Below are positions 1 to 64,000 of a stretch of 64,000 nucleotides of DNA, piece after piece. The position numbers were made by a program, and so were the translations under genes. Source of the stretch: Oopsacas minuta (taxonomy: Eukaryota > Animalia > Porifera); NCBI GenBank assembly GCA_024704765.1, contig JAKMXF010000323.1:292403-356402 (forward strand). The letters run 5' to 3'. Numbering within the stretch: position 1 is the stretch's first letter; each line of letters starts with the position of its first letter. The notes under the pieces were generated by a model. It made no database searches, was not told where the DNA came from, and was given only the letters and a program-made list of their open reading frames with translations.

Positions 1-345
1 AACAGTCCCCTCTGATTTCCCATTATAATGACCTATCTATAGTGGCGACCTGCTCAACGCGACCAGCGGCCACCATTTTTGGTCCCTTACTGGCGCTAAA
101 CCACCTGTCTCTAACGGCCAAGCTCCTTGATCATACGCCACATTATATAGCGGTCGCCTCCCATAAGATCTACATATGACAAGTCCCTTGGGTAGCCATC
201 ATGACTTACTTCCACTATATTATTATAAATATCGGTCACTTGTCTTAAAGGCCAACTTCTCTATATCACCACCATTAACATAAAGTTCCTACCACACTAG
301 TGTATAACGGTCACTTTTGGTCAGACCCTTTGGTGGCCGTTAGGC
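1..345 (-). mobile_element. Truncated copy of the Tigger/pogo-type MITE family seen complete at 44842-45265 (reverse orientation, cut by window edge)
   Basis: Reverse complement aligns by eye with ~44870-45200 (e.g. cagtcccctctgatttcccattata, gacttacttccactatatta, atcggtcacttgtctta). Confidence 0.75.
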
Positions 346-1545
346 CACTTTTAATGAGGAACTTGTAGATCCACCTGAACATACATGCGGGCGGGCGGTT
401 CATTATCATTATTTCATTATTTTGTGACGTATCAACTGGAAAATTTGTTCATTGACTACATTCATAAAAATTATTTTAATTACTAAATTCAAATTTGATA
501 TGATAATAGGCTAGAGCTAGACTATGAAAAAGATACTTTTGTGTATTCTAGCTAGTTTATACACCTTGTAGTTGAAATAATGACAATAATGACAATATTA
601 GTGCGGTAGGCAAATCAGATGCGGGCGGTGGAGCTGAAACAACCTCGGAATCCGAGGCAATGGGATATTATTATATATTCCAAAAAATACTTCTGATATT
701 AACTTAAGCCCATTGTCGTATTCGCTATGTTCACTATCAAATATACAAACGAATATTTTTGGAATAGGAATGCTGTACGGATTAGCGAGGGTATTTTTGC
801 TGGAACCTGCCTCTATCTGGGAGGCCCAACTTTTTAGGCCAAATTTTGCTGGGAGTGCACTCCTAAGTCCCTAAAAGACATGCAAACACAATCGGTTTTA
901 TTTTTGAAATAGTAACCTTCATGTATACTGTATAGTATGTTTCAGAGTCTACTATGTACAGTAGTTTTGCTGGAAAATTTTATTTGTGTATGACCCAGTA
1001 AGAGTGATAATATGAGATGAATAATCAAATTGATAATTCTATTATTGAATTTAATTCAGATACTTGAAACTGGTACATTTTGACACCATTAATGGATTTC
1101 TGATTGATGTTAAGCCACACGATATACCCTTTATAATTATATTCAGATAAAATGATATCGTCTGGTTGACGAATTGGTATATTTCTGGACAAATTTAGCA
1201 AGGTTACAACCGAATATCAGAATTTGGTTTGGTCAAAACCAAATATTATCAGTAGTATTCAGTTAGAGGGGTTTCATCATGTATAAATGTATCTTTCAGA
1301 GCCTGAGGAACTTTAGATAATGCACCTGTGATTTCAAGGTTATTCAAATATTATGCAAGATAAAAACATTTTCAAGACATTTTCATACAAAATACACAAA
1401 TTATGGTGATGATGTAGTTGTCACGTTACTAGTTAGAGTATAAGCCATGGTTAACACATTTGGGAAAATCCTATAACTCGATAGCTCCGTTAACATTATG
1501 GTGTTAGAGATATACTGTGGCAATTTTTGTACCATCTCTTGTATA

Positions 1546-1823
1546 TTTGGCTAGAAGGCTGAAATTTGTACTAAAGGTAGATATACCAATCCAAATATAC
1601 ATGTTTGTTATATTTTGATTTTTGGCCCATGGGCCGATATATTCATGACTTTCTGAGGGCAATCCGGCAAATTTCGGTACATTACGCGGAAATTTGCCGC
1701 CCTCAGAAGGTCATGAATATTTCGAAAAATGGACCAAAATATATAATCTAGCATAAAATCTATTACATGTATATTTGAATTGGTATCTCTACTTCCAGTA
1801 GAAATTTCAGCCATCTAGCAAAA
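1546..1823. repeat. Foldback palindrome (MITE-like), ~125-bp arms
   Basis: ctagaaggctgaaattt...atattcatgactttctgagggc / gccctcagaaggtcatgaatat...aaatttcagccatctag; centre near 1680. Confidence 0.8.
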
Positions 1824-2735
1824 TTATCCAAAGACTACAGTCGAAACTTTCCAAAATGCACTTGGTTGCCAAGCTAATCATATATGTATGGGTGAAGTCA
1901 TTTTAAAATGGCTATAACTCCTAAGATACTTGAGCCTTGCAAAATTCTTTTCAAGGTGCACTCATACCCTTAGTTAGTTACTATTCAATATGTGGATTTG
2001 AGATTTTTCAGGAATTAGCGTCAGGCTGTCAGTGGTCCTACAGGGTGTTGTTCGGATGCTAGACGAGCTCCAGGTTGTAGAACATGATAAGGGGGACCAT
2101 TTATAGCGGAATAGGCGTAGATAGTTGATAGAGGTTGCTGATAACTCTAGGCCTACTGTTATAGTGTGACCATTGTCTAGGATCAGGATTTTCGCCAAAA
2201 TTCTTATTTGTCCAGGATTTAATACATAACTACACTGTAACCACTATAAGCAGGGCAACTTTGGTCCACCTTCATTCAATTTCCTCTATGACTGGGGAGT
2301 GGGGCCTACTTTAAGATAATTACTTTAAAGATAAATCAAAGCCAAAATCCAATCCGTATTTCATTTCCCACACAAATGTAAATCCATATCCAATCTATAT
2401 ACATTTCGAATACGAATATCAAAATCAAATCCACGAAATTTCATTGAACTGATGGATTCCTTTGGACTTTAGAGAAGCCAAATCCATCCGAAATCCATAA
2501 TCCACCCGACCCCCCTGCTCACATCAATGAAATTTACCTCTATAAGTGTGAAATTCTAACATAAATATTCTTGGATAATCAACTTTAGAGCTATATTTGG
2601 AGAAATACCCACATTTTTCGCTATAATGAATTGAAATATTTTGATGTCTCAGAAGAGATTTCTTACAAATATTTATATTCAACCAATAAACTTAGGGCAT
2701 ATTATAATAAGCCATAGCCTACTCTACATAAAGTC

Positions 2736-3784
2736 TAACAGTAACTTGTTGATTTTGGTCTAGGCCCACTAGAGATACGTAACTCGATGAAACAAATTCA
2801 ATGTGATTTCTATTTTGCATAAACTGTGCTATTTTACCCGAATAGATGTAATGCATATTTGTAGAGTAGCAAATTATCAATAATTTAAGCTTAAAAATTT
2901 CAGGAATGTGTCAAAATATGTGTCTAGTAAGCAATTATTTGTTAAATTATGCCATTCCTCTAAGCCCTGTAGAACGTTAAATATTGCATATTTCATTTCC
3001 AAGTGAACATAAGAAATGATCTATAGATAGATTGATAGAAAATATATAAAAATTGTCATACAAAGTTGGTCAGTTCTTGAGTTCCAGGAGCGACCAGGGA
3101 TGACACATTTTCTGATATTTCACTTATAACTTGATAATGGTTAAATTATGGTCGAAATCAAGATAGCCTCTATATAGTATATAACAGACTTCCCATACCA
3201 CAATTATAAATTTTGTAATGATATCTCTCACCAATATGGCGTATTGTTAATATACCCAAATGTGATCATTTTTCAAATTCCGCGATAAGCTTAAGAGTTA
3301 TCAAAAAAATATATTATCAGGTATGGGAAATCGTATATGTATTATATATTAGCTATCGTGATTTGACCATAATTTCAACGATTATCGAATTATAAGTGGA
3401 TTATCAGAAAATGTGTCATCCCTGGTCGCTCTTGTAAATCAAGAACGAGTCAACTTTTGTATAACAATTATTAGATATTTTGTATCAATCTATCTATAGA
3501 TCATTTCTTATGCCCACTTGGAAATGAAATATGCAATATTTTACGTTCTACAGCGTTTAGAGTAATGGCATATTTAACAAATAATTGCTTACTAGACACA
3601 TATTATGCTAAATTCCTGGAATTTCTTAGCATAAAATGGTTGATAAATAGTTATTCTACAAATATGCACTACGTCTATTCGGGTAAAATACCATAGTTTA
3701 TGCAAAATAGAACTCACATAGAATTTGTATCATCGAGTTACGTATCTCTAGTGGGCCTAGTCTAAAATCTACAAGTTACTGTTA
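2736..3784. repeat. Large foldback element, ~470-bp inverted arms around ~110-bp spacer
   Basis: Ends taacagtaacttg...caagttactgtta; arm matches traced throughout (ggcccactagagatacgtaactcgatga / tcatcgagttacgtatctctagtgggcc; gagcgaccagggatgacacattttctgata / tatcagaaaatgtgtcatccctggtcgctc). Confidence 0.9.
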
Positions 3785-3872
3785 TGCCTGTACATGTATT
3801 TCAAAATTGTGTCCAGGAAAACCACGGAATTTTCGGTAAAAAGTGATTCATTGTCCAGGATTTGGACCAAAC

Positions 3873-4223
3873 CAGAGATGCACCGTATATGAAATTTCTC
3901 ATCCGGCCGGGGAAGACATCCGGCTTCAAATTTCCGGTTATTAAATATTTGGGTACTCCACCTATCTCAGTATATAGTGAAAGATTATTTAGTAGTATTT
4001 GAAGAAAGGCTCAACAGATAGTTACCTGAAAAGGTGATCATCTTCTCTTTATTCAGAAAAATTTAAGATTATTAGATTTCCATTTTAGTGTCTCGATAGG
4101 TTTGATTTAGCACAGTATGTCTAGGACTAGACATTTGAGTTATTATACGTAGATTACATCAAATCATGCATTTTGTCTATATATAGTATTATCCGGCCTG
4201 ACTGGATATCCGGTGCTTCTCTA
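3873..4223. mobile_element. hAT-type MITE
   Basis: Imperfect TIR cagagatgcaccg / cggtgcttctcta, perfect 8-bp TSD gaccaaac (3865-3872, 4224-4231). Confidence 0.85.
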
Positions 4224-4757
4224 GACCAAACCATCAGGCCACACTACACTGTCAGCACCCCCATTTTAGTAGCAAGCAATCCTAAAGATGAGATGTTAGC
4301 TACACATCTGTAGCGGCGGACCTAATAAAGCGTGAAATGTTCCTTTAAACCACAAAAATAATAGAAAATGCTTAGGAAGATTGTGTTAGACAAATTCTGA
4401 GTTTACACCACTCACTCCCTTTATCCACCTTAAATAAACTACTAGCAAATCCCTTGAGGGTCGCACAGCGATGTTCATTCTAAACTCATGTTACGAATTT
4501 TATGTATTTAGGCATGGACACCGAGTCCCGCCAGGGCAACTGCCACATTATATCTTGACAACCATAAGTTGGATCGCTTTGCCCAAAAAGCAAATAGGTA
4601 GCTCATGGCACGAGCTCTTTACATAAAAACCCAAATTAGACATATCTGGCACTCCTAAACAATAGGGGTCCTGGAGCCTTGAATTAATTAGTAATACAGG
4701 ATTATCTACACGTTCAATTCTATAATATTAGTTCTTTTATGAGAGAAACAATGAAAA

Positions 4758-5597
4758 TCAGAACATAAGAGAAGGCGACTTTTTAGATGAACTCAACTCA
4801 GCGCCAGATCCAGAAAATCCCATCCCACCTATCCTAAGTTTGATAATATCATTCTTTTCCAGAACATTCCCAGTGATTGGATGGGTCATCTCTCCAGTCT
4901 CCTTGATGCCAGATTTAATCAATTTCTCCACGCACTCTAATGTTACAACATCTCCTGTAGGGCGTAGAACTGCACAAGGTACTGAGTTACCAAGATTATC
5001 CCCCGTAACTGAACACACAAATGTATTGGCTTCATCCGAAGATGCTTTAAAAGAAACTTTAACCAAATCTCTCAGAGAGAGAGGATTCCCACTCATAGGA
5101 CAATAAATATTTTTATCGGGCTTAGAAATGTCATCTTGTACAACATCAGGAGTAAGCGTTGGTATCCAGAAACTCTTTAATCCTGTACTGAGATAATTTT
5201 TCGAACAAGTGGTGCGAGGGGCTGAGTTAGGGAGGATGCTATCTTCAGAACGCTTGAAATATAAAATTTCAGATTTTGAATTATTCTTCTCTTCTAAAGC
5301 TTTTTGCATAGAAATTTTCTTCATACGATTTTGATACACCTTTAATTTCTTGGAATATTCTTTTTTCTGATGAAAAATATATTCGAGTATGGCTTCCCTT
5401 TCGTAAAGAAAACCATTCGGTGTGATTACAGGGTTAATGCATGGTTGGAGAGTTAAACAGCAAGCATTAAATTTGTTCATTGAATCTTTAGACATCCGAA
5501 TTTTCTGAAGGCCATATCCACCAGAAATACTGTCTTTCAGCCTTTCGTGATAAGTGTATACTGCACCTGCAGTACAATTTTTGCCATGGCGGCTCAT
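4758..5597 (-). CDS. NOSIP: Nitric oxide synthase-interacting protein (U-box/RING-like), intronless 279-aa CDS
   Basis: N-terminus MSRHGKNCTAGAVYTYHER and motifs CCLTLQPCINPVITPNGFLYEREAILEYI, FWIPTLTP, CPMSG, GDVVTLECVEKLI, GGMGFSGSG match the NOSIP family. Confidence 0.95.
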   Translation of the reverse strand: MSRHGKNCTAGAVYTYHERLKDSISGGYGLQKIRMSKDSMNKFNACCLTLQPCINPVITPNGFLYEREAILEYIFHQKKEYSKKLKVYQNRMKKISMQKALEEKNNSKSEILYFKRSEDSILPNSAPRTTCSKNYLSTGLKSFWIPTLTPDVVQDDISKPDKNIYCPMSGNPLSLRDLVKVSFKASSDEANTFVCSVTGDNLGNSVPCAVLRPTGDVVTLECVEKLIKSGIKETGEMTHPITGNVLEKNDIIKLRIGGMGFSGSGAELSSSKKSPSLMF

Positions 5598-5839
5598 GAA
5601 AGCAAATATGCTAGAAACAATACAAAAGAATTCATAGACAGCGGGAGTGACACGTCTTGAACACTCCGTGCTCGCATGAAGAACGCTTCGGGCGATCTGT
5701 AATATGGGTTATATATCATCATCTACCTTATATCGATTAGTGTTGCATCGATGAAGACTGGACACTCGTTAAAATGGAATACCAAGAAAAACCAATGGAA
5801 CCCTTGTGGCAAAATATAATTAAGAAAGGCTGTGTAGAG

Positions 5840-6122
5840 TGCCGGTGTCATATAGCAATCTTCTGTAACTATCCCCCCAGGAAGAATACTATATAGTAAT
5901 CTTCCCGGGGGAAAATTATCATGTAGAGTAAAGTTCCCCCTATCTCGATTATAATGTAATCCACTGGCTTTAATTATGGCTCGTATGATGAAACTCAAAA
6001 GACTTTAACTGCTTTTGAATAGGGAAACTCTTTACTATGCATGATAATTTCTCCCTGGAAGAATACTATCTAGTATTCTTCCCGGGGGGATAGTTACAGA
6101 TGATTACTATATGACACTGGCA
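5840..6122. repeat. Foldback MITE with internal gaagaatactat/cccggggg subrepeats
   Basis: Arms tgccggtgtcatatagcaatcttctgtaactatcccccc / ggggggatagttacagatgattactatatgacactggca; related pieces at ~46505-46700 and ~47808-47845. Confidence 0.8.
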
Positions 6123-6622
6123 ACGCACGGTGACCAGATGAGTAATGACGAAAACCTAGACAATTTGAAATGTTTAATAAAAACTGGCATTACTGAACAA
6201 ATGAAATTCGAAACAAAAAACCGGACAGCATTTAATCTGCGTGAAATCGCATATTGAGCATAGTAGACCTAAATTGCGGCTCCACGGGACCACTTGTGGG
6301 GCTACTAATACTGTTTCAATGGGAAGTGAGATTTCTAACGCACCACTTTTGTAATGGTACTACGGTTTAACGGACCCCTTCAAATCCTTGCCGCTGTGCT
6401 TGGAGTACGTAGTTATATTTCCCGGGAGAGGAAACACATATTATTCCCCGGGAATTCTGGGAAAACGGGAAATGGTTTAGGATACAACTTGTCAACGGAA
6501 CGGAAACATCACAGAGGAATTAGTAATTTAATCTAAAAATCAGATTTGCATAAACTCTGTGTGGCCAGGTTATTATACTATTGTAGTATGGATGGAATAA
6601 TGCTAAAAACTAGAGTTCGTGT

Positions 6623-6754
6623 CAGTGCTCGACAAATGCGGTGTTTGTATAGCTACCAAATTTTCCATAAAGCCCTAAAAAATGTAATTAGGCTTAGTTA
6701 TGCTAGCTGGTGGCTAAGTTAGCCACGAAGGAATTTCAATTTTGTCGAGCGCTG
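6623..6754. mobile_element. Very short hAT-type MITE (132 bp)
   Basis: TIR cagtgctcgacaaa / tttgtcgagcgctg, perfect 8-bp TSD gttcgtgt (6615-6622, 6755-6762). Confidence 0.85.
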
Positions 6755-7002
6755 GTTCGTGTGCAATTCTTGGACAACTTGCTTGCTTTTTGTAAAATAT
6801 AACTCTTAATGACTAAAAAAAATTGTATTCCATTTTTCAACTTTTTGGCGTCACTTTTGGACACATTAAAATGCACATAAATCATTCACTGTAAATAGTG
6901 ACCACTTTTTATGTCGATATTTGCAATCAGGGAATATTACGTTTTTACAGATCCAATTTTCATCTTCTGTTAATGTGAGGAATTGTAACTATAAATGCAT
7001 AA

Positions 7003-7520
7003 GCTATATTATTAAATCTCAATTGTTGTCTGTCTGATTGTGTATCCATTGCCAAGTAAAGGTTTACGGTTTGCAATTTTGAAATTGTCGCATAACTATA
7101 TATTTAGGTGTTATCAAGGAAGTAAATAGAATTCAATAAAACTTCACTAAATATATCGAACATGCTGAATCCGATTTTCACACTTTAAGATTAATCTAAT
7201 GTAATTTATTGTTGTTTTTGTGAAATATAAAGTAAACAAATTATCCAAATCTCAAAATATACGTACAGCCTTGCTCTAAACGGCTACCCAGAGGTAACTA
7301 AGTACTCTGAATCCGAATTTCGCATCTTCAAGTTGCTCATTTGTAATTTATTATTGTTTTAGGTACATAAAGTAATCAAATTTCAAAATTGTAGGTAGAA
7401 ACAGTTTCAATGGTTATACTGAGATAATCGGGTATACTGAATCTGAATATAGTATTGCAAACAACATCTATATTATTCAATCTCAATTGTTGTTTGTTTG
7501 TTTGTTAGTTTGCCCGTTAA
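7003..7520. repeat. Non-autonomous repeat with (GTYT)n microsatellite end and ~145-bp internal tandem units (possibly Helentron/HINE-like)
   Basis: tatattattaaatctcaattgttgtctgtctg terminus; repeated ctgaatccga...gtaatttatt units; inverted copy at 8835-9210. Confidence 0.45.
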
Positions 7521-7571
7521 TATAGGTATATTTGTGAATTACATTTTTCTATATGTATATATATATATATA

Positions 7572-8486
7572 CAGTTAGGGGACAAAAGTATTCGAACACA
7601 CAAATATATTGTCATAAATTGTATACTCTTTCCCGCTCCTATATATTGTGTAGTCTATATTCGTAGCTGCTATCTAGTAATCTGTATAGAATAACTTATG
7701 TTTTTCAAGAATTTCAAAAAATTATTTTCGATTTGCACTTTTTGAAGGTGTTAATTATTAATAATTATTAGATAATTATTGATAATCAAAATATGTGGTA
7801 ATTCAAAGCCTATTAAGAATCTATAATTTCTGACTTGATATTTGAATTCTACGTAGGCGAGTTACCCCAGATTGAAATATCCAATGGGATTGAACAATTT
7901 TTACCAAAGTTATAGAAGAATTTCAATTTGTCCTAAATGTGCCACTTTTTTCAAAAAGTGGCACAGGTGGCAGGAAAAAGCGCCACTACAAGGAAATCAA
8001 CTAGGGTTAGGAGGAATAAGTCGAAGTGATATTTTCGAATGATATGACTATGCTAACCCTTGAATTCCAAAATAACCTCTTGGTAGCGGCCACTTGTGCC
8101 ACCTTGGGCCAAAGGTGGCACAAATGGCACAAATTGAAATTCATCTATAACTCTGGTAAAAATTGCTCAATCCAATTGGAAATTTCAATCTGGGGTAACT
8201 CGCCTACGTAGAATTCAAATATCAAGTCAGAAATTATAGATTCTTAATAGCATTGAATTACCACATATTTTGATTATCAATAATTATCTAATAATTATTA
8301 ATAATCAACACCTTCAAAAAGTGTAAATCGAAAATAATTTTTTGAAATTCTTGAAAAACATATGTTATTCTATACAAATTACTAGATAGCAGCTACGAAT
8401 ATAGACTACACAATATATAGGAGCGGGAAAGAGTATACAATTTATGACAATATATTTGTGTGGTCGAATACTTTGTCCCCTGACTG
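7572..8486. mobile_element. Tc1/mariner-derived foldback MITE (915 bp) with ~370-bp near-identical arms
   Basis: TA flanks, Tc1-like termini cagttaggggacaaaagtattcga / tcgaatactttgtcccctgactg; arms nearly identical by eye. Confidence 0.9.
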
Positions 8487-8498
8487 TATATGTATATA

Positions 8499-8831
8499 TT
8501 ATAATACTCAAAGGAGCCGTCAACCTCGATGCCCAATGCGCCGAGTTCATCGCAAGGGACGAGCCTAGGGCTCGTATATCAAAGTATACATCACTGTATT
8601 TAGCTGTTTTATATCTTTAAATATATTAACTAAACATTTAACAATATTTGATCATATTGGCTAATGAAAATTGATCTCGACTCCCGATACGCCATCCGGT
8701 AGTAAAAACAACAATAGGATTTGTATTTAATTAGTACGAGCGTTTGGTTCGTCGCTTCGCGATGAACTCGGCGCATTGCGCCTCGAGGTATCCATCATTC
8801 TCCAAATCGATGGCCCCTGTGAGTATTATAA
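8499..8831. repeat. Foldback MITE, superfamily unassigned
   Basis: ttataatactca / tgagtattataa ends; inner arms caatgcgccgagttcatcgc / gcgatgaactcggcgcattg. Confidence 0.8.
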
Positions 8832-8834
8832 CAT

Positions 8835-9210
8835 AAACATATTTATGTACCTAAAAGTAAACAAATATTCACATTATGTTGTTTACAATATCATATTCGG
8901 ACTCAGCATACTCGATAACCCAGTATAGTCGTTGAAAGCATGTTTCTACCTCAATTTTGAAATTTGTTCACTTTATATTCATAAAAACAACAATAAATTT
9001 TCACATGATTAATCCAAAAGTGTGAAAATCGGATTCCACATATTTGATATATTTAGTGAAGTTTTATTGAATTTATTTACTTCCTTGATAAACACGATAA
9101 TACATAATTATGCGACAATTTCAAAATTGGATACTGTAAATCCTTTCCTTGACAACGGACAACAAACAGACAAACAGACAGACAACATTTTGAGATTTAA
9201 TAATATAGAT
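8835..9210. repeat. Inverted copy of the 7003-7520 repeat
   Basis: gtgtgaaaatcggattc, ttagtgaagttttattgaat, tatgcgacaatttcaaaatt and acagacagacaac...gagatttaataatatag are reverse complements of 7003-7260 motifs. Confidence 0.75.
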
Positions 9211-9510
9211 TAGGGAGAAAAAAGCAATAGCAAGGATGCAAAGACCTTATTAGTGTACTGTCCAATTTTAATAAATTCATTTTGGCCTATAAATACATGG
9301 TTATGCAATACCATGAAATGCGGTACGCTCGCTTTTTGGCCCTCTTTTCCAAATCCTGGATTCGCCATTGATTTAGAGGGGGCACTTTCTGGGCACCTAG
9401 GATCCATTACGTTTCCAAAACTGTCTTTTGCCCCCGTTGCCAAAATGAATGGATGAGATCAAGAGCTCGAGAAATGTATGGAATATTTCCCTACATCCTG
9501 GGATTTGTAT

Positions 9511-10374
9511 GACAAGAGTTAGAAAGTATATCCAATTTTTATACGAAATTTACATGACCCCGGCATCAAATATTTATGCGGCCCACGTTAATCACATATA
9601 TTTTCGATCCTAAATTGCATTTATAAATTGCACTGTCTGCGAATTTACGATAGATCTCCTGTAGGACAACCTTAACCTTTTCAAATCTCATGCTTTTAAC
9701 CACCAGATTAGTACTAAGCATCGAATTTCCAGATATTTGATGGGCCACTTGACCAAATTCTGACCATTTATGAGAATGAAACGTAGCACATTCCTGCGTT
9801 TTCACGTAAGTTTGTAAACATAGTCATGTGAGCCCTATAATGAAAGGAAATTTCATGCTGAGTACGAATATCAGCATAGAAAAACGATTCGACTTAAAAT
9901 ATGAATGTAAGTTAAATTTTAATGCAAATTTGCGTTACTTTAACCCATTTGGAGCCCAAAACCGTTCAAAATATATTAACCTTAATATTTGAATCGATTT
10001 TTCTATTCGTATTCAGCATGAAATTTCCTTTCATTATAGGGGTTACATGACCATGTTTGGAAAAAAAAATTCCTTGACAATGCAAGAATGTGCTACATAC
10101 GCATTCTACAAAGTTGTCGGATACGGTCAATTGACTCAGCAAATTGCTGGAAAATTTAATACTGATTACGAATCTGGTTGTTAAAAGTTGATTCGATGAA
10201 ATTTAAAAAGGTTGACCCATGGGGGATCCCGGATGCATCGACCTTAGCAGACAGTGCAATTAATATATGCAATTTGGGATCGAAAATGCTTCTGATCAAC
10301 ATAGGTCGCGGAAATTTGATGCCGGAGTCATGTAGATTAGGTATAAAATATTTGGCGCTTTTGTCCCGCTTGTC
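9511..10374. repeat. Diverged foldback element, ~390-bp arms
   Basis: tacatgaccccggcatcaaat / atttgatgccggagtcatgta; ccctataatgaaaggaaatttcatgctga / tcagcatgaaatttcctttcattataggg; centre ~9940. Confidence 0.85.
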
Positions 10375-11003
10375 TCAATTGTGCTAAATTTTCGGCGCCA
10401 AGGCACCTGATTAATACAGGAAATGCTATAGGTTGAAATTTAGCATGCTCAATACCCATATTGCTTCAGGTCTACTGGGGGGTTTATTGAATGATAATGA
10501 ATTTTCAAATACAGTTTATATTATGGCTATATCTATCACTGTTTTGCCTATTAATCGAAGCATTTAGTCAAGGAAATGTACGAAAATGGCAGAATTGTAA
10601 CAAATATTGACAGATAGGTGCCAAATATTCATGAGGATGTTCTAGAAAACGTAATTATAATTCCAGCAAATTTGGATAATAGATGAACAGAGAATCAATG
10701 TACCAAACTGGGACAAATTTTCAGGAAAATTTATTAATCAAACACAATAGCGTCCATTTTTGACGATCAGAATTGTCTGAAATTCTCTGCAAATAGTAGT
10801 ACGCATTTACTTGGTAATATAATTCTAGGGTCCATTGGGAGGAAGCATATGGTTTATTCAGTTCTATCTCGGTTTAAAGTCTGAATAAAAGACACAATGG
10901 ACAAAGGCTAAAATATTGGACAGAAAACGGACCTAATAGAAAGAAGGACAAGAATCAATAAAAAGGAATGTCGTTTGAAAAAGGACATATAGTTACTCAG
11001 AAC

Positions 11004-11466
11004 CAGTGCTGCCAAGTGAATTCAGAAAAATTTACGGAGATTGATCGAAAGATTTACGTAAAAACAAAATTTTTTACGAAGCATTTTAAAATCCCTTAAT
11101 GGCCCTCAACAGGTCTTAATTTGCTTTTACAAATGCCATTAGCTAACAACTTCTTATTAATAATCATTAGTAAATGCAGATATATGGACGCTCTCGCGTT
11201 TGTAAACAATAAGCTAAATTCACTATCAGCATGCAATAAACAATCAAAGTATTATTTTAAATGGTCGTACATACTTTTAGAAAATAATTCGTACATTTCC
11301 GAGGTAGGTACAAACGTTGAGGAATTTTGAATATCGACCTTCATCGTTAACAAAAAGTATTACGCGTACATGTAATTCGATAGAAATACGTAGAAATAAT
11401 TCTTCATACGTAGATAGCAGTCAAATTTACTTAGTCACGGAAATTTACGGAGACGTGGCAGCACTG
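11004..11466. mobile_element. hAT-type MITE
   Basis: TIR cagtgctgcca / tggcagcactg, 8-bp TSD ctcagaac / cccagaac, subterminal aaatttacggaga motifs. Confidence 0.8.
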
Positions 11467-11612
11467 CCCAGAACCTTTCCCATACTTAAAATTTCAGCAG
11501 GACTCCCCTGCTTTAAGGTGTTCTGAATTAAATAATTTGGATAGTCTGGTAACCACTATTAGCACACTTTCAACTTATTATGGTAAAATTAGCGTAGGCC
11601 GAAAAGTTAATA

Positions 11613-13689
11613 CAGTCAAACCTCCAATAGTGAACACCTCTCATTAGTGAACACCTCCAAATAGTGAACACTATATTCTGGTCCCAAATATTTCCCTACC
11701 AAATAATATTTATAAGAACCTCTCTTTAATGAACACCTCTATACTGTGAATAGTGAACACCTTATTTGAACATTTCATAAGTATCTCAATTAGAATGAAC
11801 CTCCAATTAGTGAACATGGGTCAGGTTTCTGAATACAAAATAAACAGTGTTATATGAAAAGCGTGAAAAGATAATGTCACATATGCATATACTACTAATA
11901 AGTTATCAATTGCCAACGTATAACGTACTAATACGTAGTTTAGAATTACTCTACCAACTCAGGTTATTTTAGCCATCTATCCGTGATGTCACTAAAAAGG
12001 AAAAATCTTACAATATCCGAAAAGCTCAATGTAATAGAATTTGCCTCAACGCACAGCCAGCGTGATGTAGCTGATCGATTTGGTATATCTGTGGGAGCCG
12101 TAAATAACATTCTTAAGAAGAAACAGGAAATCCAAATGGCTTGCGAAGAAAACTGTAACCCACAAATGAAGCGAGTTAGATTGTCTAGTCATTGTGAAGT
12201 TAATGATCTTATTTGGCAGTGGTTTGTAACAGCTAGATCAAAGAATATACCAATTTCAGGACCTATCTTACAAGCAAAGGGCATAGATTTTGCCGAACAA
12301 CTAGGTATACCATTCAAAGCCTCTAATGGCTGGTTGGAAAAGTTCAGGTCAAGGTACAATATAGCATTCAAGACACTATGCGGTGAAAGTGCCAGTGTTG
12401 ATCCGGGGACTGTTGATACATGGAAGCAACAATTACATACGATAATAGGTGGTTACAGCCCTGAAGATATTTTCAATTGTGATGAAACAGGTCTCTACTA
12501 TAAGGTTTTGCCAACTAAGTCTCTTGTAGAGAAAAACAAAATTTGCAACGGAACAAAGACGTCAAAGGATAGGTTGACAATTCTTTTGTGTGCGAATATG
12601 TCGGGTACGGAAAAATTGAAACTATTGATGATAGGGAAAAGTCAGAATCCTAGGTGCTTCAAACACATGGACTTTAGTCAAATGCCGGTGCAATGGAAAG
12701 CAAACAAAAAGGCTTGGATGGATAGTAGTATATTTGGAGAATGGTTGAAGGATATCAACAATAAAATGAAGCGACAAAAGAGAAAGATTCTTGTATTCAT
12801 TGATAATGCTACAAGTCATCCTCATTCAGTATTTAGTAATATTGAGTTAAAGTTTTTTCCTGCAAATTGTACATCCCAATTACAGCCAATGGATCAAAGA
12901 ATTATACAGTCTATGAAACTTTCTTATAGGAAGATCCTCTTAATGGATGTACTAAGCAGAGTTGAATCTTGTGATTCTGGGCAAGGACTAATTAAATCGA
13001 TCACAGTTAAGCATGCGTTGTATTGGGCAGCCCAAGCTTGGGAAAATGTCAAATCTGAAACTATTCAGAAATGTTTCGCAAATGCTGGATTTGGTTTCTA
13101 TGAACACGCAAATCTTGACCATGAAGAAAATATCCAAAATATGATTGATGATTTGTCTTCCAGTCTTGGAATCGAATGTTGTTCAGGAATTAACTTCATG
13201 AATATCGATGAAGAGGAACAATTACTGCATGCATATACTGATGATGATTGGGAAACACAGCTAATAGAAAATTATTTATCACCAGCAGACAATGAAACAT
13301 TAGAATTGGATGAAGAAAGCGACTCAGATATTCCAATCTCAAAAGCTCCAACAGTAAAAGAAGTACTGTATTCATTGGATGTAATAAAGACATTCAGCAA
13401 TAACGACAGTAAGGTGTTTGGAGCTGTAATGAAAGCTGAATCAGCAATCAAAGAGCTAATATCAGAAGGAACATGTCAAAGGCAGTCAAAACTTACTGAT
13501 TATTTGGAGAAAATTAATTAATAGCTAAAAACACATTAACATTGCATACTTAAATCATAATACATTTCATATAGCTTATTAAAATTTCATTGTTATACTA
13601 TTTCAATGTAACCTCTCATTAATGAACACCTCGCTATAATGAACAAAAAAATCGGTCCCGAGGGTGTTCACTATGGAGAGGTTTGACTG
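11613..13689 (+). mobile_element. Full-length Tigger/pogo DNA transposon
   Basis: TA flanks, TIR cagtcaaacctc...gtgaacacc / ggtgttcac...gaggtttgactg, clustered subterminal tgaacacctc repeats at both ends, intact transposase. Confidence 0.95.
11986..13521 (+). CDS. Tigger/pogo transposase (CENP-B N-terminal HTH, HTH_Tnp_Tc5, DDE_1), DD29D
   Basis: RKNLTISEKL, FKASNGWLEKFRSR, FNCDETGL, FIDNATSH, QPMD motifs; 29 residues between the 2nd and 3rd Asp (counted); no stops. Confidence 0.95.
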   Translation: MSLKRKNLTISEKLNVIEFASTHSQRDVADRFGISVGAVNNILKKKQEIQMACEENCNPQMKRVRLSSHCEVNDLIWQWFVTARSKNIPISGPILQAKGIDFAEQLGIPFKASNGWLEKFRSRYNIAFKTLCGESASVDPGTVDTWKQQLHTIIGGYSPEDIFNCDETGLYYKVLPTKSLVEKNKICNGTKTSKDRLTILLCANMSGTEKLKLLMIGKSQNPRCFKHMDFSQMPVQWKANKKAWMDSSIFGEWLKDINNKMKRQKRKILVFIDNATSHPHSVFSNIELKFFPANCTSQLQPMDQRIIQSMKLSYRKILLMDVLSRVESCDSGQGLIKSITVKHALYWAAQAWENVKSETIQKCFANAGFGFYEHANLDHEENIQNMIDDLSSSLGIECCSGINFMNIDEEEQLLHAYTDDDWETQLIENYLSPADNETLELDEESDSDIPISKAPTVKEVLYSLDVIKTFSNNDSKVFGAVMKAESAIKELISEGTCQRQSKLTDYLEKIN

Positions 13690-14620
13690 TAGTATAAATC
13701 TTTATTTTCTTTAATCCGCTAATGCTAGATACTGAAAATGTACTCTTGTTGTGTAGGAAATCAAATTTTGGGAGTCCAGCGGTCATTTTGCCTTCCCAGA
13801 AATATTTGTGGAATTAAATTATGCGATATTCAAACCTTTCCATCTATGGTAATATCAGTATTATTTCAACATCAGTTAGCAATGGTATATGAAATGCATT
13901 ATTTTCACTTCGAACCAGAATTGATATCATACGTAATTGTAGAAATACATGCCATCAGTCCAGGATACCAATATTTTTCGAAATGTACGAATTTATTTGC
14001 TTAGTAAGCACTAATTGAGCGAGATTAATTACACCAAATTGATCTATCATAAAAGCATGTATAGCAATACATAATGATCTATGATCAGAATGTTGAACTA
14101 CAAAAGGTTTTAAAACAGTTTCTTTACAAAATATATAAAATTTGTGATAAAAATTTGGCACGTTTCCAAGTGACAGTAGACACCATATATTTCACATGTT
14201 TAATTAATATCAAAGTATAACTCGATAATCGTTGAATTTTGATCAAATCTGGATTGCCAATATAGTGCATATCCAACTTCCCATATCCTTGTGTTAACGT
14301 AGTACATAGATGCCAAAAGGATTTCAGTCAAGGTCTATATATTCATACGAAAAGGATCAGCAGTCCACAACATATTAATTCCCTAAATTAATCATTTCTA
14401 TGAAACTGCAATATACTTCTAAATTTCCTACTATGAATCTAATGCTAATGAATACATAAAGGTTGGTAAAAATATCTCGAAGGGTAAATACATAGAAAAT
14501 ATTTGGTAGATAGCCAGGATTTTGAAAGAGTTTGGATGAATCCAATCTGAAGCTTGCGGTCCGGACTAGATTGAAGAAAGGCCCGGATCCGGACCGTTGT
14601 CCTTCAGTTGGGCATCACTG

Positions 14621-14783
14621 ACGTAGTGGATCAATGAAATGAGAATAAGCTATTGGTAGAGAAATATAAACCAAATATTAGACAAACTAAATACGATACA
14701 CGTATTACTTAACTAATTAAGTATGTCACTTATGGTTGTCTAGTAACCTACGCCATGAGGTTTCCATAACATCGCCATCCTCA
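14621..14783 (-). mobile_element. Putative polypurine tract plus start of 3' LTR of the gypsy relic
   Basis: Minus strand reads ttttgaggatggcga then TGTTATGG (TG start at 14771), just beyond the P-element insertion; no matching 5' LTR found. Confidence 0.35.
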
Positions 14784-14810
14784 AAATGAAAGCGAATGTA
14801 TATGGTGACT

Positions 14811-17800
14811 CGTGACCTACGTTAAATAAGGCTTATGCACTAACTTTGTGAACGTGGACCATGAATTAAAGGAAGGCTATTGATCAAATTTATATTGGGT
14901 CAGATATGATATTTAATTGTGTTTAATGATTTAGAAATGATATTGAAAAGTAAATACGTATTATTATGAGTCTACTAAGGTAGGAAAATACAATTCAATC
15001 TGAGTAGGTAAATTAAGAATGTTAATAAGAGGTGTAAATAGTACAATGGTACTTAACAAGGAAATAGTTACAAATGCACAATCTAAATCTACTAACAGTG
15101 TTCCCCAAATTCCTCCAATCAAGTACTTTTTTAAATTTCTTCAATTTCCTTGTATTTTCAGTATAAAGTCTATGTATAGAATTCATGTTCTTTATTAAAT
15201 TAGAGAGGAACAGTTAGTAACTGATGTGATTAACTTTTCTAGGATATCCCAAACAACTGTATCACAAATAGGATAGCTATGCCTCCAGCTTTGACTCTCC
15301 TCTTCTTCGATAATTTTTAGCGTTATTTTCACGATATGCTGCCTAGATGGTCCTTGGACAATATCTTTAAACAGTAGAGGGCGGTCTTCAATTGATTTAC
15401 AAATCTTCCATAAGGAAACAATGACTTCAATTACACAAGTAGATGGCCATTTCTGTGAACCTCGATCAATTAATTGGAAGAGTGTGTAAGCTGAGTGGAG
15501 TGATTCCCCAATTTCCATTTCTTTATCTTCGGTCAGAAAAGATAAACAGGCTTGACAACGGTTTGATTTCTTAAAGTAAGAAAAAATTGTATATCCAGCA
15601 ATAAATGCTAGTGCTTGAAGTGTTTGTATAGTAACAGTAATATCTGAATAATTATGAAGGGAAGATATGAACTGCTTATGATCTAAAGTTGGAAAAGACA
15701 ATGTTCTGAAGGAGTAGAAAAAGAGCCAATAAACTCGTCAATGTAAAGTTGTTCTTTTGAAGTCTAACAAGAAAATAATTTAAAATACTTGATAATTTGA
15801 TACGTCTTTCACTTTCGAGAATTTGACAATAGCTAATATGGTACTGAGCACCGGAATTCATTCTATATAACCAAAATGGTGTTCGGGTGGATCATTTTGT
15901 ATGAAAGAAGTGCGGACATAAGTATAATCACAATCCTGCATTAGGTAGTTTATTATGGCAATTATAGCGATACAAGAATGGCGAAAGCTTGTAAAAGTTT
16001 GAGTGGTGAGTTTTCCTGTTTTTGAGGCAAGTTTTTCCATTTATCAAGCCATTCAATGACTCTTGACAGATATTTGAGTCTTGAGTCATTCAAGAAGTAA
16101 CATGAGACAATTCGTCATTCAGGCGAATACCCTTTTAAGGGTTGTTAACATTAAACATTTCCAGGTATCACAAGTAATAGTGTTAAATTCAGCTGTGTGC
16201 AAATGAGAGTCGGAAGGAGTTTCTGAACAAACTTTGAGGGCAGAAGCAGTAGAATTATCAAAAACCCTCAATGCTAATTTGACATTCTGCCTCTCTAAAC
16301 TCGAAGGCCAATATGCCTTTGCTGTTAAGCGGGGATCCAATTTTGCTAGAGACCTTTGATCAGCTTTGTACAAAACTCGAATTATTCCGAAAGAAGCAGA
16401 AAGAATTAGGGAAAAATCTTCAAAGCTGAAAAACAAAATGTACAATTGATATCTTTCTGGTTTAGCCAGTTGTTCTGAATTGATTTCAGGATATGCACAA
16501 AATCGAATGGTAAGATTAAAATTCTATTTGAATAAAAAATATCGGGAACAATGGGCTCCAAAATATATACGTTGGTGAATACATCCTGAAGATGTTCACG
16601 TTCATAGGATAGTTATCTGTACATATAATGTTAACATACAATCCACACTCGATATCTTCTATCACTTGCTTGATAATAGGGATTATATCCATTGCAGATG
16701 TATTTGAACATGTTAGTAGACGAACGATGGTTGACCATTTTTTAGATAAGCTAGAAACCATAAAAGCAAATCTAGTTTTGGCTGGCTCAGAAATGTTCTG
16801 TGATGATCCTATAACACTCCCTCCTATATAAGTGAATTCTGACTTCACATGGATTTCGTCCATTTGGACAATCACATTTCGTTCTCTTTGGTTGAAATCA
16901 GAGGTAGCCTTTCCAAAAAAGTAATATATTCGCTATCCAGACCAATTTTGTAGATAAACGCTGTAGTGTTGTGTAATGTGGAAGAGAAAGTGAGTCAAGA
17001 GATTGCAAATAATGGTAGCACGCCGGAGAGATGAGTTGGCACTTGAGTGCTATTACAATAGTCCCAATGTTGTAGGTGCGATGAGTTTTCAGACGAAACA
17101 AATTATCCAACTGACACAGAATAAAACGTAGGGAAGATAAACAGTTGATTATCTTCTTGACAAACATCTTGTATTGCCTGTGAATTCGACAACTTATCAA
17201 CTGTTAGACGCAATTGTTTGGTCACTTGAACTCTGCTGGTTAAATGTAGGGGTTGATAATTCCTGTCTATGGTTTTCAATACCGATAGATGATATCTCTT
17301 CTAGCAAGTTGTCAATATCCCGAATATCAGTAATCTGCTTTATGTATTGGTAGATTTCTTTGTTGTTAGAGAAGCGCTTTGTAGAAAAAGAATCATTGAT
17401 CGAGAGAGAAGGTTCAATATAATGAGCACCAGTGACATCCGAAATAGCAGGTTGAATGAAATGGAGTTGATTCTCATCAGTAGGCCAAAGTATCCACTGC
17501 TTTGGAAGAGAAATACGGACAAGCTTAGATTTTAATTCTTCAAATCCAAGTACTTGAAATTTCTGTTCATCAATTGTTTTCTACTCCATATTCGGTTCCA
17601 TCCCAAGAACCAAGTGATCACGATCATTGGTGTTTAAGTCTAACCGAGTTGACGGAGTACGTGTACATTGGGTTGGGTTGGATAGGTAACTGGGACAACC
17701 GGGCAAAAACAGGGAACTGCAAGTGAGCAAAGTCTAGGGAGACTGCGTTTTTCTTGCAAGATGGAACCGTCTGGTTGAGGGATACTGAAGAAAAACTCAA

Positions 17801-18371
17801 TATCTTCTTCACGGAAATGTTTTAGGCAGAGGTAAATCTTCTTAATTTCCTCAATACATTCTCTGTGAAGAAATTGTTTCCATTGAGAAACTATGTGAGG
17901 TGGACCAATAGGAATCTTGAAAATGGGTGTGTGGTTCACCGTCATAGTTACTCCTACAACCAGGAGCAGAACAGTTATTTGGCATTGCCAGAGAAAAGTG
18001 TGATAGAAGTCCAATTTGAACCAAAGGATCAATTAAGTCAGTGGCAGTCTCAGGAGGGGCGCATTTGCCTCGGATTTTAAAATCTTGGCCTCGTCGGGCA
18101 AATGCTGGGGCCGTCCCTGAATTAAGTGTGGGAAATAGATAGGGCAAATATGAATTAGACAAAACGGAAGAGTGATAAAGTGGGAAAATACATTATTGAG
18201 GAAATATGATGAAAGAGTATTTATAAAATGATCTAAATCGTGATAAGATTCATTACTAATATTATCGAAAGAATAAGTAAAAGTTATATTTCATTAATAT
18301 AATAGCCTTCCTTTAATCCATGGTCCAAGTTCACAAAGTTGGTGCATAGGCCTTATTTAACGTAGGTCACG
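14811..18371 (-). mobile_element. P-element (THAP9-type) DNA transposon, degenerate
   Basis: ~72-bp terminal inverted repeats (14810-14881 / 18301-18372); imperfect 8-bp flanks tggtgact / acatgact; fragmented P transposase inside. Confidence 0.85.
15195..17985 (-). pseudogene. THAP-domain P-element transposase pseudogene (frameshifts/stops)
   Basis: THAP C2CH MPNNCSAPGC...W...LCLKHF...LAVP; then PACYHYL, QMDEIHVK, CTDNYPMN, ERQNVKLALRVF, QNDPPEHHFG, AFIAGY, LIDRG fragments typical of the Tnp_P_element family. Confidence 0.9.
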
Positions 18372-18394
18372 ACATGACTCTATACTGAATCTGA

Positions 18395-20230
18395 GTAGCA
18401 CAACCAGTTTGGCTTTTTCCAGATTCTCGCTGATCGGCCTAAATCTTCACTTCCTCCACTTTTTCGGCTGCTCTTCTACTGGACCATCTGCTGCCCCTGT
18501 CATCTCATTCTGGGTTCCTCTGGTACATCACTATGTCTGATACTACTGGGCTATCCTACTCAATATTTTCGACATCCGTTAGTACATCACCGTTGACATT
18601 TTCAACACTTCCTTCATCTTTCGATGGAGGAATTTCCATACTGTTATCAGCAGGTTCAAGGTAGGGAATACATATTTTATCCCTGTTTTTTAGGGTGGCA
18701 AAGTCCGAGCGACTATGTGTCCTGAACTAATAGACGGGTTCTTAATCAGTTTTATGGGTGTTCTAGCCAGCAAGTTAGGCATGGCCTGCGCCCACACCTA
18801 GCAAGCAGTACAATAGTTGTTGATTTCCTGAACCATACCAATCCAAAAGTAATTGTGAGCTATAAGCTGTCCTATTTTGCCTCCCCAAATGTCCTGTAAT
18901 ATTGTGTGCTTTCCCAAATATTTCGCTGTGTAATGTTTTTGGTACCACAATTCTGGTCCCCTTGCATATGAATTAGATCGTCCTGAGGTGATTTCTCCCA
19001 TTTCACTTAGCTGAGCCCTAACGAAGCAGTGCGGCCTTGAAGTAGAGTTGCAGCCACTATGGCCCCTGTTCCTCTCTGCGCGGCGCTATATTTATCCGAG
19101 TCTCGTTCAGAGCTGATGAAAAGTAACTAATTGGCTATAGTATCCTTGTACTTGAGTCATGCTTAGAGAGGACCACTGCGATAGCGACGTTGGTAACATC
19201 TGCCTCCACTATGAATGGGTACTCCCACACAGGGTAGCGCAGTATGACAGGAGCGGCGAAATTTTGAATTTTCGCGACAAGATTGGGGCGCCGTTTCTGA
19301 GCTTTTCATCGATTTGCTTATTTATTTGTTTCCAACTTTGTGGAATTCCACGCGGCTTTTGTTTTATCTGATAAGCCTCCACGACATTATTCGCATGCTC
19401 ACCGAATTGGTGCGCGATGGTTTTGTTTGGTTTCATGCAAATACTTCGCGGAATTTAAGTAATAAGTTGATAGTTCGTTCCTTTCTTCGGGTTGTAGGTC
19501 CGGGTATCTTATTGCCTCTATTGCGCTCTCCAAGCAATCGTGATTACCTCATCCTATTCAGTGTCTTGTGAGATTTGAGATTGACTGAGAGCGGTACCAC
19601 CGCTGAAGAATGACCGTGCGCCTCTCACTGGTCTCCCAAGCGTATCTCACATCGGTTCCAAACTTCCATTAGAGCTAGACGGATTCAATTTGGTTAAGAA
19701 TTCTCTCGCCAATATGAATATTGGCACTTCTATGTCGACTATTTGTAGGCATTATAGCACCTGCTGGTCGTTTCCTGTGTCAATTTCAACTTCCACCTGC
19801 CCTGAGACAGCTATGGCTGATCGTCATAAACCGAATACTTGGCTCTCGTTCTTTCGTTCTCGATGAGCTAACCCAAATTCTCGAAGGGTTATTGCATCAA
19901 TCACTGACGAATTTGCACCCGTATCTAGCAGTGCCACACCAGGGTTACTTCTATAATCACAACCAGCATAACGGACGTTTCGAGTGTCTCACAAATAGTT
20001 TCTCGGAGCTAGATCTGGGTAGTTCGCCTTGTTGGACACATCTGAGGGGTGTGCCCTGTTCTCCTACAAATTGCGCAGAACATTTCTGGACACCACCACC
20101 ACCCATGTATTCGTTGACAAACGTAACACTCACCCCGGAGGTTTCCTGAAAGGTTGTCTACCTTCCACGCTATCTTCTCGCTCCTGCTTGTACGGAAGTT
20201 TTATTTTGTGAATAAACGTCCTTGAAGCAT
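18395..20230 (-). pseudogene. Ty3/gypsy LTR retrotransposon relic (gag zinc knuckles, protease, start of RT, integrase Zn finger and C-tail; most RT/RNaseH and integrase core missing)
   Basis: Manual minus-strand translation: CYVCQRIHGWWWCP and CAICRRTGHTPQMCP (~20030-20135), LLDTGA (~19913-19930), IKQKPRGIP...KLRNG, AHNYFWIGM...NYCTAC, RSARIWKKPNW (~18405-18440). Confidence 0.85.
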
Positions 20231-20702
20231 TGATTACTACAACCTTATCAAATTCACGATATCCCAAGTCGGTAGCCATCCCACGCTCCATTACTGAATC
20301 AATTTTTCCATGAAACGCCAGAAAACATTTTGTAAACTACTAAACTTATGGTATGACAGATGGAGAATTCAAAAAAATAAGAGTAAATTGAGTTCTGGGT
20401 ACTATAGTTCGCGTAATCTGAACTGAAACCAACTCTAGAAGTAAACCAGAACTACGATGTTGCAAAAATGAATATTTTTATCATATGTTCCCTTTGAGTT
20501 ACTCACATTTTTGTGCCTCTGAGTGTATTCTATTTATTCAAAAGTGTATATCCTGTATAAACTTAATTTCATCCATTTGCAAATGATTTCATAATATTTT
20601 CTATATTAATGCGCATTTTCTTACCCTGGTCCTTTTCGATGCATAAAGCTAACTTTACCAGCATCTTCTTCCTCATACACTTTTTGTATCACACCAATAT
20701 AC

Positions 20703-21506
20703 CAGGCACGTAACTAGAGCAAGAAATTCAGGGGGGGCAAGAAGTATTTCGGGAGGGCAATTGCAGGGATAAATATTTTTGAAAAGTTTATTACTTGTGT
20801 ATAACAAGTACGATCCAGTCTCCTTTTCTTACATGTATAACCTTTTAATTCATCAAGTACCAGATTACTAAGCTAGGGAGCACAGACTAGTCTACATTAT
20901 ATAGAATGCCATATAGTAAGAGCATTTATTAAGATACTAAACTCAATTCAGGGGTACTATTTGACATTACAAAAGAAAGCGGCGGTGCTTCATCTACTTA
21001 AAATGTTCGATCACATCATTATAACAAAGTGTTTCTGCAATATCTTTTTCAATAGATAACAGGGCAATATGGTTGAGAAACACAGTGGTCATTTGTGAGC
21101 GCAAACGAGTTTGTATTCTTTTAACAAATGAGAACATTCGCTCAACCTTGCAAGACGTCTGAAGGATAGTCACAAGAATTTGGTATAAAACAAGCATTGA
21201 AAACTGAAACACTAAGAGAATCACCAATGCTTCAACCACTTCAATGGATAGTCCAACTTCTGACAACAATTACTAGCGGTCTGTGGTAATTCAATTAAAA
21301 TTATAGTAGAAATTCAGTGCCTATCAAAATAGAACGAGTTTACTATCAATGAGCGTTACTTCCTGTTTAGTATTAAAACTATCATCGCAACGCGAGTTAT
21401 TAATTTCATAGTTTTGACGACGCAGTTGAAGTACATAGGCTATTAACTACAGTGGAGTTCACTTATTAGGAACTCGGATTTTGCAGAAATTTGGTTGCGA
21501 ATAGGG
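20703..21506 (-). mobile_element. Internally deleted copy of the 53201-56398 hAT, left (3') part
   Basis: Starts caggcacgtaacta, carries the last ~75 codons of the transposase, jumps at ~21188 to the 5' UTR region (missing ~53674-55901 of the master), breaks off at aataggg. Confidence 0.95.
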
Positions 21507-22094
21507 ATATACCCCCTTTTGAATTTTCAAACAACTTTTCAAATATATTCCTGATTTTGCAAGTTATATTGACGAACGATGGGCATCTCTTATAAGAATA
21601 CAGGTTATAAGAAGATGTAGATATAAGAACTTTCATCTACAAAACGATTCTCTTACACAGAATACCAGTTATAGGAACATATCGGTTGTAAGGACATATT
21701 TTGTTACTCCTTGGGTGATTTTATAAGCGATACTTTATTCACTAAATATTTAGATCAATTTTATTACTTTTATTTGTGCCAAAGTAGCCATCAGATTAGT
21801 ACTCAACATAAAATTTCCAGCAATTTGATTAGATCACTTGACCATCTATTTTCCATAGCAACCCAGGATTGTGACTTACACTCTCAATTTTTGTCCTAAC
21901 CCAATCGAGTTCGACGCCGCTAGCTACCCTCTAAATGACGCTTAAACACGACCTTCTATATCAACCACGCTGTCCCCGACCTTTCTTACTTATTTAACAT
22001 AAATATATGATTCTTTCTTGTATTTTGTTAATTACACGTAGCTATAAATTGATTTATTTATCGAATGGCGTTGATCTCCTAACTTGCCTAATTA

Positions 22095-24385
22095 CACAGC
22101 CCTGCGGAAAAAAAATTTTATTTGCTGATTGTTATTGCAAAACATTTTCTAATCCACATTTTAATACTGATTTTGAATAATTTTGTAAAATATACGTATC
22201 ACATCTAGTTTTTTTGCAAAATTATTTTTAAATATTGGTATATTTATCGATGAATGCATGATACCTCACAAGTAAAATAGTGAAAATCTGCCATTTATAA
22301 ATTTTTATTGATAATATAATCTTAGTTAATAAATAATTTGAATATATTAGTCTGAATCAGGAGTAAATTTCCGTTTTTTTGACATTCTAGCATGAATAAC
22401 ATCAATACAATCTCTCTTGAGGCACCAGCAGTAATCAGCCATCATATGAACGTCCCACCTCCCCTGATATCGTGTTTCCATTGTTTTTATGTCTTGGTAG
22501 AATCGTTCACCTTGCTCCTCGGAAACAGCTCCAAGATTCTCTGGAAAATAGTCAATATGACTGTGAAGAAAGTGAACTTTTACACTCATATTGCAGCCGA
22601 GATTCTTGTAAGGTTCAATCAACTCATTCACAAGTATTTTATAATTAGGAGATTTCGTATTTCCCAAGAAGTTTTTCATGACATTTACAAATGCATTCCA
22701 TGCACATTTTTCTTTGCATATCATAGAATTTGAAAAATTATCATCTCGAACAAGTTGTCTTATCTGAGGACCGTCGAATATACCGGCTTTTCTTTTTTCA
22801 TCACTTAGGTAGTAAAATTTCTCGGTAATATATTTGAAACAATTTCCTTCTTTATCTAATGCCCTTACAAACTGTTTCATCAATCCTAATTTTATATGAA
22901 GTGGTGGAAGCAAAATCTTGAGAGGATCCACTAGAGGCTCGTGAATAATGTTCTTATCTCCAACATTAAGATTGGTTCTAGCTGGCCAGCTCTGTCTAGA
23001 ATAGTGTTCGCTCTTTGCACGACTGTCCCATAAGCATAAAAAACAAGGGTATTTTGTATATCCTGATTGCTGTCCCAAAAGAATGCATATGATTTTTAAG
23101 TCACCACAGATTACCCAATTGTGCTGGTTATAATTAATTTTATGAAGCACAATTTTCATATTATCATATCGTTCCTTTAAACTTACTGAATGTCCAATTG
23201 GTATGGAACTAAATTTGTTGCCATTATGAAGTAGAACACATTTCAAACTTTGTTTTGAACTATCAATAAAGAGTCTCCAATCATTAGGTACATACGGACA
23301 TCCAAGAGCATTAACTAGCGGTGAAACATCATGACAAAACACAAATCCGTCTTCCATTATGAAATATTTCAAAAATTCGATCTCTCTGTTCCTATATGAG
23401 TAAAATTTTGTTTCTGGGAGAAGCAAGTTTTTTTCTTTTAGCCTAGAACCTAACAACTCCGCAGATTCTTTAGGTAAATCTAAATCACGTACCAAATCAT
23501 TTAATTCAGACTGATTAAATAACTGTGGAGAATTAGAACGAGATAATACACACGGAATAAAATCCTCATCTTCTCTAATTAATGAATCTCTAGTTTCACA
23601 ATTATCAATTTCCGAGATAACATCCAAATTAGTAAATTTTGGAACAGGTACATTAATTGAATGGGGAACGGGTCGTATTGCTGAATGTAAATTTGGATAC
23701 TTGATCAATGACTTGGTTTTAGCATTGAATCCGGAAATATTCACCATACAAATGTAACAATCGCTAATGTGATTTTGTGGCTCTCTCCATATCATTGGAA
23801 TTCCAAAACTTAAACTCTTTCTGATTCCTTTTGTCCATTGTCTCAAATTTTCTACACAAGATCGGCACACTGTATGTGGAGCCCATGTTTTGTCTTGATC
23901 ACCTAATCTCATTCCAAAATATCCTAAATATGCTTTTTTAACAACTCCTGTTATTGCCGTAGTTTGTTTAGGGGTCATAAAACTACCACAAATATAACAA
24001 AAGACGTCTGGATCATTAGTGCACCTTCTCCGATAAGCCATATGATAATAAAATATCAAAATAGTAGACTATAGTACAATTAAGCTGTATTTAACAAAAA
24101 TAAAAATAAAACAAATTATGTAGAAAAGAATGGAGTTAAAGGGACTAATTAGAAAATGCAATAAAGCACGCATCTGTTTATTTCAAAAGACAAAATTCAC
24201 ACATGTATCAAATATAATCATTTATTCTAGGGAAGTGTACTTAAAAAATCGACTTACATTAAATGACATTTGAGTAAAAACGAGACGTGATAGGGGAATT
24301 CTGATGACAGATTGAGAATCAGCATACTCAAGTTAACTAAAAACAACCCATGGATAATAATCAGCAAATTTGACGCAGGGCAGTG
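22095..24385 (-). mobile_element. Full-length Chapaev3 (CMC superfamily) DNA transposon
   Basis: Termini cacagccctgcg / cgcagggcagtg (CACWG), 3-bp TSD TTA both sides, intact ORF. Confidence 0.88.
22347..24059 (-). CDS. Chapaev3-type transposase, 570 aa (likely start at MAYRRR)
   Basis: Cys-rich N-terminus CYICG/HTVCRSC/DCYIC; LFIDSS, CGDLK, CFLC, LPPLHIKLG, HFLHSH, EQGERF motifs (C2C, LH, H4H signature of the CMC group). Confidence 0.88.
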   Translation of the reverse strand: MIFYYHMAYRRRCTNDPDVFCYICGSFMTPKQTTAITGVVKKAYLGYFGMRLGDQDKTWAPHTVCRSCVENLRQWTKGIRKSLSFGIPMIWREPQNHISDCYICMVNISGFNAKTKSLIKYPNLHSAIRPVPHSINVPVPKFTNLDVISEIDNCETRDSLIREDEDFIPCVLSRSNSPQLFNQSELNDLVRDLDLPKESAELLGSRLKEKNLLLPETKFYSYRNREIEFLKYFIMEDGFVFCHDVSPLVNALGCPYVPNDWRLFIDSSKQSLKCVLLHNGNKFSSIPIGHSVSLKERYDNMKIVLHKINYNQHNWVICGDLKIICILLGQQSGYTKYPCFLCLWDSRAKSEHYSRQSWPARTNLNVGDKNIIHEPLVDPLKILLPPLHIKLGLMKQFVRALDKEGNCFKYITEKFYYLSDEKRKAGIFDGPQIRQLVRDDNFSNSMICKEKCAWNAFVNVMKNFLGNTKSPNYKILVNELIEPYKNLGCNMSVKVHFLHSHIDYFPENLGAVSEEQGERFYQDIKTMETRYQGRWDVHMMADYCWCLKRDCIDVIHARMSKKRKFTPDSD

Positions 24386-24417
24386 TTATTTATGCTAAAA
24401 GGTTTAGAAAAATTGAT

Positions 24418-24640
24418 TAGTCTATATAACCCAAATCTATTATTAATCCTGAAAGACTACTCGTTCGAATGGGGATAGCTGATATTATATTTAATGAGAA
24501 GTCGGTTGATTACTCCAAACGGACGCTTATGATAGTTTGTGACAATTAACCGACTTCTCATTGAATACAATATTGGTTATCCTCATTCAAACAATTAATC
24601 TTTCAAGAGCGATCATAAAATTTGGGTAATATACACTCTA
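24418..24640. repeat. Small foldback palindrome
   Basis: aatgagaagtcggtt / aaccgacttctcatt core; outer aacccaaat / atttgggta. Confidence 0.65.
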
Positions 24641-25194
24641 CAAAATTTACCAACCCTTTAGCATACATATTTGGGTAGTTACAGAGATCCACACCCAGGG
24701 CCCTATAGCACTGTGTCCGAGAGCCAACAATAGTTTAGGTTAGGGAGAGAATCAAATAATGTGTAAGTGATGAAATCGGTGAAACAATTCACTGGAAAGA
24801 TAAGGCCTGAGTAAATTACGCTTATGAATGTTTTCAGCTACTCCGTAAATGTACTTTTTATATTAGGAATCCAAATATCAATTCAAGGTGATAGCTCTAC
24901 TGGGTAAGGTAACAAAGTACATCACCGCATACTCAAAATATTAGAGTCCCCGAGAAGGCCAGTTTGATTTTTCTCATTTTCAAAAACTAACAATCTTAAT
25001 AATTGCAGATTGGAACTTACTAGCTTCCTAGGGTTACCTGATATAAGGAATCCATTACATTCACGGACATCGCCATGGGGGGCATAGAAAGTAATGCCCC
25101 CCCCTGTCAAAATCTCATGCCCAGGGCATGCCCCCCTAGTGAACTCTCATTTATACCAGGGATATATCTTGTACTTATTGATCTAAGGACTTAA

Positions 25195-25560
25195 CCGAAT
25201 TCTCCCGGAAGGTGTGTGATTTTATGAAGTCAAAAGATCCTGAAATCTTGATTTGGGTGCGGGAATTGTGTAAAACGATGGGTGTAAATTACGAGTTCCT
25301 TTTCGCTACAAAGTAACACTCGCCGTATTTTGTAATAATGTAATATAATTGAAGATTGTCGTGTCATGAAGCAACCATTTTCGGCCTTTTGAGATTGCAT
25401 TCTGCAGAGTTGCCATAGTAAAAAATCACCTCAGGCTGTGTCGGCTCTTTTACAAAGTGAAATAGCTTCGCACTCTCAGTTTTGTGAAAATTGGGGTCAA
25501 AATATAAGTAAAAAAAGTAACTCTTACCATAGTTGAAAATACCTGATTGAATAAAATTCC
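25195..25560 (+). repeat. Unclassified dispersed repeat; related copies at ~56420-56780 and ~57195-57340
   Basis: Shared motifs gatttgggtgcgggaatt, gttccttttc..tacaaa.gtaacact, cactctcagttttgtg, aaaatacctg.ttgaataaaattc. Confidence 0.6.
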
Positions 25561-25715
25561 ATTTAGCCTAAACAATGATCTTTCTAGTGAATTTCTTCTC
25601 TAAATACACTAATGTTTAAGATTACTCACAGGTTTTACATGACTACTAGCCTGGTCAAAATAATAAGGAAATAGCCCCAGCCCCAAAATAATTGTAAGAA
25701 TTATTTAATTGTATT

Positions 25716-26015
25716 TTTCCATAGCATCATGTCATGGGAACAACATACTGAAAGTTGAAACGAATCAGGACAATCAGAAAGTGAGTTCTCGCAATCCCGT
25801 CGTTTACTCAGACTCAAAGAATTGCCGGTTTTGAAACCTGAGCTAACATTTTCAAATAATTGCAGATCATTGTTTTGCCATATTCGTGCTCAGTATCAAA
25901 TTTCAGGAAATTTTAGAAAACCGTAAATTTTTAGAGTCTGGAGTCAACGATGGGATTCTAAAAACTCACTTTCTCATTGTTCGATTTCGCTGAACTGTTA
26001 TTCCCATCATAATAC
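25716..26015. repeat. Foldback palindrome
   Basis: ttttccatag...atgggaa...agaaagtgagtt...aatcccgtcgtt / aacgatgggatt...aactcactttct...ttcccat...ctatggaaaa. Confidence 0.75.
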
Positions 26016-26491
26016 TATGGAAAATGCAATAAAACAATATCTTGCAAATTTTTTGACGTCATACATTATATTGACTGACTATAAATTCTATTTTAGTAGA
26101 AATATTATTTTTGTAATTTTTCCAATTTGTGAGTTCAATTCCATAATATTCCCTGTGATAGAGTAAAATGGCATTATGATTAGGAGTCGGCATAGTCACA
26201 ATCATTTGATAAACGGTGAGTTTAAGCATAATTAAGTCAGTATAGTAAATTGGGAAGGGTAATAAAATTACAATACTGTTGATTCAACTGTTTAGATTGG
26301 AGTACATCAAAACTCTACCAGAGACAGAAAGTTACCATCAATACACTCCATTTAGTCAAACATTATTAGGAGCGAAGCGTATTAGTGATCCGTTTTATTA
26401 CACGGTAACATATGACTTTAAAGCATTTCGTGTGACAACCTCACACCTTAACAATTTGTCACTTGTATGTATGACAAAGACTGGTATATTG

Positions 26492-26662
26492 CAGGCACGT
26501 AGCTACAAGGGGGGCAAGGGGGGGGCAGTCGCCCCCCCAAAAGTTTTTCTCGCCCCCTCCCCCAGATACATTTGGAGGTTTTGTTTGTACATACAGTGTA
26601 GTTAGCTTATTAGCAACCAGCTTTCGGGTCCCAAACAGGATTATAATGTTAATTTCGTTGCC
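26492..26662 (+). mobile_element. Missing right (5') end of the deleted hAT copy, in inverted orientation
   Basis: Reverse complement of ~56220-56398 (caggcacgtagctac...gggtcccaaac.ggattataatgttaatttcgttgcc); preceded by gtatattg, the reverse complement of the caatatac TSD at 20695-20702. Confidence 0.95.
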
Positions 26663-26779
26663 TTTGATAACATATTATTGAGAAATTGTTAAGTTGTATA
26701 ATATTCTTGTGATATTTCCTAAGAATAGTGATCTTGAAATATTAAGTATAATAATTACAAATATATATTAAGTTAAGTG

Positions 26780-28681
26780 TCATAGAGCAAGAGAAGTAGT
26801 AGTTATCTCACTACTTTTCTTTGCCAGGTGATTTAAAGTTTTGGCAGCTCTAATTACATCTTTTGAGAGAGGTTCCAACTTAATAGTATTAGCTACTACA
26901 TCGTAACATAACTGGTGTATTTCTTCTAAAGATGATACCGCAGACATTGTATGGAACGCGATAACATTAGCTTGAGAAACTATTTTTTCCAATTCGCCAT
27001 GTTTTTCTGCTGCCTCTTTTGTGTTGTTGGCTAGGCGAATAACTCCACTCTCTATATTAAACAAAGTATTTAACACCCAGATTAGTTTTGACCATGACTC
27101 ATGAAAGAAGGGTTCTGACCTCTCAGGAAGCTGTTTAGTGTTTACTGAAGCCTCACTTACCGCAGATAGAAAATACTGCATGAATTGCAACAAGTTACAA
27201 ACGGTAGCTAGTATTTCAGCATTCACAAGAGATTCATCAGTTAACTTCAAAACAACTTCTTCAACTAGATGACGAGATGTCGTAATGGATTGCATGGCTT
27301 GAGAACATACCTCTTTCATATATGCAAGCGCTCCTCTTGAAATACTGTTTGAGAGGTTACCGTTGTGAGAGAAAAATTGTTGTGCCTGAAGATCAAGATC
27401 AGGAGATCTATAATCATGGTGAAACTTACTTCCCCTACTGGTTCGCCTAGAATTTACTTGATATAGAACAAGTTGTGATACAAGAGAATTACTGATTATG
27501 CACACTATTGCATCAACATGTTTAGAGAGCTGTTTTAAAATAAGCTTCACGTCAACACGAGAACCTGGTTGTGTCGAAAATAGCATCTGTTTCATGCTCA
27601 GCCCTAAAGAAACTAACTCTTTACTCATTTCATCGGATTGAGGTCTTGTAATAATGCCGTTACAACACTCTACACTATGTGTTACGACCATTTCATAAGA
27701 AGCACTCATATTAAAAGCAGCGTGTCTCAAATTGTCACTCTCGGCGAATGGAATACTCTGTAAGTGGGATTTAGAGTTATAAAATGAATTAATAAAGTCT
27801 TTAGAGAACTGAAGAAGAAATTCTGCATGAGTTAGTAATCTATCAAGAGAAGTAATAGTCCTATGCTGTTTAAGATCACCGATCAATCTATCAATACGTT
27901 CAGAGCATAATTCTGGTACAGATCTAATGTGTTTGAAAAAGTCTGTTGGAGGAACAGAGGGCCTCACTGGGCGGAGATGCCTTGCTTGATCATCTATAAA
28001 TTTCGTTAGATGTGGATTAATGTCAATCCGCGGTTTTTTGCAAGCGAGAATCTCAGGCGTTAATTCAACATTAGGATCAGTGTTATGATACACTTCACTT
28101 TCATGAGAGATAGAAAGATTGCAATTTTCAGAATTATGGGGGGAAACTCCAGGGTGTGCTTCCGTAGATGCAGTAAGAATATCCACCAAACTAACTGGAA
28201 GGCTGAGTGGAAGGTGTGGAAGTTGAGGAGCTTGAATTGAATCATCTGGGGAGTCAGCTTCTATTGGTGCTTTATTATAAATAGCACATACTTTGCCAGG
28301 TGTATATAAGCCTAGATCCTTACTCCATTCGTCATCTGGGTGGTTGAAAATATCCATAGATTTGGTGGTAGAAAGATCTAATTCACTTTGGTATAGTTCC
28401 CGCATTAGTTCCAGCCGATTCCCGAATTTATCTAATTCCCAAAGAGTAGTAGTTTTATTTTGTTTGTTGTAGAGCCTAATTCCAATTTTTGAAGGTAATA
28501 TCGCTTCATTTTCTCCCTTTTCTGAACACTCAACATCTTCACGTGTAAAGAGGACTTTCTTTCCGAGATGCAAGGCAATAGCATTAGCCTCTTGCAGCAT
28601 CATTGATACTCTTACTAATTCAGAACCAGATAACTGAGGAAGAAACTCCATTACTTTCCGTTTTTCGTTAGCTTCGCGAGC
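26780..28681 (-). CDS. KIF14: KIF14-like kinesin-3, terminal coding exon (AREANEKRKV + 623-aa ORF)
   Basis: SMMLQEANAIA...LWELDKFGNRLELMRELY resembles KIF14 SMMIQEANAIS...FWSLEKFESKLAAMKELY (recalled from memory); acceptor ttttttatatag at 28682-28683, phase 0. Confidence 0.85.
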   Translation of the reverse strand, partial: AREANEKRKVMEFLPQLSGSELVRVSMMLQEANAIALHLGKKVLFTREDVECSEKGENEAILPSKIGIRLYNKQNKTTTLWELDKFGNRLELMRELYQSELDLSTTKSMDIFNHPDDEWSKDLGLYTPGKVCAIYNKAPIEADSPDDSIQAPQLPHLPLSLPVSLVDILTASTEAHPGVSPHNSENCNLSISHESEVYHNTDPNVELTPEILACKKPRIDINPHLTKFIDDQARHLRPVRPSVPPTDFFKHIRSVPELCSERIDRLIGDLKQHRTITSLDRLLTHAEFLLQFSKDFINSFYNSKSHLQSIPFAESDNLRHAAFNMSASYEMVVTHSVECCNGIITRPQSDEMSKELVSLGLSMKQMLFSTQPGSRVDVKLILKQLSKHVDAIVCIISNSLVSQLVLYQVNSRRTSRGSKFHHDYRSPDLDLQAQQFFSHNGNLSNSISRGALAYMKEVCSQAMQSITTSRHLVEEVVLKLTDESLVNAEILATVCNLLQFMQYFLSAVSEASVNTKQLPERSEPFFHESWSKLIWVLNTLFNIESGVIRLANNTKEAAEKHGELEKIVSQANVIAFHTMSAVSSLEEIHQLCYDVVANTIKLEPLSKDVIRAAKTLNHLAKKSSEITTTSLAL

Positions 28682-29118
28682 CTATATAAAAAAGTTACTG
28701 TCATAGCTCACCATTTATACTACTATAATGCCATTGACAAGGGCGACGGAAGGTGCGGAATAGTGGTCAGGATATTGGATTGATCTATATTTAAGTGGTC
28801 AGGCCCGGCCATAAAATATAACAACTTATCAGACCATAGCCTCACCAGCCTAATAGTTTATATCGCTTCTGATTAATCTGTGAGTAGAATGTCCAAAATT
28901 AATTGAAAAATCTTAGAAAACCCCAGAGCTGATCTTTGGCTCACGGGGATATTTTGAGCTTGGCTCAGAGAAGTTCGAGTCTTCGACGAATATTTACACT
29001 TATTACGAAATTATGACTTAATTGTCACCTTTACGATTACCGAAAAATAACAGTAATACTTGACAAAGCTCAACTGAAGTTAGATAGTTGGAATTTGAAT
29101 CACTGGTATCCCTCAATC

Positions 29119-30019
29119 CAGTGGCGTGCCAAGTGGCGGTCCGCCCCAGGTGCCACTCAATGAGGGTGCCAACTTTGACTGAGAGGGATACATTATATGG
29201 ATATTTGTGAGATCCAAGATGTAGTTACTGCGTTCCTATCATACCCGCTAAACTATATTACGTTTAGTTAGCAAAATAAATTCATCAAACCTACATTATA
29301 CAACATTCAAAACATCTGTTGGAAATAAATATCTCACATGCAGGGTGGGCCAAAAAACTGGCCCGACCAATTAGCTTCGAATGTGCATTATATTTAGGAG
29401 GGATTAACAAAACCATATAGTTCTATAACTAAAATGGCGTACAAGACGAATACAAGCTATTATTTTCGTAGGTTGGAAGTCTACGAGGATTAGAGCTTAT
29501 GTTCTAGATGAACACCATCAAAATCTTTCAATTTTTGGATTTTTAGACCAAATTCCCATTACATTCTTCAGAACTATTTCTCCCGGAATGACTTGCCGGC
29601 CTTCGGACCTACTATTTAGGTTTTTAACAGTTTTCTCAGTCTGAAATTTCATAATCCAACCCTGAATTCTCGATTTCCAGGGCGCATTTTTGACATCGAA
29701 TATAAGTACAAGTTTTCAGTAATTTCCATGAAGGACAGCGTTTCAAAAATTCTCTGAACTTGCTAAGACTCTTACTGAATATTCTATTACTTCGTCTTGG
29801 ATTATCTAACATATATTTACATGGAATAAATAGATTATTCTTGCTTTGTATGACTAATAGTTACAAGTTGGCCTGAAATTTGCACGGGGGCCGTGTTTTT
29901 TGCCCAACCTTGTAAATATACAATATACTTACTTAGCTATATATTGTATAAAATACAGAAAAAAAGTGGTGCCAACTTCAGATTCCACCCCGGTACCAAA
30001 GGTGCTTGGTACGCCACTG
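29119..30019. mobile_element. hAT-type non-autonomous element containing a nested Tc1-like MITE (29341-29912)
   Basis: TIR cagtggcgtgccaag / cttggtacgccactg, TSD cctcaatc / cctcgatc; inner TIR cagggtgggccaaaaaac / gtgttttttgcccaaccttg. Confidence 0.8.
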
Positions 30020-31159
30020 CCTCGATCTGATATGCATATTAATCATGGAATTAGAACTTCGTCAACATGATAGTACAAAAAGCCATCAGCAAATCGTTCC
30101 GTCTTTAGACCAATTTAGAGACATGTCCCACGTCCAGATTTTAGTCGGACAATCGTCCCAGAAAAAACGGGACACAAAGTCAGAAAAATTACTAGTTACT
30201 TCTGAATTATTATCTCTGCAAATTTCTGAGCTAACATAATCATTCCAATCACAGACCCCTAGATCATAACCAGGGTGATTTTGTAGGGTTTTACTTGTTC
30301 ACCACAAATGAAACCCTACAAGCTCTAATCTTAAGTAGTTCTTATACATGCTACTTGTATTGTCATCCTATGATTCCTATCTAATAACAAGACAACAATC
30401 AAAAGGAATGTATTCAATTAACCTAGTATAAAATTGGGCAACAGCAAAGTAATTTCATAATCAATTGAATTCTTTGGAATAGAAACGATTAGACAAGTAA
30501 GAATAAACCGAATGAATTCAGAACAACTATATTATAAAGCCAGCTATAACCTGTAAAATAAATACAAAAATAAGCAGGAAGTGTGGAATGGGCATACAGG
30601 GCCCGAGAGAGGGGTGGGAGTCTGGTACTTAATACCAGGGCCCAGGGTCAGTTGAGGCCAGATAACATTGAATCAGAGGACCAGGAATAAATTAGTTTAG
30701 GGAGAGAAAGGAGTAAAGTTTAGGTGATGAAGTCAAATTTTGCTGATAATCTTTGTATGCATATTCATATGCGGCGATCCTGGGGGGCAAGGGAGCCATT
30801 GTCTACCCAATATTTACATTAAACATAGAAAAGTAAATGTATAATACGAGTACCATTAGTAGAGTTTCATTTGGGGGAGACCCCTCCAATTTATATTTTG
30901 AATCTGCACTTGGGGATGTCGCCTCAAATTTGCGGTGAAGTCCCTTCAAGTTTAGGGGGAACTCCCCAAATCATTTTTTGGGAAGAATTTGAGTCTGGCT
31001 TAATATAAAAGTTCTGATATTCAAAAGCATGTTAGAGATCATCGTTCAGTTTAGATACCTATGCAACAAAGAAATTCACGATATGATGTGGACAATATCA
31101 TACAGTAGAACCTCGTTAATGCTTACACCAAGGACCGTAAGTCAAAGCTGTGGAGTGAA

Positions 31160-31870
31160 AAGACAATCTCATTTAGGACAAGATCGAGCTGCGGCAATCT
31201 TAGGTTATCGGATTTGATTTGTTACTAAGATCGAAGGGAAGAGTCATTCAGCAGTTGGAACACGCTCGATCGTTCACCACAAAGCACTTGCAGCACGGAC
31301 TCTTCCTGTCGAGGTCCTGATTGCACCTAATTATCTGATCAATATAGTTAACTTCCTAAAAACTGGGCCTTGAATACACGATTAATAATTTGTGAGGCTC
31401 TTTCATGAAGTTAGAGCAGACAAGGAAGCAATACTGTTTGACACGATATTTTGCAGGCTTTCAAAAGGGAATATTCTAGATTAAGTTTATGAGTTCAAAG
31501 ACGAATTGAAATGGTATTTGAAGCATAAGGAGAATCTTTTATAAGCCAGATGTAATTATGGAAGCGTCAAATGAAGGATCGAATAACAGGATCCTGCGCA
31601 ACCTAAATGAGGATTTCAAGGACAAAGTCCTCCTCGATAGTAATCACAATTAATTCAGACTCGTCCTCAGGTGGTCAGAGACGAATCCTGTCGATCTTTT
31701 GCGTATATAGAAAAGAAAGTTCGGAATGGAAGCTCATCAGGAATCATATTCTCACCGATGTTGAAAATATCACCGAAGAGCTCATTAGTTGAGTAGAAAT
31801 CATTTTTCGCACCAAAAATTCACGAAAGAAGAGGCAAAAGATAACCGTTTCAGATACTAGATGAACGATT
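31160..31870 (+). pseudogene. hAT Charlie/Buster-type transposase relic
   Basis: Translates as DRAAAILG, IVHHKALAARTLP, IVNFLK, CRLSKGNIL..VYEFKDEL (cf. consensus DGAPAMLG, HREALASKTLP, VRWLSKGNVL). Confidence 0.75.
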
Positions 31871-33655
31871 ATTTGGGTAGAGAGTGAACTTCTTAATCTT
31901 TTAATTCATAAAATCAGCCTATGTAGTACAGCAACAAAAAAATAACAATATGCGTATGATAACTAAACAATTTTCAATCTTTAATAATTTTGCTGACGAT
32001 AATTGCAATCGAATTTGGGAATTTTTGATCACTTGACAATGGAATAGGGTAAGAATCAGTAAAATGTGACACAGGGAGGGTCCCAATTTTCGGAAATGTT
32101 GCATTAAGTATGTTTGAAGATCCCTCTAATATTCTACTTTGATATTTCTTCTTCAATCTTCACTACAGGGCAGAGGTCATTGACATGGGTCAATGACCCG
32201 TTTGCAGGTCTGATCTGCTGTATATACCTGATATTTGGCATACTACAGGATATTGAAGGAAGTTTACTGATTTAATAAACAATTAGCGCAACTAGCCTCA
32301 TGAATCAGGATGGGCAAAGCTGACGTAATGCCTACCTGCCCTATACTTAGCGTATTATGGTGCAGTGTAATCTGAGTGAGACACAAATTACAGGGTACGT
32401 GCCCAATAGTTGCCCATGTTTAACCTATTATTTCAATACATTAAAATGAATAACTGATTCGATATCACAGCCATGCCAAATAATGTATTTGTATGATAAT
32501 CCTGATGCAGGATACTCCATCGATTAGGGTGAATCAGTTATCACCGCTTCTTTGTATACTCTATGTGCAGTATTGATCCATCATGTAAACTTTGAATGAA
32601 ATCCACAAAGAGTGGGACAAGTCATAAGTGTAAAATATAATATTCTAGATGTTTTCCTAGTAACCTCTTGGGTCCAAAAACCTCCTTTAGATTTTAAAAT
32701 CTAGCTTTATTCTAGGTTCCAAACCTTACAACAGGCGTTGGAATCTAGTAATTAGGAAAAAGCATCTCTTTAAGAGGTTAATATCTAGGTTTACTCTAGG
32801 TTTTGAACCCAGTTACTGGCATTCACACATAGGAATTATTAATGCTTCCACTCCATACTTGAAATTTGTTGCGGATCATATCCCAGTTAATCTAGCAATT
32901 CCAATCTTCGAAATTTTCTCTGTTCATGTCTAAGTTTGCCTATTTTCTACATTAATTACATTTATGAAATGTTTTTGACAGATAATGAATTATATTGATT
33001 AACCTCAATTTCCTCAATGATCTAGCGCTAGGTATCCATAGATGGCCCATAGATAATAATGCTTTCGGGGAACCAAGTTAAATTTCACGATCTCTTTAGT
33101 ATTATACTAGTAATATATACAGGGTGGTCCATGGATAATCTATTGATTAAAATTGTTTTACCTAAGGAATTCATAATTGTGAAGTCTCACGGATCCAAAA
33201 GGTCGTGTGAGACCCGCCCATTTGAACACAATCTCACTTGAATTCTCACCCTCTACTCTAAAATCTCTTGGTGAAATTGAAGATATTACAGGATAATTAG
33301 GATCTGAACGATACTTAGCCATTTTGGCGGTAAATAAGTTATTAGCATCAATATTAAATCAATACTAGCTAAATTCAACTCTTAAACAAATCTAACGGTT
33401 GGATTTTACCATAAGTTGACAATTATGGTAATTCTATATCTGATTTTGATGAACGATCGCTCGTTTTGTAACCAAAACTTGTACTCCTTGATATTTACTA
33501 ACCAAAACACCATAGAGTATATCAAAGCGTCCAGGGACTGAAATGAATGTCACATTATAAATGGTACTATGTATACATAAAAGTATTGTCAACACACAGA
33601 GTACTTTCAAGAGAACTCACAACTGTAAAATAGCTCCATGTGGACAAATGTGCTG

Positions 33656-33750
33656 TTTTATTGGCAACTGAAACATAGTTCTCGAATTTCTTAACAATAT
33701 TAAGAATAACGTTAAGAAATTCGAGAACGATGTTTCAGTTGCCAATAAAA
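33656..33750. repeat. Near-perfect 95-nt hairpin (40-bp stem, one mismatch, 15-nt loop) in a KIF14 intron
   Basis: ttttattggcaactgaaacatagttctcgaatttcttaac / gttaagaaattcgagaacgatgtttcagttgccaataaaa; 39 of 40 pairs complementary. Confidence 0.9.
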
Positions 33751-34705
33751 TAACACCAGGCCCAGATTTCATTGCAAGAAGCCCCAAACATAGCAAATCA
33801 ACAAGAAACCAGTTAGACTTCAAAGAGGTTTTGGTCAAACGTATTTCACAAACATAATTATGTATATTTAATTATACTTGTATAGTAATTGAGTCTTCTT
33901 ACTTAGTTTAAATAAGTGCAAAATTATAGGTAGATCATCTGGAAGATTTCATGAAGTACATACTTTCCTTCCATATCTCTAGTTGTGTATACGTTTTACA
34001 TAGTAGAGATCCTGCAACGAAGTGAGGGCAGGTGTATCCCCACGCATAGATTTCCTGAACAGTGCGGTATGGTATAAAACTAGTAGCTTTCTAAATAAAT
34101 TGAATAGTTCCAATTACAAACAATAAAACACATCATATCTTAATTATTAGAATACTATGCATACAGTTAATATACGGTAACTTGAACCGCGAAAATCTGA
34201 CGAAAATCGAATTTTCGAGTTAACTGGCAGTCGAGTTACCGGATGATAACTTATAACTTATTGCATAAATAAAGATAAACCAATTGTATAAATTATAGCA
34301 ATACTATGCAAAAAAACACCTAATATCAATAATCAGTGTCAACTTAAGAAATAGTCTATCCGTGAGATCGTTAAGATTATTATTAGTCTAGCTATATATT
34401 CTAAAATTAAAATCTCTATTAGTAATACGATTTTAGCTAACATAATAACCAAACATTGTTATTTTCGTCTTAGCTTCACGGTTGTAACAATAAATTTTAA
34501 AGTGAGAGTGCAAAACTTAAAGTGAGACCGGTTGAAATCCGGGAGACTCACTTTAGATCCGTGAGATCTGACAACTAGGCAAATAGTACAGGGATTTACC
34601 TAGTTTTATGTATTATTTGGTATTTCTTATTTCATAACAAGACGTAAGACTGTATAATAGATAAAGAACCTCTGCTGGATTCGGTATGCCGGTTAACCAC
34701 CGCTA

Positions 34706-36011
34706 CAGGGTGGCCAATAAGTTCTGTCTCCTCTCTGAATAGTGATAACTATTTATGTAGCCATTTTTATTGATTATTACTTGGCATATATCTAATAGAT
34801 ATGTCTAGCAATACATAACAAATCCTACTCTATGTAGCAACCTTTGTTCTTGACTACACTTCTTAGTCGCGTCGGAAAGGACCCCACTGCGGCTCGCAGG
34901 ACCTCCTGAGGAATCTTTTCCCACTCTTTGACCAATGATCTCTTCAGAGAGTCCAAATTGTTGTGAGACTTTGCACAACCCTTTGCTTCCAATATGGCCC
35001 AGATCGAGAAGTCCATTGGATTCAAATCTGGACTTGAGGGAGGCCATTCTTCCTTTGAAAGAAATCCTGAAATGTTCTCATGTAACCATTTTTGAGTGAT
35101 ATTGGCGGTGTCAGCCGGAGCACCGTCTTGTTGGAAGACAAATGGTTGATTTCTAAATATATTTCTGCTCGAGTGTTAATTACTGGTTCAAGGATCAACT
35201 GCCGATAGGTTGCAGCATTTATCTTGACCCCTTCAGGGACAAATATCAGCGGAGTCCGTCCATTCGCCGAAATACCGGCCCATACCATAATAGATCGGAG
35301 TTTTGGTATCCTAGCTACATACAAAACATCCTCAGGGATGCTTAAAGAGTTTGGAGCTAATATTCTGTCATTCTGTTTGTTAGTAGCCTGCTCTATATTG
35401 AACAATCTTTCATCAGAGAACAGAAACCGGTCAAGATATTCAATTTCGAGCCGAGTAAGAAGACCCTTGCTTCTCGAGAGCCTTTTCAGCTTAATAGTCT
35501 CCGAAAGGAAATGAACAGTCTTCCTTTTATATGACCTGAAATCCAATTCATTCTTTACTAAATTTTGCATCGATCCTTTAGATATGTGGACCTCAGCTGC
35601 CATTTTCCTCATGGATCGTAGAGGATTCCTCCTTATTCGGTCCCTAACTAAATTCTTCATCCTGGGAGTAGTGATAGACTTAGGACGACCACTTCGAGGC
35701 ATATCCTGAATGCTGCCCGTCTTCTGATAACATAGGATAGTTCTATATACGAACTTTCTCCTTGATTTTTTAATATTCAGCAATTTTAAAATTTTGCCTT
35801 GTGATTTACCTTTAGAAAATAATTCAACAATGGCAGCCCTTTCAAATCCATAGAATATTGTACAAGATAAATTGAATAAACAGCATATAGCTATAAAATA
35901 TAAATTATAATATTTCTGAGAATGATTTAATTGTATTAAACTTGTGGTAGCCTAATTAGTATTTATGTGATATTCTATCAAAGAATGGGACAGAACTTAA
36001 TGGCCACCCTG
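34706..36011 (-). mobile_element. Tc1/mariner DD37D (maT) element, full length, frameshifted transposase
   Basis: TA flanks, TIR cagggtggcca.taagttctgtc; motifs RSGRP, FLFSDE, MVWAGIS, QQDGAPA, WPPSSPDLNPMD with 37 residues between the 2nd and 3rd Asp (counted). Confidence 0.92.
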
Positions 36012-36771
36012 TATATCCATTTCAGTGTAAGAGAAAATATATTCGGTTAACCGAATATTAAATTTCTACCAATATATTCAGAGATCCCAAGGTTATAAGA
36101 GGAACGAATTTCCATTTATTTACACGAATTCTGCTAGTTAGGTATTTATGAGATGTTTCACTTTGGGTCCATAATCTCAAATTTCAACAGTTTTGTAAAT
36201 CCAATCGATTCACGATTGCATAAATATTAGCTAGGTATTTATATTTCAATTTTGGTCACAAATTATTATCAATTGTAATGAAGAATAATTGCAGCAGTTA
36301 ACCGCTATCATTGTATAGGTATCAACCATCCATTATTCGGTTAACCAACTGCAGTCCTAAAACACCTATTTAGTGTCAACTGCCTAGTAAGGTGCTTTAA
36401 GTAGTAAAGGGGTGTTTTTACCTATTGCATACTAGAATTTGCCCCCCATATTGCTAGTTTTGAAACCACTCTTATTAAGATCTTGAGCTACCACAATATG
36501 GGTTCGTAAGGGTTTTAGTTCATTTTGTGCGTTTTCATCCAAATTAAAGGGAAATGTAATACTTTGAGTTAGAGCCTAGAAAGTTGAATTTGAGTACATT
36601 GTGTAAAAATATATCTTGATAACCAATTTAATAATGTTTTGAAGCTATTAGTGAAATTTAAGGGTTGGGCACTAATCACAAACTTGTCACCGTGAGTGAA
36701 GAATAAATGAGATGGAAGGTGCTATTTTATATGGATATGGTTGGACGTAGCATATTTGTATTAGACTAGAA

Positions 36772-37027
36772 CAGAGGCGGCGACAAGGGGGGCCATGGAG
36801 GGCACAAATTTAAGTTTCTATTTTAGGTTTTATTGCATATCGTGTAACACATTTAAAGAAATATGAAAATGGTATAAAATTGGATGGTTTTGTGTCATAC
36901 AGACTCAGAAGCATCCTACAAAGTTGCTTTTATTTACTTTTAAATTTCTTACAACTTAATAATTTACTTCTTAACTCGGTTTGGATTTCGGTGTTCCCCC
37001 TGAGGCGGCGCTATAGCGCTGCCTCTG
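36772..37027. mobile_element. hAT-type MITE, same family as 44057-44252 (opposite orientation)
   Basis: TIR cagaggcggcg / cgctgcctctg, TSD gactagaa / gactggac; internal ggatggttttgtgtcatac.gactca shared. Confidence 0.75.
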
Positions 37028-37394
37028 GACTGGACTACAAAGAATCGGGACAATTAAGGTTTTTGGCAAGTTTTAGCGAGACATTAACCTCACTGGTCCT
37101 CAATACATGTCCTAAATCCGGGACGTCAGGCCAAAACTGGACAGTTGGCAAGTATTTAATCAGATTTCAAATGTATCATATAATGAAACGATTTTCATTA
37201 AGGTTTAACAGTACACCATTAACTATCAAAACCTATTATTATGCGACATAATACCATAGTTTAACTACTCTTTTCATTCAAAATTTACAAAAAGAATTTA
37301 TGCCGAATCAAGAATGTAAATAGCAATAAACATTGAGTGTCTCACAAAATAGGGGCAAATGATGTTAATTACCCCATACCTATTTCAAATAATA

Positions 37395-37640
37395 TTTTAT
37401 CCCCGGGATAAATTTTTATATTCATAAAATATCCTATAGATAAACAATTGTATAATAGTTTATCCTCGGGACAAAATATAATGTAAAGATTATCGCCCGG
37501 AATAAACTATAATATACGTTTTAGATTATCTTACAGGATAGACTATTATATGGTAGATTATACTCCGGATAACGATAATCTTTTATATACTATAGTATAA
37601 AAATCCAAGAAGGGATAGAATAATATCTGTTAGAAGGGGG
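37395..37640. repeat. Diverged ~30-bp tandem subrepeats (attatccccgggataaa-like), TE subterminal type
   Basis: Several imperfect units: ttatccccgggataaa, ttatcctcgggacaaa, ttatcgcccggaataaa, ttatactccggataa. Confidence 0.5.
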
Positions 37641-38051
37641 CAAATTCAGAGACTATTTCACGAATAAATGGTAAATTGGTGCATTTGTCCATAGTGTGCC
37701 CATCCATTAAACTCAGTGCAAAGCTATACAAGTGACCTGAATAAAATAGCTAAAGGTAAGCAAATTACACCCTCGCTAAACCGAACGGCATTGCTGCAAA
37801 ATATTTGTTCGGACCAGTGAAATAAATTGAAACAATACTATCGAAGCAATAGGATCTAGGGGTACATTATTTCGAAAAATGTAAACAATAAACCTTGCAT
37901 CACGTGAAAATATTATTTGAAATTTATCCATGTAGAATTGGCTACATTTAGGCCACTTTAGGAAGAGTTTTATTGGCTTTTACAAAGGTTGTTTAACCAT
38001 TAGGCTATGTTCGGATAAGTGAGGATTCGGTTTAGTGAGGGTCTACTGTAC

Positions 38052-38264
38052 CTGAAATATTTCATCTTCAAGTTTCTTTTTCTCCTTCTCTAACTCATTA
38101 ATTAACCGAGTATGATATTTCTTCATATCATCATTTTCCTTTTGCTTCCTTAACTCTCCTAGCTGTATCATGTGCCTCTGAGCTATGTTTTCATCTTCAA
38201 GCAGTTGTATTCGAGCTTCAAGTTCAGTTAATCTTCCCTTAGCTTCTTTATACACTTCTTTATC
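38052..38264 (-). CDS. KIF14: KIF14-like coiled-coil exon (71 aa, DKEVYKEAK...LEDEIFQ)
   Basis: Acceptor tttaattag, donor CAG/gtacag, phase 0 both sides; HTRLINELEKEKKKL resembles KIF14 HARILEALETEKQKI. Confidence 0.85.
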
Positions 38265-38559
38265 CTAATTAAACATACAATAAGATTCAAAATAAAATTT
38301 ATGGAACAGCAAAAGTATAGAGTTGAATAGGTGATAATTTGAAAGGACTCTCAATGGCTTAATGAATACATGGCCTTGAATGGGACTGCGATGGCACAAA
38401 AAATGGAAGGCTGACTGGAAATGTGTTTAACATATGTATTATTTTAGTAGCGGACTTCGGATGCTAGGTCGCTGCTAGACGGGTTGACGTGTCCTTGAGG
38501 TTTATGCCTTGTGTTAGCATAAGTATTAAACAGATAAAATTGTCAGTGCTTTAGGGTCG

Positions 38560-39305
38560 CTACACGACGAGATAACTCGGCGCTAAGTGTTTCAAAGTAA
38601 ATCTTTGTGGAAAATACAATTTGATATTATCCATGGTCCATCCAAATTCAATTTAATGACCTTCTGTGAAAATAATAGAGCTGTCACGTGGTTTTTGATT
38701 AGTAATCTGTGCACTTTGTGCCTTGAGCATTAAGAAATTCTCAAAACAAAACAAAATTCGGAAAAATTTACGCCTTTTGTACAGTCATGATAACGTTATA
38801 ATTCCATGAAGAATTTGCTTTTGGTCGAAATGAAGTCAGGAAATTTGCCACATTGAGGGTTACCTCGAGGTCGACTGAAAATAAACATCTACACTATTAA
38901 AACGTAATTAATATGTACTATCGCGGTTTGCTTGCTAGGTGGCTGGCCGCGACAATTTAATACATCAGGTAAGATTAAGTAGTGCATAGAAAAATTTCCT
39001 AGTACTTTTGGTGGCTACGCGACGGGATAAACTCAACACTTCGTGACTTGGAGGAATGTTTTTTGGAAATGATAATTATATATTATCCATCATTCATCCA
39101 AATTAGGTTCAATGGCCTTCTGTGCTGACACTGGAGATGTTATGTCGCTTTTAGTTAGTAATCTCGGTACGTTGTGCCTTGGGTATTAAGAAATTCTGAA
39201 ATTTTCAAAATTTGATGTCTTTGTACAGTCATGATGACGTAATAATCCCGTGATGAGTATACTTTCGGCCAGAGCCATGACGTCAGGACATTTGTCACTT
39301 TAAGG
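38560..39305 (+). repeat. Diverged direct tandem duplication, period ~450 bp
   Basis: Repeated atattatccat...catccaaatt, ttagtaatct...ttgtgccttg..cattaagaaattct, ttgtacagtcatgat.acgt, gtcagga.atttg.cac. Confidence 0.75.
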
Positions 39306-41419
39306 TAGCTGTGATTCAAATTTCAAACTCTATCATGTGTATTGGCTGAGCAGTGATTAAGAATGAGATTTTGGAAAATCGAAAGAGGTGACAATGACGT
39401 CATAATTTTGTCATAGGTCTGGAGATAATGTAATTATTTCAATGCCTTTAGTATTTGATTTTATCCATCGACTGCAACATATCTATGTTTGTGGTTCGGA
39501 ATTGATTGAAGAAACTGGATGACCCCCCCAGGGACCCCAGGTTAAATTCAAGAAACTCATCCAGTTTGAATAGAAACCAATTTTGGTATCGATATTCGTA
39601 ATCATTAAAAGATTTCACGCCTTTTGAGTGATTATTCAAATATGCCGACGCCGAACAAATTGCTCGAAAACTTGACACCTGCATCTTTGCCTCTATGTTA
39701 TTACTTTCTCCTCACAATTGCTTGTTTCTCCCGAATACATTAAATACAAAACAAATTGCTCTTTTGCAACCAGATACTTTAGAATCGGGCTTTTGCTACT
39801 TTGATCACGTAAAATATGTGCAGTTTCTTTCGGGGTATTTTGCTTCTGTGATTCTTGCCATCATCTATTTGTCAAATGACTAAAATTCCCGATTACGGTT
39901 GCAATTTTATTAGTCAAAATGAGTATAGATAGAAAATTGTTTATTTATTGTACTTGAATGATTATCTATTGTTATCTCTGTACTACATAGACTAATTCGA
40001 TGAACGTAGAGACTAAGAATTTCACTCTCTCCCCAAATAATGGTTTAGTAGTTGAAACAGGATATTATGGTTCTTTTTCCATGCATTATGGTGGCCAAAA
40101 AGGGCCATATAACGATTTCGACAGTAGCCTAATGAGATACCGTTAATCTCCGGCACTAAGCTATTTAATTAACCCATAATTAACCAGGCCTCAAATTAAT
40201 TTATTTCACTTGAAAATAATGTTATCGTATGTTCCTAGCCTCACAAGTGGGTTCATCAGAATATTTACCGAATAGTTAATAGTTGGTTGCAAACGAATAT
40301 CAGAATTCATGAATAGCTACCTTACTCAACGAGTGTGAAGTTTAGGAGCGAGCATTGAGCATAACTTCAACTGAATAAATCAGACAATTTCCAATCAATT
40401 CCCCTGGAATTTGTTGAGTGCCTTAATGTTGGTTGGAGTTTACCCTATATTCAAAATTATTTTCTATCATAGTTTATTGATAAGGACCCTTTCGTATATA
40501 ACACAATTTCGTAACTAATATTGTTTTGTTTAGTAGTTATTATTATATAATTATAATTATAATTGTGTTGATATATTTGTCAAATACTTTTATATATAAT
40601 TAATATGTGTTATCAATGCAGTTTTCAGTTGTTTATATCTGGATGAAAAATGGATCCTTGAGGTTTGTCAAGGAATCTAAGGGCTGAGTATAAATACTAA
40701 TTTACCTACGAAGTGTCTATTGACACCGACCGGCCAGGGCCACAAATTGATCATTTGACGCTGATCATTGGAAACATGGCATACAACAAAGCATAGTAGC
40801 AAACTTGACAATTTATGACAGCCTAATTAGCTAAGTTGTACAATACTCGTATATCGTATAATAGGTATTAAGCGTATAGTACATTATAGGTGATCGATTT
40901 GAACGTATTATAACTATGTTAACCACGAAATATGAGATTTTTACATTGTTAAACTTGTTCAAGTCACATTATTATCATGTATTATATAATTTGGCCAACT
41001 ATGCTGAGATTTCTTATTAACAATTCGAGAACTACTGTGTTGATTCAAAATATTTATTACAGAAATCAGCCTAACAGAAGTTACGTCACCAAAATTGCAG
41101 ATTGAACGGATAATACGTATTATAAAATATGTATTATACGTAATACGCCTTCATTGAAAGATTTATTAACAACTTAGATTTTTAGTAAACCATAAATGAA
41201 AACATGAAGCTTGAAATTCAATATTTTACACAAATCTTAGCAATGTATCAATATATCAATAACATCAGTTCTTTTGTATTCTTTTCAATGTCCTTGATCC
41301 CAGGGGCGTCCGTTAATTATTTCGCTTATGAAAGTGCCACTTCTGTTTAAAAAAATTGTGTAAGCATCACATTGGGAGTGAAATTTTTATCCATCATCCA
41401 TCATCTCGTCTTTGGACAT

Positions 41420-42240
41420 GAAAGTCGAAAGGAATTTGATATGTACTTATTTATATCCCAGGATAAATAGCATCCAAAAGGATATGTTCAATACAAGTAT
41501 GGAAAATAGCTACGATGAAAGACATATAAAACATGAAAAATATGTTGCGACAAATGAAAAAGCAGGGAAGGAAAGCGGAGCTAACACTGGGTAAACTATC
41601 GGAAACTCTTCGAAATGTTCCAAATGCGAAGGGAGGGTTGGTGATTAATGAAGAAAATGATTTAGAGATGACACACAACACACATCGAAAATATAATTAA
41701 ATCATTAATAGAATGAAAATACTCTTGATGGTCTCAAGTATCAGTAATTGTTATTGATAAAGATTTCATTCAATGGAAAATTGAGAAATGAATTCCCAAA
41801 TGCATCAGTACTGTTCTGTCAATTTCATGTTGTGAAATTTCTCCAAGAAAGTGTCGGCTTTAGAATTACCAAAAGAAAAGCATGAATTAGTCTGTGACCT
41901 CCTACGTCAAATTGTTAATGTAATACTGTAGAGGAGTATAGTAATTTAAAAGTAGAATTACCAAAAATGGTGAAATAATAAATTAAAAGGGTACTTCTTG
42001 AAAATTTGGTACACCTGAAATCGGTTGATGAAGCACTTCAAAGATATCTCTGATGCTGTTGCTGTTGGGTTTCAAGACAACTTGCATGCTAATTCTAAGG
42101 ATTATAATAAGCAGTAGCATACTCAAGTCAGTTTGTTTTCGAACAAAAGTTTGCTATCGCATACTCTTTCGAAAAATCAGAAGTATCAACAGATACTTAA
42201 AATGGGGCAAAGCTAGCTGTTTCAGCATCTGTATATGATA
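41420..42240 (+). pseudogene. Mutator/MULE transposase relic
   Basis: VIVIDKDF..W and EFPNASVLFCQFHVVK motifs typical of MULE DDE domains; many stops and frameshifts. Confidence 0.6.
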
Positions 42241-42349
42241 TGCCAGGATTTAGATAGAAATATCTATGGAGAAAGTGCTAAACTTATGGAATGGTAGCAC
42301 ACCTTTGAAATTGTGCCTACAGAAGAAATATTCTAAGGCGATACTGGAA

Positions 42350-42900
42350 TATTAGCAGGGGCGTCGGAAAAGCAGCAATTCCTGAGACTATGGCTGCTGC
42401 AATAATTTCCGAATAATAATTATCTTTCACTTGTTTGTTTTCACCTGTAAAAGATTCTTGTGTAGATCAAATACGTATATATTTTCACTATTTACCTTGA
42501 AGTGTATCATTGTTTATTCAATCTAAACATAAATAATACTTACGTTGGAGATTATATTTGTATGCAAAATAGTGTTCCTACTCGCTGGAACTCAAAGCTA
42601 TTCGTGATCAAATCCATCTTACAAATAGATAAAGAGAAATTCGACTCCATTGACACGATAAAGTTAGCCTCATCTGAATTAAACTCTTTGAAAGATTTTG
42701 TCGAAATTCTATCACCGTTTAATGAGTGTAAATAGGAGTAAAATGGCTTGCTGATTCACTTGAATGTCGCTTTTTAGTGCATATGAGTTAGCATTATACA
42801 CAATAGCATGTACCTTAGATACTTTGAAAATTGAAGTGGTGTAAGAATTAAAGTGAGCTATGATATCAAAAAGATACAATCTTGTCTAAGATGCCTTGAA
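42350..42900 (+). pseudogene. hAT (Ac/ZBED-like) transposase fragment
   Basis: SVPTRWNS...ELNSLKDFVEILSPF motif. Confidence 0.6.
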
Positions 42901-44056
42901 TTGAAGCAGCAGGTATTGTTGCTTCAAAGACTTGATAACTATGAATTTTGCCATAGGGGATATCTCAGTATGATCCAATATTTGGACTTCCTCTATTTAT
43001 TCCCTGGAGTAATAAACGATGAAGTCACATTGAACACTCAATTTTGGTGACGCAATCTATGCTATAATGAGTATACAGATAATATTCTAGTATTTATGTG
43101 ATAACACGCTTAGCTCTTCACTGCCCCTGTTGTTGCTCAAAGGAATTACCACAATACCAAGACAATTTAGAGATCTAACTTTAAACAGGTCATTTCTCGG
43201 AAGTAATTTCCACATTTATAGTTAGAATTTTGTCTTAGTTGATGCCTAATTTATTGATAATGGTGAAAACATATATCTAGAAACGTAATTATAGTGACCT
43301 CTATAATACCTACGCCAAGGAACTGTTGATATTTGTACTCACTAGTTCTTATCCAAAGTGAAATGTAATCGAACTAATAAGCAAGATCAATGTGTTCGTA
43401 TTATCTGGTTGTGTGTATCAACGCAGTTCTATCTTAAATAATTTCGTTAATGATAGAGGATCTGCATAAATGAATGAATGTTAGCCAATTTATAATTCAA
43501 ATATTTATGTTAATGAATTTACCCTAGTTACCTACAAAAAACATTGTTAAAAAGTCAATCTTTGAAAATAGAAGAAATTCGATCAAAAAGTGTATGCAAG
43601 CACAAAATAAGACATATTGTGAAGCATTTGTATAAATTTATTTAATACAGTCCTTCTATCGTGATTTACGCTTTCCAACACGTTTTGTGCTAAGTTAATA
43701 CAAATCATAATTCATTTCATAAGATTTGTGGGATTATCGATAAATTGGTCTATATTAGTAAATAACTACCATAATTGAAGGTGAATTTGATTGCGACATT
43801 GTGGTTAAAATAACCAGAAAAGAAGGTTCAAAAGTATTCAAGTTGCCTCCACCGTATGTGGAAACCTATTTATAGTAGAATTTGTAATGATAACTGTAAT
43901 CCTTCATATCAAAGAAAATTTAATCAATGGCCTAGAAATGGTTTTGGCAATTCTTTGTTCAGCTAGCCGTGTATAAAGTAGACCATGCCCCACAATTAAA
44001 TGATATACTTAACCCTATAGTTATCTACTATAAAGTATAAACAAGATATTAAGCAC

Positions 44057-44252
44057 CCGAGGCGACGCTCTAGCGCCGCCTCAGGGGGAGGTACAACCTG
44101 TCCCTTAGCAACTTTATAGGATGTTTTTGAGTCAGTATGACACAAAACCATCCAAAATTTTACCATTTACATGTTTCTTTTAATGTGTTATAGTAATGCA
44201 ATAAACCTAAAATGGAAAATTTGCATTAGTGCCCCCTTTGTCGCCGACTCTG
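44057..44252. mobile_element. hAT-type MITE
   Basis: TIR ccgaggcgacg / cgccgactctg, perfect 8-bp TSD ttaagcac. Confidence 0.85.
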
Positions 44253-44841
44253 TTAAGCACTAATAATTGTATAAATTATGATAAACTTATACGTTGCTAT
44301 ATATTTGAATAGGTACTCTTGTTAACAAATAATTCTGCTTTATATCTGGGCATATATAGGAACAATTAGAAGAATTACAATTCGAACTAGTTTCAAAGAC
44401 CTAAAGAACATCATATCTTAACACCACCAGACATGTTTAACTTTTGCAACACAACTCCAAGTATCTCATCAATTAAATTCTTGTATATACGTAACGAAAT
44501 ATGAATTGGCCGAATTGAGTACAACTTTTGCAACTGGGTAAGATACAAATACAATAATAAACAAATTTGCGATATATTAATTTGCAAATATATAAAGATT
44601 TCTCAAACATTGTTTTAAACACACCACTATTAGAAGGCCCCAGTTGATTCTGCTATAGTTCTGCTGTATATATGTAATGTATAAATTGTAATTCAGGTTC
44701 TTAGATAACAAGACATTGACCGGAACGCGAGAAGGTTACCAACAATTTATACTAATAAGTGATACACTAATTAGAGCCAAGCGTATGAGCGAACAACTTA
44801 ATTACATTAATTCATAAGTTCGCTGGTGGAAAAGCTAACTA

Positions 44842-45265
44842 CAGTCAAACTTGACTATAACTGCCACTGAAGGGACTGACCAAAAGTGGCCGTTATATGC
44901 AGGTGGGCGCTATAGAGAGGTTGACCGTTATACCTTAGTGTGGTTGTAACTTCATACTAATAGTGGTGATATAAAGAAGTTGGCCTCTAAGACAAGTGAC
45001 CGATATTTATGATAATATAGTGGAAGTAAGTCATGATGGCCACCCAAGGGACTTGTCAAAATAGACCTTATGGAGGTGACAAAAATATTAAGTGGTCGTT
45101 AGATAAAGGAACTGGCCGTTATAGACAGGTTTAGCGCCAGTATGGGACCGAATGGTGGCCGCTATATAGAGGCCAATATAATGGGAAATCTGAGGGGACT
45201 GTCTATAGGTGGCAGTATGTGCAGGTGACCGTTATACAGAGGTGGACGTTAAGCCGGTTTAACTG
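44842..45265. mobile_element. Tigger/pogo-type MITE (424 bp)
   Basis: TA flanks, termini cagtcaaac / gtttaactg, repeated ggtgrccgttata subterminal motifs. Confidence 0.85.
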
Positions 45266-47020
45266 TATACTGAAACTGCAAAGTCCGAATCTACATGCTT
45301 CATTGGAGATTATACAGCATGGATATATGATCATGATTATGATTGGTACCTCGGTAGAGTCGAATCAGTTTGTGAGGAAGAAGGTGATATGAACATTTGG
45401 TTTATGCACCTAGAAGGATCGGGTTGGAGATACTACGACAAAAATATATTCTGGACTACTAGAGATGACTTCTGTTATATCCCTCAAAATCATATGCTTT
45501 GCAAAATATTAGACCCACACCAATCACAGGAAGGAAATACAAAGTTTCCCTGAATTATTTCAATTAATCGTTAGAGCTTGACCATCACATATGACGATTA
45601 GAAATGCACGTTTACAGCATTTAAGAGCAATTATCAATATATCATTGTATTAAACATTATAAGCTTAAATTCAATTACTATGTGGTTTGTATAAAGACTG
45701 TGTTTTGTATGTTGGAATTTGTTGATTGAATTAATTAGACGCTAACTTCTAGGGGCGATAAACATAAATAAGACTTCTAAAGAGGCTTGTGTTTCCCAAA
45801 AATGTTAAAATCCCCCAAATTCTACTAAGAATGGGGAAGATACTTCCGAAAGTTATGTGTTTAAAGTCAAATCTCTAAAACTGTCCTGGTATTTTTGGTA
45901 ATTCCTTTGAGACACAACAGGGGCAGTGAAGGGCTATCGTCTTAGTACATAAATACTAGAATAATATCTGTACACTCATTATAGTACAGATTACGTCACC
46001 AAATTGAGTGCTCAATTTGACGTTATCATTTATTACTTAAGGGAATAAATAGAGAGGTCCAAATATTTTGATCATACTGAGATATCCCTCTAACAAAATT
46101 TATTATTAGTTATATCCATTCCTTAACAATCCTTATGGTGTTATGCAACATTTCGCAAAAGTGAGGGCGCACAAAGTTCAACTCAAAATTTCTCTTGGCA
46201 GATACTCTCAAATCAGTTTGAAAGTTATTGCATCGTGTTCTACGATGTTTGATATACTTATTTATCAACTTTCAGGTAAATTGAAAGTTAGAGAACAAAA
46301 TATTACAACTTTGATAAAAGGTGTCAATTATATAGATAATTTTGGACAAATTCGAAAATTTAAAATTGATTTTCCCGGAGAATAATTGATGAAATGAGCT
46401 GTAACTTGCAAGTTACTACAGACTAGTAAGGGAATCTCAGTCTGAAAGATTCGAACAAATCTGAGATGATTGTTAAAATCATTGGATGGTTTGATTTGGA
46501 ATTACCCATGTAGTATTCTTCTCTGGGAGAAATTATCATACATAGTAAAGTTCTCCATAATTCAAAACAGTTGAGTCCTTTGAATCATACATCCCACAAT
46601 TAAAGCCATGATTGAAGTCATCGCATTCCAATATAATTGAGACAGGGGAGAAGAATACTATGTAGTATGGTTCCCTGGCGGATAATAAAGTTCCCAAAGT
46701 TTGGTCACCAATTCGTTGATAATTCTTAGTAATTATTGTTTTGGTGTTTTTTTTTGCTATTTGCTAAAGATTATAGCCTTTGTTTGGTAATAGTTTTAAA
46801 TAATACATCAACGTTTGATCTTTTGTGGATTGTTTGATAATTCCTTCGAGGATGGTTTGTAGCAATTTAGATATATTCCCGTCTTTGAATATTTTGCAAT
46901 ATATCTGCAAGGGTATGTCCTTCTCTTGATTTGTATTCTAATTAGATGCAGATTAAAATGTATTTTTGTTCTGCGGGAATGTGACGAAAAATAGTGGAAA
47001 TTAGGATAAGGGGAAGAATA

Positions 47021-47805
47021 CAGGGTGGCTGCTAAGTTCTGATACAAGGATTTTCTCCATTATATTTTACAACTTGGAATACAATGTTAATATTGCATAT
47101 ACGACTATTTACTACTGTTATGATTCCATTACTAAAATAGTTATTCTATATATCCTCCTTTTTTGGAAATTACAGCCTTGAGTCTGGTAGGGAAACTTTC
47201 CACTGCGGCACGCAGGGATTCCTGGGGTATTTTCTCCCATTCGCGATACAAAGACATTTTCAGGGACTTTATAGTGCTGTGTGAATCCGAACAAGCCCTA
47301 TTCTCCAAGATGGACCAAAGAGAATAGTCCATTGGATTTACATCAGGACTATATGGAGGCCATTCTTTCTTTCGGATAAAATCGGGGATTTTGCCCTCTA
47401 ACCAGCCCTGTGTGGTAATCGCCGTATGAGCAGGAGTACTATCTTGTTGGAAAACAAATGGCTGTCACAGAACAAGGACGACCAGATCTTGGTTTGTCGT
47501 TCGTGTCTCCAGTTTCATTGTAACGTTTTATTGTCCTGCAGATGAATGCTCTCCGTCCTTTAGCAATATTTAACATTTTTAAAATCTCAGGAGGCCTTTT
47601 TCCCGCCTTGTATAATTCAACAATTACTCACCTCTCATGACTCATGGTCAATAGTATAAACTTTTGTGAAAAATGTAGGCTAAATCGAATTTGAATGTAT
47701 TAAGAAGGTTATATGAAGTCTTAGATAGTCAAAATACTGCAAATACATTATGATTAAGGCTAAATTGTAATTGAATTTTTGTATCAGAACTTAGCAGCCA
47801 CCCTG
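47021..47805 (-). mobile_element. Internally deleted DD37D (maT) Tc1/mariner element, second subfamily
   Basis: TA flanks, 27-bp TIR cagggtggctgctaagttctgatacaa; C-terminal QQDSTPAH...WPPYSPDVNPMDYSLW...GGYIE retained. Confidence 0.9.
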
Positions 47806-48165
47806 TACTATGTAGTATTCTTCCCTGGTGGGGGAATTCCTACATAGCATTTTGAAATATGCTTAATGTGAATAATATTTGAGCGAATTTTCAAAGCATT
47901 CCCGTCATTCCTCAATGAGATATAGCCACAAGTGTCCCATATGACCGAGACTACACGAAGGTTAATTGAATCCTCACAATTGACTCCAAATATCTTCATA
48001 TCAATATTTACAATTCATTTATCATGTCAACTTATCTGTACTCAATATTTAAGAAGTGGAGGCTTTCTCTGGTAGATGTGCCACAAACAGAACAGTTGCT
48101 ATACGTATATATGGCAGGAATAAGGGAAATGCTATTAAAATTCGCTAAATAGTATACTCAAAGAG

Positions 48166-48851
48166 CAGGCTTGGACCGGGTCATGATTTTCTGACCCGAT
48201 GACCCGATTTTTCAAAACATTAATTTTCTATATTCTTGCGATTTGATAATGGTTAGATTTACTAAGTTTGAATATCCAGGGAGATTTGTAGAAGGGGTTG
48301 TTAAGTCTGAACAAGGAACAGTGTTTTAAAACTCGCCTATGGTCCTAATAGTTAAAGTTGAGATATATAGCAGCTAGGATCCTAGTGTTTTCTGTTAACA
48401 CTATATTTTTGTTTCAGAAGTCCTGAAAATAAGTTATTATTTTGATATAGGGAAATTTACTATATTTAAGTAACGCTAAGAATAAATGATAATTATAATT
48501 AATGGAGATAAAGATTAGTTATATAATTGGAGATCATGTTTAAACTTGTGGAAGATTTTACTTTTAAAAAGGTATAAATCTCAATACCGACTTTCTTTCT
48601 AATATCACCACAATCCATCTTTAAACTTACAAAAGTATACTACATATCTATATAAATAGGTATATAAATATACAGTAGTAATGATGCCAAACAAGTTTAG
48701 TAAAAATACTAATGATTCATGAAAATGAAACGTCTAACTATTATTGACTGAATCTTTAGGATTTACAAACCGACATAATTCAATTATCTATAAGGATATA
48801 AACCGGGTCAAGTCAAAATCAGTGACCCGGTTCAGACCCGGTCCAAGCCTT
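48166..48851. mobile_element. hAT-type MITE
   Basis: TIR caggcttggaccgggtc / gacccggtccaagcctt, near-TSD tcaaagag / ctcaagag, gacccg subrepeats. Confidence 0.75.
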
Positions 48852-49241
48852 CTCAAGAGTATAGTACTTCAATGTGAATTTGTAATCTGGGTATTTTGCA
48901 AAAACTTTATAACTATTTGGTGTTCAATGTTCGTACACTGCTAATTATCACCCATTTCGGAGATATTTTGTGATGGTGATTGTTCATGGCAGCAAGTGTA
49001 TATAATATTGGCTTAATTAAAAGATCAATTCTTCTTGAATTTTAGCACTTTCATGTCTAGAGTGCAAGAAAATACGCACTTGAAAACATTTTTAGTGGGA
49101 TATAGTGCAGTAGGAGTGCCGCTCCCCCCACTAATCTTCAAAGAAATCCCACGTTTAACATTTTGACCAATTGCTACATTATAATTTTTATTATTGTATA
49201 AAGTTTCTATATTTGTTGAGTATACAATTTTACATACATAG

Positions 49242-51731
49242 TAGGAATGGTAACCGGTTAATTGTATTTCATCAATATTCGATAACAGGTTCTTTCTTCT
49301 CCGGTTAATTAGTTTTGAGTTATAAATTAACTTTTGAATCAATTTTTGAATCAATTCAGACAAAACAATATTCAGATTCATTTCACCGTAAATTCATTTA
49401 AGTATATTCGATTAATATATATTTGTTACTAATTTGAAATCAGTTACTATCTTTCTCAGCACTATATTCTTGTACTGATAATCTAAGTCTATCACTTCAT
49501 AATATAATGTTCACCACTCAACAATAAAAAATAGTATATAAATTACGAGATTAACAACTCTCAGAGCAAGATATGCGATACCAGATATGCTTTCCTAGTT
49601 GTATCTGTTCACTTTGTTCAAAACTTTTTTCTCAATTTCCTTTACATCGTATTTTTACATTATGGCTAAGAGATCTCAAGTGTGGATGCATTTTATTAGG
49701 GATTTAGAAGAGGCAAGATGTCGAATTTGTCAGAAAAAAATAAATTGTAGAGGTGGGAGCACAACAGGCTTAAGAAATCACCTCATGCTGCATGATATCC
49801 AACCATCAAGATTCAAAAGGAAGACACTATTGCCAAAAGACATGCTGCACATAATTGGACTACTTTATTTTCAAAAAGGAAACTTTAGATGAAGTGATTG
49901 CTAGGTTAGCGGCATAGGACGGTTTCAGTTATTCATAGATATGCCAAAGAAAATTTATCTGGCCTACTTTGCGAGATAAAGGTCTCACGCCAATTAGGGA
50001 TCACAAAACAGTTTCTTAAATAAAAATCAGATATGCAAAGATAGCTAAAGAAAAGATGAGCTCACAGTTACAAGCCTTACTTTTCAATGATGAACGGCTC
50101 AACGTACCTTAGATGACTACACCTCCATCCAGAATAAACGATATATGAAAGTAAATATACATAATGCCAACAAATTTTGGAATCTTGGAACCGAGAATAT
50201 GTAGTCGAAGGCCAGTTAGAAGGTTCTAGAAATTTAATTAAAAAATTATAACAGTTCAAAATTGATTTACATCACCATATTTTGAGCGTCGAGTGTGACG
50301 AAGCCCCTGTCATGGTTGAAATGGGAAAACTTAGCTGTATACACCAACAAATTTGCTTAGTACATGGAGTGCATTTGGCTGTAGTTGCAGTTCTATACTT
50401 CAAGAGTCCAACTCCAATATTTATTCAGGGGATAGACGTGAATGTTTCTGATGAATCAGAAGATGACTCAATGGCATCTAACTTTGTTTGTTGATTTTGA
50501 TTCTATTTACGATAATGAAGGTGACGAGGTAATTGAAAACGCTTTGAAACCACTTTTCAGGATGGATATATACACAGTGGTTACTAAAGTTCGAAATGTT
50601 GCCAGAATATTCAGAAAGTCACCACTGAAAATGAAATATTTCAGTCCTACGTTGAGAAACTGTTAGGAAAAACTTAATTTCATCTTGGATTGCAAAACTC
50701 GATGGAATAGCTTAATCAAAATGATAGATAGATTTTTTACTTTGAGAAAATCATTATGCAAGACGATGATAGATGTTAACTCTAAACTTGACTTAAAAGA
50801 ACTGGAATGGCAAGCACTAGAAAGTATCTCAGCTTGTTTAAAACCAATTGAAATGGGTATTTCAGCTTTATGTCAGCGTGATTCTATTTTACTTGCCCCA
50901 AAGGAATCTTTCAACTCATGTTTGATCAGCTCGAGATAATTGATTCAGAATTTGTTCTAGAACTCTTACAACACTTAAAGCGAAATTATCATGAGAGGCG
51001 TCAAACTGACACCATTAATTTGATGAGATACTTCTTGGATCCTAGTTACATACGAGATCTTGGTAAAACTAAAAAGGAAGTTCACAAGACACTGAAACTA
51101 ATTCTTATGCAACTGTATTCGCATTGTGATAGTAGTGATAGTAGTGAAGCTGAAGTAAATATTTTTCCAATACTCAAGTAATTGGAAACAATGATGAAGT
51201 TGAATCAAATCTTTCTTAAAGTGAATCACTGCTTAAACAGCTAGAGGATTCAATAAAATTATCGAAATCACTTGTAATTTATCACAAACAGAATGTTGGC
51301 TTTCCTTCATTAAATAAAGGAATGGCAATATTTGAAGCAACTGGAAATAAGTCGAAATATTTGAATCTAGTTGATCAGGCATTGAGGACAATTCGCTCTA
51401 CCAGTGTTGAAGCGGAAGGAGCCTTCCCTGCCGCAGGACTAATCATAATAAAATTGAGAGCACGATTAAGTGAGAAATCGATAGACAGTTGATGTTTCTT
51501 AAGTACTATTTCAAGTCCATCGATGTCTTAATTTGATTTTGTCGCTGACAAGTTGTTAGGTTTCACTAATACACTCTTAGTCAATTAATATAAATATATA
51601 AAATAGTTTAACCATATACGTACATATCTACAGCCTGTCAATGGTTAAATTAACCGGTTCAACCGGTTATTTAAGCTGGCAACTAATCAATAATGGGTTA
51701 TTTCGTTTCCGGTGATAATTCACCATCCTTA
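49242..51731 (+). mobile_element. Degenerate hAT (Ac/ZBED-type) element with BED finger
   Basis: Ends taggaatgg / ccatcctta, TSD atacatag / atacatac, aaccggtt subrepeats; relic ORF SQVWMHF...CRIC...STTGLRNHL, CLVHGVHLAV, KTRWNS, TSVEAEGAF.AAG. Confidence 0.85.
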
Positions 51732-52212
51732 ATACATACCATAGTGAAATTAGGTAGCACATTTACTACCTCTGAAGCACACAAGGCGGTACACGTTGAC
51801 CACAACTGCTCTAGTTTATGAATATTTAGGGCTACTTGCAAACCAAACGAGCAAGGTAGATTCAAAACGATAAATTGTACCTAGGCCAACTTCTTATGTT
51901 CAATCCGAAAAAGCACTAAGATTGGACCTGACAACATTTCTTTAATGGAGGAATAGCCTCTAGAGGCCCGGAGTCAATGAATCTCACAGGAAAATCTTCA
52001 AAGACCTTGTTGGCAAAAGGAGGGTCGTATACCCTTAACTCTAAATAAATAACCAACCAAATTCTTTACGCTGAATTCGAAAACGTACAACGAACAATCT
52101 AAGGTCTATTTTGTTCAGCGATAGGCTAGTCTTAAGTAAAATCAAACCCTTTAGAAATCAAGGGATGGGGTTAGAATAAGTAGACACTCTTTACTAATAT
52201 AATTCTTTCAAC

Positions 52213-52470
52213 CTGTACAATATCTTCGTTCCTTTTAGATAAGTCCTTAAGTTGCATCTCGTACTGTTCGCGTTGATCATTTAATTGTTGATCAGTAGTC
52301 TCTCTCAACCAATTTAGTTGTTCCATCATCTTTTGTCTTTCTTCCTGACGAGCTTGATCTAACTCTGTTTTAATTCGAGCAGCCTGCTTCTCGAAAAACT
52401 CATTTCTTGCAAAAGAAAAACCGTGAACTCCATCTTCTTCAGTCTTTTCCCGATTTAGTCGCTTTTGAAC
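52213..52470 (-). CDS. KIF14: KIF14-like exon following the FHA domain (86 aa, VQKRLNR...NEDIVQ); not in the ORF track
   Basis: Manual translation: GFSFARNEFFEKQ...EERQKMMEQ...QREQYEMQLKDL resembles KIF14 DFEFAKNELLMAQ...KEEMMQG...QKAAYESKIKAL; acceptor tcctgtag; donor CAG/gttgaa (alternative in-frame donor ~18 nt further is possible). Confidence 0.8.
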
Positions 52471-53200
52471 CTACAGGATAAAATTATGAATGGTCCATTT
52501 GATACTATCAAAAAAATTGAAACATTAGTTAGAAGGACACATATTCGGTTGGCGACCACGCGGTCCACGCCAATTGTTTCTGAGGAGACATATCGAGATG
52601 TATAATCCATACCGAAATTCATATAACAATTAGCGAGGTGCTATAGTCTGATGACAAGAGAGCATTAATAATTCCTTTAATTGGACAATGGATAGTATTT
52701 TCGAATTTTTTACTCAATTTTCGACCTCAAAGCTCTTAGTGCATAGCTTCCCACCTCGTTCCCCCAATACACCCCTAACCATAGATGAAAAATCCTGCCC
52801 ACGTCCTTGAATAACATCAAAATGAACTGAAAATGACGTGAAATTCATGTCAGGTGAGGTCAGGTGATGACCCGACCTTTGACAAGCTTGGTATAAAAAT
52901 GGTCAATGACAAATCGTTTCACCAATATGTGGCAAAGCCTAGAGATTAGAGCAATTATCTCAAAAACAGTTGTGTGGCATTCAATGGTATACCATGAAGA
53001 ATTTTGGTTAGGGGATATAACCTTTCGGTTTCACCGAAGAAAATGCATTGGTTAATAATTTGATGGCAAAGAACAATTCTTTAGCAATACAGTACTAGAT
53101 GTACGAAAGAATATAATAGATAAATACGATAAATGATTCTTTGATGTTTGAATTGATAGCGATTGTGTAGTCTGGGTTTCTCCCACTCGTCAATTTATAA

Positions 53201-56200
53201 CAGGCACGTAGCTAGAGCAAGACATTCAGGGGGGCAAGAAGTATTTCGGGAGGGCAATTGCAGGGATAAATATTTTTGAAAAGTTAATTACTTGTGTATA
53301 ACAAGTACGACCCAGTCTCCTTTTCTTACATGTATAACCTTTTTAATTCATAAAGTACCAGATTACTAGGCTAGGGAGCATTAGATTAGTCTACATTATA
53401 GTAAGAGCATTTATTAAGATACTAAACTCAATTCAGGGATACTATTTGACATTACAAAAGAAAGCGGCGGTGCTTCATCTGCTTAAAATGTTCGATCACA
53501 TCATTATAACAAAGTGTTTCTGCAATATCTTTTTCAATAGATAACAGGGCAAGATGGTTGAGACGCTCAGTGGTCATTTGTGAGCGCAAACGTGTTTTTA
53601 TTCTCTTAACAGATGAGAACATTCTCTCAACCTTGCAAGACGTCTGAGGGATAGTCACAAGAATTTGGTATAAGTTGAAAACATCAGGGAAAATATCTTT
53701 GTCAATCACATCCAGTACATCGATCAAAGTATTTAGCTGAGATTCATCTTTCCGAGCAATAAACGAACGGAAAACTTCTATTTCACAATCTTTGATATCT
53801 ATTGCATACAGTTCAGATAGTGTATTCAATTCCTGTTTGTTAAGAAAGTTTTGAGACCTTGGTAAGCAGCAATCAGCAGCCTTCATGATGCCTGATTGAT
53901 CTGTACCAAAACGGGCATCCAATTCTGCTAAGATCTCGCGGACATTTTGGCGTAACAATATTTCAAGCTCTTCAAAGTTGGATGCGTTTGTGTGTCCAAC
54001 AGAGCTATTTAGATATCCTTCTCTAAACCTTTCTGGAAGACGCCGTTGCCTGATTGTGTCTCTTACATCAAAATTTTCGATTTCATATTCACCAGACAAA
54101 TCTTTGGCATATTCGACAACCTTGTCAAAATCGAAATTGACCAACCTTTCCCTTAGATCGGCAAGTAATATCAAACAAGAAGAAACAGTTGCTGTCGACT
54201 TCTGAAAAGCTTTAGTGCAAAAATCAGAGTAATCATACAGCCTACCAAAGTAAACTAAGATGGTCATAATTTTCTTTGTTTGTAGACTACCTAGTAAAGA
54301 TTTAGCAGCTAAACTTGTGTCTGCATCATTATCATTTCCAAATATGCTTAAAGTATCAAGTATGCAATCAAACCGACGCAGAAACCTTTCCACCTCCAAA
54401 GAACGGGAAGACCAACGAGTACTACATGAACGTGCAAGTTCAAGAGCTTGGACGTTGGGATAGCGCTCAACCTGGACGTCTATGAAAACTGCATGTCGCT
54501 TTGTTCCATTCATGAACGAATACGTCAAATCCAATATATCAAAGAAAGATTTCATCAGAGGATGTCGTTCAGCAGTTGCAGCTAATACAAAGTTAAGCCT
54601 ATGTGAAGCACAATGAACATATGTAGCATTGCGATAACCTGCTCCTTTCATGCGGGCTTGGACACCACCGTGTACTCCTGACATAACACTAGCCCCGTCG
54701 TAACCCTGCCCTACACATTTCAGAGGATCGAGCTCAAAAGGCTTAAGTAGCTCTATCAGTTTTTCAGAGATGGTGCCCGCATCCATGTCCTTCAATTCAA
54801 TAAAGCCAATAGCTCTTTCTCGGACATTACCTTTATGGATATATCGCAAAGAAGCACCTAACAACTCCTTCTTAGATGCATCTTTTACTTCGTCAGCTAG
54901 AATAGCATAACAAGACGCGATTTCTACTTCACTTTTAACATAGTCTAGAAGCACTGAAGCGAGTGATGTAAGCAAATCATTTTGAATATCTGGACTTAGC
55001 ATTTTTGCATTTCCTGGAAGACTTTCTATCCTCTTGGTCACATTGCTATCATATTTTCCTAAAAGTTCTAATATTTCAAGAAAGTTCCCTTTATTAAGCG
55101 ACTGATCTGATTCATCATCTCCTCGAAGAGGAATATCTTGTTTGGCACAAAAAGTAATAATGTCAAGAACAGTCATTAAATGTTTCCGATTGTCATCTAT
55201 GAATTTCTCATTTCGAAAATTTGGATCCAGTTGCTTATCTACCGTCCCTATTATTTGATGAATTGCCCAGACTTTCTGTGTTTCAACAGCTGCCATATGA
55301 CACACAGAACTATCGTGCTTCCTGCACTTGTCGCCAAGTTTCCTCCAGTCACAAAGTCCTTTTGTTGAAAAAGTTGCTTCAGCTGTTGATCCTCCAAAAA
55401 GCCGACACGGTTGGCAAAATATAGCATCGAGTTCTTTGCTATACTCTATCCAGGAGAATTGGGCATACCAATGAGTACTAAAATGTCTACCGGCCTCATT
55501 TTTTGGGAAGATAATAGAAGGCTGCCTCGGTTTCTCACCATTTTTGGACAAATCATTTACAGTCACAATTGGTGATTGTATATGAGTCGTGTTTAAACTT
55601 GGAGTTGAAATAGTTGTACAAGAATCGGAAGTTAAAGGGGTCGAAACTTGAAGACTCGTAACAACAGGATCTACCTCCTCATAATTTGAAGAGACGACAT
55701 GATCTTCGATTTCTATTCGATTTCTTTTAAAATATGCCTGAACTTTGCTTTGTTGTAGTCTTTTAGTCATCTAGAATTGTTTGAGATACGAGTCACTGAA
55801 CTGATTGAAGAACAGAAAATGTGAAAGATTTGATGATATAGAATGACTTTATAACTTATAGAGAATATCTGAAATTGGCTTCACTCATGTGTAAATTTCA
55901 AAACAAGCTTTGAAAACTGAAACCCTAAGAGCATCACCAATGCTTCAATTACTTCAATGGACAGTCTAACTTCTGACAACAATTACTAGCGGTCGTGGTA
56001 ATTCAATTAAAATTATAGTAGAAATTCAGTGCCTGTCAAAATAGAACAAGTTGACTATCAATGAGCGTTACTTCCTGTCTAGTATTAAAACCATCATCGC
56101 AACGCGAGTTATTAATTTCATAGTTTTGACGATGCAGTTGAAGTACATAGGCTATTAACTACAGTGGAGTTCGCTTATTAGCAACTCGGATTTTGCAGAG

Positions 56201-56398
56201 ATTTGGTTGCTAATAGGGCAACGAAATTAACATTATAATCCCGTTTGGGACCCGAAAGCTGGTTGCTAATAGAGCAATATTACTAATAAGCTAACTAAAT
56301 TGTATATAAAAACGAAAACTTCCAAATTTATCTGGGGGGGCGAGAAAAACTTTTGGGGGGCGACCGCCCCTCCTTGCCCCCCCGTAGCTACGTGCCTG
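53201..56398 (-). mobile_element. Full-length hAT element (DUF4371/Tip100-like), 3198 bp
   Basis: 14-bp TIR caggcacgtagcta, perfect 8-bp TSD atttataa, intact ORF. Confidence 0.97.
53452..55770 (-). CDS. hAT transposase, 772 aa (TTF-type Zn finger, DUF4371, hAT dimerisation domain; ZMYM1/THAP12-like)
   Basis: WYAQFSWIEYS..DAIFCQPC, GNFLEIL, ILADEVKD, GQGYDGA, HCASHRLN, STRWSS, KVERMFS; no stops. Confidence 0.95.
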   Translation of the reverse strand: MTKRLQQSKVQAYFKRNRIEIEDHVVSSNYEEVDPVVTSLQVSTPLTSDSCTTISTPSLNTTHIQSPIVTVNDLSKNGEKPRQPSIIFPKNEAGRHFSTHWYAQFSWIEYSKELDAIFCQPCRLFGGSTAEATFSTKGLCDWRKLGDKCRKHDSSVCHMAAVETQKVWAIHQIIGTVDKQLDPNFRNEKFIDDNRKHLMTVLDIITFCAKQDIPLRGDDESDQSLNKGNFLEILELLGKYDSNVTKRIESLPGNAKMLSPDIQNDLLTSLASVLLDYVKSEVEIASCYAILADEVKDASKKELLGASLRYIHKGNVRERAIGFIELKDMDAGTISEKLIELLKPFELDPLKCVGQGYDGASVMSGVHGGVQARMKGAGYRNATYVHCASHRLNFVLAATAERHPLMKSFFDILDLTYSFMNGTKRHAVFIDVQVERYPNVQALELARSCSTRWSSRSLEVERFLRRFDCILDTLSIFGNDNDADTSLAAKSLLGSLQTKKIMTILVYFGRLYDYSDFCTKAFQKSTATVSSCLILLADLRERLVNFDFDKVVEYAKDLSGEYEIENFDVRDTIRQRRLPERFREGYLNSSVGHTNASNFEELEILLRQNVREILAELDARFGTDQSGIMKAADCCLPRSQNFLNKQELNTLSELYAIDIKDCEIEVFRSFIARKDESQLNTLIDVLDVIDKDIFPDVFNLYQILVTIPQTSCKVERMFSSVKRIKTRLRSQMTTERLNHLALLSIEKDIAETLCYNDVIEHFKQMKHRRFLL

Positions 56399-57339
56399 AT
56401 TTATAATGGAGGGCATCTGGTTAACTGAAAAATGTCGGGAAAATCTGTGATTGTATAACATCAAAAAGCAATCACGATTTGGTACAGGAATTGGCTAAAA
56501 GGAAGTGATAAAATTACTGTTCCTTTTCATTACAAAAGTAACACTTCGGCCATAATCAGTTATAGTAGAATAATTTTAATATTGCTTTTTCATGAAGCAG
56601 TTATTTTGGGACATTTTAGGCCCCATTCTGGTGCGTTGCCAATATCGGATCGGAACTGGCCATAGTGAAAGAGCTTAACACTCTCAGTTTTGTGGAATTA
56701 CTTCCAAAAAATATCATAAAGTAACCCCTTCTTATAGCTAACATATTCAAAATACCTGGTTGAATAAAATTCGGAGTCAATTATAATTCACCAAAATAGT
56801 AATTTAGAAAAATATTAATAGCTTTTGCATATTTTTGACGTAAAATCCCAGTTGGGTCCCATAACTTGATGAATTAAATTCAAATTAAATGCAGACAGTA
56901 CCCAAGTGTCAAAACGCTAACGTAAGGTCTGAATTTTCAAAAACAAGGAACAATCCAGGAGTTACGCAATATTTTTCCCACTTTTATAATTCATCCTATC
57001 CTTGAGGACAGTTTCAGTGACAAATATGAACATTAGATTTCGAAAACTTCTAACAAAATTAAACAATAACCTTTACAAATTTCCAGCCAAATTCACCAAA
57101 ATAGTTCCAATTAGCCTGTTTATAGAATATGGCGTTCTGCTGATCTCATTTGAAATTTCTTTGGAAAAACAAGGCAAAGACGCTTTCTTCATTAAACGAA
57201 TACTCAACGGAACATCTGATTTTATCTCATTAAAAAGTGCTGAAATTTTGATTTTTGGGTGCGGGAATTAGTTATAAGGAAATGGTAAAATTAACGTGAC
57301 CCTTTCATTACGAACGTAACACATCGGTTATTATCCATC

Positions 57340-57482
57340 CTGTGTAAGGGTCTTATCTAAAAATGGCCACATAAAAATTGTCCCGCTTAACCATTTTCAC
57401 TAGTAGGAGATCTCACATGGACATAAGTTAACGACACCTTTAGCAAAGTCCCTTTGATAACTGTTATAGACAAGTTTGACTG
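57340..57482 (-). mobile_element. Terminal fragment of a Tigger-type MITE
   Basis: Minus strand TA + cagtcaaacttgtctataacag...aagggact resembles the 44842 terminus. Confidence 0.55.
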
Positions 57483-60393
57483 TAATTTCAATAGTAGCAA
57501 GTAGAATAATCTAAAACAAAATAATGTAGAAATTAGGTATATTTTAAGCTTAGCGTTTTTTCTATTCAAGAGGCAAGACCATGACATTATAATTACAAAC
57601 CCATTCGGCAAGGTGATATTGACCATAATTAACATATGAATGTGTTTATCTTCATAATGTTGATTAAAATACATACAAACAAGCTACGGAAAGGTCTAGA
57701 ATAGAATTGCTTACTTAGGAACACACAGTAATCAAATAGAACAAAGGTTTCACGAAAGAGATGCACAAATTTGATGTTTCACATAACAAGAAAGATATAT
57801 AATTAAGACAACCTCTCAATATTCCCACAAAGCAGGTTAAGCGCTTCGTTTAACGTGCAGAACTAATCTACACAAAAAATAATGATTGCTGTGGCAACAT
57901 ATATTGTATAGGTGCCGCAGTCATTAGATCTCGCCATCTGGATAATAAATATTTAATTCTTGATGTGCGAGCGTGCCAGGCTCATATTACCCAGATCGAA
58001 GTCTGAAAGTATACAGATTTGATCCTAAATAGTCAAATTACCATGTTTTAGCAAATATATCTAACTAGGGATAAATTGAAGAAATCATCCCAGTCCTTGA
58101 GGGCCGATGTTACGGCTGGTGACTGAATTTTTTTATGACCCAAAATTACATCGAGTGTATATTTTCAATACTTTACAAATTAGAAAATTGCACAATTTGA
58201 GCTGTGTGCGTTATATCTATATTTCAAGATAATAGGCAAGAGATGTCTCATTATAATTTTCAAGTAAAGTAACATTGGGAATTTCAAAATTGGCCAAACA
58301 AGGAATTGCTGTAACCTTTGGCCGTCCGTAATACACGAACTTTTCAGATTTGACAAAACTATTCTAAACAGAATCGTTGAAATGTAGCTCATGAAATTGA
58401 GGTGTAAACCTTTGTTAATGTCATTATTGACATGGATAGGACTGCGGGAAAATAAATTCATGGATACTTTCGAAATGTTATTATAGTTTCGTACAACAAT
58501 AAACTCGTTATAATATAGTGTTCGAGCTTCAGGACCGGTTTTATTTTTTATAGGCGGACAAAATCAATTACTCTCAAGCTAAGGTGAGTAACGAATCCCT
58601 TGTCGAGACGATAGTTTCGTGATAAAAGAATTGGTTACACCAGAAGTTTACTGTATCATAAAAATAAAAATTAATAAAGTTCGTGAACCGGGTAGGTTAC
58701 GTCGAGTAGTAAAGCGATCTCGAAGTTTTACCTATGGGAATACCTTACCAATCTTAACAGATCCTTTGAATCCCTTCCCGTAAAATGTTATCAAAATTTT
58801 GAGGTGCTATAGACGCCCTGCTGTCGTTCGTACCGCCGAGAGGTCCATAGACACTAGGTTGGGAATCACTACAATGAAATAGTGTGATAAAATGTATTAT
58901 GACAACATACCCTCAATCTTTGCTAATCTCATAGTCTTCTCACAGTTGATATCAGAAAGAAAAGAGAAAATAGATACATATTAATTATAGTCATCCTTAA
59001 TGCGATAGTCTTAAATCTAGTTACCAGAAAGGCCATGTCGAAGATTTTACATGTAAAATCAAGTTGATGTAGAATAGACAGATACAATGTGAAAATAGAT
59101 GGTAAATAGGGTAGTGCTGTGTAGGTAGTTTAATTGAAAGAGTTATAATATTTTGAATACTTTTTGAAATATAATAAAAAATTGTTGAAAATTATGGGAG
59201 GTGAAAATGTGATTACCAATTGTATCTCTAACGAATTATGATATTCAACAAAATGTAAGAAATAATGGAATATCTAGGGGTGGAACGAAAAGACCGAATA
59301 TTAAAATATTAAAATATTAGTTTCATACCTTTTAATGAACCACATCTGCATGTGCATATGTGTATTCATGCATAGATTCATAAGTTTAGGTCAGTCCAAT
59401 TTAATACATTGTTCTCCATCAACCGCGCCTACCGCCTGAATTTTTGAGCCCCGCATCAATTTTCTTTATTTTATATTCATCATTTCATGATTTTCCTAAA
59501 CTTTCTACGAATTCGAAAAGATGCCTACTACGATTAAAGTCTGAAAATACCTTTGGTCCTTAGAAGTCAATAAATATTTCATGATTTACCTTGACTGCAC
59601 TGATCATAAATTCTGCATCGATTTTTCATTATTTCATATTTCCCAATACACCGAATAAATATAAAAAATGAAAAAGAATAATGAACCTCACGCCCGCATG
59701 ATATTTGGAATATTCTGTGTTGGAAAAACAAGGTATTCAATTGTAGTGGCCTTATATTATTAATAATTATAATCAGGGGCGGACCTAGCCAAGGATTTTG
59801 GGGCTGCAGGCTTTGAATGGGTGCAGTAGCAATTAAGTATCAAAGGGGCGAAGCGTCGTTCAGGTTCATAACCCCCAAGGTATTAGAGGGACTAAGAAAT
59901 TTATGTTTTAGCCAACGTTGAATCCGCTCGAACCGAATATCAGTATTCATGAATAATAGCCCACCGAATACTGATAATATTCGGGTAAATCAACCGAATA
60001 CTATAGATAGAATTCTGTTGGTAAAGGAATATTGAACAATTCGGTTGTAACCTTAGAATTTTACCCTATATTAGAGAGGTTACATGGATGGAAATCTAAT
60101 ACTATAATTTTACAAATTTATTACAAACTGATATCTTTTTATGATATTTTCACACCTTCTGTAATTATCAACATAAGGGTATGTAGTAGTAGTAACAATA
60201 CTAAATAGTACCCTTGCAAGCGAATAAATATGTCATTGATATTTCAATACACACAATCCATCTCTACAAACTATTTTAGTCAAATGACGTGATCTGAATA
60301 ATTAGCTAGCAAACTTGTCAACACATGCTCACATAGATGGACTATTTGTCGAGTTTATAACTCTGTTAAGTGTCAGTTGATACATCTACTAGC

Positions 60394-62867
60394 CAGTGAT
60401 GTTTTCCAAATTTTAGGAGTGGGGGAACGTTCTATTCTCCTCGGCGTGGAAAATGACGTAATAATTAAATTCAGATGTTAAAATACAGATATTATAACTA
60501 TACTACAACGAGGAATTACAATTTACGCCAACTACAATTTTGTTTGTTCTGTTCCAGTGATATATAAGAAAGCGTAAATTATCAGATCATGTGTATAGTA
60601 GTTCCCAAAGTAACTTCTTCGCTTCTCTCTTATATGTCAGTTTGGTTACTCTTGTGTTTTTTATTCTTTGGTCATCAGCTGTATGATGTTCTCTTAACCA
60701 TGATTTGGCATATTTATCTGGATTCCATGAGTCAATTTGTGGACCATATAACTTCATAATCATCAAGTGTGATACCCGATCACTGGGAAGACAATTTCTT
60801 GTAGAGGTGCCGATTAACTTCATATGACTAAATCCACACTCGCATTCAGCTGATGAAGTTGGAATACGAGAGCAACATCTCAGTAGAGGATAATGATCAT
60901 CAAGAACTCGTCGTCCTTGATTTTAACATAGTCTTGGAACGCATAGACTGTTGAATTTCTTGCGAGACAGAACCGATTACAAAGTGACCATACTTCTTCT
61001 ACGCCATAGTCAAAACAAATTCTTGAGGCCAATAGTCAGGGAAAAGAATACTAATTTCGTCAATTAGCTTCTTGTAGGCATGATGTGTTCGAACAGATCC
61101 AGCTGCATTCGTAGAAAACAGGCGATCTCTAATTGAATCAACAATTTGTCACTCAATTCGCCCGCAGCCAAACATATATGGCTACGATCCGAACCTAGAT
61201 GTATACTCCCAAATATCTCATCTTTGATTGAATCGTTGGCTATCATCATCTTCGATCCAATCTTATGCTTCAATGATCCGATGCTTCTTATGGATCTCCG
61301 AATGCATCTGTCGGCTTTGACAATTTTATTGAACGGCTTTATAGGTTTTCAGAAAGCTCGGGAGAGCTCAAAAAGAACATCATGCATGAGCGCCAAGTCC
61401 AAGATTTTGGAGATTGAATTCGTTTGTTTAAACCCTCGTACATTGGAGAATCTTTTTCTTCTCCACTATTTTAGTCTTGAAATGCACATAGAGTGCTTCA
61501 TAATTATTCCAGACTACATCACGGTTCGAAAACTACTAGTGACCCATCTCGTGCTCAGTACTTTCCCAATCTTAAGAAGTTGGGAATCTAGAGTTTCGCC
61601 AATTTCCTTGAACTCTCGCTTATTTTGGGTAAATGGCTGTATACTGAGTGCAATTTTTCAATGAAGATTTTTAAATGATAAATTACATTCAAATCTGCAA
61701 TGGCATCATTAACTGCCACTTCCAAGCGATGGTTCAAACAATTACGGAAAATCCTTCACAAGTAGCTCCATAACTCCTGATTTCCGTCCAGTTAAGACAC
61801 TGGCTACGTCAGAAGTAAAGCAATAAAATGTTTTTCCAAATAATCCATATCAAATGTATGCCTTTTCAAAGAAGCAACTTATGCGGAATGAATCTCTTTT
61901 GTACTCCCTCAATTTGCCCACTCAACCAAGCCCAAGAACAAGAACTGATGTTCCCTGGACTTTTCCAGTTGAGCTTTCAAATAGATTATAAGAGTTGAGA
62001 TGTCGGATATCGTGCAAGATTCATCAATGAGGATGGAAATTTTTCCCTGGTTTTGCTTAATAGTCTTGCTTATCGTAGAACGAATGTCATTGGTAATGTG
62101 ATCAATTATTGCAGTTGCAGAGAATCTTGAGTGTAATCAATCCCCATATCAATCCCATTTTGACTTTGCAAGTCAACCTAGCCTTGGCGATCTCCCAATT
62201 GTCTGTCATTCTTAGATATATAATAACATGTACGGAATAATCTCTTTTTGGATCCAAGTATTTGCTGCTCAAAACATCTACATGAGCAGACAAAATATTT
62301 TCTCTTGCAGGGTTATGATGTCTTTTGCCTTCATATGCGCATCTGGATGCAATTGCTTGAATATCTGTTCGTAGTGATGTAAGCTTAGCCTCTTTCGTGC
62401 TTCCGCCATTCCGGACTCAAGTAAACCCCTTGCGTTCGATGTAGACCTAAACCACTAATAGATGCACAGAAATCGTACCTAAGTCTCCCTCCTTTGTACA
62501 ATAGCCAAGGATAATCATGCTTTTCACATGCCACATTTCATTTGTCCACACTTCTGTAATTTCAGCCACCGTCGAGTGCGTTAAAATACTGGGTAACTAA
62601 TCATCGTTCATGTCGTTTGTTGTACTTCGCGTTTATTGGTTGCTTTCTGAAATTGAATTTTTATCTGAATTAATGTTGATTTAAGAATCCAATCATATTT
62701 GATTTCTTGAACATCTCGTAATTAAGAAAAAGCTAAAAATATTATGCATAATGTATATAGGTCTATGACTATTACAAGAATGCTGAACTTGCAAACAAAA
62801 TGTTAAACGAGTGAGACATTAGTGGGGGAAAGGTGTTCCCCCACGTTCCTCCAGGAAAACATCACTG
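60394..62867 (-). mobile_element. Degenerate hAT element (KIAA1586/ZNF862-like transposase)
   Basis: 14-bp TIR cagtgatgttttcc / ggaaaacatcactg; relic C-terminus SAECECGFSHM(K)...RVSHLMIMKLYGP..DSWNPDKYAKSWL; multiple stops; no clear TSD. Confidence 0.8.
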
Positions 62868-63690
62868 TGTCAGATAGATTTCTAGTTAAAATGGCTTAAT
62901 ACTCCTAGTTTCACTTAGGATCTAGGAGATAGCACTATAGTTATCACACCTGATATACTACACCAGGTTTTGCATCTGTGCCTGGTTATTTGATAAATTG
63001 ATATAGGTGACAAATTGAGGCGCATCGATTAGCTCAAATTATTGTGTCGTGATAGCTCTACTCAGTTTGAGTAAGTTTCGGTAGCCTACACATTGATTAC
63101 TATGGCTGTTGTCAATGGGATTTTTTAAGGAATAGTTTGTTTTGAAAATCATATCTCATTCGAATTCCAAACAACTTGCTAGACTGTTAGAAATCCATAA
63201 TACTGCCCATGGACCCATATCCCAAGCTGTGGACCTAATGTTGGGAAACAATATTCTAGTAGATGCAGGCCTTCCGCATAACAAGGATTCATCATAGACA
63301 GTATTGAATACCAGAATGCGAGAATCTTAGAGCATTGAACACTAGAATGCGAAACTCTTCTCAAGCCGATAATTATATCTTGTACTTTATTAACCCAAAA
63401 ACACATACAAAAGAAGCTAGAGATTCCATCTACTAAACATTACAATCTAGAAGATGTAAATGAATAAGAATGTTTCCACTTCACCCTTTCGGTAGCTATG
63501 GAAATCACGATTAGATGCAGTTTTTGACTATATCATCTAAAAATACAATTCACAGCTACGAATAACATCTTCTGAAGTATAAATAATCCACTTACACCTC
63601 AAGACAGCGGCGTCAGGTTCACTAAAATAATGGGGGGACCGTTGTAGTCCTTACTCATTTTAAGTTTACCTACGCAATTATAACACAGGT

Positions 63691-64000
63691 CATGATGTCT
63701 TTTGCTATATTTGTGATGAATATATGGCAAAGGAACATCGTTTTAATATTAGAGATGTCACCAAAATAGCTTATCAGGCTTACTTTGGTATTAAATTAGG
63801 CGATCAGGATAAGTCATGAAGCCCTCACAAAGTGTGTAAATATTGTACAGAAACCATCCGCCTATGGACCCAAGGAAAAGCCAAATCCATGAAGTTTGGG
63901 ATACCAATGGTTTGGCGAGAGCCTAAGAACCACCACGATGACTGCTACTTCTGCATGGTTAACATGTCTGGTCAACCGGCAGAAAAAGAATTCGTGGCAT
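63691..64000 (+). pseudogene. N-terminal fragment of a second Chapaev3-type transposase (one in-frame stop), runs off the window
   Basis: HDVFCYICDEY...AYFGIKLGDQDKS*SPHKVC...FGIPMVWREPKNHHDDCYFC, homologous to the 22347-24059 N-terminus. Confidence 0.85.

Follow-up and report, generated by a model that had tools for sequence, protein, structure and literature searches.

A split hAT transposon records a 5.2-kb inversion in the genome of Oopsacas minuta

In the 64-kb stretch of DNA from the glass sponge Oopsacas minuta analysed here (the window), two parts of a hAT transposon lie on opposite strands about 5 kb apart, each beside an 8-bp sequence that is the reverse complement of the other's. 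Are they the halves of one insertion that was later split by an inversion and, if so, how was the inversion made? The parts, with the target-site duplications (TSDs), are as follows.

20695–20702, plus strand: left TSD copy, caatatac, 8 bp (direct reading; 8-bp duplications are the norm in the family)
20703–21506, plus strand: left portion of a non-autonomous hAT copy of ~965 bp, equivalent to positions 1–473 plus 2700–3018 of the reference ('master') element
21505–21506, plus strand: GG of the element, also present as CC at 26661–26662; the 2-bp overlap of the halves at junction 1 (both halves aligned with seven intact copies as well as the master)
26484–26491, minus strand: second TSD copy, reverse-complemented, gtatattg (direct reading)
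26492–26662, minus strand: right part of the same hAT copy, including its right terminal inverted repeat (TIR), equivalent to master positions 3017–3198

The master lies further along the window.

53201–56398, plus strand: full-length reference hAT element, with atttataa on both sides
53452–55770, minus strand: 772-aa transposase ORF of the master (Pfam: DUF4371 and hAT dimerisation domain)

The element belongs to the hAT superfamily, as it has 8-bp TSDs, short TIRs (ends CAGGCACGTAGCTA ... TAGCTACGTGCCTG in the master and the subfamily copies) and a dimerisation domain; the 772-aa ORF scored 31 bits for PF05699 (hAT C-terminal dimerisation; cut-off 21.4) and 87 bits for DUF4371. The TSD is perfect over 8 bp in two of the seven intact ~965-bp copies and differs by one base in two more. 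With at least 25 full-length copies at 95–99% identity and an intact 772-aa ORF, the family looks active, judging by sequence. Deletion of master positions 474–2699 is common to at least 10 copies of the non-autonomous subfamily and is separate from the inversion event.

The two halves are complementary on the master. BLAST placed 20703–21188 on master positions 1–473 and 21187–21506 on 2700–3018, while 26662–26492 (minus strand) corresponded to 3017–3198, so that the halves overlap by 2 bp only, at master 3017–3018. The left half begins with the left TIR CAGGCACG at 20703 and terminates with ...aataggg at 21506; it was 92–94% identical to the master by BLAST and 94% identical to intact subfamily copies. 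The right half begins with the reverse-complemented right TIR at 26492, extends to 26662, and was 81% identical to the master (BLAST) and 87–89% to the closest subfamily copies. The right-half region of the hAT copy is rich in G-runs and generally variable. On direct reading, every base-level coordinate and master position given by the first-pass annotation proved correct.

Re-inversion of 21507–26662 (5,156 bp) in silico produced a 973-bp element with caatatac on both sides. Against eight non-autonomous copies of ~965 bp that are intact at other places in the genome, the rebuilt element aligned as one end-to-end block at 86–93% identity, and the alignment to intact copies also crossed the restored junction. 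The structure is balanced and reciprocal, each element base being present once save for the 2-bp overlap. The sequence gtatattg, the exact reverse complement of caatatac, occurs a single time in the window; at the local base composition, an 8-bp reverse-complement match by chance has a probability of ~3 × 10⁻⁵. Two independent truncations abutting within 2 bp contribute, by our estimate, a further factor of ~5 × 10⁻³, giving a combined chance of the pairing of ~1 × 10⁻⁷, or about 1 in 10 million. The reverse-complemented TSDs and the 2-bp abutment thus bear out the earlier proposal that both halves come from one insertion, and the collinear element with caatatac on both sides likewise upholds the proposal that 21507–26662 was inverted after it. 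The coordinates are confirmed, and the inversion is supported.

The segment between the junctions, and the DNA just beyond the second one, contain the following.

21507–26483, minus strand: DNA that once flanked the element on its right and is now inverted; non-coding (only short ORFs) apart from a nested 2.3-kb transposon
22090–24389, minus strand: a nested TIR transposon, young and 2.3 kb long, that carries a 570-aa ORF; at least 40 copies, 94–99% identical; a passenger, away from the breakpoints
26663–26779, no strand: unique DNA (in the genome) outside junction 2, up to the stop codon of a 623-aa ORF (ORF list)
26780–28651, minus strand: single-copy 623-aa ORF (ORF list)

The nested transposon was considered as a cause of the rearrangement and rejected, as 583 bp and 2.3 kb separate its ends (22090 and 24389) from the junctions; its 570-aa ORF had no Pfam match. 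On the other side, the breakpoint falls 117 bp downstream of the single-copy 623-aa ORF. Structural leads from the Atlas to kinesin-3 tails were weak for this ORF (TM below 0.25 by query) and were set aside, and no upstream exons that could turn it into a kinesin-like gene were found within 7 kb. A look-up of the ORF for independent contigs from public runs gave no match among the records open to the search.

What, then, lies at the breaks themselves? The left one falls at about subfamily position 804 of the element and the other in unique DNA. As the first-pass annotation had noted, the break is inside the element rather than at a TIR; both TIRs still adjoin the original target duplication, so normal transposase cutting was not involved. 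We found no transposon end at either junction, and no inverted repeats at the breakpoints, the longest nearby pairs being imperfect matches of 14–28 nt, a size expected by chance. The idea that another hAT had left an excision footprint at this second breakpoint was also rejected, because on direct reading the flanks gggtatat and tttgataa mismatch. At both junctions, the side away from the element is DNA unique in the genome: the genome was searched for a haplotig without the inversion, or a paralogue of the flanks, and none was found, with 21507–22089, 24390–26483 and 26663–27560 all unique. Since the flanks are unique, the ancestral second breakpoint is not recoverable from the genome.

The bases common to both junctions are fewer than had been claimed. 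Alignment to intact copies reduced the AGG microhomology of the first-pass annotation to GG; the element reads tagggc, so the A is out of its register. The annotation's preference for microhomology-mediated repair is not borne out, only 2 bp of the element, GG, being present at both junctions. GG is compatible with a 2-bp microhomology, with a filled-in 2-nt staggered break or with a 1-in-16 coincidence, three readings that the sequence does not tell apart; 2 bp of overlap cannot discriminate between repair pathways. A filled-in staggered break followed by NHEJ would fit GG at least as well as microhomology-mediated joining.

We consider it very probable that the locus was formed by two double-strand breaks rejoined in inverted order by end joining, after a single hAT insertion. 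A ~965-bp non-autonomous hAT element would have inserted once, giving rise to caatatac as its 8-bp duplication. The same chromosome would afterwards have suffered two double-strand breaks, the first within the element, some 170 bp short of its right end, and the second about 5 kb rightward, in unique non-coding DNA. End joining would then have returned the intervening 5,156-bp piece (now 21507–26662) in the opposite orientation, leaving the right end of the element and its TSD reverse-complemented at the far side.

The same architecture was found in another copy of the family, on contig C2 (C2:65509–66838), where 1,330 bp are inverted, the TSD is TAGTGAGA and 4 bp (AAGA) are common to both junctions. 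Of the ~40 copies inspected in this one young hAT family, 2 are split in this way. The duplicated junction bases, 2 bp here and 4 bp in the second case, are too short to exclude coincidence.

An assembly artefact, in which the 5.2-kb segment was misoriented by the assembler, is unlikely. The assembly is indeed a hybrid draft combining short reads with PacBio data, followed by scaffolding and gap filling (PMC10280926), and the left junction lies within a repeated element. For an assembler to misorient a segment, however, inverted repeats have to lie at its two ends, and here there are none; element sequence meets unique DNA at both junctions, the structure is balanced and reciprocal with a 2-bp overlap only, and the window has no runs of N. 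The published O. minuta assembly was made with SPAdes from Illumina reads together with PacBio reads that had been corrected (PMC10280926). We infer that each such contig traces a path in a k-mer graph of the short reads, in which case a junction whose sides share no sequence overlap ought to be backed by reads.

Replication-based template switching (MMBIR-like) through microhomologies of 2–3 bp seems quite improbable. The short stretches common to the junctions, GG here and AAGA in the second case, are of the kind that it would use, but the rearrangement left copy number unchanged, no segment being duplicated or triplicated, and in our reading the comparison of each junction with the inferred parental sequences shows no overlap on the side away from the element.

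There is very little to recommend alternative transposition by the hAT transposase, of the reversed-ends or sister-chromatid type seen with maize Ac/Ds. The family looks active and hAT elements are known to make inversions in this way (10.1101/2021.03.08.434479). Like the maize reversed-ends inversions, the present one has a hAT-superfamily element at a breakpoint and an inverted flanking segment on the kb scale. However, the maize breakpoints lie exactly at the element termini, with a new 8-bp duplication at the junctions (10.1101/2021.03.08.434479), whereas here a single element is involved, the breaks are element-internal or in unique DNA, and only GG is shared. Two separate insertions that faced opposite ways and were each truncated afterwards, or ectopic recombination involving two inverted copies, are scarcely credible even with dozens of family copies available, because the former would require the 1-in-10-million pairing of matching TSDs and abutting truncations, and the latter (NAHR) would require homologous inverted copies at both breakpoints and would leave two complete chimeric elements, where only one element's worth is present. 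Inversions made by such recombination are recognised by exchanged TSDs, so that there, too, the TSDs record the event, but they show two complete copies with swapped duplications and homology at the breakpoints, unlike here, where one element is cut in two. The absence of an inverted repeat or transposon end at the junctions excludes recombination between inverted copies and Ac/Ds-type transposition alike.

Two breaks rejoined by end joining have an established precedent in the staggered-break and NHEJ model for inversions in the Drosophila melanogaster group (Ranz et al. 2007, PMC1885836). As in those inversions, the breakpoints are free of repeats and the rearrangement is balanced; the sequence of one breakpoint may likewise be repeated, inverted, at both junctions. 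The duplicated stretch is, however, 2 bp here (4 bp in the second case) as opposed to the D. yakuba median of 321 bp (PMC1885836), the inversion is of 5 kb rather than chromosomal scale, and the ancestral state is deduced from a split transposon rather than an outgroup genome.

The locus is thus an ordinary break-and-rejoin scar, a fresh instance of an already known type of inversion. It is a doubtful proposition that kb-scale two-break inversions with 2–6-bp duplicated junctions arise unusually often in O. minuta; if true, it might mean recurrent staggered double-strand breaks or a repair bias, and not isolated accidents. The small inversion described here is documented internally: an outgroup is unnecessary, because the split transposon and its TSD record the ancestral order. 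For structural polymorphism in the species, the inversion is a PCR marker ready for use. A genome-wide count of split transposons with reverse-complemented TSDs could give an outgroup-free rate of small inversions in a compact genome of an early-branching animal, to which the present locus contributes one data point.

A non-autonomous hAT copy in the window is split, its left half lying on the plus strand and its right half on the minus strand at the far end of an inverted segment (21507-26662). By direct reading of the sequence, all the coordinates that the first-pass annotation had given for this copy, its TSDs and the full-length reference element of the same family (the master) were borne out.

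Features of the split copy, the segment between its halves and related sites
20695-20702: TSD caatatac, on the left side of the left half
20703: start of the left TIR, CAGGCACG..., directly after caatatac
21506: end of the left half, ...aataggg
22090-24389: nested 2.3-kb TIR transposon with ends CACAGCCCTGCG / CACTGCCCTGCG
26484-26491: gtatattg, adjoining the right half
from 26492: the other TIR, as reverse complement, directly after gtatattg
26662: end of the right half
26780-28651, minus strand: 623-aa ORF with an ATG start, single-copy
53201-56398: master hAT with a perfect 8-bp TSD, atttataa, on both sides
56201-56227: imperfect palindrome in the master (21486-21506 plus 26652-26662 in the split copy)

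The master has an intact minus-strand ORF of 772 aa, with Pfam matches to DUF4371 (87 bits) and the hAT dimerisation domain (31 bits; cut-off 21.4), which, together with the 8-bp duplications and short CAG... TIRs of the family, place it in hAT. The genome (61,460,524 bases, 365 contigs; published as 365 scaffolds, ~61 Mb and 36% G+C, PMC10280926) holds at least 25 full-length copies 95-99% identical to the master, a sequence similarity that suggests recent activity. It also holds at least ten copies of a ~965-bp derivative, all with the same deletion of master positions 474-2699. Apart from self, BLAST of the master against the window gave three matches: 20703-21188 (master 1-473, 92% identity), 21187-21506 (master 2700-3018, 94%) and, on the minus strand, 26662-26492 (master 3017-3198, 81%). 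Since the 474-2699 deletion is common to the derivative copies, it is older than the insertion of the split copy, and is unrelated to the inversion.

In-silico re-inversion restored a collinear element. The rebuilt sequence (20703-21506 plus the reverse complement of 26492-26660, 973 bp) aligned with intact derivatives in one end-to-end BLAST block, with 86-93% identity to eight such copies on other contigs; the best overall match was the derivative copy L003. Over the join, where the family sequence reads ...ggttgctaatagggcaacgaaatta... in a multiple alignment, the left half ends aataggg and the right half begins ggcaacg, so that the two complement each other exactly and overlap by 2 bp, GG. 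A 17-bp deletion in the right half is also found in L003 and two further subfamily copies, L009 and L013.

That this arrangement is an artefact of assembly is very improbable. The assembly was made with SPAdes from Illumina and corrected PacBio reads, followed by scaffolding and polishing (PMC10280926); its contigs probably derive from a short-read k-mer graph, in which an overlap-free junction would require read support. Moreover, the structure is balanced and reciprocal, repeat is joined to unique sequence at both junctions with no scaffold gaps, and there are no inverted repeats to make the orientation of the segment ambiguous for an assembler. Two independent insertions are effectively excluded, because the 8-bp reverse-complement match would arise by chance with a probability of ~3e-5 at the base composition of the window (35% GC, zero N), and two truncations abutting within 2 bp in a ~965-bp element would, by our own estimate, add a factor of ~5e-3; gtatattg occurs once in the 64 kb. 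These results support the earlier proposal of one insertion with a later inversion.

In maize, alternative transposition of Ac/Ds yields inversions that break precisely at the transposon ends and bear a newly made 8-bp duplication (10.1101/2021.03.08.434479). In contrast, the TIRs of the split copy both still adjoin the original duplication, and the breaks are inside the element or in unique DNA, which rejects this mechanism and supports an inversion without transposase involvement, in line with the first-pass argument against normal transposase cutting. Nor did the second breakpoint show a footprint left by excision of a different hAT, as its flanks do not match each other. Recombination between inverted copies is excluded by the absence of inverted repeats at the breakpoints (a repeat scan gave nothing beyond imperfect pairs of 14-28 nt, a length that chance alone would produce), and would anyway leave two complete chimeric elements. 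What remains would be two double-strand breaks, with the pieces rejoined in inverted order.

The first-pass annotation had also proposed microhomology-mediated repair through a shared AGG. Comparison of the junctions (21506/21507 and 26662/26663) with their two inferred parents each revealed no overlap on the non-element side at either, only GG from the element at both; this pathway is thus not established, and AGG is out of the register of the element, which reads tagggc. The GG at both junctions is a minimal form of the signature described for Drosophila inversions, a staggered break followed by fill-in and NHEJ (PMC1885836). Chance (1 in 16) could account for it just as well, and so could a 2-bp microhomology, provided that the ancestral second site had CC. 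A small, conserved and imperfect palindrome (ATTTgGTTGCt-AATAG-gGCAACgAAAT) has the element-internal break at its 3' foot; the 81-nt fold of this region has a z-score of -2.9, which hints at local fragility but no more. A degenerate second copy of the GGTTGCTAATAG motif lies ~55 bp beyond the palindrome; the motif may be a subterminal transposase-binding repeat.

Two stretches of the inverted segment, 21507-22089 and 24390-26483, occur nowhere else in the genome, and their ORFs are all short. The nested transposon, present in at least 40 genomic copies (94-99% identity), is a passenger, as neither of its ends is near a junction. Its 570-aa ORF (22347-24059, minus strand) had no match in Pfam; by features, Atlas matched it with unnamed clusters from arthropods and sponges, and the lead to a RAG1_RNase_H cluster was weak (0.82). 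To the right of the second junction, 26663-27560 is also unique in the genome, and the stop codon of the 623-aa ORF is 117 bp from the junction. No spliced gene models were used in the analysis; this ORF appears to be a single exon. A Pfam search with it gave no match; its sequence is present unchanged in Atlas, where the structural leads, to clusters of kinesin-3 tails (KIF1B), are weak. Elsewhere in the window are a NOSIP-like zinc-finger gene exon (4758-5597), a pogo/Tc5-type transposase ORF (DDE_1, HTH_Tnp_Tc5; 11983-13521) and a weak THAP-domain ORF (17640-18032).

When strands were compared between left-end and right-end matches across the genome, one other anomaly emerged, on a second contig, C2.

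Parts of the split element on C2
65509-66347, minus strand: left part, master 1-840
66839-69199, plus strand: right part, master 837-3198

The 8 bp beside both TIRs are TAGTGAGA, one copy being reverse-complemented, and the inversion spans 1,330 bp (C2:65509-66838), with one break inside a full-length copy and the other 491 bp out in its left flank. Both junctions have AAGA (4 bp), and the non-element side is again without overlap. With 99% identity to the master, this copy is recent, and so is its inversion. Inversions thus split two of ~40 inspected copies, a count that by design includes only inversions cutting a recognisable element. Rearrangements of this type are well known, and the split hAT copy is a new instance, useful chiefly as a marker and as a single entry in a genome-wide count; with modest probability, the O. 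minuta genome may have an unusually high frequency of kb-scale inversions.
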